The position numbers and the translations under genes are program-made. A DNA stretch of 64,000 nt from Centroscyllium fabricii (taxonomy: Eukaryota). The stretch's first letter is position 1, and each line of letters starts with the position of its first letter. The notes beneath the pieces are model-generated. The model made no database searches. It was not told the DNA's origin and was given only the letters and a program-made list of their open reading frames with translations. Below are positions 1 through 64,000 of the stretch, piece after piece. The stretch is taken from NCBI GenBank assembly GCA_051313645.2, contig JBNRSN020000001.1, positions 472,750,001 through 472,814,000 on the forward strand, written 5' to 3'.

Positions 1-1330
1 ATTGCACCAAGCCATGACTTCAATAAAATATTTTTAAAAGTCCAAAAGCTGAAATCAAAATTTACCTGAAAGATGTGTGTGTCCCTTTTAAGAAGCACAG
101 ACAGCATCTTTGCAGTATTGCCGCATGCACATTCTTCCATGCGTGGTTAGGAGAGGGCATTATGGCATGCGTCAAATCAGGCGTTGCACACCGATTGACA
201 TCACAATCTGCACATTTGAATTTGAGAGGCGAACGTTGACAACAGTAGCCTTAGCAAAATGGCAGTCACCGTGTCTCACACCGGAAGCAGGCAGAAGCAA
301 GGTGGCCACCATTTTTTGCACAAATACAGCACTAATGGTCAGCTGTAAGGTAGGGAATTTCTAAGCTTATATGTGTTGAGTTATTCACCTGGCTCTGGGA
401 ATACCTCGGTATCAGCAATGGGACTGCACATGCCCAAGATTTCCATGGCTTTCTTCTTGTCAGGAGTCAGGAGTCTGCAGGTGGCGATGCCCCCACTGGT
501 GGTAAACCTCTGCAAGATATGTCAACAAAGGTTAGGCTTTCAGTTTAAGAGTAATGAGAGAGCTGAGGTGAGAGAGGAGTGGAAGTTATTATCGGGTTGT
601 GCAAAGCAGTTGCTATGTGTTAGGGGAGCTGTGTGGCCTTAGTGAGAGATAGGGAGATGTAGGTATCTTTAAGCAGAGATGAGTGTGAAAGGTTAGTAGC
701 ACCAGTGTTATTTCAAGAGGGTCGAGAGTGTGAATGATTCCCACGGTGAGCAAGGAAGAAAGGGAAAGCATGCTTTGGGCCTTACCTTGCCTACCCTGGT
801 CAAACCGTTGAACTTCTTCCAGCTTTGTTGTGCAGCCCTTGGCGTGAGAGAGTTGCCAGTGAGTGCCAGGGCCACCCCCTCCAAGCAGTAAGGCAGATAC
901 TGCTGGATAACTTGCCACCTGACACACCCAGGAGTCTGTGCCTCCAGGCTTCCACTTCTTCCAGGAGGGTTTGCAGGTCTTCCTGTGAAAAATCCAGAGG
1001 CCATTGTCGAGATGCTGCCTTGTCTTGATGCCCCAAGGACACAGCTGGCTTGTGAATGCTTATGGTTCTCGAAATAGACAGTTCAGAAGAGGGTTGGAAA
1101 TGCCCTGAGTGGATAACATGCAAAGGGGTCAAGTAAATAATCTCTGAAGCCTCCCTTTTCTGTTACCAAGTGCTTTTTAGAAAGGCTCTTTACAGAGGCT
1201 GCACTGAAGTTTCCTGGGGCTTAAGCTGCTCACTGCGTTTTTAGAGTGCACTTACGCCAGAACTTACACCATTTCCTGTGCAAATGAACTTACCCAGTAT
1301 TCCCTCTGCTGGTGACTGGCCTGATTTTCT
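1..1330 (-). mobile_element. Degraded PIF/Harbinger remnant with Myb/SANT-like exons
   Basis: FSQEDLQTLLEEVEAWRHRLLG...AW (ORF 800-1132). Donor AAG|GTAAGG near 785. Second exon TTSGGIATCRLLTPDKKKAMEILG near 430-510. Confidence 0.65.
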
Positions 1331-1389
1331 AGCGCAATGGACATTGAAGGGCCATGTTTCTTGATCCTACTGGCATGGTTGGATTTAAA

Positions 1390-1625
1390 ATAATTCTGGA
1401 TTTACCTTTTGTATACTATTTAGTATTTTATGTCACTGTAAGATCACATCTCAGTGCCATCCTTTCAAAGCTAAAAAGTCCAGGTTTCTTTAGTCTTTCC
1501 TCATAATCTAATGCTAGTATTCAGCCTTGTCGCCTTGTTGAACTGCCTTCGGGGCTTGAATGTCTTCCATGTTTCTCAGTGAGCACAATTGTTCATAGAA
1601 CTGAGCGTGACTTCCTCTGACTTGC
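1390..1625 (-). mobile_element. Old CR1 ORF2 3' fragment
   Basis: The reverse strand resembles the CR1 RT C-terminal region (gattatgaggaaagactaaagaaacctggactttttagctttgaaagg). Confidence 0.55.
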
Positions 1626-1664
1626 CCTTGTAACACCAGCTGGAGATTGTGAGTCTGTGGGTAT

Positions 1665-1790
1665 GGGCCAAACTTTTAACTTCGGCAGCAGCATAAAGTG
1701 GGCGGTCGCAGATCAGCAGTCCATTACACAACCTGCCTGATTTTCCTTTTCATTGACTTCACGTCCCCGCTGCAGTTAAAAGTTTCACCC
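1665..1790. mobile_element. Short MITE with GGG..CCC termini (Harbinger-like)
   Basis: TIRs gggccaaacttttaact / agttaaaagtttcaccc; flanks tat / aat. Confidence 0.6.
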
Positions 1791-2026
1791 AATGTGTGTA
1801 TGTTTGTGTGTACTGAAGTCAGAATTGGGCATGGCTGTGTCCAAAGTTGAATAGCTTGCTGAAATTCAATGTATACACTCACTCATGAAGAATGACCACT
1901 TTGACAAGTTACTAAAAGCGACCAGCATACTCTGCATGTGTCAGGTGACTTCAGGATAGGAGTGAAACTGCTGGAGAATTAAAACGCTCCAAAAATTCAG
2001 TAGAGAATCACCATGTCCTAATGAAT

Positions 2027-2978
2027 TTCCTCCGGACTCAGAGGAAAACCACAAACAATGCATGCAGGGCAGAGTTAGGCCAATATCCACTATTAATTAA
2101 TATCCAACAAAGACCCATCAAATTTTGGAAACATCTAAAATTGAGCAACCCCCACAGCTATCACTACAAAGCCCTGAAATGCCAAGAAACGAACATAAAG
2201 AAAAGTCCCCTGAGCCAACTGGTCCTGGGACTTAGCGAAGTAACTACTAACACTATTGGTAACAACCAGCCCCAGGTCAGTGACATCCCAGCACACAGAA
2301 TTCGACCCAACACAATTATTACTAAACAAAGAGAAAAATATTTGACATACTGGACAGAAATGACAAAAACCCAAAACAAACTAGATTGTTATTTGGCCCT
2401 AAACAGACAGTACACCATGGCTGATTACCTGACCATGGTGAAAGATAGCAAACTGAGAAAAACCCTGACAATGTACAGACTTAGTGAGCACAGCCTAGCC
2501 ATCGAAAAAGGCAGACACAGAAAGACTTGGCTGCCCAGAGAGGAAAGGCTGTGCTCCCACTGCAGTCAGGGAGTGGTGGATTCAGAGCTGCATTTCCTCA
2601 CAACTTGTGAAAACTATCAGGGCATAAGGGGGAATTTCTACCCAAAATTCGTAAAAACATGCCCTGAATTCAAAAATTTGAACGACCACCAAAAACTCCC
2701 ATATCTATTGGGGGAACAGAGGGACTGTATAAAATTAGCGGCAAACTACGTCACAGCTTGCCATAAGCAGAGGGACAACCAGTGACCACTGAAGCTAGGA
2801 AGAGCATATGCGATTTATATGCGGGTATATATGTATATGTTTGCATATTTATCCATTCACTGTATGTCTAGTTATGCATGTTTATGTTCAATTGTATATG
2901 TCCTTTTTCTGTGCTTTGGCAACATAAGATGTATCTTGTCATGCCAATAAAGCAATTTGAATTGAATTGAATTGAATT
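2027..2978 (+). mobile_element. 5'-truncated RTE-X-like LINE (C-terminal ORF with CCHC-type motif, 3'UTR, (ATTGA)n tail)
   Basis: Stop-free ORF to 2785 with LTMYRLSEHSLAIEKGRH...RLCSHC...ELHFLTTC. 3' end tgctttggcaac...catgccaataaagc followed by (ttgaa)n. Confidence 0.8.
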
Positions 2979-4057
2979 AGTGCCTGACATTTTGCACCCA
3001 ATTAACAAATGTTTTCTATATCACCTTTCCAGGATCCCTCACAGCGAGCTATTGCTCACTGCAGCCCAAGCAGCTCAATCCCAAATGCAGCATTAGCGTA
3101 TGAAGCACATACATTTTACTTTGTTAACAATTGATTGCAGAGCAGCAGTAAGAACACGTGCTTATTCAAAATATCTACGAAATCCACAAAACATTTAGCA
3201 TGTTTTTCGCTGACTTATTGTGTTAACTCCACCAGTGAAAAAATCATATCTGTTTCCATTATAATGCTTTGCTTCCCTCTCTGTACCAATGCCACCACTA
3301 ATAAACAGAAAGCCAGATAAAAATGGTTTTACTTTTTTAAACACGTGTACATATGGTTTGAAGCCAGAAAACAACACTGGAGAAAGAATACAATGTGCAG
3401 AGTCAAGCTCATGTAACCTAAAACCATCCAAATGATTTTACAGCTATACTTCAGAAATGACAAGCACAGGAGATAAATTGGAGCATTAAATAGATTCACT
3501 CTCCATTTTATGGAGCATCCAGAACAAACAGTTCAGTGTTGGAATGAGCTCTGGCGCAAGCTGAAGATTCATGCAATGCAAAAGCATGCCACTCACAGTC
3601 TAGAGATTACTCATACTGACAAGGGGGAATCTCCTCCATGTCCTCCTGTTTCATTTCAGTGTTCATTTCTTTATTAAAAAGAAAACTTTTGACAGGTTAA
3701 TTCTTGATCACAGGAAAACCTAATTGGCTGCAAATGATAAAGTGATTTCTTCGACTTGAAGAACTCCAGAACAAACAACATTTCTTAGTACATGGAGGGC
3801 AGCAGGGAAGTTAATCCAAGGCAGAGTGGTGCAATAGCTTCAGTCAGGTTAAATGAAGTGAATGTATTCTGTGCAGCAGTTAAATGTTTAGCAGATTAGT
3901 CCTGAGTTAGACAGGGGTTGACATTTTTTCGAGTTTTCTCTCCTTATCACTTCTTTCCTGAAACTTAAGTATTTCTAGATTCACCTTTTGTTTTATTTGG
4001 TACAACCAAGGAAACTGCAACAAGAACAAATGTTTCATGAATGTGACCATAGATGAG

Positions 4058-4262
4058 CATAATGTGGAGGTGCCGGTGTTGGACTGGGGTGGACAAATGC
4101 AAGAAGTCACACAACACCAGATTATAGTCCAACAGTTTTATTTTAAATCACAAGCTTTCGGAGCGTCTGCCCCCACCTGACGAAGGGGCAGACGCTCCGA
4201 AAGCTTGTGATTTAAAATAAAACCGTTGGACTATAATCTGGTGTTGTGTGACTTCTTGCATT
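4058..4262. mobile_element. Penelope-type insertion with inverted arms and 14-bp TSD
   Basis: Arms ~4091-4173 and 4185-4268 are near-perfect reverse complements. Direct repeat tgaccatagatgag at 4044-4057 and 4263-4276. Confidence 0.85.
4174..4210 (+). ncRNA. Minimal type I hammerhead ribozyme motif (Penelope-associated)
   Basis: CAC-CTGACGA-A-GGGGC-agac-GCTCC-GAAA-GC-TT-GTGA: both core boxes, a 5-bp stem II, a palindromic AAGCTT stem III and a short stem I (CAC/GTG). Confidence 0.7.
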
Positions 4263-4409
4263 TGACCATAGATGAGGGCAGTGAAAGATCTGAAGGCAGA
4301 AATTGTACTGGAATACCAACAGGCAATGTTTAATGAATGACACAACAGTGCTGGTTCAGCCATTGATGGTTAACTTTGCACCTCAGCTACAATGTATGAT
4401 TTATGTTAT

Positions 4410-4705
4410 GGTGAGCGTAAGTGGACGTGAGGCTAGGTTCAGATCGGCCATGTGATTGCCTGGACCAGTTTTCGATCGCCTAGATGGGTTGGAGAGGAAT
4501 TTCACAGATTTTTTCTCCCAAATTGGCCACTGGGTTTTTTATCTGGTTTTTCGCCTCTCCCGGGTGATCACATGGGTTTGGGCGGGATGGAGAGTAAAAA
4601 TAAGATTGAGGTTAGGATCAGATCAGCCATGATCTCATTGAATGGCGGAGCAGGCTCGAGGGGCCGATTGGCCGACTCCTGCTCCTATTTCTTATGTTCT
4701 TATGT
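4410..4705 (+). mobile_element. CR1 3'UTR fragments ending in a (TTCTTATG)n tail
   Basis: gatcagccatgatctcattgaatggcggagcaggctcgaggggccg...ctcctgctcctatttcttatgttcttatgtt. The upstream part resembles the 3'UTR at ~31255-31560 (-). Confidence 0.7.
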
Positions 4706-5969
4706 TTGCTTTTTCCTTCACTTAGTACGCAAGAGGTTTTTCAAAGTTTCCTCAGCTGATTCTCTTAGGCTATAAAAAATATAATGGAAACACTCAGTAA
4801 GCTCATCGTTCTCCTTATACTTACCATGACAGCATTGTATTCATTGCAGATGCTGGTTATCAAATCTTCCATAGGAGGCCTGCTTACACTGGCCATTTGT
4901 ACTGGGATGGGCCAGGGCAAGAAAGACAACAGAACTCTGCAGATATTTGAAACTTTTCAGCACCTCAGTTGTTTTGAGATGCTAAACTCACATTTCTTTT
5001 AAAAACAAGACTTGTTAACTCATTTTCTTATACAAACAATCTCAAATCTATAATATTGTAATTCGGCACAATGCGATATGGCAAGTGGTCTGAAGATGCC
5101 AGCTGGTCATGCTGCAGCTGGCATGAGACCTTGCTACTGTGAGGACATCACTTAAAAATGACATTATTTATATCCACTCGTATGAGTTTAGTTAGGGACA
5201 TCAATGGGACTCTAAACAATACTGGTTTCACAAAAATAACAGTGGAGCATTAGAATATTTGGCATTACAATGCCATACTAGTGGAAGCTGGTTTTTATTT
5301 CCACTGGCATTTCTCCACATAAGCATGATAAGTTTAAACAGACTAATAGATCACAGGAGTTCTGAAGGACAGAAGGAAGCATGTCAATCTAATTAGTATT
5401 AGCGGGCTCCACAAGTACTTTAGTGATGACAACTGATGGAACTACAGATGAAAAAAATTACAAAAAGATTCAAATATGTCCTTACAATGTGATTTTTTTC
5501 AAGGTGCTGACCCAAGAAGCGGTGCCCCCTTATCTTCCTCTTTCTCTTGTTCTCTCTTTCTCTCTGTCTCTGACCTTTTCTGATGAATGTCAAAGTTTGG
5601 AAATGCAGGTACCAGGGTTACTACTACACCATGACTTGAAAAAGATGGCCTGGAAATGACTTTGAATGTGTAATTTAACAGAATGCAGTTCATTCTCATC
5701 TGCTGAAAGTACCACTGGAATGTGTGAGTACTCAAAAGTACAAGCTGCTGCCAGGAAATGAGCAACTTCTAAGAGGACTATACAGTGGAAACTTTATATT
5801 AGGCTCTAAAATTAGTCAGGACGATGGCTTCTATCACTTGTCAACACTTGAATGAGATTTTCTGTATGTACTCTGCAATCAGTCCTCATTGCAAATGTGC
5901 TAAGGAACTAACTTGACTAAATATTAATAAATGCAATCATTTATTCAAAGTCCTCAATGCCAACATTCC

Positions 5970-6172
5970 TCCCTCAATCAACTCAACCCAAATAAAGACC
6001 AATTCATCATTCAACTCATTGCTGTTTTTGAGACATTGGTGGTGAAGATTGACTGCCACATTTACCTACATAACAACGGTCAGTGCACTTCACAGCAATT
6101 CATTTGTAATGTGCTTTGACACATTTCTAAGAAATGTGATAAGACACTATCTAAATGGAAGTCATTCTTTCA
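5970..6172 (+). mobile_element. DeuSINE (SacSINE1-like) 3' remnant
   Basis: Similar to the reverse complement of 59393-59600 (cattgctgttt...cctacataacaac...gcacttca...aaatggaagtcattcttt). Confidence 0.6.
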
Positions 6173-6679
6173 AATAGTCTGGTGCTTCTTCTAGATAGCA
6201 GCCTTGAATATAACAGAACTTTTCCTGCCACAGACAGCAAGATTCTCATTACAGAGTTGCTCTTGACACTTTGACAGAATTTTGTTGTGTAAGGAAAGTT
6301 GGGGGTACCATAAACCTGAGTCAGAAATTGAGTTAATGTAGGTTGTTGTAACGCATTGAAACATTCATACAAGGGGGCATTCCTTGAACAGTGAGTTACT
6401 ATTATTGGCCTTGCCAAGACAGATAGAGCACTGATGGCAGATCATCTGCACATTCTTTCAACTTTGAGTGGTACGAAAGTGACGAGCCTTAAAAAGGGGA
6501 AAATTAAATATGAAGAATAAGTAGGGTAACTGATTGTAAAACATTCTCCAGTATGATGTGATGGCAGTTACCTTTTAAAAGATTCTGTTCTTTTTGAACT
6601 GATTTTTAAAAATAATTCCTGAAAGAGACAATGAGAAACCAATGGTTCATTTGTATACGTTAGAAAATAAAGAAAGGAG

Positions 6680-7000
6680 GAATTCAGCTGCAGCGGATGA
6701 AAGAGGAAAGACAGAGACTGAGAAGGACTCAGCTGTTAAGAGAATAGAGAGATGAGGAGAGTTTCAGCTGTAAGACAGTGAAAAGAGAGAGGGAATCTAA
6801 TGTTGGTGTGTGAAAGGAGGGACTAGCAAGAATTCAGCTGTGGGACACTAAAAAGAGAGAGACTGGTGGAAATTCAGCTGTATGGAAACGAGAGGAGAGA
6901 GAATGTGAAGGACTGAACTCTGGGTGGGTGTGACTAGAAGGAATTCATTGATTGAGGTGTGGGTCAGTAAATGGGAAGGAAATGCACACAGGAATTCAGA
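6680..7000 (+). repeat. Degenerate purine-rich tandem repeat with recurring TCAGCTG
   Basis: TCAGCTG recurs at ~6684, 6729, 6764, 6834 and 6873, with decayed copies near 6940 and 6993. Confidence 0.55.
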
Positions 7001-8894
7001 TACAATGAGTGAAAGGAGTCTGACCAGAAAGTACACTGCTGCTGCTAGTCTAGGAATGTGCGTGCAATTATTTGATTGCTGATATTCTAGAATGGGGGAC
7101 TGGGGTAGACGGTATTAAGCATCTTGGTGATGGATACAAATATCCCACTCCTAACTTGTTGGAATTTATGGTATGATCGACTTCCTGATTACACGATACA
7201 CAAATTCACATACATACATACACCATAATCTGGTCAAAATCACTTTTTAAAACTACTGTGACTAGTACACCATGAAGAGGCATCACCAAAATGAAGTTAT
7301 CTTCCTTTGTTCATTAGAGTAGAAATCATTAGATGGATGGTTTACCAAGCAAGGGCTGCACCATATTATGTGATATTAAATATATATTGTAACCATATAA
7401 AACAGTTTATTTCTTTATGAAATTTAAGGCTACAAATGAATAATGGTCTAGACCTTTAAAGCAAGCCTTAGAAAAATAAGGCTAAAATTAATTTCAATGG
7501 TTTATTTTAACAAATAATTTGGGGTGACATAGAGCTCAATAACTGATTTTCCAAAGGCTTAGTAGGTAAATTCAGTGGTAGGTGGTGCCGAGCTGTATGG
7601 ACCAGAATGGTACCATGTTCAATCTCCAGTATGTGCTGAGTTAGTCAACATCATTGTGGTATTACAATTGGCCTCAGTGCATCTGAGCTAAGGAGGGGAA
7701 ATAGCAGGCTTAGTAATGGATTGGATGTGGGGAGGAAGATGGGAATTATATAGGATTGCTAGATGTAGAAATCTGTGGTTCAAACCTTTAATCAATGTTA
7801 GTGTATCCTCCATGACATTGCTTATCAAGCCAAGGCTGACACCAGGTTGCGTTACCTCAGTGAGCTATGCCCCACTCCTTTTCTGTCTTCCTAGGCCTGT
7901 CACTGTGTCTATCTTGCTCTCCTACTGCCCCCGCTTCTGCTGCTTTAAACAAGAACTAAACATCACCACAGTAGGTTCTACCACTACATCACAAATGGAG
8001 GGCTAGGAATGTCATAGTAAGATTAGTGATGAAGCAGTACAGCAGGCTGGCTGGCTCCAAATGATAAGGCAAGGAGGACATACAATATTCAACATTAATT
8101 GTAATGCTCTCCATGGTAATGACTTGCTGATACTCACTAACTAGGCTCACAGATGAAGATGCCAGTACCCATGGAACCATACCACAGCAAGAGAATCAAC
8201 ACCTTTATTATGAATTTAAATCGAATGGACTACTGAGTTTTGGATTTACAAATATCTGCGCAGGTTGTAGTCATTACTATATAAACTGAAACCTGTGCAA
8301 CTCCTGTTCTGCATAACCTGTGCTTACTGGCATTGGTTTAGAGTTCTATCATAGAACAATCAGGATGGCCACATGATTATATTGGCTAATGAGAATGCTA
8401 GTAATTAACAGTCAAGATAGTCATGTAATTACTATAGACCAATATGATTATTAGAAAGTGACAATACATTTTGAAACAGGTGCTTACTATTGACTGATAA
8501 GCTGGCTCAAAGGTGACACAGAATGATAAAATACATTTGTCAGGTCTCCTGATAAATGTTGTTCTGTACTGATAGTATTGCCATAGGCTCTAATTCTGCC
8601 AACTCAATTGCTTGAACTTAACTCATTTAAATGGCTTGGCTCTGAAAACACACAAGTTATTGTGAATAAGGGAAAATGTGAAAGTAGATTAAAAAGTCAG
8701 TTCCTTAATGCACTCTGAGGAAAGGAATAATTAAGCAATAAAAAATGTCCTCATGCACTGTAGTTGGGAAAGTAACAATGGTGATAGGGCCAGTCAAAAA
8801 TTCCTATGTTCAAACAGTGACCAAACTAAAATTATATTGTGCTTCAGAGATTTAAAGATGATGATATTCAGTGGGCAGATGTTCAAATTGTCCA

Positions 8895-9910
8895 ATGGTG
8901 CAGTGAGTAAAAGGACTACCCAGTGTAGCACCAAGCCATACAGACCAGAAGGTCTCATGTTTGATTCCCAATCTCTGCTCCACTTAGAGTACTGGTGCAG
9001 GGGGGAAAGCAGTTGTGGTCCAGGGAGGGCAGCAGTACTGATCCAGGGAGCGCAGCAGTACTGGTCCAGGGAGGGCAGCAGCACTGGTCCAGGGAGGGCA
9101 GGAGTACTGGTCCAGGGAGGGCAGCAGTGCTGGTGTAGCGAGGGCAACAGTACTGGTGTAGGGAGGGCAGCAGTACTGGTCCAGAGAGGGCAGCAGCACT
9201 GGTCCAGGGAGGGCAGCAGTACTGGTCCAGGGAGGGCAGCAGTGCTGGTGTAGCGAGGGCAGCAGTACTGATCCAGGGAGGGCAGCAGCACTGGTCCAGG
9301 GAGGGCAACAATACTGGTGTAGGGAGGGCAGCAGTACTGGTCCAGGGAGGGTAGCAGTTCTGGTCCAGGGAGGGCAGCAGTTGTGGTCCAGGGAGGGCAA
9401 CAATACTGGTGTAGGGAGGGCAGCAGTTCTGGTCCAGGGAGGGCAACAATACTGGTGTAGGGAGGGCAGCAATACTAGTCCAGGGAGGGCAACAATACTG
9501 GTGTAGGGAGGGCAGCAATACTGGTCCAGGGAGGGCAGCAGTACTGGTCCAGAGAGGGCAACAATACTGGTCCAGGGAGGGCAGCAGTACTGGTCCAGGG
9601 AGGGCAGCAGTACTGGTCCAGGGAGGGCAGCAGTACTGGTCCAGGGAGGGCAGCAGCACTGTTCCAGGGAGGGCAGCAGTACTGGTCCAGGGAGGGTAGC
9701 AGTACTGGTCCAGGGAGGGGAAGAATTGGTACCCAATGGCCCCTATCAGGAAGTGCACATGGTGCGCATCAGATGAGAGCAGGATCAGTCTCAACGCTAA
9801 TGCTCTGCCTAGTAATGACCTGCTGATACTCACTAACTAGGCTCACAGATGAAAATGCCAGTAGCCATGGAACCATACCATTGCAAGAGAATCAACACCT
9901 TCAGAGGTAA
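8895..9910 (+). mobile_element. Old tRNA-headed SINE-like repeat with an internal minisatellite expansion
   Basis: The head (tggtgcagtgagtaaa...gtttgattccc) and tail (ccatggaaccatacc...gagaatcaacaccttcag) recur in related pieces at ~7560-7715, 8102-8205, 1820-1960 and 42660-43010 (-). Confidence 0.55.
8989..9718 (+). repeat. 23-bp G-rich minisatellite, ~32 units
   Basis: Consensus GTACTGGTCCAGGGAGGGCAGCA with variant units (GTGTAG for GTCCAG, CAACAA for CAGCAG). Confidence 0.95.
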
Positions 9911-12579
9911 AAAAAAATTGTTGCAAAAAGTAAATATAACATAAACATAATACCCTGGAAAGATAATACATGACATAGTGTAAAATGTAACTGCAAGCCT
10001 CCGAATATAGTTGTTGCTGTTACATTGAGATGCAGTGCTTGTATCTGGTACTTTAGAGCGACCAGAATTGGACACCAAACTGCAAGGTTACTTCTCAAAT
10101 CGTTTGCCCCTACAGATCAGTCAATAAACAGAATCATTCAAATCTCAGTTCCTAAATCTGTCCAGAACAGCAGCCATGTGCAGAGCTAAACTTTGGTGAC
10201 AGTAGTGAGATAAATGCCATTCCTTTGGTGTACATGAGGTTGGAGATTTTCTTTTTAGAGGAGCCAGAAACTGCTGTAGCAGATTCACGCCGATGCTGCT
10301 ATAGTACTGGAGGAGAGGGAGCTCTATCTTGAAGAGAGGAGTTATGAAACTTAGGAAACACACTGTTCAACTCTTTGCTGGAGGAGTGGCTGAAAGTGGA
10401 TCTGGGCAATAACACATAACCCAACAAAACAAACAAAAGTAGATCAAGGGCTAGCACTCCTCCAGTAACAAGGAAAATATTTCCTTCTAATCATCCACAA
10501 TGTAAGGTGGAACTACTGTTCCTAAAATGTGATGCCACTTATACTAACATGCAGATACACTTGCAACGCACTATGTTGCGATGGAAATTGTAGTTTTAAT
10601 CCTTGTTGCAGATGAGTTCTAAATTTATCATAGAGCTTACATAGCTTGAGGCTTGAAGAGGAAAGCAAGTCGTGAAAGAACAATGATGCTGAACAGTAGA
10701 GGGCAGTTCAACAGTTCCATTTGGAGACAAGGATCTGGCTCTTTAATCTGCACCTGACAGTGTTTGCAAGTGTCTCTCGAGTGCTTTGATGTTCATCATG
10801 CAACCAATATTATATTTTCAGGTTAGTGTTTTAGGTCTTTTTACTTATATTATCATATTGATTATTGCTCACTGATGTTTCACATCCCATTCTAGCAGAC
10901 TTGAAGTATTTTTTTAAGTATGCAGAAAAACAATGGCAAATGTTTTTATTTAGCTTTTGATTTCCCACTCTGCTCAACTGTTGGTGGGCTTACTGTGTAG
11001 GGAAAGAAAACGCCCTTTTTGATTTGGTTCAATGATGTTGTCAATGTTAAAATCACATGGTAATTATTCCAAAAAATGTTACCAACATAGGTGTAAAATT
11101 GTATACTGAAAAAATGGTTTTGTAATTGAAATATTGGTAGAATTTTGCTTTTCCTTCGAAGTCATATCATTACAGATACATCTCAGTAACATGTCTGTTG
11201 AGTTATTTTCCTTGTGTATGCCTTTGAAAGGTAATGGGCTGAGTCTTAATATTTCTGAATAATTTTACTGCAGATATTGCTACACATTGACCATGAGCTA
11301 CCGCACTGTAATATTGACCATACTTTCATTTTGGAGTATGTACATTCTCCTCCTTATGACTGTTGTTAATAAGCTAGGATATGTTGAACTTATGCTCTTT
11401 TCAGTTTCTTTCTTACAGCCTTTGTTTTCTGTTGTGCTTTTTAAATGTAAATGAATGTAATAGTGTAAACATAACAAATACTGACTAGGACTTTTAGACT
11501 TTAATGTAAACCATTTTCCCTTGAGTTACCAGTTATCTTAAGTGTGCAAAGACACCCTTGACCTTCAGATATAGAGAAAAAAGACACCTAGGAGTGACTA
11601 CAAAACAATCTCAATATGAGATTGAGATTATGTCATAAACCACAAGAAGTAAAACTTGAATGGTTTATAATAATATATTTACATAGCATCTTACCACATT
11701 GAAATTTGTCTATACTTTTGGAATATAGTTATACATTAGATGGACTCTGAGATGAAGCTACAGCCTGATCATGTGTACCATGTTATTTTTCATGCACAAT
11801 CTCAGAAGCTCATGGAGGCCATTTGTTCTATTTGTGGATGCCATGAAATACCAGGATGCTCAGTATAATATACATGACGGATATCGAGGAGACATTACAA
11901 GTCAGTACTCTCATCAAGAAGTTCAAATGACATCTTGGACCATGGGATTGGATCACAGGCTTGGCAACATTCCAGGGTATCTGTTATTTTTCTAATATAC
12001 ACTGTAAAGTTCATGAAGATATTGGCCCTGGTTTTCTTTTGTCATCAACACCTGCATAATGGATGCTGATGGCCAGTGTGTTCAATACAGAGCTGGCGAC
12101 ATTGGGGAAATATTCAGTGTGACATTTATGATAAAAAATTGTGAGACAGATTTTTAATTAATTTAAACCTATTGAACTATGTTTATTTTGAAAGGTGCGC
12201 TAGCCCAGAAAGAGTGATTTGGTTTAAAACAAAATGAGTAAATCTCTCCCTGAATGTACGCCCAAAGATATCTACACTCAGGGACTAATGATTGTGACAC
12301 AAGTTGACTGAATGATAGTGAACAGATAACTACAGAGGAGTACAACATCTAGGGGTATGTGCTGCTCTGTGTGTAACGTTAATTAGCAAACTTCTAGTTT
12401 AGTAGTTTTGTTTTCTTGAACTTTACACACATGAAATTATAAGATTGATTTTCCTGGGTCTGTAACCAATCGCACTGGTTCACCTGGGCACAGTAAATAT
12501 TGGAAAATGGGCCAGAGCGTACGCCTGATCAGGATCCCACCTGACGTTCCTCCCTTTAAATAATGAAGGCGAAAGATGT

Positions 12580-12720
12580 GGGGAGAAAGTTTCAACTCTG
12601 AGGCGTAAAACTGGCGGTATTAGATCCGCCGCCCTTTATATATCTTGTCAGATTTTCCGTATAACGGCCGGCCAATCCAATATTGCCAGTTTTACACCCC
12701 ATCGAATTTGAAAGCTCTAT
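12580..12720. mobile_element. Degraded inverted-repeat MITE
   Basis: ggcgtaaaactggcggtattagat pairs with atccaatattgccagttttacacc. Confidence 0.55.
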
Positions 12721-13180
12721 TTGGATTGATTTTTGGATTTCGGGTTTCTGCCCGGCGGAGTGCGCCGGTCGGCCTCCCGTCCTCAACGAAGAGGCGGCTA
12801 CGATTTTCAGGCCCAGCCAGCTGCAAGGTGCCAAACGGGTGACTCGATGCAGCTCACCAGCCAGCCAGTATCGCCAAGCTCTATTAATCGCAATAATGTA
12901 ATACATTGGTGAATCAGTATGGCGATTTCAGAATGTTACTCAAATCGGTAAAATTATTGCTTTGATATCACTGAATACAGTTTAAATAAAGGGTCCTGGG
13001 AAACTTCTGGGAGACTGCATTATTAGCCAATCATAACCGAGGAACGTGTAACTGTGTTGTGATTGGCCAAGTAGTTGCTGCGGCGAATGAATCCTCGCCT
13101 CAGAAGATCTCCGTGGAAATCCAAAAACCTAGGAGAGCCGCAGAATTCCTGGGATAATCTGCCCTGGAGCTGAGCTTACT

Positions 13181-13373
13181 ATCAATTCAATTCAATTCAA
13201 TTCAAATAGCTTTATTGGCATGAATGGTATCAACCGTTGTTGCCAAAGCATTGTAACATACATAAAAATACATTAGTAGAGCATTGTAACATACATAAAA
13301 AATAATACATTAGTAGATGTAATAACAACAGTACTAACAGAATATATACAACCGCATCCGTAATAACATCAAT
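13181..13373 (-). mobile_element. RTE-X-like 3' end (second subfamily) with probable ATCAAT TSD
   Basis: (TTCAA)n followed by gctttattggcatg...gttgccaaagca. atcaat at 13181 and 13368. Internal ~33-bp duplication. Confidence 0.7.
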
Positions 13374-16300
13374 AGATATATAGCTTAAATGCAGTTTCAC
13401 ACAATATCACAGTCAATGTGATAATATTAAATTATTGTTCGCTGAACGCTATCAGATTTTTTTCCAATTGAATTGTTTAGTGATTAACTTTCATTTCACA
13501 ACCGCAGATATATGGAATAAAAGCAAGTGTATCAACTCTGGTGCACTGACTAGATCTCCGTGGCCTGGTTGTGCATTAATGCTATTCCATACAAAGTACA
13601 TTGTGAATTCAAAACCATTCTTTAAAATTGAAATGAATGTGGAATTTACTGTATATTTTACATATAGTAACACACGTGTTAGAATGTAAAAATCACCCAA
13701 GATTTAGCCATCACATTTCACCTTGATAAATAAATATTACAGTGAGATTAATTGATACAAATGTATGCCAATACTCACCTGAACAGTTTGGCGCGCTGTA
13801 CATTCCAGTGCGTTATCATCATCAAGATAGTCAGATTCTCCATTTATACAGGTCAAAGAGTGATATAAGGTATTCAATTTCCGCCCAGACTTTTAAGAAT
13901 TTTATCAAGTGCGAATGGTTCTCTATAGTGAAACTTTCAAGTGATGACATTTTATCATGAAATGCAAAGCTGAGGTGCCAGGTTGAATCGCTGCTATTTT
14001 ACATGGCCAGAGGGTGGCGTGTTTTGTTCGTGTTGGAGCTGGTCTGGTCTTGTTGGACGACTTGTGCAGTTTTATTTTTATAAGCGACCAAGCAAACATA
14101 TCTTTCGGGGTCGTTTTAATATTGCAAAATATGCAATTAGTTATGTTTCTCAATACTCAGCGATATCGCATTTGACTGCAATTACTGATAAAGATGTCAC
14201 TTTAATCTAAACAATGTTGAATAATGTGCATCAAAATAGTGTAGAATCCAATGAGCCAGTGATATCTGGAAAATTATATTTAGTCCCGTAAACAATCTTA
14301 CTACCTCCGTCACACAGTTTATTCCTTACAACAATTGTCGGGTTTTTTACAAGTGGTCGGCTGGGCTTAAAATGATATTACTTCCTGATGTGAGTGAATT
14401 AGTTTTCGTGGATTCTGACACGACGATAAAACCCTTAAAGAGAGGCTGTAGAATAAAGATTGAACAGAAACGGATGGTCCAGAATAGACTGCATATCTGT
14501 GTGTTTGTAATGTCACCAGCGATTATCATCACTGAAATATATATATTAAAAAGCGAGGTGTTAGGGGCCGTGCTGTTCCTTGAAAAGTCGGATTGTCTCA
14601 TTAATTCTCGTTTCGCTTACAATTCTAGATTCGATTCGGACCGCAAAACAAATTAATGAAAACATTCCGCGTCTTTGGTATGACAACATTCTCTGAGTAA
14701 TAGTATTACAACAAATAAAGCCCAACATGTAACTGCAGCTGTATAATTTATCTTAATTTTAATTTGAATGACAAATTGAATAATAGTTTAAAGGGCTGTA
14801 ACATCTTGGGCGCTGCTTGCTACGAGTTTCCAACTCGAGGTGACGTCTGTATATTTGCGTTAATTACACTACATTGGAGAATGGTTTGTTTTGCATTACA
14901 ACTAAAATAACAGGTTATTATGTTACAGGAAAACCGAATGGGTCCTGATTGTGGAAAAAAAATGTTTATATAACGAACATTGTATCTTTTTTTTTAAGTA
15001 CCGATGTTTAATAAATGTCAATAAAGTGCCCACAAGAGTCTGAACGAAGAGAACATCAGCCATTAGAGTGAGAATGCTGTTCTACACGTGATGGGACCTC
15101 ACGTGAAAGCAGAATGAAAGCTCACAGCACAAGGACCGCTCAACCAAAACGGTGCACATCGTGAAAACAAGCGTGTCACCTTCACACTAACATACCATTA
15201 ATACTTGTTACATTTCACTGGCCACATATATTTTTCACCATTTCCTCTGCATAACGATGTTTTAAATAAGCTTCATTCTTTAGCTCCGTCCCCGGGGAGG
15301 CTTGGAAAACAAGCTATATACATTGATACACGCTGTCCTATTTCCTTTTGCAAATGTTATATTTCGTGCACAAATTTCGTGGCTCGATGCATGGTGTAAA
15401 CATTGAGAACGGGTCTGTTTGAGTGTCAGCTGTAAGCCCATGCCAAGGGCTGGCTGGTAACTTGGGTTGTGGGGAGTTTGGAGAGGTGATTACCTGGTGT
15501 CTTGAATCAAACCAGGCGCACCCTGCTCTCTGGATGAGTCCGTCACATTTGCTTCAAGAGGAGCTGTCAAAAGCCGCACTTTTTATCTCCAAGCCTTCTC
15601 GCTGCCGTTTCTTCATTGCATGTTAGGGGGGGGGGGGGGCGGGGGGGAGGTTTAGGCGGGTCGGTTTAAGTTATTTGGAAGGGAACAATGACAGAGGCAC
15701 AAAATGAGGAAAATAAAACTGAATACAAATTGGGAAATGGGTGAAAGATATGAAGCAGGGGAATAATAAACGAAAACTGAAAAGCGCTCACTGTGCCCGA
15801 ATAGTCGAGCGGAGCCGGGGAGAGCCACACTTGTCAAACTGAAAGCAGGACTATTGTCCTGTGAGTGCGGTATTGACCCGAAGATGTAAAAGATGGTGAA
15901 CGCATTAACGAGCTGAGTGTAAAGGTTTCTGATAAACGGACACATCAATCATTATTAAAGAACCCACCGTGCCTATAAAATACTCCTACCACCCAAAGGA
16001 CACCTTGTGCGGCTTCGGTTTCATTAACTGAAATGTTTTTATATTTTCTTCTAACTGCGCCCAGCTTTTTTGATTACACTTTGTGTGGAAGGAAGAAGTT
16101 GAATTTGTTCTTTGCCTTTGGGGAGAAACTAAAGCCGCTTATATTCTCTCGGAAAAGAACTTGGTCGAGCAATATTTCTACCTCATTTGTGGAGTTTTAA
16201 TTGGACTGGAACTGAACATTTTAGGATTCATTTTACCGAGCACTAAGATTTAGCCTTTCTACGTATGTTGTCTACAGCTTCCATGAACGTCGGCGATTTC

Positions 16301-16769
16301 TTCTCATCATAACCCCCTGTATCTCACTAACCACAGCAAAACATTCCGTCTTTTAAGTTCCTTCATTGTTGCTGAATCGCTGTTTACAGATATCCCGATC
16401 TGCAGCGCTGACTCTCCTCATCTCACTTATAGTTTGGTGCGAAAAATAAACTGATGGTTTCTGCGGGTTCCTAAAATAGCCCAGCTATCATCTGTGCAAC
16501 CATCAAGGTCAGAATCTACTGCCTATTTCATTTCGATTGGTGGCCTGCGCGCGGGGGGTTTCCTCTGGAAAGACGCTGCACATTTGCTTTGAATTAAGTT
16601 AATAAAAACAAGTATTAATGTATCGTCATCCTAAGGGTTAGAAAACATTGGTATTTTTACAGTTTTCTTTTCGCCTCTTAAGCATGAAGCGGCGTAAAGA
16701 TTCGCAGTTCTTGTCTCCCCGGCGACGCTGTGAACTTTGCTGAAAGTTTATTGACTTTTGCTGTCAAAG

Positions 16770-17157
16770 AAGTTGGTGGGGCCGGCTGGCTGCGCAGTGC
16801 GCCTGCGCCGTCCGGGGATTTCTCTCAGGACTCGGTTGAAATAGGAGGTGGTTCGAGGGGTCTGGAGGAGTCAGTCTGTGATCGGCATCTCCATCCGAAC
16901 ACAAGGCAAGCGGCACCTCTGGTGTTCAAGGACCATCTGACACGGTCCCGATCGCTCTTGCCTGGCACCGCCACCATCACCCAACATACCCCCCCCCCCC
17001 CTACCCAACCCTTCGCCGCCGCAGCGCCATCTCCGAGTTCAGAGCATGCCAACTTGGGTATGCGCCTGTGCCACAACCGCCGCCACCTCCACATCTGCCA
17101 TTAGTTCAAGCGAGAAAGCGGCGACACTCGCAGCGGCCGAAGAGTTCCCCGGTTCAG
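16770..17157 (+). promoter_or_regulatory. Candidate osr1 promoter and non-coding exon 1
   Basis: CpG-dense. NRF1-like TGCGCAGTGCGCCTGCGC (~16791-16808) and kB-like GGGGATTTCT. Ends in the donor CAG|GTAATC at 17158. Vertebrate Osr1 has a non-coding first exon several kb upstream. The TSS cannot be determined from sequence. Confidence 0.45.
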
Positions 17158-20100
17158 GTAATCGCATCGCATTTCTTTTCATTGATTTGTAATAAGGGGG
17201 AGGGAGGGAGGGGGAAGTGGCTGGTCGGACGCGAGGAGTTTGATTTTATTAAGCTGAAACTGACATGTTTCAGAGGCACTTTCATATTCCAAATTAGACG
17301 CTGTCAATTAGACCACATGTAAATGCAGTCTTTTTTTAATTTAAAAAAGCGAATCGTCCTCATTGCACGAGTAATTCTGGGTATCTGGAGCCACTTTAGT
17401 GAATGTTTACACCTCTGTGATGTGTTTGTGTAAAGTAAGTTGAACAAATCAACTTGAAAGCCCGGATGCCTGTGTTGGTGCAGGAGCCTCACTGTACACG
17501 GGGCTGTGGGGATGGTTCTTCTGAAACTGGTTCAACTTGAACTAAGAATAACCTGGTGTTGTGTGACTTCTTGCATAAGTATAATCAAACATTTGTACCC
17601 TGCGCTGAAACTGTGACTCCTCCCAAGCGGCAGTGTACAGAGTGGAGCCGGACTGTTCCATCAGCGCCCTCTCAATCTGCGCTTGATCCACACGGAACGC
17701 GCTTATTGACACTCCGGCTCTCACTGGGCGCCTTAACGCAATGTTTACACAACATACAATGAAACTAACCGCGTTTTCTCCTTGCTGGAGTCTAGTTGCT
17801 ATTTTTAGTTGGAAATTCTCTTCGCGCATTTTGATCAGTATCTCCCCAGACTTTGACATTTCCCGAAAGGACACGTGCAGTGATCCCCAGACTGGATAAA
17901 CACATGTGACCCACCTCCAGCACACCTGAACCCACTCCATCCCACCAGTTGTGGCAGTGGCTAAACCATGCGGGGCACCCTATCGGATTATTCATGGATT
18001 CGGTTGTTTGCCCCCATCGCTATTTGGGAGTGACATTTGGTTTTAGCCAACTCGGCCAACTGTAACCGCTCGGTGCTGTGGAGCAGTCCGCGGCGACCCG
18101 ACCTGGACCAGCAGAGCAGCGGAGCTGAAAGTCGAGTCGGGCCGTTGTGTTGCTCCCAGCTGTTTCCGGTGCAGGGTGTAGTTTGGTCCGATTACTTTTA
18201 ATGGGATGCATTTAATAAGGGTCTGCAGTGCGGGTAATGGGACTGTTATTACCAGGGTTAAACGCACCGAGCACGATTTATTCCCAAACTGGCTTTGTTT
18301 TATTTCCACAAACTAAAGGTTCCAAGTGTGATTTCAGACGAACCGTTAACAATAAAATAAACCATTTAAAAAAAGAGAGAGGGGGAATCGAACTGAATTC
18401 CCGAAACATACAAATAATCTCCAGTTCTTTTATTTCGTTTTTAATATACAGTGCTTGTATTTTAAGATCTAATCGTATTACTGTAAATTGGTCAATAACG
18501 CAAATCATGATTTTTATTGTACATTTTAAAAGCCAAATGGCATTCTAACCCATCGGTTCGGTGTTAGAACGGATAGGATGACAGATGCTTCCCATCACAC
18601 CATCTCGGCGGCCTTCCACTCTTTTATCTGGAGACCGACGGGTGAATTTTCCGAAAGGCCCAAAATATTCACTCTCTTAAAATTAAACACAAGGTAGAAA
18701 AGAAAAAACAAGCCGAATAGTAAGTTTGACGGCCCTTAGTGAAGTGTAATCTGTGAATTATATATAAATGAACAAGGGACGCGGCCGTTTCTGCATAAAA
18801 TATCCCCTCCCCGAAACGTGGATGTAAAACAGCTGACTGCTGAAATCTGCCCAAGTCGTCTCCTTCGTTCTGTGCACGGATTGCACAATGGAATAAAACA
18901 TTCCCAACCCCATTCCCCCCCTGGTTAAAAGCCAAGCCATCCATAGTTTACATGTTGAAACTGTTTGTTTGTCTTACTCCGTGTATTAATCAACACTGCC
19001 AACTGAAAAGTGCTCTGAGCTCTTGAGTTCTCCAAACAGTGTACTCATTGTGATAGTGTGATAATCCGGTGAATAATGATGCCCTCGAAGCATTTAGGAC
19101 AGAGATCAGCGCGCCCAACCTTCCAATATTCCCGCGTACAATCGCCAAATCCGTTTTTTGTTGAGGAGGCTGACACGGCGAGGGTGAATTGCACGGGGCT
19201 GATATACGAGGCTGCGGCTCGACAGAGCTGTGGTGTTAGTGAAGCGGGGCGGGCGGCAAAAACAGAGAAGGGAGAGAGATTCTAGACAGATGCACCCTTT
19301 CAAGTTTATGGTCCTATTTTGTAGGGTAAATTTATCTTGGCAGAATGAAGTTTGTTTCGATAGAATGTCAGTACACAAGTGGTCTGTTCTCAATTACTCA
19401 GCAACCAACCTTTGCTGTTTTTAAAAAGAACTGTGGTATTTTGTTGCGATCGAGGAGAGATAACGCACCACACTCTGCTTTAAGATGAAGATAACGATCT
19501 GTTTAGATTAACGAGAATCCACGTCAGCTAGTCGGCGAGGAATAAACGGGCATCCCTCACAAACGAATTTCGGCCAAGGAAACTTTAAAGGCAGTATTGC
19601 ACAGTTGCATCCTGTGTGAGCGGGTAATGAAGAGCCCAGTGGGCTCCGGCCGCTTGCTTTCATTCTCTTGCAGGCCGAACAGTAAAATCACCCGCTGCAA
19701 TCGTTCCTGGAGGTCTTCAGTACCAGATTGTGATTTGAGCAGGGAAATGTTCCAGGACACGAGGCTCCTTAGCACATTGCGAGGGAGTCGAGCCATATTG
19801 GAACCTCTCTGCCTTTTCATGATCTCGCACCCATTGACGCCCAATCCCATGGAAAGCTCCGAATACCAGCCACACCTATTCGTTAACCTGATGGGCATCG
19901 CACCACAGAGTGGTTTGCAAAACGCTGCGCCGGTCCGTGCATTTCCCATCTTGTTGCTGTGGGTGTGTGTCTGGAAGTGTGTTCTTGAACACCACAAGAG
20001 ATTAAAGGCACGCAGGATCTGGTTGTTTATTGCACAGTATGGTCTGAATAAAAGTAAAACGGTGAAATCAGATATATGTAGGATCACTATATATGACTAT

Positions 20101-23100
20101 ATATGACTATAACGACCAAAATGCCGTGTGATTTTTTAAAATATATATATAAATTGGAGCAAGTGCTGAAATAAATCACCCTCCCATCCTCTACTGAAAG
20201 GCTCTGCTTCCTCGGCCTTTCCGCCGGAGCTCCCCCCGATCTGAGAGTCTCTGCTCTTTCTCACGATGGCTCAACACAAGCTAGCAAACTTGTTTTATTT
20301 CAGATTTCCAGCATCGGCACTATTTTCTTTTTGTACTAGCAAACTATCTTGGTCCTCGAGCCCAGAGTGTTTGGAATTCACTAAGATGTGCTACATTTCT
20401 TCTGATTAATTGCGCCTTTTCTAATATGTTGTGCTGAATTGTAGCGGTTTTATCCGTTTGACCGCTTGCCGAAGTTAAGGAATATCCATTAATACAAACG
20501 ATGCCTATATAATGGTAAAATAAATGTGCTTGCCAGCTAGTGGATTAAGAGTTGTGCAATTATGCGGGGTTTGGATCTTTATTTGCTATCTATCAGATGT
20601 AATTATATGTCAGCCAATTCGCTGTCCAGTAACAGGCGCGGTACACCTGCTGTGATTAACTATTTGCAGGTCTCTTAAAAGTACATTTTAGAGCTCAGTT
20701 TAAAAAAAATACTTTGGAAGTGTAAAAAAAATCTGCACGTCAGTGCGATGCTGCATTGAACGGTGTATTTAGATGGTTGTAACACACGAGACCTGGATAC
20801 TGTTGACTCGCATGACAAGCAATGTCTTATGATGGTAGTTATATCAAATATAAGATAATTTCAGGCTAGATATGATGTGCTTCTCCCAAGTGATTGAAAC
20901 ACTTGCCTCCAGTGGGTTAGTCGCATTATTAGCGACTACGGATTAACGGGATTGGTCAGATTGTTTCTGTAGTGAATTCGTGCGGTAACCGAGGCATCTT
21001 CCGAGTGGCGCTGGCAGATATCTCCTCCTGTCCCGGACTGTGTGTTACTTGCTCATTTAAACTCTTTCGTTTTCTCTAACGGGCTGAACTTCACTTGCCC
21101 ATATAATCCCTGCATCTTCTATTCTGGTTCTATGTGGTCTCCTTGGTCGCCAGTTCTCTCATCTAAAGTGAAAGTTTTAAAATATTGTATAACATTTCTA
21201 TTTACTGTTAGGTATATATTTATACTATCTACATTCTGAAACATTATATATGGTTTCAGTGGGAATTACACTTCCGAATGTATTTGTTGACGCGGGAGAT
21301 CTGAGGCGATATTCTTTCTATTGGCCCCCAGAGACCGCACGCAAACGCTATTAAAAGCTAAACCAATACACAATGTTCCCGCTGCTTATCTCCCCATTGC
21401 CGCAGATGCGAGTATATTTGAATGGAGATAAATTAAATGGATTTCATTTGCATCGTAAAGAATCATCAATATCTGTATTAAACTGTAAAATTCAGTTTGG
21501 AAATTTTCCAATAAATTAAATGGGACACATGAAAGGTTCGACAGACTGTGTAAGGGTCAGCGACCCAGTCCTCTTTCCTTGTACATACCTTTTCATATAC
21601 GACTGTATTGTAACAAATACATTGAGGCACTATGATTTTTGAATCATTTAAAGATGTCTCTGTTGATATCCCACCACACAGTAACACAGAAAGGCCCGTA
21701 CTCAAATATATTCCACCGCTGCCCTTGAAATGTTGTGACATTCAGAAACAGATGGAGACATTTGCAAAGAAATTGCTTGTAAGAATAACAATGTGTTTTG
21801 CCTTAATTAAAGCAAAGGACTGATATTTGTTGCACTATTAAATTAAACCACTTCCAAGTCAGGACCCACACTCGCTTGTTTACGTTTGTTTTTAATTGAC
21901 CTTTTATATATTCACGACGACATTCTATAAAGTTTAATGTACGTGACATGCTCCGAATATGTTAATAAGCCCGTTAATAAAGACCGTTAAATGACTGGTG
22001 TGCCTCGTTTGCCTCGATCCTGTTAACACTTTTGCGACAGTTGTAATAACCTACAGGGCACCTTCCTTAGTTTCTGAATGTTGCAATCCGGTAGAGAAAT
22101 AAAATTGGTCCTTTAATTTCAACCAATTACTTTAAGAACAAACGACATCGGATTGGTTGCGAGACTGAAGTATAGGTTAACATAATACAACCTAATCAAC
22201 AGCTAATATAATTACAGATCCATAACCCAGCGCCCGACCGTCTTTCATCACACACACGCTGACTAATTACCCGGGACTAGTTGCACTGAGCGTTATGTGC
22301 CCTGACTGTTGAGAGTTACAGGAGATTTCTGGTGTGACTTTTCTTACCAACACTAAAGGAAAGTCTCACCAATTAGCAAAGCCAATCTTAGCGAAATGTC
22401 ACTGTATTTTATTTCGGGTCATTGCAGAGGAATTCCACATGATGTGAGTTCGCTTGGTTTGCCAATTCATTTCAAATGATTTATACCGATTACTGTTCTG
22501 GTTCCCTTGTGTGTTTCTTTTCTTTTTGGTTCTTGAAGTAAAATTTAAAGTGGTCGTTCATTGCTCGAGCGCATTAGCCGCTATGGTCATTTCAGCAATT
22601 TCCTCGTTTGTTTGAAGTAAATACTATTTGCTGTCTTCTGAAAGCAAATCTGGAATAACTGACGGGATCTTTCTAATGATCCGAAGTAAGAGTCAATTAC
22701 TTCTGCGCCATGACCATAAACCACTAAATCCCTGGTGATCTCAGGACCAGAAAATGGTCATTAGTTGCACCTCACCTTATTTTCCCAAATACGACAACAA
22801 CGAGTGATTTGCACCGATTCATTTGTGTCAAAAACAGGAACAGCATATTAGCATCCCGAAACACCGAGAGATCTGAAAGCCCATCAGGTCCTGCAGGCTC
22901 CTCGGTAATTCGCATCTGAGATTGAACGTTAACCGCATATTAATTCATATTTGCAGTTTAAGAAAAAAGTGAATTGATTTAAGAGTTAGAAATAAAGTTC
23001 TGTGGTGGATGGGTCCGTTTTACTTGACATTCGGCGCTACAACAGCAATAGGATTTCCATAATGTTACGAACTGTTGAACACAACACAACTGTGCCTCCT

Positions 23101-24004
23101 TCCGAGCTTGCCCCTTTGATGTCTAACCGCGGTTAAAGGTTACCACAAATAGCCGACCCGACCCATTGCCACGTCTTTCTTCTTTTACCCCTATTGTTAC
23201 ATTGCTGGGACCAGCCGTAGGTTCCGGCGATGATAAATAGGAATTAATAACATTTTAAAAGTAATTTTTAAAAACTTTTATCTTTGACAAGTTTATTCTT
23301 CTTCAGACCGCACCTGCACGTTTCTTCTGGTTTTTTTAGAAGAGGGTAAAGAGCTTTTTTTTAAATATTACAATCCCCAGTGTATCACAGAGTAACATTA
23401 AGAGTGATCAGGTAATCCCCGCCAATGAAAACAAGAACACGGGACAAAAGTCAATCTCTGGGTCTTGGAGATTGCACACAACCTTTCTACCTGTCGTCAC
23501 CTGTATTGATGGCTCTTGTTAGGCTGAAGGTTGAAAATGTTTTCATTTTACCTCAGTTTAAGACCACAGCGGGGCACTTACTTGCCTTGCACAGTACCCC
23601 AGGAAGGGATAATAAATAAATAAACAATGTTGCGGGTGGTGGTCGATTTGAATCGTCGTGTTTTACTAGTCTGAGCGTTCTGAGAGTCATGGAAAGCATC
23701 GACTGCTCAGAAGCAAGATGCAAGGTTGTGTTTGGGGAGCATGTTTACACTCTGTTAATATGACATGTGCATTTAACTGTTATATTGTTTATTCTTTATG
23801 TCACTTTACATATAGCCAGCGCTTTGGGGGCGTGTGTGTGTGTGTTGAGGTGGAATATCTTATTGTTGTCGCTTCTGAGAATCAATTGGACTTTTGATAA
23901 GAATGAAAGTTAAATCGTCACTCACTGAATGTGTTGCGTTTTTACACCAAGGTTTCTGCAAGTTGACAAGGTCCCCTGCAACTCGCGCACCCGCTGTGAG
24001 CACC

Positions 24005-24648
24005 ATGGGCAGTAAGACTATTCCGGCTCCAGTGCCGATTCATCCGTCGCTACAATTGGCGAACTATGCATTTCTCCAAGCTTCCAACGGCATCCCTACG
24101 CCTTCAGATCAGCTGCACAACCTCTACGGCTTCAGCACCCTGCACACTGTCCATCTCCACCAGTGGACCCTGGGGTACCCTCCGATGCCTTTGCCCCGGT
24201 CTTCCTTCTCCAAAATACCTGCTGTTTCCGCTCTGGTGGACACTAGGTTTCAGCTGCCCACCATCCCCATCTTCCCTCACGTTTTTCAACCAAAACAAGA
24301 ATCAAGCAGTATTCCAAACAAGACAAGGCCCAGGTTTGACTTCGCCAATTTGGCCATTGCGGCTACCCAGGAGGACCACCCTACGCTCGGACAAATAGAC
24401 GGACAGTGTTCGCCTTCAGCCATTGGTTCCCTGCTAGATGCCACCAAGTTATCACCGGAAAGGAAGCCCACCAGGGGCAGGTTGCCGTCCAAAACCAAAA
24501 AAGAATTTGTCTGTAAATTCTGTGGGAGGCACTTTACCAAATCTTACAATCTCTTGATACACGAAAGGACCCACACCGATGAACGGCCCTACACGTGTGA
24601 CATATGTCATAAGGCATTTAGGAGACAAGATCACCTCCGTGACCACAG
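24005..24648 (+). CDS. osr1: Osr1 first coding exon (N-terminus, eh1-like FDFANLA motif, C2H2 finger 1 and most of finger 2)
   Basis: CACCATGG start at 24005. The translation [25 protein letters not shown]...LHQWTLGYP...[16 protein letters not shown]...[43 protein letters not shown] matches the vertebrate OSR1 pattern. Phase-2 donor AG|GTGAGA at 24649. Candidate upstream acceptors near 23951 and 23970. Confidence 0.96.
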
Positions 24649-25087
24649 GTGAGAGAGCACTGTTTCACCGGGCAGGGTCCTGCACTCGCACAGTGGCATC
24701 TCCTTCTTTCAAACTCTGTTGTTACAATTGTTTGGTTATAACAGAATCCGGCTGGTTGGAGAGTCGGTTGTAAACAGTAGAGGACTTCAAACTTTGATAC
24801 GAATCCATGATAATGACTATTGGTTCTGAGGAGTTCGCAAAAATGAGTTAAGATTGTAATTTAAGTAGTTTAATTCCTCTTCCCAGAACTATATGTGATT
24901 TATTTAACTGTTGAAGCCTTGCACTAAGATAAGCTTTTAAAAGGCTGAGCGCGAACAGTATGTGTGAAAACATGTAGATAAACTGCTTGTTAAATGAGCT
25001 CTTTATGTTAACTATAAACGAACCTTGCCACTGCTATTTAACAGATCGGTTAATTTTAAAGACAAATAATGCATTATTTTGCTTTAA

Positions 25088-25228
<141 letters not shown>

Positions 25229-25537
25229 GTATAGAACCTGCAAACAGCACTCAGAATGCAACGTTGATGAAAGCCTATAACGCGGACATATCTGTCAAAT
25301 TTAGAAACAGCATAGACTATATCCATTCTGCTGCTGTTCTCTTCTGTTACTTTATTCCAATACAAAGAGATTATCTGTGGGATTCTACTATGGGAAGACC
25401 TGTGTCGTTTTCTAAAAACCCTTCTTTCAGTAGATCCTCCCTTGAAACGAGGGCGGTTGAACTGTGTCGCCCTTCATGATGTCCTCCGCCGTGAACTTGG
25501 AGTTGGAAGGTGATGCTTTGTCTTCTGTGTTTAACAG

Positions 25538-25747
25538 GAATCTCCGCACAACTGCCCGACGTGTGGCAGAATGTTTAATCAGAGAAGCAACCTGAAAACC
25601 CATCTCCTTACTCACACTGACATAAAACCATACAACTGCCGTCAGTGTGCGAAGGTTTTCCGGAGGAACTGTGACCTGAGGCGCCACAGCCTCACCCACC
25701 ACCCCATGGACAACACAGAACTCAAAAAAGCTGCAATATGTGGATAG
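25538..25747 (+). CDS. osr1: Alternative terminal exon encoding C2H2 fingers 4 and 5 (predicted 317-aa five-finger Osr1)
   Basis: Acceptor tgctttgtcttctgtgtttaacag| at 25537, phase 0, compatible with the donor at 25193. Stop-free frame ESPHNCPTCGRMFNQRSNLKTHLLTHTDIKPYNCRQCAKVFRRNCDLRRHSLTHHPMDNTELKKAAICG*. Not shown in the ORF track. Confidence 0.88.
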   Translation, partial: ESPHNCPTCGRMFNQRSNLKTHLLTHTDIKPYNCRQCAKVFRRNCDLRRHSLTHHPMDNTELKKAAICG

Positions 25748-26334
25748 AGACTGTATTTGGGTTAATCCGGTCTGGTTTTTCCTAAATTTAGGGTGTAGGA
25801 TGGAATCATTACCAAACCTCAGCTAGAAGCCAAAAACAAAGCAGAGCGAGAGACTGTGGAGACTTTGTGATGTTTGAATGTATGAGGGACATCTGACTGA
25901 GGATTATGGGGCGGTTTGGCCTGTGTTTGGGAATGCAGGAATACAGGTGTAGTGTTGCGGCAGGATACAGAGCTGAGCCCCAACGCTTCAGCTTCTTCCG
26001 GTGAGAATCGACCGCTGCAAAAAAAACAGTCTGGCTGGACGGCGGAGGGATGGGGAGTGCAGAGCGGGGCTTGTGAACTGCAGGGCGTGAAATAGACTGA
26101 GCTCAGTGCTCCGCCCGTGTGAGCTGGAAACACGGCTCAATGTGCATCAGCAAAAAACACCAAGAAAAAAACAAGAAACATAAAAACACAGTCATGCAAG
26201 TTCAGAACATTCCAAACGACATTCCATTCTGCGTGTTTTTAAACGCAAATTGTTCTTTGTAAATGTTTTTGGCACTTTACGCTGTTTTTTTTAACTATTT
26301 TCATGTATCACTGGATTTCTAACCTTTTTAAACG

Positions 26335-26340
26335 AATAAA
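26335..26340 (+). terminator. Candidate osr1 polyadenylation signal
   Basis: AATAAA after a T-rich 3'UTR-like stretch. It is the first AATAAA I find downstream of both stop codons. Confidence 0.6.
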
Positions 26341-26602
26341 TTGCCATTTCTTAGGCAGTGTTCAGTGCGCCGACCTTCCTTTACTCCATCCAACAGCACA
26401 AACCAGTTTTATTTCACTGAAGGCCGGAGCGAACTCTAGTTCTGCCGTCTGGAGCCGCGGAAGCAATTCGATAAAACTTCTAATGTAGGAAATCTATTCC
26501 CAAACCCAAACCCACTCTCTTTAGAAAGAGATCGAATAGTACACGTGGGCCGCCGTCTGTCACCTGCCCTCACCCATCGCCGTTACCTTTATTTATACAA
26601 TT

Positions 26603-26690
26603 GTAAGAAGTCACACAACACCAGGTTATAGTCCAACAGTTTTAGTTGAAGTCACAAGCTTTCAGAGCGCAGCTCCTTCCTCAGGTGAAG
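26603..26690 (-). mobile_element. Penelope-type 3' fragment, same family as 4058-4262
   Basis: aagaagtcacacaacaccaggttatagtccaacagtttt...tcacaagctttcagagcgcagctccttcctcaggtgaag. Confidence 0.8.
26652..26688 (-). ncRNA. Minimal type I hammerhead ribozyme motif
   Basis: Minus strand reads TCAC-CTGAGGA-A-GGAGC-tgc-GCTCT-GAAA-GC-TT-GTGA, with a 4-bp stem I (TCAC/GTGA). Confidence 0.7.
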
Positions 26691-28082
26691 TCTACAAGGC
26701 ACTGCATCTTTGTAAGGCATGAGTTGATCTTGTAAACCTCTTTTATGCTTCACTTCAGGGCAGTTGCCGATGAGCCGGCCTGTGTGTGTGTGTGTGTGGG
26801 GGGGGGGGGGGGGTTGGTTTACTTGCTGACACGACGAGAAATCATATTCTTCAAGTTGAAAGCAGCGGCTTTCTTTCTCTCCAACAAATTTCAGGTCAGC
26901 GATTTAACACGGCCTGACTAGGTGAGGCGACTGACCATGGGAAGATCGGAGCCCTTAGTGTACGAGGCACTAAAACCCACACTGCCCAAAGAGCTATTGA
27001 AGCGTGTATTCTCATCTGTAAACCGACCTCACACACAAGATTTGAGCGTCTGCATCGCTCGACTGGCACTGACCCGAGCTTCAGAACCCGGCAGAAACAT
27101 TTACAAAATAATAAAACAAAATTGCCTCTTTCCTGTAATGTTTTGTTTTGCATTTCAGCTTCAGTTAGAACAAAACGCTCCTCTCCGACGACACTTGTCT
27201 CCTTTCCGTTCTTATAGGAATGCAAAATAATTCCCGTTCTGTTCGCTGGAGAATTACACGGTGGATTATGTCGGTTCAAACATTTTACCATTATTTTCAC
27301 AGGGACTTTATTTGTTTTTATATAATGGTCACGATCGCCTTATTATTGCAAGTTCGGTTTTATGCTTAATTTCTGGTAAAAAAACACCCAGACGTTCATT
27401 AACCGCTGGGTCACATTGTAAGCGGCTGGGTGAAGTGGATCCTGAGCCGCTGCTGAGTGCGGGGCTGTGGCCGAGTCAGGCCCCGGGGCTGGGCTGGGGC
27501 ACTGCTGCCGCATCCTGCAGGGACAGGGTGTCACACTGAACAAAGATCAGCAGCACACCTCAATCAGACAGCTCCCTCACATTCACCCGAGGCCCACACT
27601 CAGTTGTGTGAAACTTCACAGTACACAGCACCAGGTCTGGAATAGCCCTGATCTTTTTTCTTTCACCCGCAACTGCAGTATGGACATGAGTTTTGCTGCT
27701 GTTGAGAAATCTACGTTACATTTACTAGTTTTGAATCAATAGTTGCAGTAAATGCTCATTGAAGGGCCCACACCTGAAACGCCGCGTGTCTGTTTTCTGC
27801 ACAGATGCGTCCGACTTGCTGAGTGTTTCCAGCACTTTCTTTCTTTTTGTTTCCGATTCCCAGCATCTACAATTTGTATTTGCTTTTCAGTTCTCTGTTC
27901 ACACTGCCTGGCTGGATCAACAATTTCTAGGCCCTGGCGAGGGCTCACCCAGCAATTAACGATGAAATGTTTAGTGAGGCAGCGGCCACCTTCTCTACAC
28001 GCTGACATTACCTGCAGGTAGGTTTGAAAAACATGAAAGAATTCCAAAGGACAGTCAGGGAACTTTTTAACCTCGTACGATA

Positions 28083-28280
28083 GCAAAATACTGCGGAAGC
28101 TGGAAATCCGAAATAACAACAGAAAATGCTGGAAAAAACTCAGCAGGCCAGGCAACATCCGTGGAAATAGTCGACGTTTCGGGTTCCGACCCTTAGTCTT
28201 GACAAGGGGCCCGATCCCGTACCGTCGACTCTCTCCACGGATGTTGCCTGGCCTGCTGAGTGTTTCCAGCATTTTCTGTT
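28083..28280. mobile_element. Second Penelope-type family, inverted-arm copy with decayed hammerhead halves
   Basis: aacagaaaatgctggaaa...cagcaggccaggcaacatccgtgga mirrored at 28235-28280. Related pieces at ~27775-27890, 28600-28770, 37735-37830, 43030-43085 and 20290-20335. Confidence 0.7.
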
Positions 28281-29844
28281 GAACGTTTTAACCTCATTTG
28301 ACACTGAGTTGGAGTCACACTCCATGTGAGTTTTTCCCAAGTCACGAGACTCTATCCGGCAGGGAGCCTCGCCTCGCATCTTTCCAGATTCAGCTCTGCC
28401 CTGATTCGGAATTTCTGTTGCACTGGTATCCAAAGCATCAACCACTTTGCAGTGACCCTGGAATTGTAGTGTAAACACACTCCTAGTTGGAGGGACAAGG
28501 CTCGTGAATGCAGGTTAAGAGAAGGATGAAAATATGAGTTAATCCATGAAGTATTGCTAAGCTTGGCTTTTAAAAGCAGATTTTTTTAAAGTGGAAATAC
28601 TGGAAATGTGAAAGTAAAACAACCATTGCCAGAAATACACAGCCTCTTAATAGATACAAAGGAGGCTGACATTTTGATGTAGATACTTTGTCAGAACTGA
28701 AATATTAATTTTCCTTTCTCTTTTTAGCTGCTGACTGATCTGCTATGTATATCCAACATGTTTTCAGTTTGGGTTTTAAAAGCTTGTAGATTATATAAGA
28801 AAATATTGCAACTACCTCTATTAAAAATAATCAATCTGTGTACACTTTGTCTTTATCAAGGTGAAATATATCAGCTGTGGGCGATGGAATGTTTTTTCCA
28901 GATTGAGCACCGGATGTTGGCATTAAACACTCTTTGGTCAATATAGTAGAGGCCAGATTCAGAACCGCACTTATTGTCCCCTCTGAGCAACAATCTGAAA
29001 TCTCAGTGTTAGAAGAACAGCTCCTGTTACACCCAGTGCAATTTGTCTTTTAATTCCCCTTACCAATAATCACTGACAGCTACGAGTGAGATTGCTAATT
29101 TATCTGGAAGATTTCCTCTAATCACTAAGTGTAGCAACATCATAAATGCATTCAAACAATTTGGTACACATAGCAACCAGAGCATTTATATTCACTCAGT
29201 GCTAAATGCTGGACAGTTTTGTTTTATCGACTTAAGTTCACCAGAACTAGTTTGCAACTGAATAAATTGGTTTCAAGACGTCATTTACAGCTAGCAAAGA
29301 AAGTAAGCTTTCTTCACATCACAGTGCATTTGGACTTAAGCACAGGTCCTAGAGGTGAAAGGGCAGCATTCTAACACATTGCACCACTCAACCCCAATTT
29401 CCCCCAGCTGCCTGATTTTAAGCTCATTTAAATAATGGTAGCTTTCATCAGTAATTTCTTTAGGAAAGTCGAGATTGTGATTGTGTGTCATGGATCAAAG
29501 CAAGAGTTTCACAGGCTAATGGGATGCAATCAGTATTATGCCATCTCACTACTTATACAGTGAGATGCTATTACAAATGTAGTATGTAGTATATTCACAC
29601 AGAGACAATTGCAGTTTTATACTGGTATCATGGTGTGCCTTGCATTGTAGAATATTTACTGTGTGTTTTGTGCTGTTTGCTGTGTATTATATGCAGCTTA
29701 CTATTTATTTTCTACTGTCTATTGTGTGCTGTATATTGTTTCCTATGATCTGTATATTGTCTTCTGTGTACCATTTACCACGTGTCATATACTGCTCATT
29801 GTATGCTATATGCACTTGCTGTGCACTTTATGACATTCACCGTT

Positions 29845-30604
29845 TGCTCTCTGAGTTAGATGTTGGGGGTTCAGCCCCACTATAGGACTTGGCCACCTAA
29901 CCGAGGCTGATGCTGAGCAGGTGCTGTATTGTTAGAAGTGCCATCCTTGGTGGATTTAAAAGATCCCATGATTTTTTTGAAGAAGACCAGGGAATCCTCC
30001 CTTTGTCCTGGCCAATATTCATCCTGTAACCAACAGCACCAAACAGATTAACTGGTCATTCATCTTATTACTTGTGGAACCTTGCTGTGTGTAAATTAGC
30101 TGCTGCGTTTGTCTACTTAACAACAGTGACTGCACTTCAAAAAGCTTCGGTACATCCTGAGGACATAGAAACATAGAAACATAGAAGATAGGAGCAGGAG
30201 TAGGCCATTCGGCCCTTCGAGCCTGCTCCGCCATTCAATGAGATCATGGCTGATCATCCAAACCCAGCACCCCACCCCTACTCATACCCCTCGATCCCTA
30301 TCGAGCCTGCACTGACACATATCCCGCCCCATCCCCGTAACCCCACATACTCAATCCCCCTAACACTAAGGGTCAATTTATCATGGCCAATCAACCTAAC
30401 CCGCACATCTTTCGACTGTGGGAGGAAACCGGAGCACCCGGAGGAAACCCACGCAGACACGGGGAGAATGTGCAAACTCCACACAGATAGTACCCGAAGC
30501 TGGATTTGAACCCGGGTCTCCAGAGCTGTGAGACAGCAGTGCTAACCACTGTGCCACCGTGCCGCCCTTTTGAAAGGTGCTATTAAAATGCAAGTTCTTT
30601 CTTT
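29845..30604 (+). mobile_element. DeuSINE interrupted by an HE1 SINE
   Basis: DeuSINE body runs to ...catcctgagg (30162) and resumes as tgaaaggtgctattaaaatgcaagttctttcttt after 30567. Confidence 0.75.
30163..30567 (-). mobile_element. HE1-type V-SINE, full length
   Basis: tRNA head gggcggcacggtggcacagtggttagcactgctg...ggttcaaatcc. V domain tgtggagtttgcacattctccccgtgtctgcgtgggtttcctccgggtgctccggtttcctccc. CR1-type tail (TTTCTATG)n. Confidence 0.9.
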
Positions 30605-31249
30605 AATATATGCTGTTTGTTGTATGCTGTTTGGTGTGCTGTGTAATGTTTACTGCATATTTTGTCTGTATGTTGCTTGTGTGCTGTATAGTGTAAACTG
30701 CACAATTTGCTGTATATAGTATATTGTGCGTTAAATAGTGTTTACTTTCAGCAACATAAGGTTTTCTAACTATTTTATGCTCTATGCTGTGTGAAATCAT
30801 ACGGCAAAAATTAATTAGTGTCCAAAACCAGGTACGATCCATGCAGAGATGGTGCGCCCAAATGGAGGAGTCCAAGGACTGTCCTAAATTGGCCCTCGAG
30901 CCTCATCATCATAATATGGAACCCCATCGACAAGATTTCCTCTTAACTTTCTTTGTAAAAAGAGCCCCAGTTTCCCTGGTCTTTCTTCATAATCTCTCTT
31001 CCCTGGTATCATCTTAGAAAAGTTATTATGCATCCTCTGCTTGGTCTTAACAGCTTTCTTAAAGAAGAAAGGCGTTCAAAACTAGACATAATAGGGGAGA
31101 TTTTCCAGTTGGGTACTCCTGTTGCATGCCTGGAGTGCAATCAGGAAATTGTACACTCTAGCCCATGAGTTTCCATCCATTAATTTTAATGGGCAACATC
31201 ATTGACTGGGGATGTGAAATCTCCCAATATGTGCTGCTAGCATGCAATG

Positions 31250-34140
31250 GAAACATACAAACATACAAAACAGACAGACCGATAAAGACCAGCAGGTCCA
31301 TCCCTTTCAGCTATGTTGCAACTAAGCAATACGACCCTCACTAGTCCTCACCCGTGAGCAGCCAACAAATCTCCTGGGAGAGGCAAAAAACACAATAAAA
31401 AAAAAACCTCGGTCAATTCAGGGAAAAAAGAATGCTTGGAAATTCCTCCCCGAATCCCTAATGTGATCAAAATGAGTTCCAGGAAATAACAATGACAAGA
31501 AGGTAAAATCCCCAACATCCCACCTACCTTTTGTATGCAGTGATATCAGCCTCCTCCAGGAACTTGTCCAGCTCCCTTTTGAATGTTTGCAGTCAATCTG
31601 CACTCACTGTATGAGCTGCCAACCTATTCCAAAGGTCAATGACCCTCTGGGAAAAGAAAAACCTCCTGACAGTTAACCTAGTTCTAAAAACTAAAGGGTG
31701 GTGAGGTGTAAAATCTCATTAATCTAATTGCAGCATAACTAATGATTTGTACAGATTTAGTATTACCTCTTTGCTTTTGTACTTATGTATATATTTATAT
31801 AACCTGAGATTTCATATGCTATTTTTAACAGCTTTATTAACCTGTCCTCCCACTTTTAAAGGTCTGGGTATCTGAACCCGAGTCTCTCTGTTCCTATGCT
31901 CTTTTTAAAGTCTTATCATTTAATGTATATTTCCACTACTTATTCTTCCTCCCAAAGTATATCACCTCACATCTCTCCTCATTTAATTTTATCTAACAGC
32001 TTTCTGCCCAATCTACTAACCTGTCGATATCCTCTTTGCTGTTAACCACACTTCCCATTTTTGATGTCATCTGCAAATGTTGATATTATGCTCCCTTTAC
32101 CTGTGCCCATATTATTAATTTATATATTGATTGAGAAGGGCCAAGTCACCTAATGCTGGCCCTGGGGCACCACTATCTTACATCCCCCCAGTCCAAAACC
32201 ATCCATTAAACACTGCTATCTGTTTTCTGCCTTTCAGCTAACTTCCTAACGATGGTATTGCATGTTTTAATACCATGAACCTTATTTTTATAATGAGCTT
32301 CCTATGCAGCAACTTATCAAACATTTTTTGAAAATCCATATATTTAGAATGTACTGCATTTATTTTTATTAATGCACTCTCATTTCCTCAAAGAATTGTT
32401 ATTGGCCCAAAAATTAGCCTAGGAGCCTTCCTGCGAGTGTAAGCCTCCAAGATACACTTGCCCTGTGCTTCTGCCGTTCTGCAATTCTAGGATGTGAAAT
32501 CCCGAGTTGTACAGCTGCTGCAAGCTCCAGGCGCCCTGCTGGTGCAACTCAACGGTGTTGTTAATGGGAGATCTCGCACGAGACCACGTGATCTGCAGGG
32601 AGCCAATGAATGGAAGCAATCCTCCATTCATAATTTACATGGAGAAATCTGTGTAAGTTATGAAAAGGAAGAGCTTCAAAAACACATCTAAACACAAAAA
32701 TAAAATTAATAAAACACCACATTTTTTAACAATACTCTAACTAACATAAATTACCTTTTTTTAAAGAAAAAATAAAAATTTAGAATTTAAAAATTTTTTT
32801 TTAACTGAGCTAAAAGAATACTTACATTTCTTTAAAGTTTAAAAAAATTAAAAACCTGTTAAAACAAAACTTAAATTCTATAAAATAAAGACATACCTGC
32901 TAAAAAGAGGTCATTACGGCTGATATTTTTCAGCGTAAAATCTTCAATACCTACCCTGACAAAAAACTCAGAAAAAAATCGGAAATCCACTGCGCACCTC
33001 CTGGTGCGCAGGCAAACGCGATCCAGCCGGCTGCAGCTCGCGATCCCCCACTGGCCATCATCAGAGTTACAGGTAGCAGTGGGAAACGGCTGCTACCTGC
33101 AATTCGGAGCTCGGGTGCATGAGTACCTCCCGCGGTCACCCTAATTGTTGGGCCATTAACTTTGTCAGATTTGCCTTTTACAAATCTATATCTTTCTAAG
33201 TGAGTAATAATTAAATTCTGTATTATGCCCTCTAGAAGCTTACTCACTATAAAGGTTAAGCTTACTATAATTATCTAGCCTATCTCTTTCTCCCTTCTTG
33301 AACCCACCAATATAGTGAGAGCCTCAGATATTTCCTCTCCGTCTTCTCTCTGCGTTCTAGGATGCCACAGGGCCCAGTGCCTGATCCACTTGGAGTTCCA
33401 CCAACATTTTCAGTAGCACTTCCACATTTACCGATATAATTTGTATTTGCTCCACCATCTTCTCTTGTACCCTTTCATTCTCACTTATCACAATCTTATT
33501 ACAAAACTGAGGTGACATACTTATTTAGTATCTCTGACATTGCTTCATCATCAATAAGAAGCTTTCTTTTCTTGTCTCTGGTCAACCCTATGTTTAACTA
33601 TTCATTTACCTTGTGTGTTCATAAATTATTTTACTATATCCACTGCAAATCTTTCTTCATAGCCCCTCTTCCTTTCCAATCTGTTTTGCTCCATCTCTAT
33701 TTATTTTATACTTAGCTTGATTTTTTTCTATTATTAACCTTACTTTTTTTTTGCGCTTTTTTTTTATTCATCCAAGGAACTCTGGCTTTTACAACATGCC
33801 CTTTACTTCCTGTGGGAATATCTTAGGTTGTATTATAATTATTTCCTGTTTGAAAGTTTCGAATTGTTTGTCTTACCTGCCAATTATTCTTTCTAATTTA
33901 TCTGGGCTAGTTCCCGTTTTATTTGTTGAAATGTGCTTTTATTTCCAGTGAAGGACCTTTTTCTTTGACTGACTGTACCTTCTCCTTTTCAATGTTTATA
34001 TTGAACCTAATTATGTTAAAAGGACTATTTTTTAGATGTTCCCCAACCTTCAAATTACCTACTTGCCCCACTTAAATTTTTAGAACTAGATTCAACACAT
34101 CTTCCTTCTTTGTTAGACTAAAATATACTGATCTAGAAAG
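31250..34140 (-). mobile_element. Old fragmented CR1 LINE
   Basis: (GTATGTTT)n tail and 3'UTR at the left end. Decayed RT motifs on the minus strand: FADD-like tttgcagatgacatc near 32065 and SKLLEGII near 33230. Confidence 0.65.
32404..33154. mobile_element. Harbinger-type MITE inserted in CR1
   Basis: TIRs ggcccaaaaattag / ctaattgttgggcc; 3-bp TSD ATT on both sides. Confidence 0.85.
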
Positions 34141-36726
34141 CAGTTCTACATGTATACTGTATACCGTTTGCTGTGCACTGCTTGTTGGAGTTACTGCTTG
34201 CTGTTTGTATACTGATTGCTATGTGTTATGTACTGTTTTCAGTTCACTGAATGCTGAATATGATCTGTTTTGTGCTGTGAACTATGTGCTGTGCACTGAA
34301 TGCTGTTTTCTGTGTGCTGTGTTCTGTTTTATCAATCCGAAAACAAATGGAGAAAATCATTTTTAAATGAACCCCTATCATTTGGAAAGGATGCCATGAG
34401 GTAATTTCTTTTAGAAGTTCCAAAGTATGAGAAACACGGATTTAGCCATTGAGTGTTCCTGCCATTGCTTTTCTCCCATGTCGAGGCTTCAAAGCTGATG
34501 CTGCTTTTTATATTAGTTATATATAAATCATCACTAGCTGATCCCCTGTGGCATTGCACATGGGGGGATCAAGATATAGTGTAGTTATGAGAGAAAGCAG
34601 GGTTAGATGGCAAGAAATAATTAGATCAGGGTGCGCAGACTTATTCAATTAGCATTTTAAAGTCATACATTGTCTTTTTTATTTACTTACACTTTGATTT
34701 TCTATTATTTAAATGGCAATTTGAGAAGCAGAGTAACGGAGTAGGTTGCAAAACCAAGACGCAACAGTGCCACCACGATGGGAGGGTTTAATTACAGCAT
34801 AACAACTTCAAACAGACAGTTTCCAACATAAATATAGACAAAATAAATTATAATAGAAACATTTGAAAGGAAATGCATGCAGATGTAAGATTTAAAATTT
34901 ATTATAGAGAGGGGTTGTGAGCACAAATAGAAATTTCAGTTAAGAAAGTGTTATTAACAAGTACACTAGACCCCGACTACTTCTAAGGCAGAAATACAAA
35001 CATAAAATTTTGCAAATACACAATGAACCTTTCAGCATTGTTAAAGAGAAAAGTCAGGTTACCATTGCTGGTGTAGACCAAACAAATCAGAACAAAATGG
35101 AGGGAGGAAATAACAGACACACCAATCACAGAGAAGAAGTTAATGGGTTGAATGACTTGCAAACTGGTTACTAACAAAGCAGGAAACTGGCCGATGATAT
35201 AAAAGGTCATCTGAATGAGATAGGAAAAATAAGTTAAAAGAACAAAAGAGTGTGAAAAGAGTTGGCATTGAAAAGACATGGGAAGACCCATGCAAGAAAA
35301 AAAAACAATAACATGGATGAAATTGAAAAAAAACCTGCAAATGCAGGAGATCTGAAATGTAAACAGATAATATTAGAAACACACAGCAGGTCTACCAGTA
35401 TCCAAAAAGAGAAAAGGTAGCCCCATATCCAAGGAGCAGGCCCCTCGGGCCCGACCACCCCCACCCCAGCACTACATGGCCACTAGAGCTATATATTATA
35501 TGATCCACACCTAAAATGTCAACCTGCTTCCTCACCCCCAGAAGTTAGCAGATCCACCATGTATCCCCAGCAGTGAAAAAAGGGTGGGGGCGGGGTGGAG
35601 GGGAGATAACTAAGGTCTGTTTCTAAGGTAGATAACTTGATATACTAATAATAATGATCCATTCTCCCAACCTTTAGACACCAGCAGTTTCAGGGAATAC
35701 CAGTTCATTTGACCAGAGTCTCAACATTTCAACTCACATACAATAACACTGAAACAAACCTCAATATTAAAATAAACATGCCACCTAGATATGAAATATA
35801 CATTATTGGTGCAATATTAAACTTATTACACTAAGGGACCCTTCACAATTGTCAACATTTTCACGAGCGTACAAACCGTACGCTGGGGGGGAGGGGGTCC
35901 GACGTGCCCGTACGCTTTTATTTGCGTTTAAATGTCGATTTTTTTTTTTGATTTTTTTTTTTTTTTTTTTGTTTTTTTTTGTTCCGGTTCCGGTTCTGGC
36001 AGGACGGCCGCCATCGGGCGGCTGTACCTCGACTCCTCTTCGTGGAGTCAATCCGTTCTGGTCGACCGCCATTTGACGTCGGCAGAGCCGGTGAGATGCG
36101 GGGCACAGTTCAGCCCCAGGACGCCGCATCAGTTCGGCCTCGGTCCAGAGTTCGGACCTCCGGGGTGTCGGGACGGCCTTGGCTTGGCGTTCCGGGGAGC
36201 CTGCGTCGAGCGCTGGAGCTCCGGGGAGCCTGCGTTGAGCGCTGGAGTTCGGAGCTCAGGGGAGCTGGGATGGGGCACTCGGAGAGGGCTAGGCTTCAGG
36301 CCTCAGGATGCTGTGCCCGGAGTTCGGAGCTCCGTGGATTCGGGGAGTCGGGCTGAGAGTGGCCACGGAAGGAACAGTGGCAGAGCGAATTGACTGGGCG
36401 AGAGAGGACAATTTTACCAACGGTTGAGTGGCCAGAGCAGGAACGGGATCCACGATGATGGCGCCGAAGGATGGCTGACGTCTTGCGGGCTCGTTCGCGC
36501 CGGGCAGCTTAATTGTTGCGCGGTTGTTGTTGTTGTTGCACGGTGTGTCGGGTAGCAGTAAGCATTTCGTTGTATGGTGTTTGTTCGCTGTACGACAAAT
36601 AAAATTGAACTTGATTGAAATTCCGCCGGTTTGAGAAGTGAAAAAAACAGGTTTAAAGGTAATTAAAAAAAAATTCCTTTGGAGATATTTGTTTGTGGTC
36701 TTACAGGTTGTAAATGTGAAGGTTTT

Positions 36727-36852
36727 TATATATTTTGGTGATAGTGAAAAAAATCGGCAATTTGAACGCGATGTCGAGAGCTGCGAGAGCTCTGAGAGCT
36801 GGAGAGATCGCGTTCAAATCCCCGATTTTTTTCACTATCACCAAAATATATA
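36727..36852. repeat. 126-bp palindromic MITE-like hairpin
   Basis: tatatattttggtgatagtgaaaaaaatcgg..tttgaacgcgat mirrored by atcgcgttcaaa..ccgatttttttcactatcaccaaaatatata. Confidence 0.85.
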
Positions 36853-37143
36853 GGGAGGAAAAAGGAGGAAGACATAAAGCAGGAATTTAAGGAACTAGGA
36901 AGGAAACTGAGAGACAAAACGAATAATGCCACGATTTCTGGGATCCTACCAGTGCCACGGGATAGGGAGTGGAAAAACAAAAAAAGAATGAGAATAAACG
37001 CGTGGCTACAGGATTGGTGCAGAAGGGAGGGCATGAGTTTCGTGGACAATTGGGGATCGTTCTGGGGAAGGTGGGATCTGTATGACCGGGACGGCTTGCA
37101 CCTGAACCGAAGGGGCATCAACATTCTGGGTGGGAAACTCGCC
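36853..37143 (+). pseudogene. CR1 ORF1 SGNH/esterase-domain fragment
   Basis: ISGILPVPR...INAWLQDWCRREGMSFVDNWGSFWGRWDLYDRDGLHLNRRG (DGLH motif). Abuts a CR1 3' end on the minus strand (~37144-37285). Confidence 0.85.
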
Positions 37144-39084
37144 CATAGAGCTTTACAGCACAGAAAGAGACCCTTCGGCCCATCATGTCCGCGCCGGCCA
37201 TCAAGCCCTTTCTATTCTAATCCCATTTTCCAGCACTTGGTCCGTAGCCTTGTATGCTATGACATCTCAAGTGCTCATCCAAATGCGGTCGGGCTGCGCC
37301 TTGGGCCTTGCTGCCGCGGTTGAGGTTTGTCCTCCCGGAGGAGCCGGGGCCAGGGCCGGGGATGGGGATTGCTGTGCGGCTGGTCAGTCAGTGTGTTTAC
37401 TGTCATCTTGTGCTGATTTTTACAGATCTGAAGTTCCATCAACACACAAGGCCGCCGGCCCCCCGGCCCATGACCGCAGACAGAGACTCTGAGTAACGAG
37501 GATCTCCCTGATGAGTCTGCAGTCACTCTGGTTCCTTTCTAAACCTCCCTGTGCTAATTAAATTCAATGGATGATGTTGGAAAAAATCAACATTTTTGGT
37601 GTACACTTCCAGGGGGGGGGGGGGGGGGGGGGGGAGGGGGTAGCAAAAAAGAGTACTCTTTGTACACTTGTGAAAATGTTGACAATTGTGAAGGGCCCCT
37701 AAAGTAAACACTAAATGCAATTCCAGCTCATATGTAATAAAAACAGAAAATGCTGGAAATACTCAGCAGGTCAGGCAGCATCTGTGGAGAGAGAAACAGA
37801 GTTACGTTTCAGCTCGATGATCTTTTGTCCAGTTCATTTGGGTTCTCTCTTTTCCCCAATCTCCCTTCTTTGTCATTCTTTCTGCTATTTTAACTTTACT
37901 TTTATATTGTTTATATTTTAATTCCTATTGACTTTTTACGTATCAATTTTAACCATTAAACCTTCCTGTTTCTCAAACTCCAGAATCTGTCCATCAACTT
38001 GAGATAAAAGCCACATTGCAAAAATTGGTCTCTAATTTGCAAATATCTTTTTCCAGCTAACCATGGCTAAAGATAGTAAAGGTTTATCCAGCTGTATCGA
38101 GTCGATCTTGTGATATTTTGTTTTGCTACAATTTGCAACACTTGCTCAATAAGATAATTAATTGGCAGGCCAGATGAGTGGGCACCACAGGAATGAGTGA
38201 CTTTCTGTCAGAGCTCCATGCAATAAAATATATATTTTTGAATCGCCCTCATCAGATTACTCCCTTCTGTGTCATGTACCATTCTCTGCTAAAGAAGGGA
38301 GTAAGACCTCATGCTGATGTATCACAGTAATCAGTTGCTAGGTGATGCTGGAGAGCTGTGGCATGGTTGCTCAGTGCCTCCACAAGACATTTGGGGAGTC
38401 ATTTATGTAAACTGGCATTCTACATTCCAGGAACTCCTTTGGAACCTCTTCATACTGGTGCAGACAAGATTATTATTGATTCCACTGAGAAAATTCTCCT
38501 ATGCAGATTGGACCTTCAGTAGCAGTCATATTGCATTGTGAACATAGCAACAGGATTGCACATGTTTTATATTGGCAAATGTTTATCTGTGGGAGTTCAA
38601 TACCCCTTTCATAACAAACTTTATATTACATATGTTTTATATTAGCAATGCATATTTGTCTGAGCTCAATATTATTTCTACACCTGCATAGATATTGGCA
38701 ACTTTATACCACTTTATGAACTTTTATATAATGGATGGAAAATCCTGCAGGACCTGCTGACCTTCCTGCTTGAATTCCCAATATGTGCTCTTGGTCTATT
38801 GGATATGCAAATTGCTAAAATAAAGCTTATGGAGTATTGTGCAGCAGTTGCTTTACACTCCTACCAGGAATAACACTGTAACACAATTTCTAGGGTTTCA
38901 TTGTAAAATAAATTGGTGCCTTAATACAATTGAAACAATACACATTAACAATAACGGTAGGTTTGACAGTGTCTTTAAATAGAAAAGCCAGATTAATGCT
39001 TGCGGTGCAGGCCTTTCATCAGAACCAATGGTATCAATATAATGATATTAGTGTCTTGAGGCTGTTGTTGTATGATGAATATCG

Positions 39085-42000
39085 ACTTTTTAAAAATTCA
39101 TTGATGGGATGTGGGCGTCGCTGGCTGGCTAGGCCTGCATTTAGTGCCCATTCCTAATTGCCCTTGAGAAGATGGTGGTGTGCCACATTCTTGAACCGCT
39201 GCAGTCCATATGGTGTAGGTACACCCACAATGTTGTTAGGAAGGGAGTTCCAGGATTTTGGCCCAGCGACAGTGAAGGACCGGCAATACAGGTCCAAGTC
39301 AGGATGGTGTGTGGCTTGGAGGGGAACTTGTAGGTGGTGCTGTTCCCATGTGTCTGCTGCCCTTGTCCTTCTAAGTGGTAGAGGTCGCGGGTTTGGAAGG
39401 TGCTGTTGAAGGAGCTTTGGTGAGTTGCTGCAGTGCATCTTGTAGATGGTACACACTGCAGCCACAGTGCGCCGGTGGTGGAGGGAGTGAATGTGGAAGA
39501 TGGTGAATAGAGTGCTTTATCCTGAATGGTGTCGAGCTTCTTGAGTGTTGTTGGAGCTGCACTCATCCAGGCAAGTGGAGAGTATTCCATCAAACTCCTG
39601 ACTTGTGCCTTGTAGATGGTGGAAAGTCTTTGGGAAGTCAGGAGGTGAGACACTCGCCGCAGAATTCCCAGCCTCTGGCCTGCTCTTGTAGCCACAGTAC
39701 TTATATGGCTGGTCCAGTTCAGTTTCCGATCAATGGTAACCCCCAGGATGTTGATAGTGGGGGATTCAGCGATGATAATGTCATTGAATGTCAAGGGGAG
39801 ATGGTTCGAGTCTCGCTTGTTGGAGATGGTCATTGCCTGGCACTTGTGTGGTGCGAATGTTACTTGCCACTTGTCAGCCCAAGTCTGAATGTTGTCCAGG
39901 ACTTGCTGCATATGGACACGGACTGCGTCAGTATCTGATGAGTCTTGAATGGTGCTGAACAGTGTGCAATCATCAGTGAACATCCCCACTTCTGACCTTA
40001 TGATGGAGGGAAGGTCATTGATGAAACAGCTGAAGATGGTTGGGCCTAGGACACTGCCCTGAGAAACTCCTGCAGTGATGTCCTGTGGTTGAGATGAATG
40101 ACCTCCAACAACCACAGCCAACTTCCTTTGTGATAGGTATGATTCCAACCAATGGAGAGTTTTCCCCTTGATTCCCATTGACTTCAGCTTTTCCTGGGCT
40201 CCTTGATGCCACACTCGATCAAATGCTGCCTTGATGTCAAGGGCAGTCACTCTCACCTCACCTCTTGAGTTCAGCTCTTTTGTCCATGTTTGCACCAAGG
40301 CTGTAATGATGTCAGGAGCTGAGTTGCCCTGGCGGAACCCAAACTGGGCGTCAGTTAGCAAGTTATTGCTGAGTAAGTGCCGCTTGATAGCACTGTCGAT
40401 GACACCTTCCATCACTTTGCTGATGATTGAGAGTAGACTGATGGGACGGTAATTGGCCAGGTCAGATTTGTCCTGCTTTTTGTAGACAGGACATACTTGG
40501 GCAATTTTCCACATTACTGGGTAGATGCCAGTGTTGTAGCTGTACTGGAACAGCTTGGCTAGGGGCACAGCTAGTTCTGGAGCACAAGTCTTCAGTACTA
40601 TTGCCAGAATGTTGTCAGGGCCCATAGCCTTTGTAGTATCCAGTGTCTTCAGCCATTTCTTGACATCACGTTAAGTGAATTGAACAGGCAAAAGACTGGC
40701 ATCTGTGATGCTGGGGACCTCAGGAGGAGGCCGAGATGGATCATCCACTCGGCATTTCTGGCTGAAGATAGTTGCAAATGCTTCAGCCTTGTCTTTTGCA
40801 CTCACGTGCTGGGCTCCACCATCATTGAGGATGGGACATTTTTGGAGCCTCCTCCTCCTGTTAACTGTTTAATTGTCCACCACCACTCATGACTGGATGT
40901 GGCAGGACTGCAGAGCTTTGATTTGATCCGATGGTTGTCAGATCGCTTAGCTCTGTCTATCGCTTGTTGCTTCTGTTGTTTGGCATGCAAGTAGTCCTGT
41001 GTTGTAGCATCACCAGGTTGACACCTCATTTTTCGGTATGCCTGGTGCTGTTCCCGGCATGCTCTCCTGCACTCTTCGCTAAACCAGGGTTGATCTCCTG
41101 GCTTGATGGTAATGGTAGAGTGAGGGATATGCCGGGCCATGAGGTTACAGATTGTGGTTGAATACAATTCTGCTGCTGCTGATGGCTCACAGCGCCTCAT
41201 GGATGCCCAGTTTTGAGTTGCCAGATCTGTTCGAAATCTGTCCCATTTAGCACGGTGGTAGTGCCACACAACACGGCGGAGGGTATCCTCAACATGAAGA
41301 CAGGACTTCGTCTCCACAAGGACTGTGCGGTGGTTACTTCCACCAATGCTGTCATGGGCAGATGCATCTGCAACAGGTAGATTGGTGAGGACGAGATCAA
41401 GTAGGTTTTTCCCTCTTGTTGGTTCCCTCACCACTTGTCGCAGACCCAGTCTGGCAGCTATGTCCTTTAGGACTCGGCCAGCTCGGTCAGCTGTGGTGCT
41501 ATCGAGCCACTCTTGGTGATGGACATTGAAGTCCTCCACCCAGAGGACATTTTGTGCCCTTGCTACTCTCAGTGCTTCTTCCAATTGATGTTCAACATGG
41601 AGGAGTACTGATTCATCAGCTGAGGGAGGGTGGTAGGTGGTAATTAGCAGGAGGTTTCCTTGCCCATGTTTGACTTGATGCCATGAGACCTCATGGGGTC
41701 CTGAGTCAATGTTGAGGAGTCCCAGGGCTACTCCCACCCGACTGTATACCATGGTGCCACCACCTCTGGTGGGTCTGTCCTGCCGGTGGGACAGGACATA
41801 CCCAGGAATGGTGATGGTGGTGTCTGGGACATTGACTGTAAGGTATGATTCTGTGAGTATGACAATGTCAGGCTGTTGCTTGACTAGTCTGTGGGACAGC
41901 TCTCCCAATTTTGGCACAAGTCCCCAGATGTTTGTGAGGAGGACTTTGCAGGGTCGACAGGGCCGGGTTTGCCGTTGACCTTGTTGTTTCCGGTGCAGAG

Positions 42001-42387
42001 GTCAATACCGGGTGGTCCGTCCAGTTTTATTCTTATTGTTTTTCGTAGCGGTTGTTTACAACTGAGTGGCTTGCTAGGCCATTTCAGAGGGCATTAAGAG
42101 TCAACCACATTGCTGTGGATCTGGAGTCACATGTAGGCCAGACCAGGTAAGGATGGCAGATTTCCTTCCCTAAAGGACATTAGTGAACCAGATGGGTTTT
42201 TGCAACAATTGGCAATGGTATCACGGTCGCCATTACTAAGACTAACATTTAATTCCAGAATTAAATTGAATTGAATTTAAATTCCACCAGCTGCCGTGCT
42301 GGCATTTGAAACCATATCCTCAGAGCATTTGACTGAGCCTCTAGCTTACTAGTCTAGTGATATAACCACTACGCCACCACCTCCCCC
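39085..42387 (-). mobile_element. Near full-length CR1/L2-group LINE (APE + RT, frameshifted) with tRNA-like 5' head
   Basis: APE ORF 41917-40802 (PDIVILTES, DFNVHH, LDLVLT, SNH). RT ORF 40625-39141 (YRPISLL, QFGFR, LDIKAAFD, GVSQGSVLGP, FTDD). 3' tail near 39085-39170. Box A/B-like motifs at 42376-42366 and 42313-42301. Confidence 0.92.
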
Positions 42388-42659
42388 ATCTCTGGATTCT
42401 GACTCCATTAAAGTGGATCTTGTGAGATGGGTGAGCTATACTGGATGATCACACCAATGTAAGTGGAGGGAAGGACGTAAACACACATAGGGGTAATTTT
42501 CTGACTACGCTGTCAGTGGAAATGGAAAATCATGCACAGTGTGTAACTGAATTTCCAATCTGTGCCACCTCTGGGTATACAAAGTTGAACTCACAACTTG
42601 TGTTCACAATTTCGAGACAAATGGTGCTTCATTTGGCAGTGTTAACTTAAATAAAACTC

Positions 42660-43010
42660 TCTTCCTTCCTGAAGGTGATGACTCATGTTGGGGTATGGTT
42701 CACAGATACCCAAGTGATCAATATACCTAAAGTGTTGGAGTACAATTCAACATTGGGAGTATCCCAGCTAAGCTTGATCCTATACATCCCTATGTACACT
42801 TTCAAACAAAGATCATGGGAGTGCAATTAGGAATGAGAAACCTGGTTAATTTTTCTCTCCCTAGCTTAGGGACACTGAGGCCAAATGCAGGACCCTTCTG
42901 GCAATCAGTTCACTCAGCATAGATGGGGAATCAGAACCAGGACTTTCCTAATCTGCACAGTTCAGTTGAGTACCATGTCATGTTATTTACCCACTGAGCC
43001 ACTAAGGGGA
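42660..43010 (-). mobile_element. Old tRNA-headed SINE-like repeat (same family as 8895-9910)
   Basis: Minus head gtggctcagtgggtaaata...ggttctgattcccc; shares ggcctcagtgtccctaagctaggg and the tail gaaccataccccaacatgagtcatcaccttcagg. Confidence 0.55.
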
Positions 43011-43110
43011 GTAGTATTACATTCACACTCCACCGATGCTGCCTGGCCTGCTGAGTTTCGCCAGCGTTTTCTGTGATTATTTCAGCATTACATTCTTATC
43101 AGGTTACTAA

Positions 43111-43725
43111 AGGCCCTGTCACACCTTGACGAATTAGCTAGCGCATGCCGACGTATGCAAATTTATCTAAAACGCTGGCGTTCGCGATGTTTTTTTCAGT
43201 TTTTGGGCGTATAATAGCGTATTCATAACGAGTTGGACGTATCGTATTAGTAACGTACACAGAACGTATCGATAACTTACAGATAACTTATACCAACGAA
43301 TGCTTAGCGTTTTGTCGGCGTTCACAACTTATGCCCAACGATAGTCTAACTTATGCATAGCGCACGGCAGCGTTTCGTCGACGATCACGTGGCTAGACAT
43401 TATCTCGACGTATTTTGACTTATGACTAACTTACAAGTAACGTGTGTCGACGTGTGTCAACGATCGCCTAACGTGCCTAACGTGCCTACAACTTATGGCC
43501 AGCGTATGCGGACGTGTGAGTCATACGCTGGATAAGTCTAGAAATTTTGTGCATGCTCAAAATTTCTCGACTTACTCGGAGTACAACGACGTATGCCAGC
43601 GTATGCCAGCGTATGCCAGCGTGCTCTTAACGTATACAAAACTTACCCATAACGTATTCGACGTGTACCAGCGTTTTCGCCAAATTTGCATATGCTGGCT
43701 AAAACGTCAAGGTGTGACAGCCCCA
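43111..43725. mobile_element. Young CpG-rich Harbinger-type MITE
   Basis: TIRs ctgtcacaccttgacg..ttagc.agc / gctggctaaaacgtcaaggtgtgacag; flanks TAA / TTA. Internal (GTATGCCAGC)3. Confidence 0.85.
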
Positions 43726-44672
43726 TTAGCATAATGTGGTTAACTTAAAAAGAAGTGCTAATTGAATTAAAAAAATTAGATTTCTCTCTCCCTAGGTTTT
43801 GGTGTGTCCAATGCACTCCGTTGCTTCTTAATGTCACATGGTGTGAAACAAATTAGCTCGGATATTGGCGATGATGCAGTATCAGTAATGTTAGATCAGT
43901 GTGATATATAAATAATATGAGTAGAGACTTTGGGAATCTCAAACCTGCCACAAGTATGGCCTGGTCAACAAGAATTGCTCTGATGGGCAAGAATCCAAAA
44001 GCTATCAAACAATAAACAGTTTATAATGCGAACTACAAGAGGTAAGAAGTGCGACTCACAGGTGCCAAAAATAGCAAATATAATTTTCACATTATTTCAA
44101 CTTGGTCTGTCCTTACTATTCCTTCATTATAATTTTTACACTGTTCCCTTTTTTCACTTTTCTCTATTTTAACCTATTTGACATTATTTTCATTTATGTT
44201 CTCTATTTCATTCTTCATGTTACATTATTTCTGCCTGTTTTTAAATGAACAACTTACATGTTTTCCTCCGCCTCTACTGAGCAGTTCACAATTTTGTATT
44301 TTGGATCTGCAGCATTAAACATCCCTGATTGATTGGCTAAAAGCTTTGAAATTCATGGGTTGGAAGAGGGCCTAAGACCCACTTCAGTTCAGTGGGGCCT
44401 ACCCAAACTATGGACCAGAATCCGGCTCCTCCAGGATGTCATGCCATTTAGACCAGTCCTTTAAATTCCAGCCGGGGGGCCACGGTCAGATCTTCCACCC
44501 CACTCCCCCAGGTCAAAGGTGCAGGTCATTGGGAGTTCCCGAGCTAACTCAGAATTCCTCACTTTACACAATTGAAAGGTCTCAGGGGATTCACATCATT
44601 GTGTCCCTTTGTGGCCCTCTGAAGGCCCCAAACTTATACTAGAATAAGGGAATTGCTCCCATAAGAGTTCAA

Positions 44673-44905
44673 GGGGACAAAATTTGGTCCTTTGGGGTGC
44701 TAACTGTGCTACTTTTATCGCCCCAAAAAAGTTAGCACCCCCGCACCCGAAATTCACTGGTAGCACCCCAAGAGGGAGGTGCTACTGGAAGCGCCCCGCC
44801 TCCTTCTTGGGGTGCTGTGAGTGAATATCGTGGAATTACATGCCGCAGCACCTTGCCTCTAAGGGCGCTAATGGGAGGCACAAATCAATCGAATTTCGCC
44901 CCCCC
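44673..44905. mobile_element. Degraded Harbinger-type MITE
   Basis: Termini ggggacaaaatttg / gaatttcgcccc; resembles 57765-58548. Confidence 0.55.
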
Positions 44906-45214
44906 CCCACCCCAAGTTCCTTCTCGAGCAGTGAGTGGCTTCAGTTGGAGCTAAAGACTTACTAAAAAAAAATGCTTTAATCAATTTGGGCTTCATGGAA
45001 TTTCCGGTGAGTGGCAGGACGTTGCCCATGAATGCACACAGCTATTCCTTATTGATAAATTCAATGCACTGTTTAATAAGCAGTAGCTAAATTAGTGATT
45101 AAGTGATTTTCTAGTACTGTATAAGAAAATTAAGTAAATATATTAAAGAACCACAAAAACAACTCAAAACATTTTGGCTGACAAATAATTTATCAAAATT
45201 TGTAAATTGGTATA

Positions 45215-46297
45215 CAGTCAAACCTGTGTTAGCGGCCACCTCTACAGAACGGTCACCTGTTCATAGCGGCCACATCGGTCTCCCCCGCGGAGAAATACTG
45301 TATTATAAGCCCTGTACACAACGACCACCTGTTCAACGCGACCAGTGGCCACCCGTTTTGTATCCCTCAATCAATTTCCAACCGCACACAGTGTTAATCT
45401 GTAGAGGTAGCCGCTAACACAGGTTTGACAGTGCCGCCACTCGTGGAAGCAGCCAATCAGCGAGAAACAAGGGCGGTTGCACCACCCCCATTGTCACACT
45501 GATTTACAAGCGTGTAGCAAAGGGCCGCGGACGAATGAGAAGGCACCAACGTCACGTTTCCATGGCAGCGGCCCTGCTGTATCTCCTTGTTTGGGTTGAG
45601 AAAGCGCGGGGTTAGTGCGAGTCAATGAGTAACTGGCCAGTCACCCCACACACCCGGGGGCTGGGCTCACATCACACTCAGCCTGCGGTGTGAGAGAGAG
45701 AGAGGAGGAGGAGGAGGAGGAGGCCGTGGATCCGCGGCCTACCGCCTCAAGATTAATCCCCGAGGTGAGACCTTTAGGATAGCGGAGAGAGAGAGAGACT
45801 CACCTCAGATGGTGTCCGGTGGGGCTGCGGAGAGACTCCATCTCCCTTTCCTCACACATACTCAGCCCGAGAAGACAAGATCCTCTGGTTTCACCTACAT
45901 CTCCTCACTCAAATTTTTTAAATTTTAAACCCGCAATCGTGCCTTCTTCCTTCGGCTGGCGCGATTCAAACTTCCCGCTGCCGCATCACACTCACAAAAT
46001 GGCGGCTGCCCTCTTCACCCGCACACGGACACATTAAAACTTTTCCCTCTGGCTCTCTCCCACCTTTTAGCTGGGATGCTTTAAATTTAGATCGTTCACT
46101 CAGTCACGTCTCCCCATCTTTTCTTTTCTCTGGCCGGCTGGGCTTTTAAATTTCCTGCTTTTCTTGGGACCGGACCGCGCCACAGCTCATGTACATAACA
46201 ACAAAATGGCTGCCGTCAACCTGTATAGAAACCCACCTGTCTATAAAGGCCACTTTTTGCATTTCCTGTGAGTGGCCTTTCTGTACAGGTTTGACTG
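45215..46297. mobile_element. Tc1/mariner(pogo)-type composite element: two MITE modules flanking CpG-rich cargo
   Basis: Outer TIRs CAGTCAAACCTGT / ACAGGTTTGACTG with TA on both sides. Damaged inner TIRs at 45400-45431 and 46213-46235. Confidence 0.85.
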
Positions 46298-47442
46298 TAA
46301 ATGCAGTCAATGAGATTTCTGATCATCAGGTACATTTTGGTTGGAAATTTCCTCAGAGCTGCTCCTAACTTCACTGTTTATAGATTGTGAGTTGTTATAT
46401 TACTTTTATGTATCATGAAGAATTCCTCAGTTTAAAAATAAACACTGCAAAAGATGGGTTCTAAGAGTGCAACACACACAAGGTTTATTCTTTCTTTACT
46501 CTTGTATAAAATATCTTATGTTTCTTCTTAAAGTGTAACCTGTAGTTTAATAGCAATAAATGTAGGAATCCCAGCACGTATAAAGCAGTAAATAGCTTGT
46601 GTGTACTGAATAAACACAGGGGCCAATGGTTGAAGTGTTTATTGGTGTTATAACGTGTGCACCATGTATTATACACAATGGCCTTCACTAAGTTGTTGTT
46701 GGTTGAGTGTATGGCACCGAAATCCACAAACTTTATTGGTAAAATCATAACCTCATGATCTTCAGCTAAGTGTTTAGTATTATTGAGCATAACTCAAAAC
46801 CAGGTTCTTTTTTAAAATAGATTTATTTTTGTAATAACTTTGTTTGTAAAAATTATTTAGTTAGTTTTCTGCTCATCAAGGTGAGACATGTCAAAACTGA
46901 GGAATGAAACATGGGGGGAATTTTGAGGTCCCCGTCAGGCGGGGTTTTGGGCGGCCGTGAGGTGAAAATAGGAACATTTTGGCTCCCGCCCAAGCCCGCC
47001 CATTCCCCGCTGCTTTTGAATTTTTGGGCGGCCTTTTTCCCCGCCCCGAATCTGTCCCGCTGGCGCCCGGCGGGGATGGTTGTAAAGGTCGCTAAGGGCC
47101 CTTAATTGCCATCTTTTATGCCATTTTAAGGGCCCTTAGCAATTTTCAGCTGTTTGCCGCACAAAAGCTGCCAAGCTAAACCCCGTCAGGTGAAACCCTT
47201 GTGCGAACTCAGTCGGATTGCTGAGTATCTGTGGCCGGTCACTCATTGAAGGTTCACATTTAATCAGCCATCATTCGCATTCGCAACCACATTGTTGTCT
47301 CAGTCCTGGGGATACTTGCAACAGGCTGCAGCACACCTGTGGGCGGTTGCATCCTCAAACACTTCTGCAGTGTGACCTGGGAAAGCCCTCTCACTTCCCC
47401 AACTCAGTCAGTGCTTCCTCAGCCGCGGCTGCCAGCACAGCC

Positions 47443-48690
47443 ATGGGAGCCATTTTCTTCCTTCCCTTCTTGGGATTACATGATCTCCATCAGGAGCAGT
47501 TGCGGCTACAGCAGCAACAGCAGCAGCCACACCAGGAGCCTGACGCTCCTGCGGACCCTCCGGTGGCAGGATGGGCCAGAAGGCATCCGCGCATCGAAGG
47601 CCGGCGCCGTAGAAGATACACCCCAAACCGGGTCTACAGTGTCAGAGCCACCTACCTCAACATGAGTGAGTGGCGGTGCCAAAGGCAGCTCCGACTTTCC
47701 CGAGAGGCAGTCACAGATATCTGCGCCATACTGCAGCAGCAGCTGCAGCCCAGGACACCAGGTAGACATGCCTTACCAGTGGCCCTCAAAGTCACCACCG
47801 CACTCAACATCTTTGCCTCGGGCTCATTCCAGGGATCAGCAGCAGACATCAGCGGAATCTCCCCATCGGCCGCACACTCCTGCATCACCCAGGTAACCGA
47901 TGCCCTCTTTGCCCTCGCCCACAACTTCTTCCATTTCACCACGGATTGCGCAAGTGTGAGGGCCCGAGCGATTGGAATAGCTCGTCTGGCAGGCTTCCCA
48001 AGGGTACAGGGCATCATTGACTGCACACATGTGGCCCTTAGGGCACCCACCGACAACCCAGTTGCTTTTGTCAACCGCAAGGGCTTCCATTCGCTCAATG
48101 TTCAACTGGTGTGTGACCACCACAAGGAGATTTTGCATGTGTGTGCCAGGTACCCTGGCAGCTGCCATGACTCCTTCATCTAGCGACAATCAACTTTGCC
48201 TACGCTCTTCACACCACCGGACGAACTTCCGGGATGGCTACCTGGAGACAAGGGCTATCCCCTCAGGACTTGGCTCATGACGCCGGTCAGGAGGCCAGCC
48301 AATGAGGCTGAGGAGAACTACAACTCCACACACATCTCCACCAGAAGCATTATAGAGCACACCATCGTTTTGCTCAAGATGCTTTTCAGATGCTTGGACA
48401 GATCAGGTGGAGCCCTGCAATACTCCCCAGCCAGGGTCTCCAGAATGGTAGTGGTTTGCTGTCAACTTCACAACATGGCCCAGCGTCGTGGCTTGCAAAT
48501 TCCTGACCAAGACCTGGCTCCTCGCATACCGTCCTCAGATGATGAGCAGGAGGAGGAGGAAGAGGAGGAAGAAGAGGAGGAGGAATATGACGGGGGAGCT
48601 GCAGCTCGACACCAGCCTCCGCCAGCATTACACGAGAACATTGCTGCCCGGCAAGCAAGGAACGAGCTCATCCTTGCAAGATTTGCTTAG
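47443..48690 (+). pseudogene. Harbinger DDE transposase, one in-frame nonsense codon
   Basis: MGAIFF...FASGSFQ...GFPRVQGIIDCTHV...NRKGFHSLNVQLVCD...YPGSCHDSFI*RQS...GDKGYPL...RSIIEHTI...[18 protein letters not shown] at 48181-48183, and the frame continues past it. Confidence 0.92.
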
Positions 48691-50125
48691 CCTACTCAAG
48701 GCAGCTTCTGCTACTCTCACCATCCTAACAGCGCATCCAGCTGCCACACTCCAAGCTGTTCCATAGCTCATACCTGCATGAGCTGCACTACTGCAACAAC
48801 ATCTGTGTGTGGGGGGTGGGCTTATGGGGCTGCCAATTGGCTCTGAGTGCCTTCAGCGCTCGCGCATGCACCCAGTCCCCTGACGCCCCAGACATTTCAT
48901 TTATGCTCATCGTCCCATCCATCCATCCATCACATGCAATAATGAACCCAGAAACTATAAAGGTTGCAACTGTAACATGCAGTTTAATAATGGCATTAAG
49001 CAACCATGGCCACATTAATGGTTGTTCGAGTCAGGACCAGCACTTATCAATCACTGCATTAATGTTGTCCCAGCCATCTCACCTACCTACATGCAGATTT
49101 CAAAGCTCAAAAAGTCATTATCAGCAATGCAGAACCTCAGCCAGTCCAGTTTTGAGAATGCAAGTTCATTTCCACCGTCACTCAGGGTCCACCAATCTCA
49201 CGTGGTGCCCCTCCCTTTTCGAGTGCGCCACAGATTCTGACCAAGCATCGACTCTGCTGTGGGATTCACACTGAAATCTGGGTTCTTTATCAGCGGATCC
49301 AAACGCAAAATCCGTCTGACGTCGTCACCACGGTCCTTTGAAATGGCCCATACAGACAATATGTACCGTTCGATTATGGCTGCCATGTCAAGATTGCTGA
49401 TGCGGCTGGGGCTGATGTGCCTCAGGCTGTCCTGGAGGTGCTTCAGGGTTGCGCATCCGAACATGCGCCAGGAGATCTGGAACACGGTGTGGGAAAATGT
49501 GTGGTGGGCCTGCATTCACGTCCTAACGTTCAAAATCAGAGATGTGAGGCATGCTGGAACCATGGCTGATTGGCCATTCCATCAGGGTCAGGTGCTGTGA
49601 GGGGCCAGCTGCAGCCACATGATGTTGGATGCATGGGCACTTTGGCCAGTTGGCCCATTTTTTCTTTGCCCACCTCCATCCCTGTTGAGTTGACTTTGTT
49701 TGTGCGTTCAGCCGTGAGGCTTGTTTCCTGGTGGTCGATGAGCATCAGGAGGTTTCTGCAGTTCGGGTGCTGATCATTTCCAGCATCCATCATTTACACA
49801 GTCGTTCTGGTCGGTGGTGTGCGTAAGCATTCAGGTAGGCCGATTTCAAGTACCTTCACACTTCACCATTGAGCTACTGTCTGTTATTAAACCTCGTGCG
49901 TCTTGCTGTAAGTCCTTCTGCCATCTTGCGTCTGCATCATTGCATATCTGTGAGGCCTGGCCAATTGCTGGGCAGCCTGCATATGGCATCAATGTGGAAG
50001 GGTCATTCGCGAGATGGCAGACATGACAACTGCATCAGGTGCCACCCTGAGTGGTCTGCTGTGTGACCAGCACTATGGACACCTAAATCGCTCTAACACT
50101 ATCACCCAAGTGACTCCCCTTGTAC

Positions 50126-52106
50126 CTAAGGGTGCTTAACTGTACTCTTACGAGTCCTCCTACGTGGTGCTGGCCCTGTGGCATCAGCAGATGTGGAGGC
50201 CCCCTGCTGAGTTCCCTGCTGCTCCTGTGTGGACACCTTTGGCGATCGTCCTCTGGGGCGGCGAGTCTTTGAGGGCTTGCCACCAGTCTGCGGCTCCTGC
50301 GGCTGGGCAGGGTATGAGACTTCCATCTCAGGTGGATTGGGACTCCGGCGGGCCTCTGACCGAGGGCTCTGCAGTGGTGTGGACGTGAGAGCGCTTGGAG
50401 AGGAGCCCCCACTTCCTGCAGCTGCACCACCAACCTCCCTCTCATGGGTCAACTCCCCCTCAGTGCTAGCAAGTGGCTGGACAGCACCTTGCTGCACTTC
50501 AGGGGGGCCATGGGGACCTGTATCTACACTGCAAGTCCTACTGAGAGGGACTTCCATTAAGGTCTGGTTCCTGTGCTCAATAGATGCCACTCGCTCCTCA
50601 AGAGATGTGACTCTATTCCAAACACTCCCCATGTCTTCGAAACACTGGCGACTTATGTGCTCGATGGCCATTGCCATCATCTCATCCATGGTCACTATCC
50701 TTTCCATGGAGGTTGCCATCCTTCCCATGGTGATGCGATCAGGTGCCACTGACTCCGCAAAGGAGCTTCTCATGCTCACGACGGATTCCTCAATTCGCAT
50801 GATACTCGCAGCTACCTCGGAGACAAAACCTGCCAGAGACGCCTGCATCTGTGTCTGGAGTCCCATCATCTGTCCTCTGCCTGATGGATCCAGAGGCACA
50901 GGGTCGACATGCAGCTAAGCTAAGCTGGCAGAGTCCTGCGCCCTCCGACCAGGACTCTGCAATGCTGTCCCTGTCTCCACAATCTGCTGAGGCTCACTTG
51001 TGCTGTCTGGATTACCCGGTGACAAGTCAGATCTATCTCTAGGGGGCCCACTGAGGTGCTAGTATCTGCGCTGGTGCCGGGTGGTGTCTGTGCTGCTGAC
51101 GGTGTGCCCTCAGAGGTGGCAGCTTCCTCTGAGGACTGTACAGGGGCCAGCTCATTCTCAGCAGCACTCGGCCAGCCAGCTGTGGCTGGTCCTGTGGGCC
51201 AGTAAAGGAAGAGGTTAGAAATATGTCAGCAAGGTTACATAGAGATAGCATTCAGGAGCTGAGCAGAAGTGCATCTGCAGTGCTTTTATATTCATTGTGC
51301 CAGTCTCATGTGTTAGCTAATAGAGAGAAATGAAACCATGCTGTCACCAGCTTGAGATTCCATGCCTGCCTCGCCGTCACCCACTCCTGGTCCTCCCCTA
51401 CGAGATCAAGGACTACCTCCTCCCAGGTGCTCAGCTGCAGGATGGTGGGGGGTCCTCCTCCGGTCCCGGCTCTCTGCCACTTGTTGGCAGTTGACTTTTC
51501 CTGCAATGAGGGAGAGAAGTGCAGGTTAAGTGAGAAGGAAGGAGTTGGTGCAGCGAGTGGCCAGCAAAGTTAGTTGGAGGGAGAGAAAGATGGAGTAAGC
51601 CTGCAAGACCAAAGGCTCTCCGTGTGTGGTGCCAGATGTGCTGCAAGCATGAGAGTGAGAGGGAGTGTGAGGGTTGCATGGTGGAGAAGGACTGTGATTG
51701 TGAGCATAGAGAGAGAGGGAATGGGTAAGGTTGCTTCGATGTGATGGTGAAGTGGGATGTGGAGGAAGGGAGTGGTGAAGCTAAGTTCTGATGAGAAGAG
51801 GTGAGGGGGATGAGATTGAGGGTGAGGGGAAATGAATACTTACTTTCGCAATGCGGTGCAGGTCATGCAATCTCTTCCGACACTGGAGCCAGGACCGGGG
51901 TGTTGTGCCCAAGGAGCTGACCCCCTCAGCCACCTGCAGCCAAGCAGCCTTGGTCTGGGAGGGAGGTCTCTTCCTCCCTGAGGAGGGGAAGAGAATCTCC
52001 ATATGGGTCTTGCCCCCTCGACTAATGTGTCGAGAGAGGCGTCATCAAATTTGGGGGTGGGTCGTCCCCTCCCAATGTCCGATGCAGCACACTCACGCTC
52101 AGCCAT
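50126..52106 (-). pseudogene. Harbinger Myb/SANT-like DNA-binding protein gene, 3 exons, disrupted
   Basis: Exon 1 52106-51844 (PKFDDASLDTLVEG/ILFPSSGRKRPPSQTKAAWLQVA..RSWLQCRKRLHDL, frameshift near 52003, donor GTAAGT). Exon 2 51500-51348 (GTGGGPP). Exon 3 from ~51200 to the stop at 50126, with a coiled-coil-like segment and a basic tail. Confidence 0.8.
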
Positions 52107-53164
52107 CCTGTTGAAGGCTTGTAAAATGCTGAGCAGTGCAGGAGGCGAGCCGTGTTCATTAAAAGAAAGGCGAATACTGACGTCATACTCTGCGACTTTC
52201 TGACTGGAAATCGGTGATTGAGAAGGCTTCCCACAGGCGGGATTTAATTGGGTACTTAGACTAAAATAACGTGGGAAACGCAGGCACTTTATCAGGCGGG
52301 GCCAAAGCCCACCCTGGCCAATCCCCGTCAATTCCCCGCCATTATGGAAAAATTCTGGCCATTGTTTCCCAGTTTTAGTACCCTCTGATAGCATCAAGCA
52401 TTCCAACATCAGGTATAGGATAGTCATATACCAGGTGACATTTTTGCCACTGTGTGACAATGTGCCTTAAACCCAATTGCAGAAGAGTACCCCTATTGCA
52501 CTGCTATGACTTTTTATTTCCCCAACAATCTTGTGACTAAGATTTCTATTTCAGTGGTAAATAGCGCTCATCAATGTATGTCATGGTTGCATACCCAGTA
52601 AACCGAACCTCGAGTACCCAATCTTATTTAATAAAGGGCTCTTATGGTATTTTGAGGGGACAAACATATGTTCCACTTATCGAGGCTGGGTTTTAATTTA
52701 GGTAGCAGAGATAAGGCAGTGTACTGAGGCACTGAGCCATCGCTCTCCATGAAGTTGATTAGTGTCTGGTGCCTGAAACAGCATTTATTACATCAATGGG
52801 AATTTTTCGGCATGTTCTCTTTTAAAAATAACAATTCTGAAAACTTTGCTGTCACACAAACCGGTTGGTTCCTGCAGCAGATGCTATATTCACTGTGAAA
52901 GAATGTTTTCCAATGGAGCTTTTGTAACTGACAGGATTGGTAGTAAGACGTCATTAATACATCACCAATCACATTCTCTCAATTTCCTCTATTAAAGAAA
53001 ACTGAAGCATTAATTTATTGCTCTGACTAAGGTGAGGCTCAGGATGTTCTTTTCTTTTTTTATAACGTAATCATTTGCAAAGTTCACTTTTAAACTAGCT
53101 CCATGAAATAGTCTTAAGATCACTAACAAATTTCCTTTACTTTTTATTTAAAAAATGACACCAG

Positions 53165-53964
53165 TGTGGAGCTGCGAGTACTTAAAGAATGCACAGAGAC
53201 AGAGCTAAAGGAAAACACAACTTTACTCTAGGAATTCAAAACAAGGAAGAGGCAGAACCACGAGGTATCAACATATTTAAACTGTCCCGCCGTTGGTGAC
53301 GTCATCACGTCCACCGACGTGGTGACGCAACCGCATCACGTGGTTGAGCGAGCTGCGCTCCGCGGAGCCCCGTTGGCGGATTCGTAATCCCAGCGGGTGT
53401 GCCGCTACACAGCTCCCCCCAGAATCCGTCCGGGAGAAATAAATTGCCGTGTCTATGTGTGCCGTTGGGGCGGTCGGATGATGCGGCCGGACCGTGTTGT
53501 TCGTTGTTGCCGGTTCTGCGTTGGAGTGTGGGCGGGTTTAGGTGCGGGAGGGCGACCGCGTTGTGGTGGTTGCGCGGGGACCGTGGTCTCGCCCGCTGTC
53601 ACGTGTGCCGGCTTGAGCCGGTCTATAGTTACTGTCTCAGTTCTTTTGCCCATTTGTAACTCGAAGAACTTGTCTCCCGCCCGAAGCACTCTATAAGGGC
53701 CATCGTACTGTGGCTGTAAAGGGGAGCTGCGAGTACTTAAAGAATGCACAGAGACAGAGCTAAAGGAAAACACAACTTTACTCTAGGAATTCAAAACAAG
53801 GAAGAGGCAGAACCACGAGGTATCAACATATTTAAACTGTCCCGCCGTTGGTGATGTCATCACGTCCACCGACGTGGTGACGCAACCGCATCACGTGGTT
53901 GAGCGAGCTGCGCTCCGCGGAGCCCCGTTGGCGGATTCGTAATCCCAGCGGGTGTGCCGCTACA
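53165..53964 (-). mobile_element. Gypsy LTR element with large internal deletion (two LTRs + integrase C-terminus)
   Basis: LTRs 53165-53409 and 53723-53964 with TG..CA ends and one mismatch found. TSD CCAG. PPT ggggggagctg at 53420-53410. GPY/F module PLQPQYDGPYRVL..TVTIDRLKPAH. Confidence 0.93.
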
Positions 53965-54742
53965 CCAGGTTCGTAAAGTGATTTTATTCTATTCTGAGAC
54001 TTTTGCTGCTGCTGCTGTGGGTGTCACAGTATCACATATTAGCAGCACTAAAAAAAATAATGAGGTAATCAAAGTGTGATAATAATTGATTAATGGGAAG
54101 CTACAGGGCTCGAATATAAAATAATGGCCGAGATTTTACTGTCAAAATATTGGCGAGACTAATGGCACTTGCCGTTAATTTTGCGTAAATGGTACAGTAA
54201 ATTCAGGCAAGGGGCAGATGCACGGTTAAACTCAAACATCCAAAAGTTGCTGTCTGAGCTGTCAGCTTTGCGAAAACCGCATCTTGCTGTCTGCCTCACC
54301 ATTGAAATGCATTGAATGTCGAGAGGTTATTGTACTTGCATGGCAGATACGAACTAAACTTGCCATTGAAAGTTAAATCTTGTCGATTCCACTTTAAGTA
54401 CCCTTTAAAGTCTAACAAATGACAAATGCCGTTAGATTCACTCCTACACCAAAATATTTTAAATTGCATCCCCTGTTTCACTGGAAATGTATCCAGATCA
54501 AACAGCCAATGGTTTTAATGGCCCAACATTTGCAATCTGAGGCTTCCTATGAGCGGATGCCTCCGACCTGTAAAATATCTATGCATTTACCTGGTGGCCC
54601 GGGAGATTCGGAAGCTTGTGATCCTAGGCCTCTCCAGGGAAGCACGGGCAGAGGCCCACGTATCCCAGGGGAGCATGCAGTTCGCAAGCGCCCTTGGATC
54701 ACATGGACCGGCCCAACCAATAAAAGAAACAAATCCCCTTTC

Positions 54743-57591
54743 CCCTGCAGCGGGTACTCAAAACTGCCCAACGAATCACCGGTACCCAGCTACCGTCAAT
54801 GGAAAGCATCTACCTCGAACGCTGCTTACGGAGGTCTCTGAACATTATTAAAGACCCCACACACCCCAGCCACAGTCTGTTCGCCCCGCTGCCCTCCGGG
54901 AGACGCTACAGATCAATTCGCACCCGCACGACTAGATTTAAGAACAGCTTCTTCCCCAGGGCTGTCAGCCTCCTGAACTCTAAAAATAAACTCCGGTACC
55001 TGCACACCTGATAATCATAGAATCATAGAATCATAGAAATTTTACAGTGCGGATAAGGGCCATTCGGCCCATCCAGTCCGCACCGGCCCAGGAAAACTCC
55101 TCCCTGTACTAACCCCAGTTGCCCGCACCTGGCCCATAACCCTGTATGTTATGGTCCTTCATGTGCTGGTCCAAGTATTTTTTAAATGTTGTGATGGTTC
55201 CTGCCTCCACCACCCTCACAGGCAGGGAGTTCCAGTCTTCCACCACCCTCTGGGTAAAGAAATTTCTCCTTACCTCCCCCCTAAACCTCCCCCCCCTGAT
55301 CTTGAATCTATGTCCCCTAGTGCTTGACTCTCCCACCAGGGGAAACAATGCCCCTTTGTCTACCCTATCGTGTCCCCTCATGATCTTGTACACCTCAATC
55401 ATGTCACCCCTCCACCTTCTTTTCTCCAAGGCAAACAACCCCAGCCTGTCCAGCCTTTCCTCGTAGCATAGGTCCGCCAGACCAGGTATCATCCTGGTAA
55501 ACCTTCTCTGCACCCTCTCCAGGGCAGCCACATCCTTCCTGTAGTGCGGTGACCAGAACTGCACACAGTACTCCAGCTGAGGTCTCACCAGTGTGTTATA
55601 CAGGTTTAACATTACCTCCCTACTTTTGTATACTATGCCCTGGTTAATAAAGGCGAGGATTCCGTATGCCTTCTTAACCACCTTGTTAACGTGTCCAGCA
55701 ACCTTCAGGGAGCTGTGCACCTGTACCCCCAGGTCCCTCTGCTCCTCGGTCCTATTTAACGTTTTGTTGTTCATGGTATATTCCCTTACCCCATTTGGTC
55801 TACCGAATTGAATGACCTCGCATTTCTCTGGGTTGAACTCCATTTGCCATTTTTCTGCCCAATTAACCATTATATCTATATCCTCCTGAAGCCCCTTACT
55901 ATCCTCATCGTTGTTTACCACCCTTCCGATTTTCGTATCATCAGCGAATTTGCTGATTGTACCCCCTACTCCCATATCCAAATCGTTGATGTATACTAGA
56001 AACAGTAAGGGTCCCAAAACCGATCCTTGGGGGACGCCACTGGTTACTGGTTTCCAGTCACAGAAGCAGCCCTCTACCATTACCCTTTGTCTCCTATCCC
56101 CCAGCCAGTTTTCGATCCACTGTGCCAAGTTACCCTGTATCCCGTGCGCTCTAACCTTTGTTATTAGTCTCCTATGTGGGACTTTATCAAAAGCTTTGCT
56201 AAAGTCCATATATACTACGTCCACAGTACTCCCTTCATCCACCCTCTTTGTTACTTCCTCGAAGAATTCCAACAGATTGGTCAGGCACGACTTACCTTTG
56301 ACGAAGCCATGCTGACTGTCTCTTATTAGACCTTGGTTGTCCAAATGCGAACTGATTTTATCCCTCAGAATTTTTTCCATTACTTTCCCCACTACAGATG
56401 TAAGACTGATTGGCCTGTAGTTGCCCGGTTTGTCCCTACTACCCTTTTTAAACAAGGGTACTACATTAGCCGTTCTCCAGTCCTCAGGCACATCCCCTGA
56501 CGCGAGAGAGGTCCTGAAGATTTGAGACAGGGGGCCCGCAAGCTCCTCCCTGGCCTCGAACAGCAGCCTGGGGAACATTGCGTCCGGCCCTGGTGATTTG
56601 TCCACCTTTAAGCCTCCCAAGATTTCTAGAACTTCTTCCCTTGTAATGGTAATATCCTCAATTACCCCCCCTACACTCTGTCCGATTTCGATGTCGGTAT
56701 CGTCCCTCTCTCTTGTGAATACTGAAGAGAAGAATTCATTTAGTACCTCCCCCACCTCCTCGGGCTCGACGCACAGCTTTCCGCTATCGTCTTTTATGGG
56801 CCCCACCCTTTCCCTCGTGATCCTTTTGTTTTTTATATAACTATAAAATGCCTTAGGGTTATCCTTGATTTTACTGGCCATTGTAATCTCATGACCTCTC
56901 TTGGCTTTTCTTATCTCCTTCTTTAAATCCCCCCTATATTTCTTATACTCCCCTAGTGCCGCCTCAGTTTTTAGCCGTTTATATTCGTTAAAAGCCCCCC
57001 TTTTTTTCTTCATTAGTTTACATATATCCCTAGACATCCAAGGTTCCCTTTGTTTGTCTCCCCCACCCTTAATTTTTGCAGGAACATGTTCCTCCTGTAT
57101 CTTCCCGACTTCCCCTCTGAAGGCCTCCCACTGCTCTGATGCAGATCTTCCTCTGAGGAGATGGCCCCAATCTACTGCGGTTACATCGTTCCTAATTTTA
57201 TTGAAATCCGCCTTCCCCCAGTTAAGTATTTTTACCCCTGGTCCATTTTTATCTTTCTCCATTACAATCTTGAAACTAACTGAATTGTGGTCGCTATCCC
57301 CGAAGTGCTCCCCCACTGTTACCTCCTCTATCTGCCCGTCCTCGTTCCCAAGTATTAGGTCTAGTACCGCCCCCCCCCTTGTAGGTGACCCCACATATTG
57401 TTTCAAAAAATTATCTTGGCTGCATTGTAAGAATGCTGAACCATCCGTGCCCCTCACACTTTGATTCTCCCAGTTGATACTGTATGCAATTTGCATGTAA
57501 TTTATTTGCACTACTCTCGGGAGCGTCGAGTCTTCGTCTCTTTGTATTGTACTCGTACTCTGCAATGACAATAAAACTTAAATTGAATTGA
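54743..57591 (+). mobile_element. Rex1/Babar-type LINE 3' fragment, interrupted by CR1
   Basis: LQRVLKTAQRITGTQLPSMESIYLERC..IIKDPTHPSHSLFAPLPSGRRYRSIRTRTTRFKNSFFPRAV to 55011. The 3'UTR resumes at ~57475 and ends tgacaataaaacttaaattgaattgaa. Confidence 0.85.
55014..57474 (-). mobile_element. Young 5'-truncated CR1 LINE with open ORF2 (EN C-terminus + RT)
   Basis: Stop-free frame from INWEN.. to 55109: GDSDH, NYRPISLTS, QHGF, DFSKAFDKV, GVPQGSVLGP, FADD. (ATTCTATG)n tail. TGATA at 55009-55013 and 57475-57479. Confidence 0.95.
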
Positions 57592-57764
57592 ATATTTATG
57601 GGAACTCCATATACACAGAACTCCCATGTGTATGAATGGGGATCATTTACAAAATACACAGACACATGAAATACATTTCTAAAAAATTACACATTTAAAA
57701 TGAATTAAAATGCCATTTAATTAAATATTTTAAATAAAAATGTAAATTTTTAGAAAAAAATTAT

Positions 57765-58548
57765 GGGGAAGAAATTCGGTATTACCCTGTTTGGGGGGGC
57801 GCAATTATCAGCCGGGCGCAAAGATTACCGCCTGGTGCTAATCATCGCCTCCGACTGCAAATTTGGCTTCTATTGCCCCTGGAGGTGAAGCATTAAATCA
57901 GGCACTTCACACCTGTCTTAAGGCATTAATGTTGAGGAGCGAGGTGCTACCTCAGAGTGCTGGCGAAGCTCATGTGATGTCAGTCAGCAATGGAACACAG
58001 ACACAATGGCGCCAGCCAGTTCTTAAAGGGGAGGGTCGATCTTGCTCTCCATCCAAACCCTACTTATTGCAGCCTTGAATCTCAGCCTGGGGAGACCTGT
58101 TTATCTGCTGGAAAGAACAATGGAGAGGTCCAGGGAAAGAGCTCAGAGTACAGTCCCCATAGTCTCTTCTAAATCGATGCAAGGAAGGTCAAATCAAAAT
58201 GAACATGCAAAGTGCTGCTCAGTAGTCGCCTTTAAATAGTTCTCCCCCAGTCCATTGCCGACTGCAAAATGCTCCCCTCATCCTGTCGTTGCTAGCGGCA
58301 GGCGATAAGCGAGGGCGCGCCATTCAATATCTGGTCTGGAGCACTACTGGAGCGTTGCACGCTTGACTGACGTCATGATCTGCTGGTGCAGCAGATCGTG
58401 GCAGTAGTGTTTAGCAGCACCGCAAAATATCTGGTCAATTTCGCGAGCTGCGCAAATATTGCCACGCTCGGGCACTAGTTGCTTTGCGCCCCATTAGCGA
58501 CCTCTTAGGGCATTAACGGGAGGCGCAAAGCAACCAAATGTTTTCCCC
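57765..58548. mobile_element. Harbinger-type MITE
   Basis: Termini ggggaagaaattcggt / accaaatgttttcccc; TSD TAT on both sides. Confidence 0.75.
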
Positions 58549-59392
58549 TATATGTCTTAACAGGCCTAAAAATAAACTTACCTTATTGGACATGATTTTA
58601 ATTTATAAATGAGCGATAAAAAGTTATTTTTCTATTTTTTAAATCCCTTATGCTGGTAAAAGCAGGCCCTATGCCTGCTTTTACCAGATGTAAGATTTTC
58701 ATGGGCATTCAGCGAGTGGAAGTTGGGCAAATAGCACCACTCTCCACCTACAGAGGCCCCTCTCCCGGGGATGCGGAGGAACTGTCACGTAGATCGCAAG
58801 TTCCAGGTTTTAGTGCATGTTCTTTGCATGCCTGCGTAAACCCGGAACGCGTGCGGCCCCTACGGGCACGTGCACACCTTGTTCCCACCCGTAGGTGTCG
58901 CAAAATACGGCCCACTGTGACATAACAAGAAGTGGATACAGCTACAGGACTAGTCCGCAAGGTCATGAGTGAGATAATCCAGACCGACCATTCATTAGCC
59001 CACAGGGGATGCAAAAGTAATTTTAGTTGTTAATGTGGAAAACAGTTGTTTAAATAAAAAAAGTAAGAAATAGAAGAACTACATTGATGCAAGATATTGC
59101 AGAGGAATACATGAGTAACAAGATGATTAGGATCAATCCATTTTCACCACTTATTTTAGTATATATGTTTTTGCAGTGGCATCTTTTATCCTAGTTAATT
59201 ATTTTTGCTCATTTTTAGTGACATTTGAATAGCAATAATAGCAGTGGTATGCAAACTGGTCACATGGTGCGCCTTGTAACAGTCAAAGATATCACACCAT
59301 TCAGGCTGTTATTGGGGCCACAGCTTTGTATAAAGTAGATTCATCATCCTAATCTTCCAGGTCTGTGAAAGCTGTAACATCTATTTAAAATA

Positions 59393-59864
59393 GAAAAAGA
59401 AAGACTGACATTTATATAGCATCTTTCATGACCACAAATGTCCCAAAGTGTTTTACAGCCAATGAAGTACATTTGAAGTGCAGTCACTGTTGTAATGTAG
59501 GAAACACAGCAGCCAATTTGTGCACAGCAAGCTCCCACAAACAGCAATGTGATAATGATCAGATAATCTGTTTTTAGTGATGTTTGATTGAGGGATGAAT
59601 ATTGGCCAGGAAACTAGGAATAACTCCGCTGCTCATCTTCGAACTAGTGCCATGGAATCTTTTATGTCCAACCGAGAGAGCAGACAGGGCCTCGGTTTAA
59701 CATCCCATCCGAAAGACGGCACCTCCGACAGTGCAGCACCCCCTCAGTACTGCACTGGAGTGTCAGCTTAGATCTATTGTGCTCAAGTCTCTGGTGTAGG
59801 ATATGAACCCACAACCTTCTGAGTCAGAGGCAAGGGTGCTACCAATTGAGCCATGGCTGACACT
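59393..59864 (-). mobile_element. Full-length DeuSINE (SacSINE1-like)
   Basis: Minus head agtgtcagccatggctcaattggtagcac...ggttcatatcc. Deu domain gcagtactgagggggtgctgcactgtcggaggtgccgtctttcggatg. L2-like tail tatataaatgtcagtctttcttt. Confidence 0.88.
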
Positions 59865-59979
59865 AGCCAGAAAAGGGTCCAATAACTGACCTTAACTGAG
59901 AAAAAGTGATAGGTTAATTAGCTGATTAAAAAGAAAACAGCAGCCAGAATGTGTGAAAAAATAATATTTTGGATTCTAA

Positions 59980-61522
59980 GGCTTCGAATTTGCTGGTGCT
60001 CAGAGGGCAGGTTTGGAGGCGGGTCCGCTGTCAAAATAGCAAAGATTAACAGCGGGTAGGAAACCCGCCTCCACGCGAGTCTCCCAGGTGTTGGGTCTGT
60101 CAGCGCAAAACTGACCCGACACCAAACGGCAGGGGAGAAAATTCAACTAATTAAATGGCTTATTAAGAGCCAATTTATTATTATTTTGAGGCTTCCTTCC
60201 AAGTTTACGTTCTCCCCCATTGGTTACCCGCTGCTTAGGGAACACGCCAGCTCATCCTGGCATGAGTTGAGTCTGCTCTGATGTTTCTGATAAGCTGAGA
60301 GCTGCAGGAGTCATTGGGAGAACCTCTTAGGAGAGCCCCAGCACCAACATCACCAGGCACACCAACATTGCCAACAACATCACCAACCTTCTCCGCCATC
60401 ACCTGATGCTGCACAGGACACAGGGAATCAGCCCCTGACAACATTGCTGCCTGGGAAGCCAGCAATAGCATCACCATGGCCAGATTTACTTCACTTGATA
60501 CTGGCACATGATGTGCCAGGTTGACACCATCCCACACCAGCACCGTGAAACATCCCTTTAATGTCCAAGCCATTCCATGCACACTCATCACTATAGCCGG
60601 GGGAGGGGATGGTGGGGGGGCGGGGACGGTGTGTTGGGGGGGAGTTATGCCTGAACATTCACTGGAACTTAGTAAGACACTTCTCAAGGTGCGCTCAGAT
60701 CTGTCCAATAAGGGGCAGTTTTGGAAAAATAGATTTCACTGTATGACAACACATTACCAGAAACTTCACATGGACATTGGTTAAACCTTTCAAGTGCCTA
60801 CTCTTGTGTGTTCTTAGTTGGTATGCTTGCAGTAGGATGAGGGGGAGTGTGAGGGGTGGCTAGTGAGATGGGGAAGTGATAATGTAGATAGAGTGGGTTG
60901 GGTGGAGGTGCAAGGTAAGTTGGTGTGAGTAAAGATGTGCAGGAGAAGGGTAGGGAAGGCAGCGTGATGGGGATGTGATGAGTGGTACAGCAGGGTGAGT
61001 TTGAGTGTGGCTTTCCAGTAACGTTTTGTGATCATTGAAAGTTTGGCACCACTGCAGCCAGGGACCCCTGCTAACATCCCTGCTTTTGCTCTCCTGTGCA
61101 ATGTGCAACCAGGCTGTGTTGGTGTCCTGCGGAGGTCTCTTCCACCCTTGGAAGGGAAGAGAGCCTCCCTGCATGCTGTGACTCCCTCCATAAGCATATG
61201 GAGGGAGTCATTGGAGAGCCTGGGTTCAAGCATTCACCTTTGTACAGTGCTTGTCATTGTTTGCAGCACCTCAATGCTGTCAAACACTGACAGAACAAGT
61301 GTCAAACTCCATGTGGACATGGTTCTTTTAAGGAAACCGACTGATGACACATTATCAAATTATGTCATCAGATCCACTTACTGTTAATTGGCTGGGAAGC
61401 CTGCAGGGCGGGTTTAACAAGGGAAAATCCCATTTACAGAGCGGCTGCAGCCAGGATCATGACTGGAACCCGGAAACCAGCTCACCCACCACCACTCGGT
61501 CTCCGGTAGGAAATTTGCAGCC
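59980..61522. mobile_element. Internally deleted Harbinger (transposase C-tail remnant +, Myb exon remnant -)
   Basis: Termini ggcttcgaattt / aaatttgcagcc with TSD TAA. NIAAWEASNSITMARF* near 60440-60498. PRLSNDSLHMLMEGV..ALFP..TAWLHIA..WLQWCQTFND at 61233-61030. Confidence 0.75.
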
Positions 61523-61591
61523 TAAGGATTTACATGCTGATACTTAGACACATATTGAAGGAGGAATAGATGCTCATTTCAATAGGTACTA

Positions 61592-61968
61592 CAGGTTGAG
61601 CATTGGTAATCCGGCACCCTGGGGACCAGGCCGGTGCCGGACCACTGAAAATTCCGAACCACTGAAGGTTCGGGGGGAGCGCGTGGTAAAACACTCCCCG
61701 GAGCCCGGAGCGCGTGGTAGAACACTCCCCGGGGCCCGGAGCGCGCGGTAGAACACTCCCCGGGAGGGAATCCAGGAATAGAACACTTACAAAACCTAAA
61801 AATACAGAAACCCAAATGCCTGATGCCTTTGGTGTTTGCTCACCCTTCCCGGGAAACAGTGGCGCCACCGAGCGGCTGCTCCGCAAAATGAAGAGCGCCT
61901 GTTTCCAATCGTGCCGAACCACTGAAGCTACCGGACCATCAGGTGCCGGACTAGCGGTGCTCAACCTG
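61592..61968. mobile_element. Tigger/pogo-like MITE
   Basis: TIRs CAGGTTGAGCA / TGCTCAACCTG with TA TSD. Internal ~31-bp unit x3 at 61677-61763. Confidence 0.85.
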
Positions 61969-62474
61969 TATTAAAAATTCAGATTAAAAATTCAGATTAA
62001 AGCATGAATTAGGCATTGATCAAAGTTAAATGATTTTGGATTGAATTTCAATCTAAAAGCCCTGTGGAATTGGATTCCACTCAATAAAACCACTTTCAAT
62101 TTGGCTTTGGTCCATGCAAACAGGCAATGTGAAATAAAGCAGGCTGAAAGAGCTGATAGTAGTTATTTTGCACTTTAACTGTTGCCAATAACATCAAGCC
62201 AAACTGACTCAAGTTCTCTCTGACTCAATGCTGTATCAAGTGTTTACGTGGAGGCAAAGTGATTTCAATTGAAAAAAAATATAGCCCTGGGATCAGAGCT
62301 CTCTCTTTCTCTTATTAGGCTGAGGCTATGTGCCATAAACTTAGTTCAGTATTTTGAATTTGCTGCCTGTTGTATTTACAAAACACAAATGAAACAATAA
62401 ATCAGCGATAGATAGCCCTTGCTGGATTGCAATTTTCCTTTTATACTCAAGGATTAAAAAAATTAGATACAGGA

Positions 62475-62627
62475 AATGAAAGACTTGCATTTATATAGTG
62501 ACTTTCACGACCTCAGCATGTCCCAAAGCACTTTACAACCAATTAAGTACTTTTGAAGTGTAGACATTGTTTTAATGTAGGATGTGCGGCAGCCATTTCA
62601 CATACAGCAAGATCATACAAACAGCAT
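62475..62627 (-). mobile_element. DeuSINE 3' fragment
   Basis: Matches 59398-59545. Confidence 0.75.
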
Positions 62628-62927
62628 ACCTTTAGATCAAACTAATCTTAATTTGCTTTCCCTGTTTTGTCTAACTAAGACTCTAACAGGGAATCACAGT
62701 AACATATACAAATGATTTATATAATTAGAAGAAGTGTGCAGATGATACAATTGTTTTGAGGTCCACATGGAAGATACTGGATAGTTATTGATACACCTCA
62801 TGGCAGTATTCCAATCAAGCAGTTCAAATGAACTGTATGACCAAAGTTCTAGTAATCCATCAAATTAATTCAGGTTATTAAGTAATTCACTAACAACATC
62901 TAATATTATCAGTGTTATTTGAAGACA

Positions 62928-64000
62928 GTTGGAAAAAGATTCAATAGCCCCCGAAGATGGGTGCAGGGATTGTGATGTACGATTAACCCATACCCATTGC
63001 TTTCAATGCAGGCAGCATGGCAACGACGTGCCGCCTACTAATTTGCATGATTGCTGCGTGCAGCCAGCGCTAAACGCACTGCATGCCTCAGCAGTGGGCC
63101 CAAGTTTGTGCGAGGCTAGAACCACTTAAAGATAGCCCGCACTACTTAAAGCTAGCCTGCACCTCTTCAAGGGGAGATGCATTCCGGCTAGAGCAGGTGC
63201 TGGAGGTGTTTGTGGAAGCAAGTCTCGGCAGGAAGAAGAGTGATTTATGGTGCAACAGATTAGAGAGAGCGTGCTCCAAGGTTCACTCTTGCTGCACTGG
63301 AGGCCTTGGTGGAGGAGGTGGAGAGGAGGAGAGCAGTCCTCCATCCATAGCGGGGCAGTAGGTCCTCCAGACAAACTCTGCAAAGGCACTGGGAGCAGAT
63401 AGAAATGGTGGTCAATGCCAGATTGCACCACACTCACTGACACACTTCCCTCTCTCTTGCAGGGCAAGTTTGTGCATAACCGAAGACAGTAGGAGCTAAC
63501 CAGCGGGGATAGGCGTGGCTGTAATTCCTTACCCTGATGGAGGAGGGGTGGTCACCATCATTGGAGCGGCCATTGCTGAGGCCGTAGCCAGCAGCAGAGC
63601 TGAAACCATCAAAGATAACGGTATCCTCATACCTAATCCTTCTTCTCACATCCCACTTTCCCCTCATCCAACAATCTTTTCTAATTCATGAGCTGCAGAT
63701 GGTGTAAGCCTGCACCTCTTGCTTCCCCCCCTACCCTTACCACAAAACTACCCTTGTGCCTTTCTCATTTCAGAGACCCAAGAACTGCAACCAGGCCAGG
63801 TAGTGGTGGAAGAGCAAGAGGTGGAAGAGCTGGAAGACAATGATGAAGAAGAAACACTGCCACTCGATTTCACAGTCACAGCCACCAGCTCAGATACTGA
63901 CACAGCATGTAATTTAGAGGATGGCTTTGAGGCGGGATCTGCATATGGTGAGACAGCGGGCACGAGTGGCCTGCAGCTGCAGCAGGAGACAAGGGTAGCG
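62928..64000 (+). mobile_element. Degraded Harbinger Myb/SANT gene region (runs off the window)
   Basis: PRFTLAALEALVEEVERRRAVLHP*..LQRHWEQI at ~63275-63430. Acceptors ttgcag (~63462) and tttcag (~63773). Acidic third exon. Confidence 0.7.

What the first reader, a model, noticed from the sequence alone, without database searches (positions are those of the whole stretch)
45215..46297. Composite-transposon architecture carrying promoter-like CpG cargo
Seen: module 1 (45215-45431) and module 2 (46213-46297) are each small MITEs of the CAGTCAAACCTGT family. The outer TIRs are perfect and TA-flanked, while both inner TIRs are damaged (..TTTGACAG; CCGTCAA-CCTGT). The ~780 bp between them is CpG-island-like: CCAAT (45451-45460), CRE-like ACGTCAC next to an RFX-like GTTTCCATGGCAGC (45549-45569), donors GAG|GTGAGA (45765, +) and GAG|GTGAGT (~45803, -), a CDE/CHR-like AGCGG-gaag-TTTGAA (45979-45965, -), and YY1-like CAAAATGGCGGC / CAAAATGGCTGC (45995, 46202). 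Inference: a Pack-type mariner/pogo element, built like a bacterial composite transposon, that moves fragments of host promoters and first exons. It lies ~19 kb downstream of osr1.
Basis: partly seen in the sequence, partly recalled or inferred. Interest (0 to 1): 0.7.

Follow-up and report, generated by a model that had tools for sequence, protein, structure and literature searches.

The report
Shark transposon carrying promoter-like DNA
This is one copy of a multi-copy, non-coding jumping element in a shark genome whose middle is a patchwork of promoter-like DNA, probably picked up in part from a host gene; it is a single element, not two small elements acting as a bacterial-style composite.

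Summary
The coordinates and motifs are real. The object is one TA-flanked, 1,083-bp non-autonomous pogo-superfamily (pogoR-like) DNA transposon in a shark, 19 kb downstream of osr1.

The 'two MITEs' are its left and right ends. Module 2, inner 'TIR' included, is the ordinary right end, also seen in animal relatives and autonomous pogoR elements. Module 1 is the ordinary left end plus a 35-nt inverted copy of itself. Short forms join the two outer ends and skip both inner TIRs.

Public shark contigs show that the interior is multicopy: tens of variant contigs per site, many different flanks at both TA ends, and one copy at another locus. The 'resident promoter' refuter therefore fails.

Host capture is supported, not proven. 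In a second organism one 1,733-bp contig carries 45485-45638 alone, without ends, and its 4 differences from the window all match the family majority. Other patches (45644-46023) occur there in other repeats. No source gene, empty site, transposase or expression was shown.

Best reading: a multicopy Pack-TIR-like element with mosaic promoter-like filler.

The parts
45213..45214 (.). left TA target-site duplication
   Evidence: other copies diverge into unlike flanks at 45211-45213 (24+39+65 contigs in X1, agreement 0.36-0.41; table 7)
45215..45371 (+). left end: 13-nt TIR plus direct 16-17-nt repeats at offsets 9, 25, 42, 97, 114 (inferred transposase-binding sites); the part kept in short forms
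   Evidence: joints 45361->46235 and 45371->46235 in X11 (table 5)
45398..45431 (-). inner inverted copy of the first 35 nt of the left end (94%); not TA-flanked; inferred fold-back duplication; missing or replaced in some copies
   Evidence: pair I1; (X5 loose end at 45442; X1 record 3 replaces 45372-45470 by 70 other letters)
45432..45484 (+). interior piece A: CCAAT box and GC box
   Evidence: spanned from the left end by X5 record 25 (45317-45473)
45485..45638 (.). interior piece B: CRE half-site and X-box-like word; candidate captured host promoter fragment
   Evidence: X12 record 16 (1,733 bp, depth 7.37) aligns only here, with 4 differences, all equal to the X1 majority letter; X5 joint 45256->45485 shares the boundary
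45639..46030 (.). interior piece C: GA/GAG microsatellite, two convergent donor-like words forming an 8-nt inverted repeat, CHR-like and YY1-like words; patches also lie in repeated contigs of organism D with other neighbours
   Evidence: X12 records 17-19 and loose ends at 45644, 45755, 45946, 46023
46031..46200 (.). interior piece D: pyrimidine-rich linker; skipped in some copies
   Evidence: joints 46030->46201 (X1) and 45845->46188 (X11)
46201..46297 (-). right end: TIR, spacer and two inverted repeats ending about 62 and 80 nt from the tip ('module 2'), with the YY1-like word at its inner edge; 46235-46297 is kept in short forms
   Evidence: same layout read by eye in autonomous pogoR elements; tables 5, 7
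46298..46299 (.). right TA target-site duplication
   Evidence: 78 contigs in X1 and 6 in X11 run on into unlike flanks at 46299 (table 7)

Best explanation
A single non-autonomous pogo-superfamily (pogoR-like) cut-and-paste element, 45215-46297, with an acquired, mosaic interior: a multicopy Pack-TIR-like family. SHOWN: intact TA-flanked ends of the ancestral left and right type; many insertion sites; an interior present in many diverged copies; short forms and internal variants; no coding remnant. INFERRED: a pogoR-type transposase (CENP-B/HTH + DDE_1), supplied in trans, binds the 16-17-nt end repeats and moves the whole unit into TA sites. Gap repair with template switching at broken copies produced the internal deletions, the fold-back copy of the left end, and fillers copied from elsewhere: piece B from a conserved single-copy host regulatory region, piece C from another repeat or gene family. 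Because the outer ends stayed intact, the filled version was amplified. The copy near osr1 is most likely a decaying passenger. Sub-odds: one element rather than a composite 0.9; interior multicopy 0.97; interior foreign to the transposon 0.75; piece B from a single-copy host promoter 0.55-0.6.
For. X1 holds both flanks with 0 differences (records 1, 7), so it is the same species. Loose ends with low agreement fall at both TAs. 6-45 variant contigs lie at each interior site shown. Record 3 (3,345 bp) carries left end plus piece B behind 3,008 letters unlike this flank. X5 records 25, 30 and X11 record 15 span the end-interior junctions with 8-13 differences. X11 joints give a 220-bp short form of outer ends only. 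X12 record 16 holds piece B in mid-contig with 459 and 1,120 unlike letters on its sides and matches the X1 majority at its 4 differences; the chance of no further difference in a neutrally aged copy is 0.002-0.018. End layout is shared with animal relatives: 11 of 16 long right-type ends have the second inverted repeat ending at 79 (8 of the 11 are one family), and alignment A1 keeps the inner AGG-T in 9 of 9 chosen ends. The 13-nt TIR occurs in autonomous pogoR (DD29D) and Lemi elements (PMC7386202 supplement 3). Interiors of three long relatives are GC 0.38-0.40 against 0.54, and the shark interior has no hit in 125 loci. No credible Pfam hit in 12 interior or end frames; no Rfam hit. Read by eye, the right-type end is the 3' end of autonomous pogoR elements, so an inward-facing exon-like half there cannot be the transposase promoter.
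Against: The host-source claim rests on one contig in one run of an unnamed organism; its flanks could not be read and no gene was tied to it. Piece C lies in repeated contigs of organism D, so much of the 'cargo' may come from another transposon and not from genes. A relative (L005) gets CCAAT, CRE and YY1 words from a nested element with 208-bp inverted repeats, so such motifs do not need host capture. No listed contig spans the whole element, and most terminal loose ends probably come from short forms. Copy number is not measured: summed contig depth (interior median about 210 times the flank, range 24-761) is, by the tool's own warning, no copy number. Tables 3, 7 and 8 were cut (134, 240 and 2,772 rows not shown). 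No transposase was linked to these ends in any fetched locus.
Confidence: 0.55

Rival explanations
1. One non-autonomous pogo element whose interior is all transposon DNA: its partner's own promoter and 5' UTR, or remnants of nested elements. The single-copy match in organism D is then a young or exapted transposon fragment, and no host gene was captured.
For: Piece C patches are repeated in organism D (depth 31-440 against about 7). A relative gains the same motif kinds from a nested element (L005), and another carries a tRNA-like insertion (L021, by eye). Internal deletion series are the rule in this family (56 short forms of 130-238 bp). MER6 is a Tc1/mariner-type MITE that took its interior from a SINE (PMC6887750, abstract).
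Against: Record 16 has no other element part in 1,733 bp and equals the family majority over 154 bp, while copies in X1 mostly differ from the window by 1-10% (table 1). Tc1/mariner promoters tested so far are AT-rich and motif-poor (PMC6446368, abstract). No match to Harbinger or other GC-rich repeats of the window (0 of 48 comparisons beat all shuffles).
Confidence: 0.33
2. A true composite: two independent MITEs inserted around a stretch of DNA and were later moved together by their outer TIRs, the inner TIRs decaying.
For: Module 1 has 35-nt arms, 94% complementary, and folds as a hairpin (z -6.4). One symmetric MITE with 30-nt arms exists among 56 short relatives (L051). More loose ends lie at the left tip (128 contigs) than at the right (78), which symmetric units could cause. 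Composite-like eukaryotic elements exist (KolobokP; PMC9587614, passages).
Against: No TA beside either inner word. Module 2 is a standard right end, also in autonomous elements. Short forms skip both inner words (table 5). No loose end at 45432 or 46212 among the 24 rows shown (240 hidden; the weakest X1 row shown has 13 contigs). The two modules are not copies of each other.
Confidence: 0.08
3. Two chance insertions around a resident, single-copy promoter or enhancer of this locus.
For: The interior meets simple CpG-island numbers and lies in the regulatory neighbourhood of osr1.
Against: The interior occurs in many variant contigs and at another locus. This copy differs from the majority at 31 or more interior sites, 8 of them CpG losses (expected 3.8, P 0.03, shown rows only).
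Confidence: 0.02

Closest known systems
pogo superfamily, pogoR family (e.g. Bapl-pogo-mollusca, DD29D) and MITEs derived from it (PMC7386202)
   Same: TA duplication; same first 13 TIR bases as Bapl-pogo and two Lemi elements; short TIR with subterminal repeats; same left and right end layouts (by eye)
   Different: No transposase; 1,083 bp; GC-rich motif-dense interior; extra inverted copy of the left end. That supplement file has no row naming sharks or Chondrichthyes.
Pack-TIRs of animals (PMC8277862)
   Same: TIR element enclosing 100-5,000 bp of foreign-looking DNA; TcMariner-type ends are common (115 of 370); a candidate parent without TIRs; 5' UTR capture is known (frog CAPSL, 3 copies)
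   Different: Only 4 of their 370 cases were multicopy, the example having 3 copies, against at least tens here. The interior here looks mosaic. The parent is not identified in the same genome, so their test is not met.
Bat HelibatN3 Helitron carrying the NUBPL promoter, first exon and donor (PMC4224331, PMC4778049)
   Same: Non-autonomous DNA element with promoter-, first-exon- and donor-like cargo amplified to many copies; the best functional model (exon trap)
   Different: Rolling-circle, not cut-and-paste; there the source gene, about 1,000 copies and promoter activity are shown, here none is.
MER6 (PMC6887750)
   Same: Tc1/mariner-type MITE whose interior came from another repeat and was amplified with it
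   Different: Cargo is a SINE domain in mammals; here it is promoter-like and its donor repeat is unknown.
Bacterial composite transposons and KolobokP (PMC9587614)
   Same: Superficially, two TIR-bearing blocks around a middle
   Different: There the blocks are copies of one mobile unit that also occurs alone; here they are the unlike left and right ends of one element.

Membership tests
pogo superfamily (pogoR-like), non-autonomous | TA target-site duplication | tested here: met
   flanks diverge at both TAs in other copies
pogo superfamily (pogoR-like), non-autonomous | short TIR like those of autonomous members | tested here: met
   first 13 bases equal those of Bapl-pogo (pogoR) and two Lemi elements; a Tigger table shares only the first 10-11; none in the Passer supplement
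pogo superfamily (pogoR-like), non-autonomous | DDxD transposase with CENP-B/HTH_Tnp_Tc5 and DDE_1 that places it in a family | tested here: inconclusive
   none in the element or beside matching TIRs in fetched loci; family assignment rests on the ends alone
pogo superfamily (pogoR-like), non-autonomous | dispersed copies at different sites | tested here: met
   tables 3, 7, 8
Pack-TIR (Tan et al. 2021) | 100-5,000 bp enclosed by the two ends of one TIR element | tested here: met
   781-bp interior
Pack-TIR (Tan et al. 2021) | unique parental copy, 90% or more identical, not linked to a TE, in the same genome | tested here: inconclusive
   no genome held; only a cross-species candidate for 154 bp (X12 record 16)
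Pack-TIR (Tan et al. 2021) | enclosed DNA is not itself transposon DNA | tested here: inconclusive
   no hit to 125 loci, window repeats, Pfam or Rfam; but piece C is repeated in organism D; no repeat library at hand
Pack-TIR (Tan et al. 2021), multicopy class | same cargo at several sites with distinct insertion flanks | tested here: met
   X1 record 3 and 6-45 variant contigs per site; no listed contig spans a whole second copy
Pack-TIR (Tan et al. 2021) | empty orthologous site | not testable with these tools
   no laid run joined 45214 to 46298; X1 carries the insertion (records 1, 7)
Composite transposon | two copies of one mobile unit bounding the middle | tested here: not met
   modules are unlike left and right ends
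Composite transposon | each bounding unit also moves alone, with its own duplication | tested here: inconclusive
   no TA at inner edges; short forms skip inner words; no inner loose ends among 24 rows shown, 240 hidden

The most novel reading that the evidence does not exclude
A cut-and-paste pogo element captured, in steps, promoter and first-exon pieces of several host genes, spread them to hundreds of sites in shark genomes, and still works as a portable two-way promoter plus splice-donor cassette that starts new transcripts or traps exons: a TIR-element counterpart of bat HelibatN3, far above the copy numbers reported for animal Pack-TIRs.
Probability: 0.2. Interest if true: 0.72.

Novelty: new variant of a known kind. 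Interest (0 to 1): 0.44.

Why it matters
The one survey I read found animal Pack-TIRs almost always single-copy (4 multicopy of 370, PMC8277862); mass spread of captured promoters is documented for bat Helitrons (PMC4224331). A pogo-type family that amplified promoter-like filler to tens or hundreds of sites in sharks would extend that route to cut-and-paste elements and to cartilaginous fish, and would give a ready test set: one cassette in many genomic contexts. If the interior is only old transposon DNA, this is an ordinary non-autonomous family. No repeat library (Repbase, Dfam) was at hand, so the family may already be listed there.

Tried and rejected
No genome is held, so no genome-wide BLAST.

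Run search: 12 runs from 6 studies, shares 0.04-0.27; no RNA holder listed, which is no evidence on expression. I laid 4 of the 12 (X1, X5, X11, X12); the other 8 are not used. X11 is only guessed to be RNA.

X12 shows no cover on either end of the element or on most of the flanks, and X5 and X11 little on the flanks. These are parts without cover and are not counted as evidence. Summed depth was converted to ratios but is only a rough hint.

Interior 24-mer in JGI metagenomes: 0 hits. TIR patterns in viral contigs: 0 and 0. In prokaryote genomes: 2 hits, one without the end repeats (L124) and one short MITE (L125).

Transposase hunt: 8 long ORFs of the loci were host-type or had no family, and 39 frames near TIRs gave no transposase domain.

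The idea that the interior came from the neighbouring Harbinger element (two short inverted matches, pairs I5 and I23) was rejected: 0 of 48 local alignments beat all 40 shuffles.

My list of 'long left ends' was selected for lacking an opposite TIR, so it cannot show that the inner left arm is unique to sharks, and 4 of the 6 relatives aligned look like short MITEs with a worn right TIR.

Papers: the 12-nt TIR word gave 3 unrelated papers, the X-box-like word none; two searches listed no description of this family (listings only). Earlier scan notes: none on this DNA; one unrelated algal MITE note, not used.

Full report
WHAT IS THERE. The window is from a shark: the exon at 24005-24649 is 98% identical to sawshark OSR1, 96% to ray, 90% to chimaera and 84% or less to bony vertebrates. 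The first AATAAA after the last zinc-finger exon is at 26335, 18.9 kb before the finding. The stretch 45215-46297 has perfect 13-nt outer TIRs and TA on both sides. The interior (781 bp, GC 0.54, CpG o/e 0.72) is one of several such stretches: 18 of 254 windows pass the same test. Its motif density is the highest of 159 windows, a post hoc test. The two donor-like words are the arms of one 8-nt inverted repeat. Twelve reading frames over the element gave no credible Pfam hit (three weak hits, E 0.009-0.04, all below cut-off), and Rfam gave none.

IT IS ONE ELEMENT, NOT TWO. A degenerate TIR pattern fetched 123 loci from metagenome assemblies; GPCR, fibrinogen-C and Mab-21 ORFs beside some show animal DNA, host taxa not determined. 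Their ends fall into two types. Left-type ends carry direct 16-17-nt repeats at offsets close to the window's 9, 25, 42, 97, 114. Right-type ends carry a TIR, a spacer and inverted repeats ending near 62 and 79: 11 of 16 long right-type ends have the second one (8 of the 11 are one family), and 9 of 9 ends that I chose for alignment keep the inner AGG-T. Module 2 is this right end, and its 'damaged inner TIR' is the second inverted repeat. The same layout can be read by eye in autonomous pogoR elements with DD29D transposases, and the first 13 TIR bases occur in the mussel element Bapl-pogo and two Lemi elements (PMC7386202, supplement 3). Module 1 is the left end plus a 35-nt inverted copy of its own tip (94%). 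Neither inner word has TA beside it. Both arms share a letter at 45243 that 71% of summed depth lacks, which suggests that the inner arm was copied from the outer arm within this subfamily (inference). Joints in X11 connect 45361 or 45371 to 46235, giving a short form of about 220 bp that skips both inner words. Against this: more loose ends lie at the left tip than at the right, and one symmetric MITE exists among 56 short relatives, so a rare stand-alone module 1 is not excluded.

THE INTERIOR TRAVELS WITH IT. I laid 4 of 12 listed runs, all Logan contigs. X1 holds both flanks with 0 differences at depth 6.3-7, so it is the same species and may be the source sample. Loose ends with agreement 0.36-0.41 fall at 45211-45213 (128 contigs) and 46299 (78). 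At the interior sites shown, 6-45 contigs carry another letter; a single-copy locus would give one or two. Record 3 (3,345 bp) has left end plus piece B behind 3,008 letters unlike this flank. Diverged contigs in X5 and X11 span both end-interior junctions. Summed depth over the interior is a median of about 210 times the flank (24-761 over 12 bins), which the tool says is no copy number; I read it as 'at least tens, probably more'. This copy differs from the majority at 31 or more interior sites, with CpG sites hit about 2.5 times as often as others (8 of 31; P 0.03; shown rows only). That fits an ageing, partly methylated insertion. Tables 3, 7 and 8 were cut (134, 240 and 2,772 rows hidden).

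WHERE THE INTERIOR CAME FROM. In X12 (organism D) one 1,733-bp contig at depth 7.37 aligns only at 45485-45638, with 459 and 1,120 unlike letters on its sides. Its 4 differences from the window (45522, 45543, 45548, 45614) are all the letter held by 94-100% of X1 depth. A neutrally ageing copy would match the majority throughout with probability 0.002-0.018. A conserved, TIR-less, apparently single-copy match is what a parental locus should look like. It is one contig, and its gene is unknown. Patches of 45644-46023 lie in other, repeated contigs of D that run on into unlike sequence at 45644, 45755, 45946 and 46023, and the loose letters at 45644 contain a CCAAT box at the place where piece B ends. 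This suggests a B-C junction at a short shared word (inference); microhomology was present at a breakpoint in 67.6% of Pack-TIRs (PMC8277862). Long relatives have AT-rich, unrelated interiors (GC 0.38-0.40; no hit in 125 loci). Read by eye, the right-type end is the 3' end of autonomous pogoR elements, so the inward-facing half next to module 2 is not where a transposase promoter sits. Against capture: relative L005 gets CCAAT, CRE and YY1 words from a nested element, piece C is itself repetitive in D, and no repeat library could be searched.

HOW IT MOST LIKELY WORKS. Shown: intact ends, TA sites, many insertions, internal variants, no coding capacity. Inferred from established pogo/Tc1-mariner biology (recalled) and from the gap-filling and template-switch models of PMC8277862: a pogoR-type transposase acting in trans excises the unit; repair of broken copies gives deletions, the fold-back arm and fillers from other loci; filled versions with intact outer ends amplify. 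I give 0.55 to this with at least one host-promoter piece, 0.33 to an all-transposon interior, 0.08 to a true composite and 0.02 to a resident promoter. Promoter or donor activity, and any effect on osr1, are untested.

COMPARISON AND NOVELTY. It works like a multicopy Pack-TIR, but the defining parent in the same genome was not testable. Tan et al. found 4 multicopy cases among 370, the frog CAPSL 5' UTR example having 3 copies. The closest functional model is bat HelibatN3, which amplified the NUBPL promoter, first exon and donor to about a thousand copies and traps exons in cells (PMC4224331, PMC4778049). MER6 is the model for the all-repeat rival (PMC6887750). It fails the composite test that KolobokP meets (PMC9587614). 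Nine paper searches listed no description of this shark family; subscription journals, Repbase and Dfam were not searched.

WHAT I SAW OF EACH PAPER. PMC8277862: abstract, sections 7, 9, 14 and passages; its supplements were not read and may list shark cases. PMC7386202: passages, section 8, searches of its supplements and part 1 of 67 of file 3 (sequence cells cut at about 400 letters). PMC9219625 and PMC9976928: passages and one supplement search each. PMC9587614, PMC4778049, PMC4224331: passages. PMC6887750, PMC6446368: abstracts. The motif labels (CRE, X-box, CHR, YY1) and the CpG-island thresholds are recalled and come from no call.

VERDICT. Real feature, composite architecture wrong, mobility of the cargo right, host capture plausible on thin evidence. 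Interest 0.44; new variant of a known kind if piece B is confirmed, otherwise an ordinary new member.

Noticed in passing
window 46900-52500: PIF/Harbinger-like element 600 bp to the right: DDE_Tnp_4 nuclease frame 47194-48690 split by one in-frame stop at 48181-48183, with opposite-strand frames at 50126-52466 that have no Pfam hit.
   Followed up: partly
window 24005-25750: osr1 has zinc-finger coding blocks at 24596, 25124 and 25637, matching the long 316-374-aa shark and ray forms rather than the roughly 260-aa tetrapod form.
   Followed up: no
L005 2610-5092: A relative with the same ends encloses a nested element with 208-bp inverted repeats (90% alike) that hold CCAAT, CRE and YY1-like words, and broken frames that look by eye like THAP and P2X7-tail fragments (labels recalled; no Pfam hit).
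   Followed up: partly
L059 249-576, L020 2347-2567, L073 17-287: Relatives with doubled, nested or tandem TIRs: end rearrangements are common in this family.
   Followed up: partly
window 44748-44830 and 44692-44771: Small palindromic element with 32-nt arms just left of the finding (pairs I2 and I9).
   Followed up: no
window 55109-57577, 39141-42001, 36796-37323: LINE remnants: an 822-aa and a 509-aa frame with RVT_1, and a GDSL-esterase-like frame.
   Followed up: no
window 8988-9719: 23-bp minisatellite, 31.8 copies.
   Followed up: no
window 45604-45660 and 45809-45865: A variant lacking about 50 bp at 45605-45659 is seen in three runs, and X11 has a form joining 45845 to 46188 with other sequence before 45809: the family has several interior subtypes.
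   Followed up: partly
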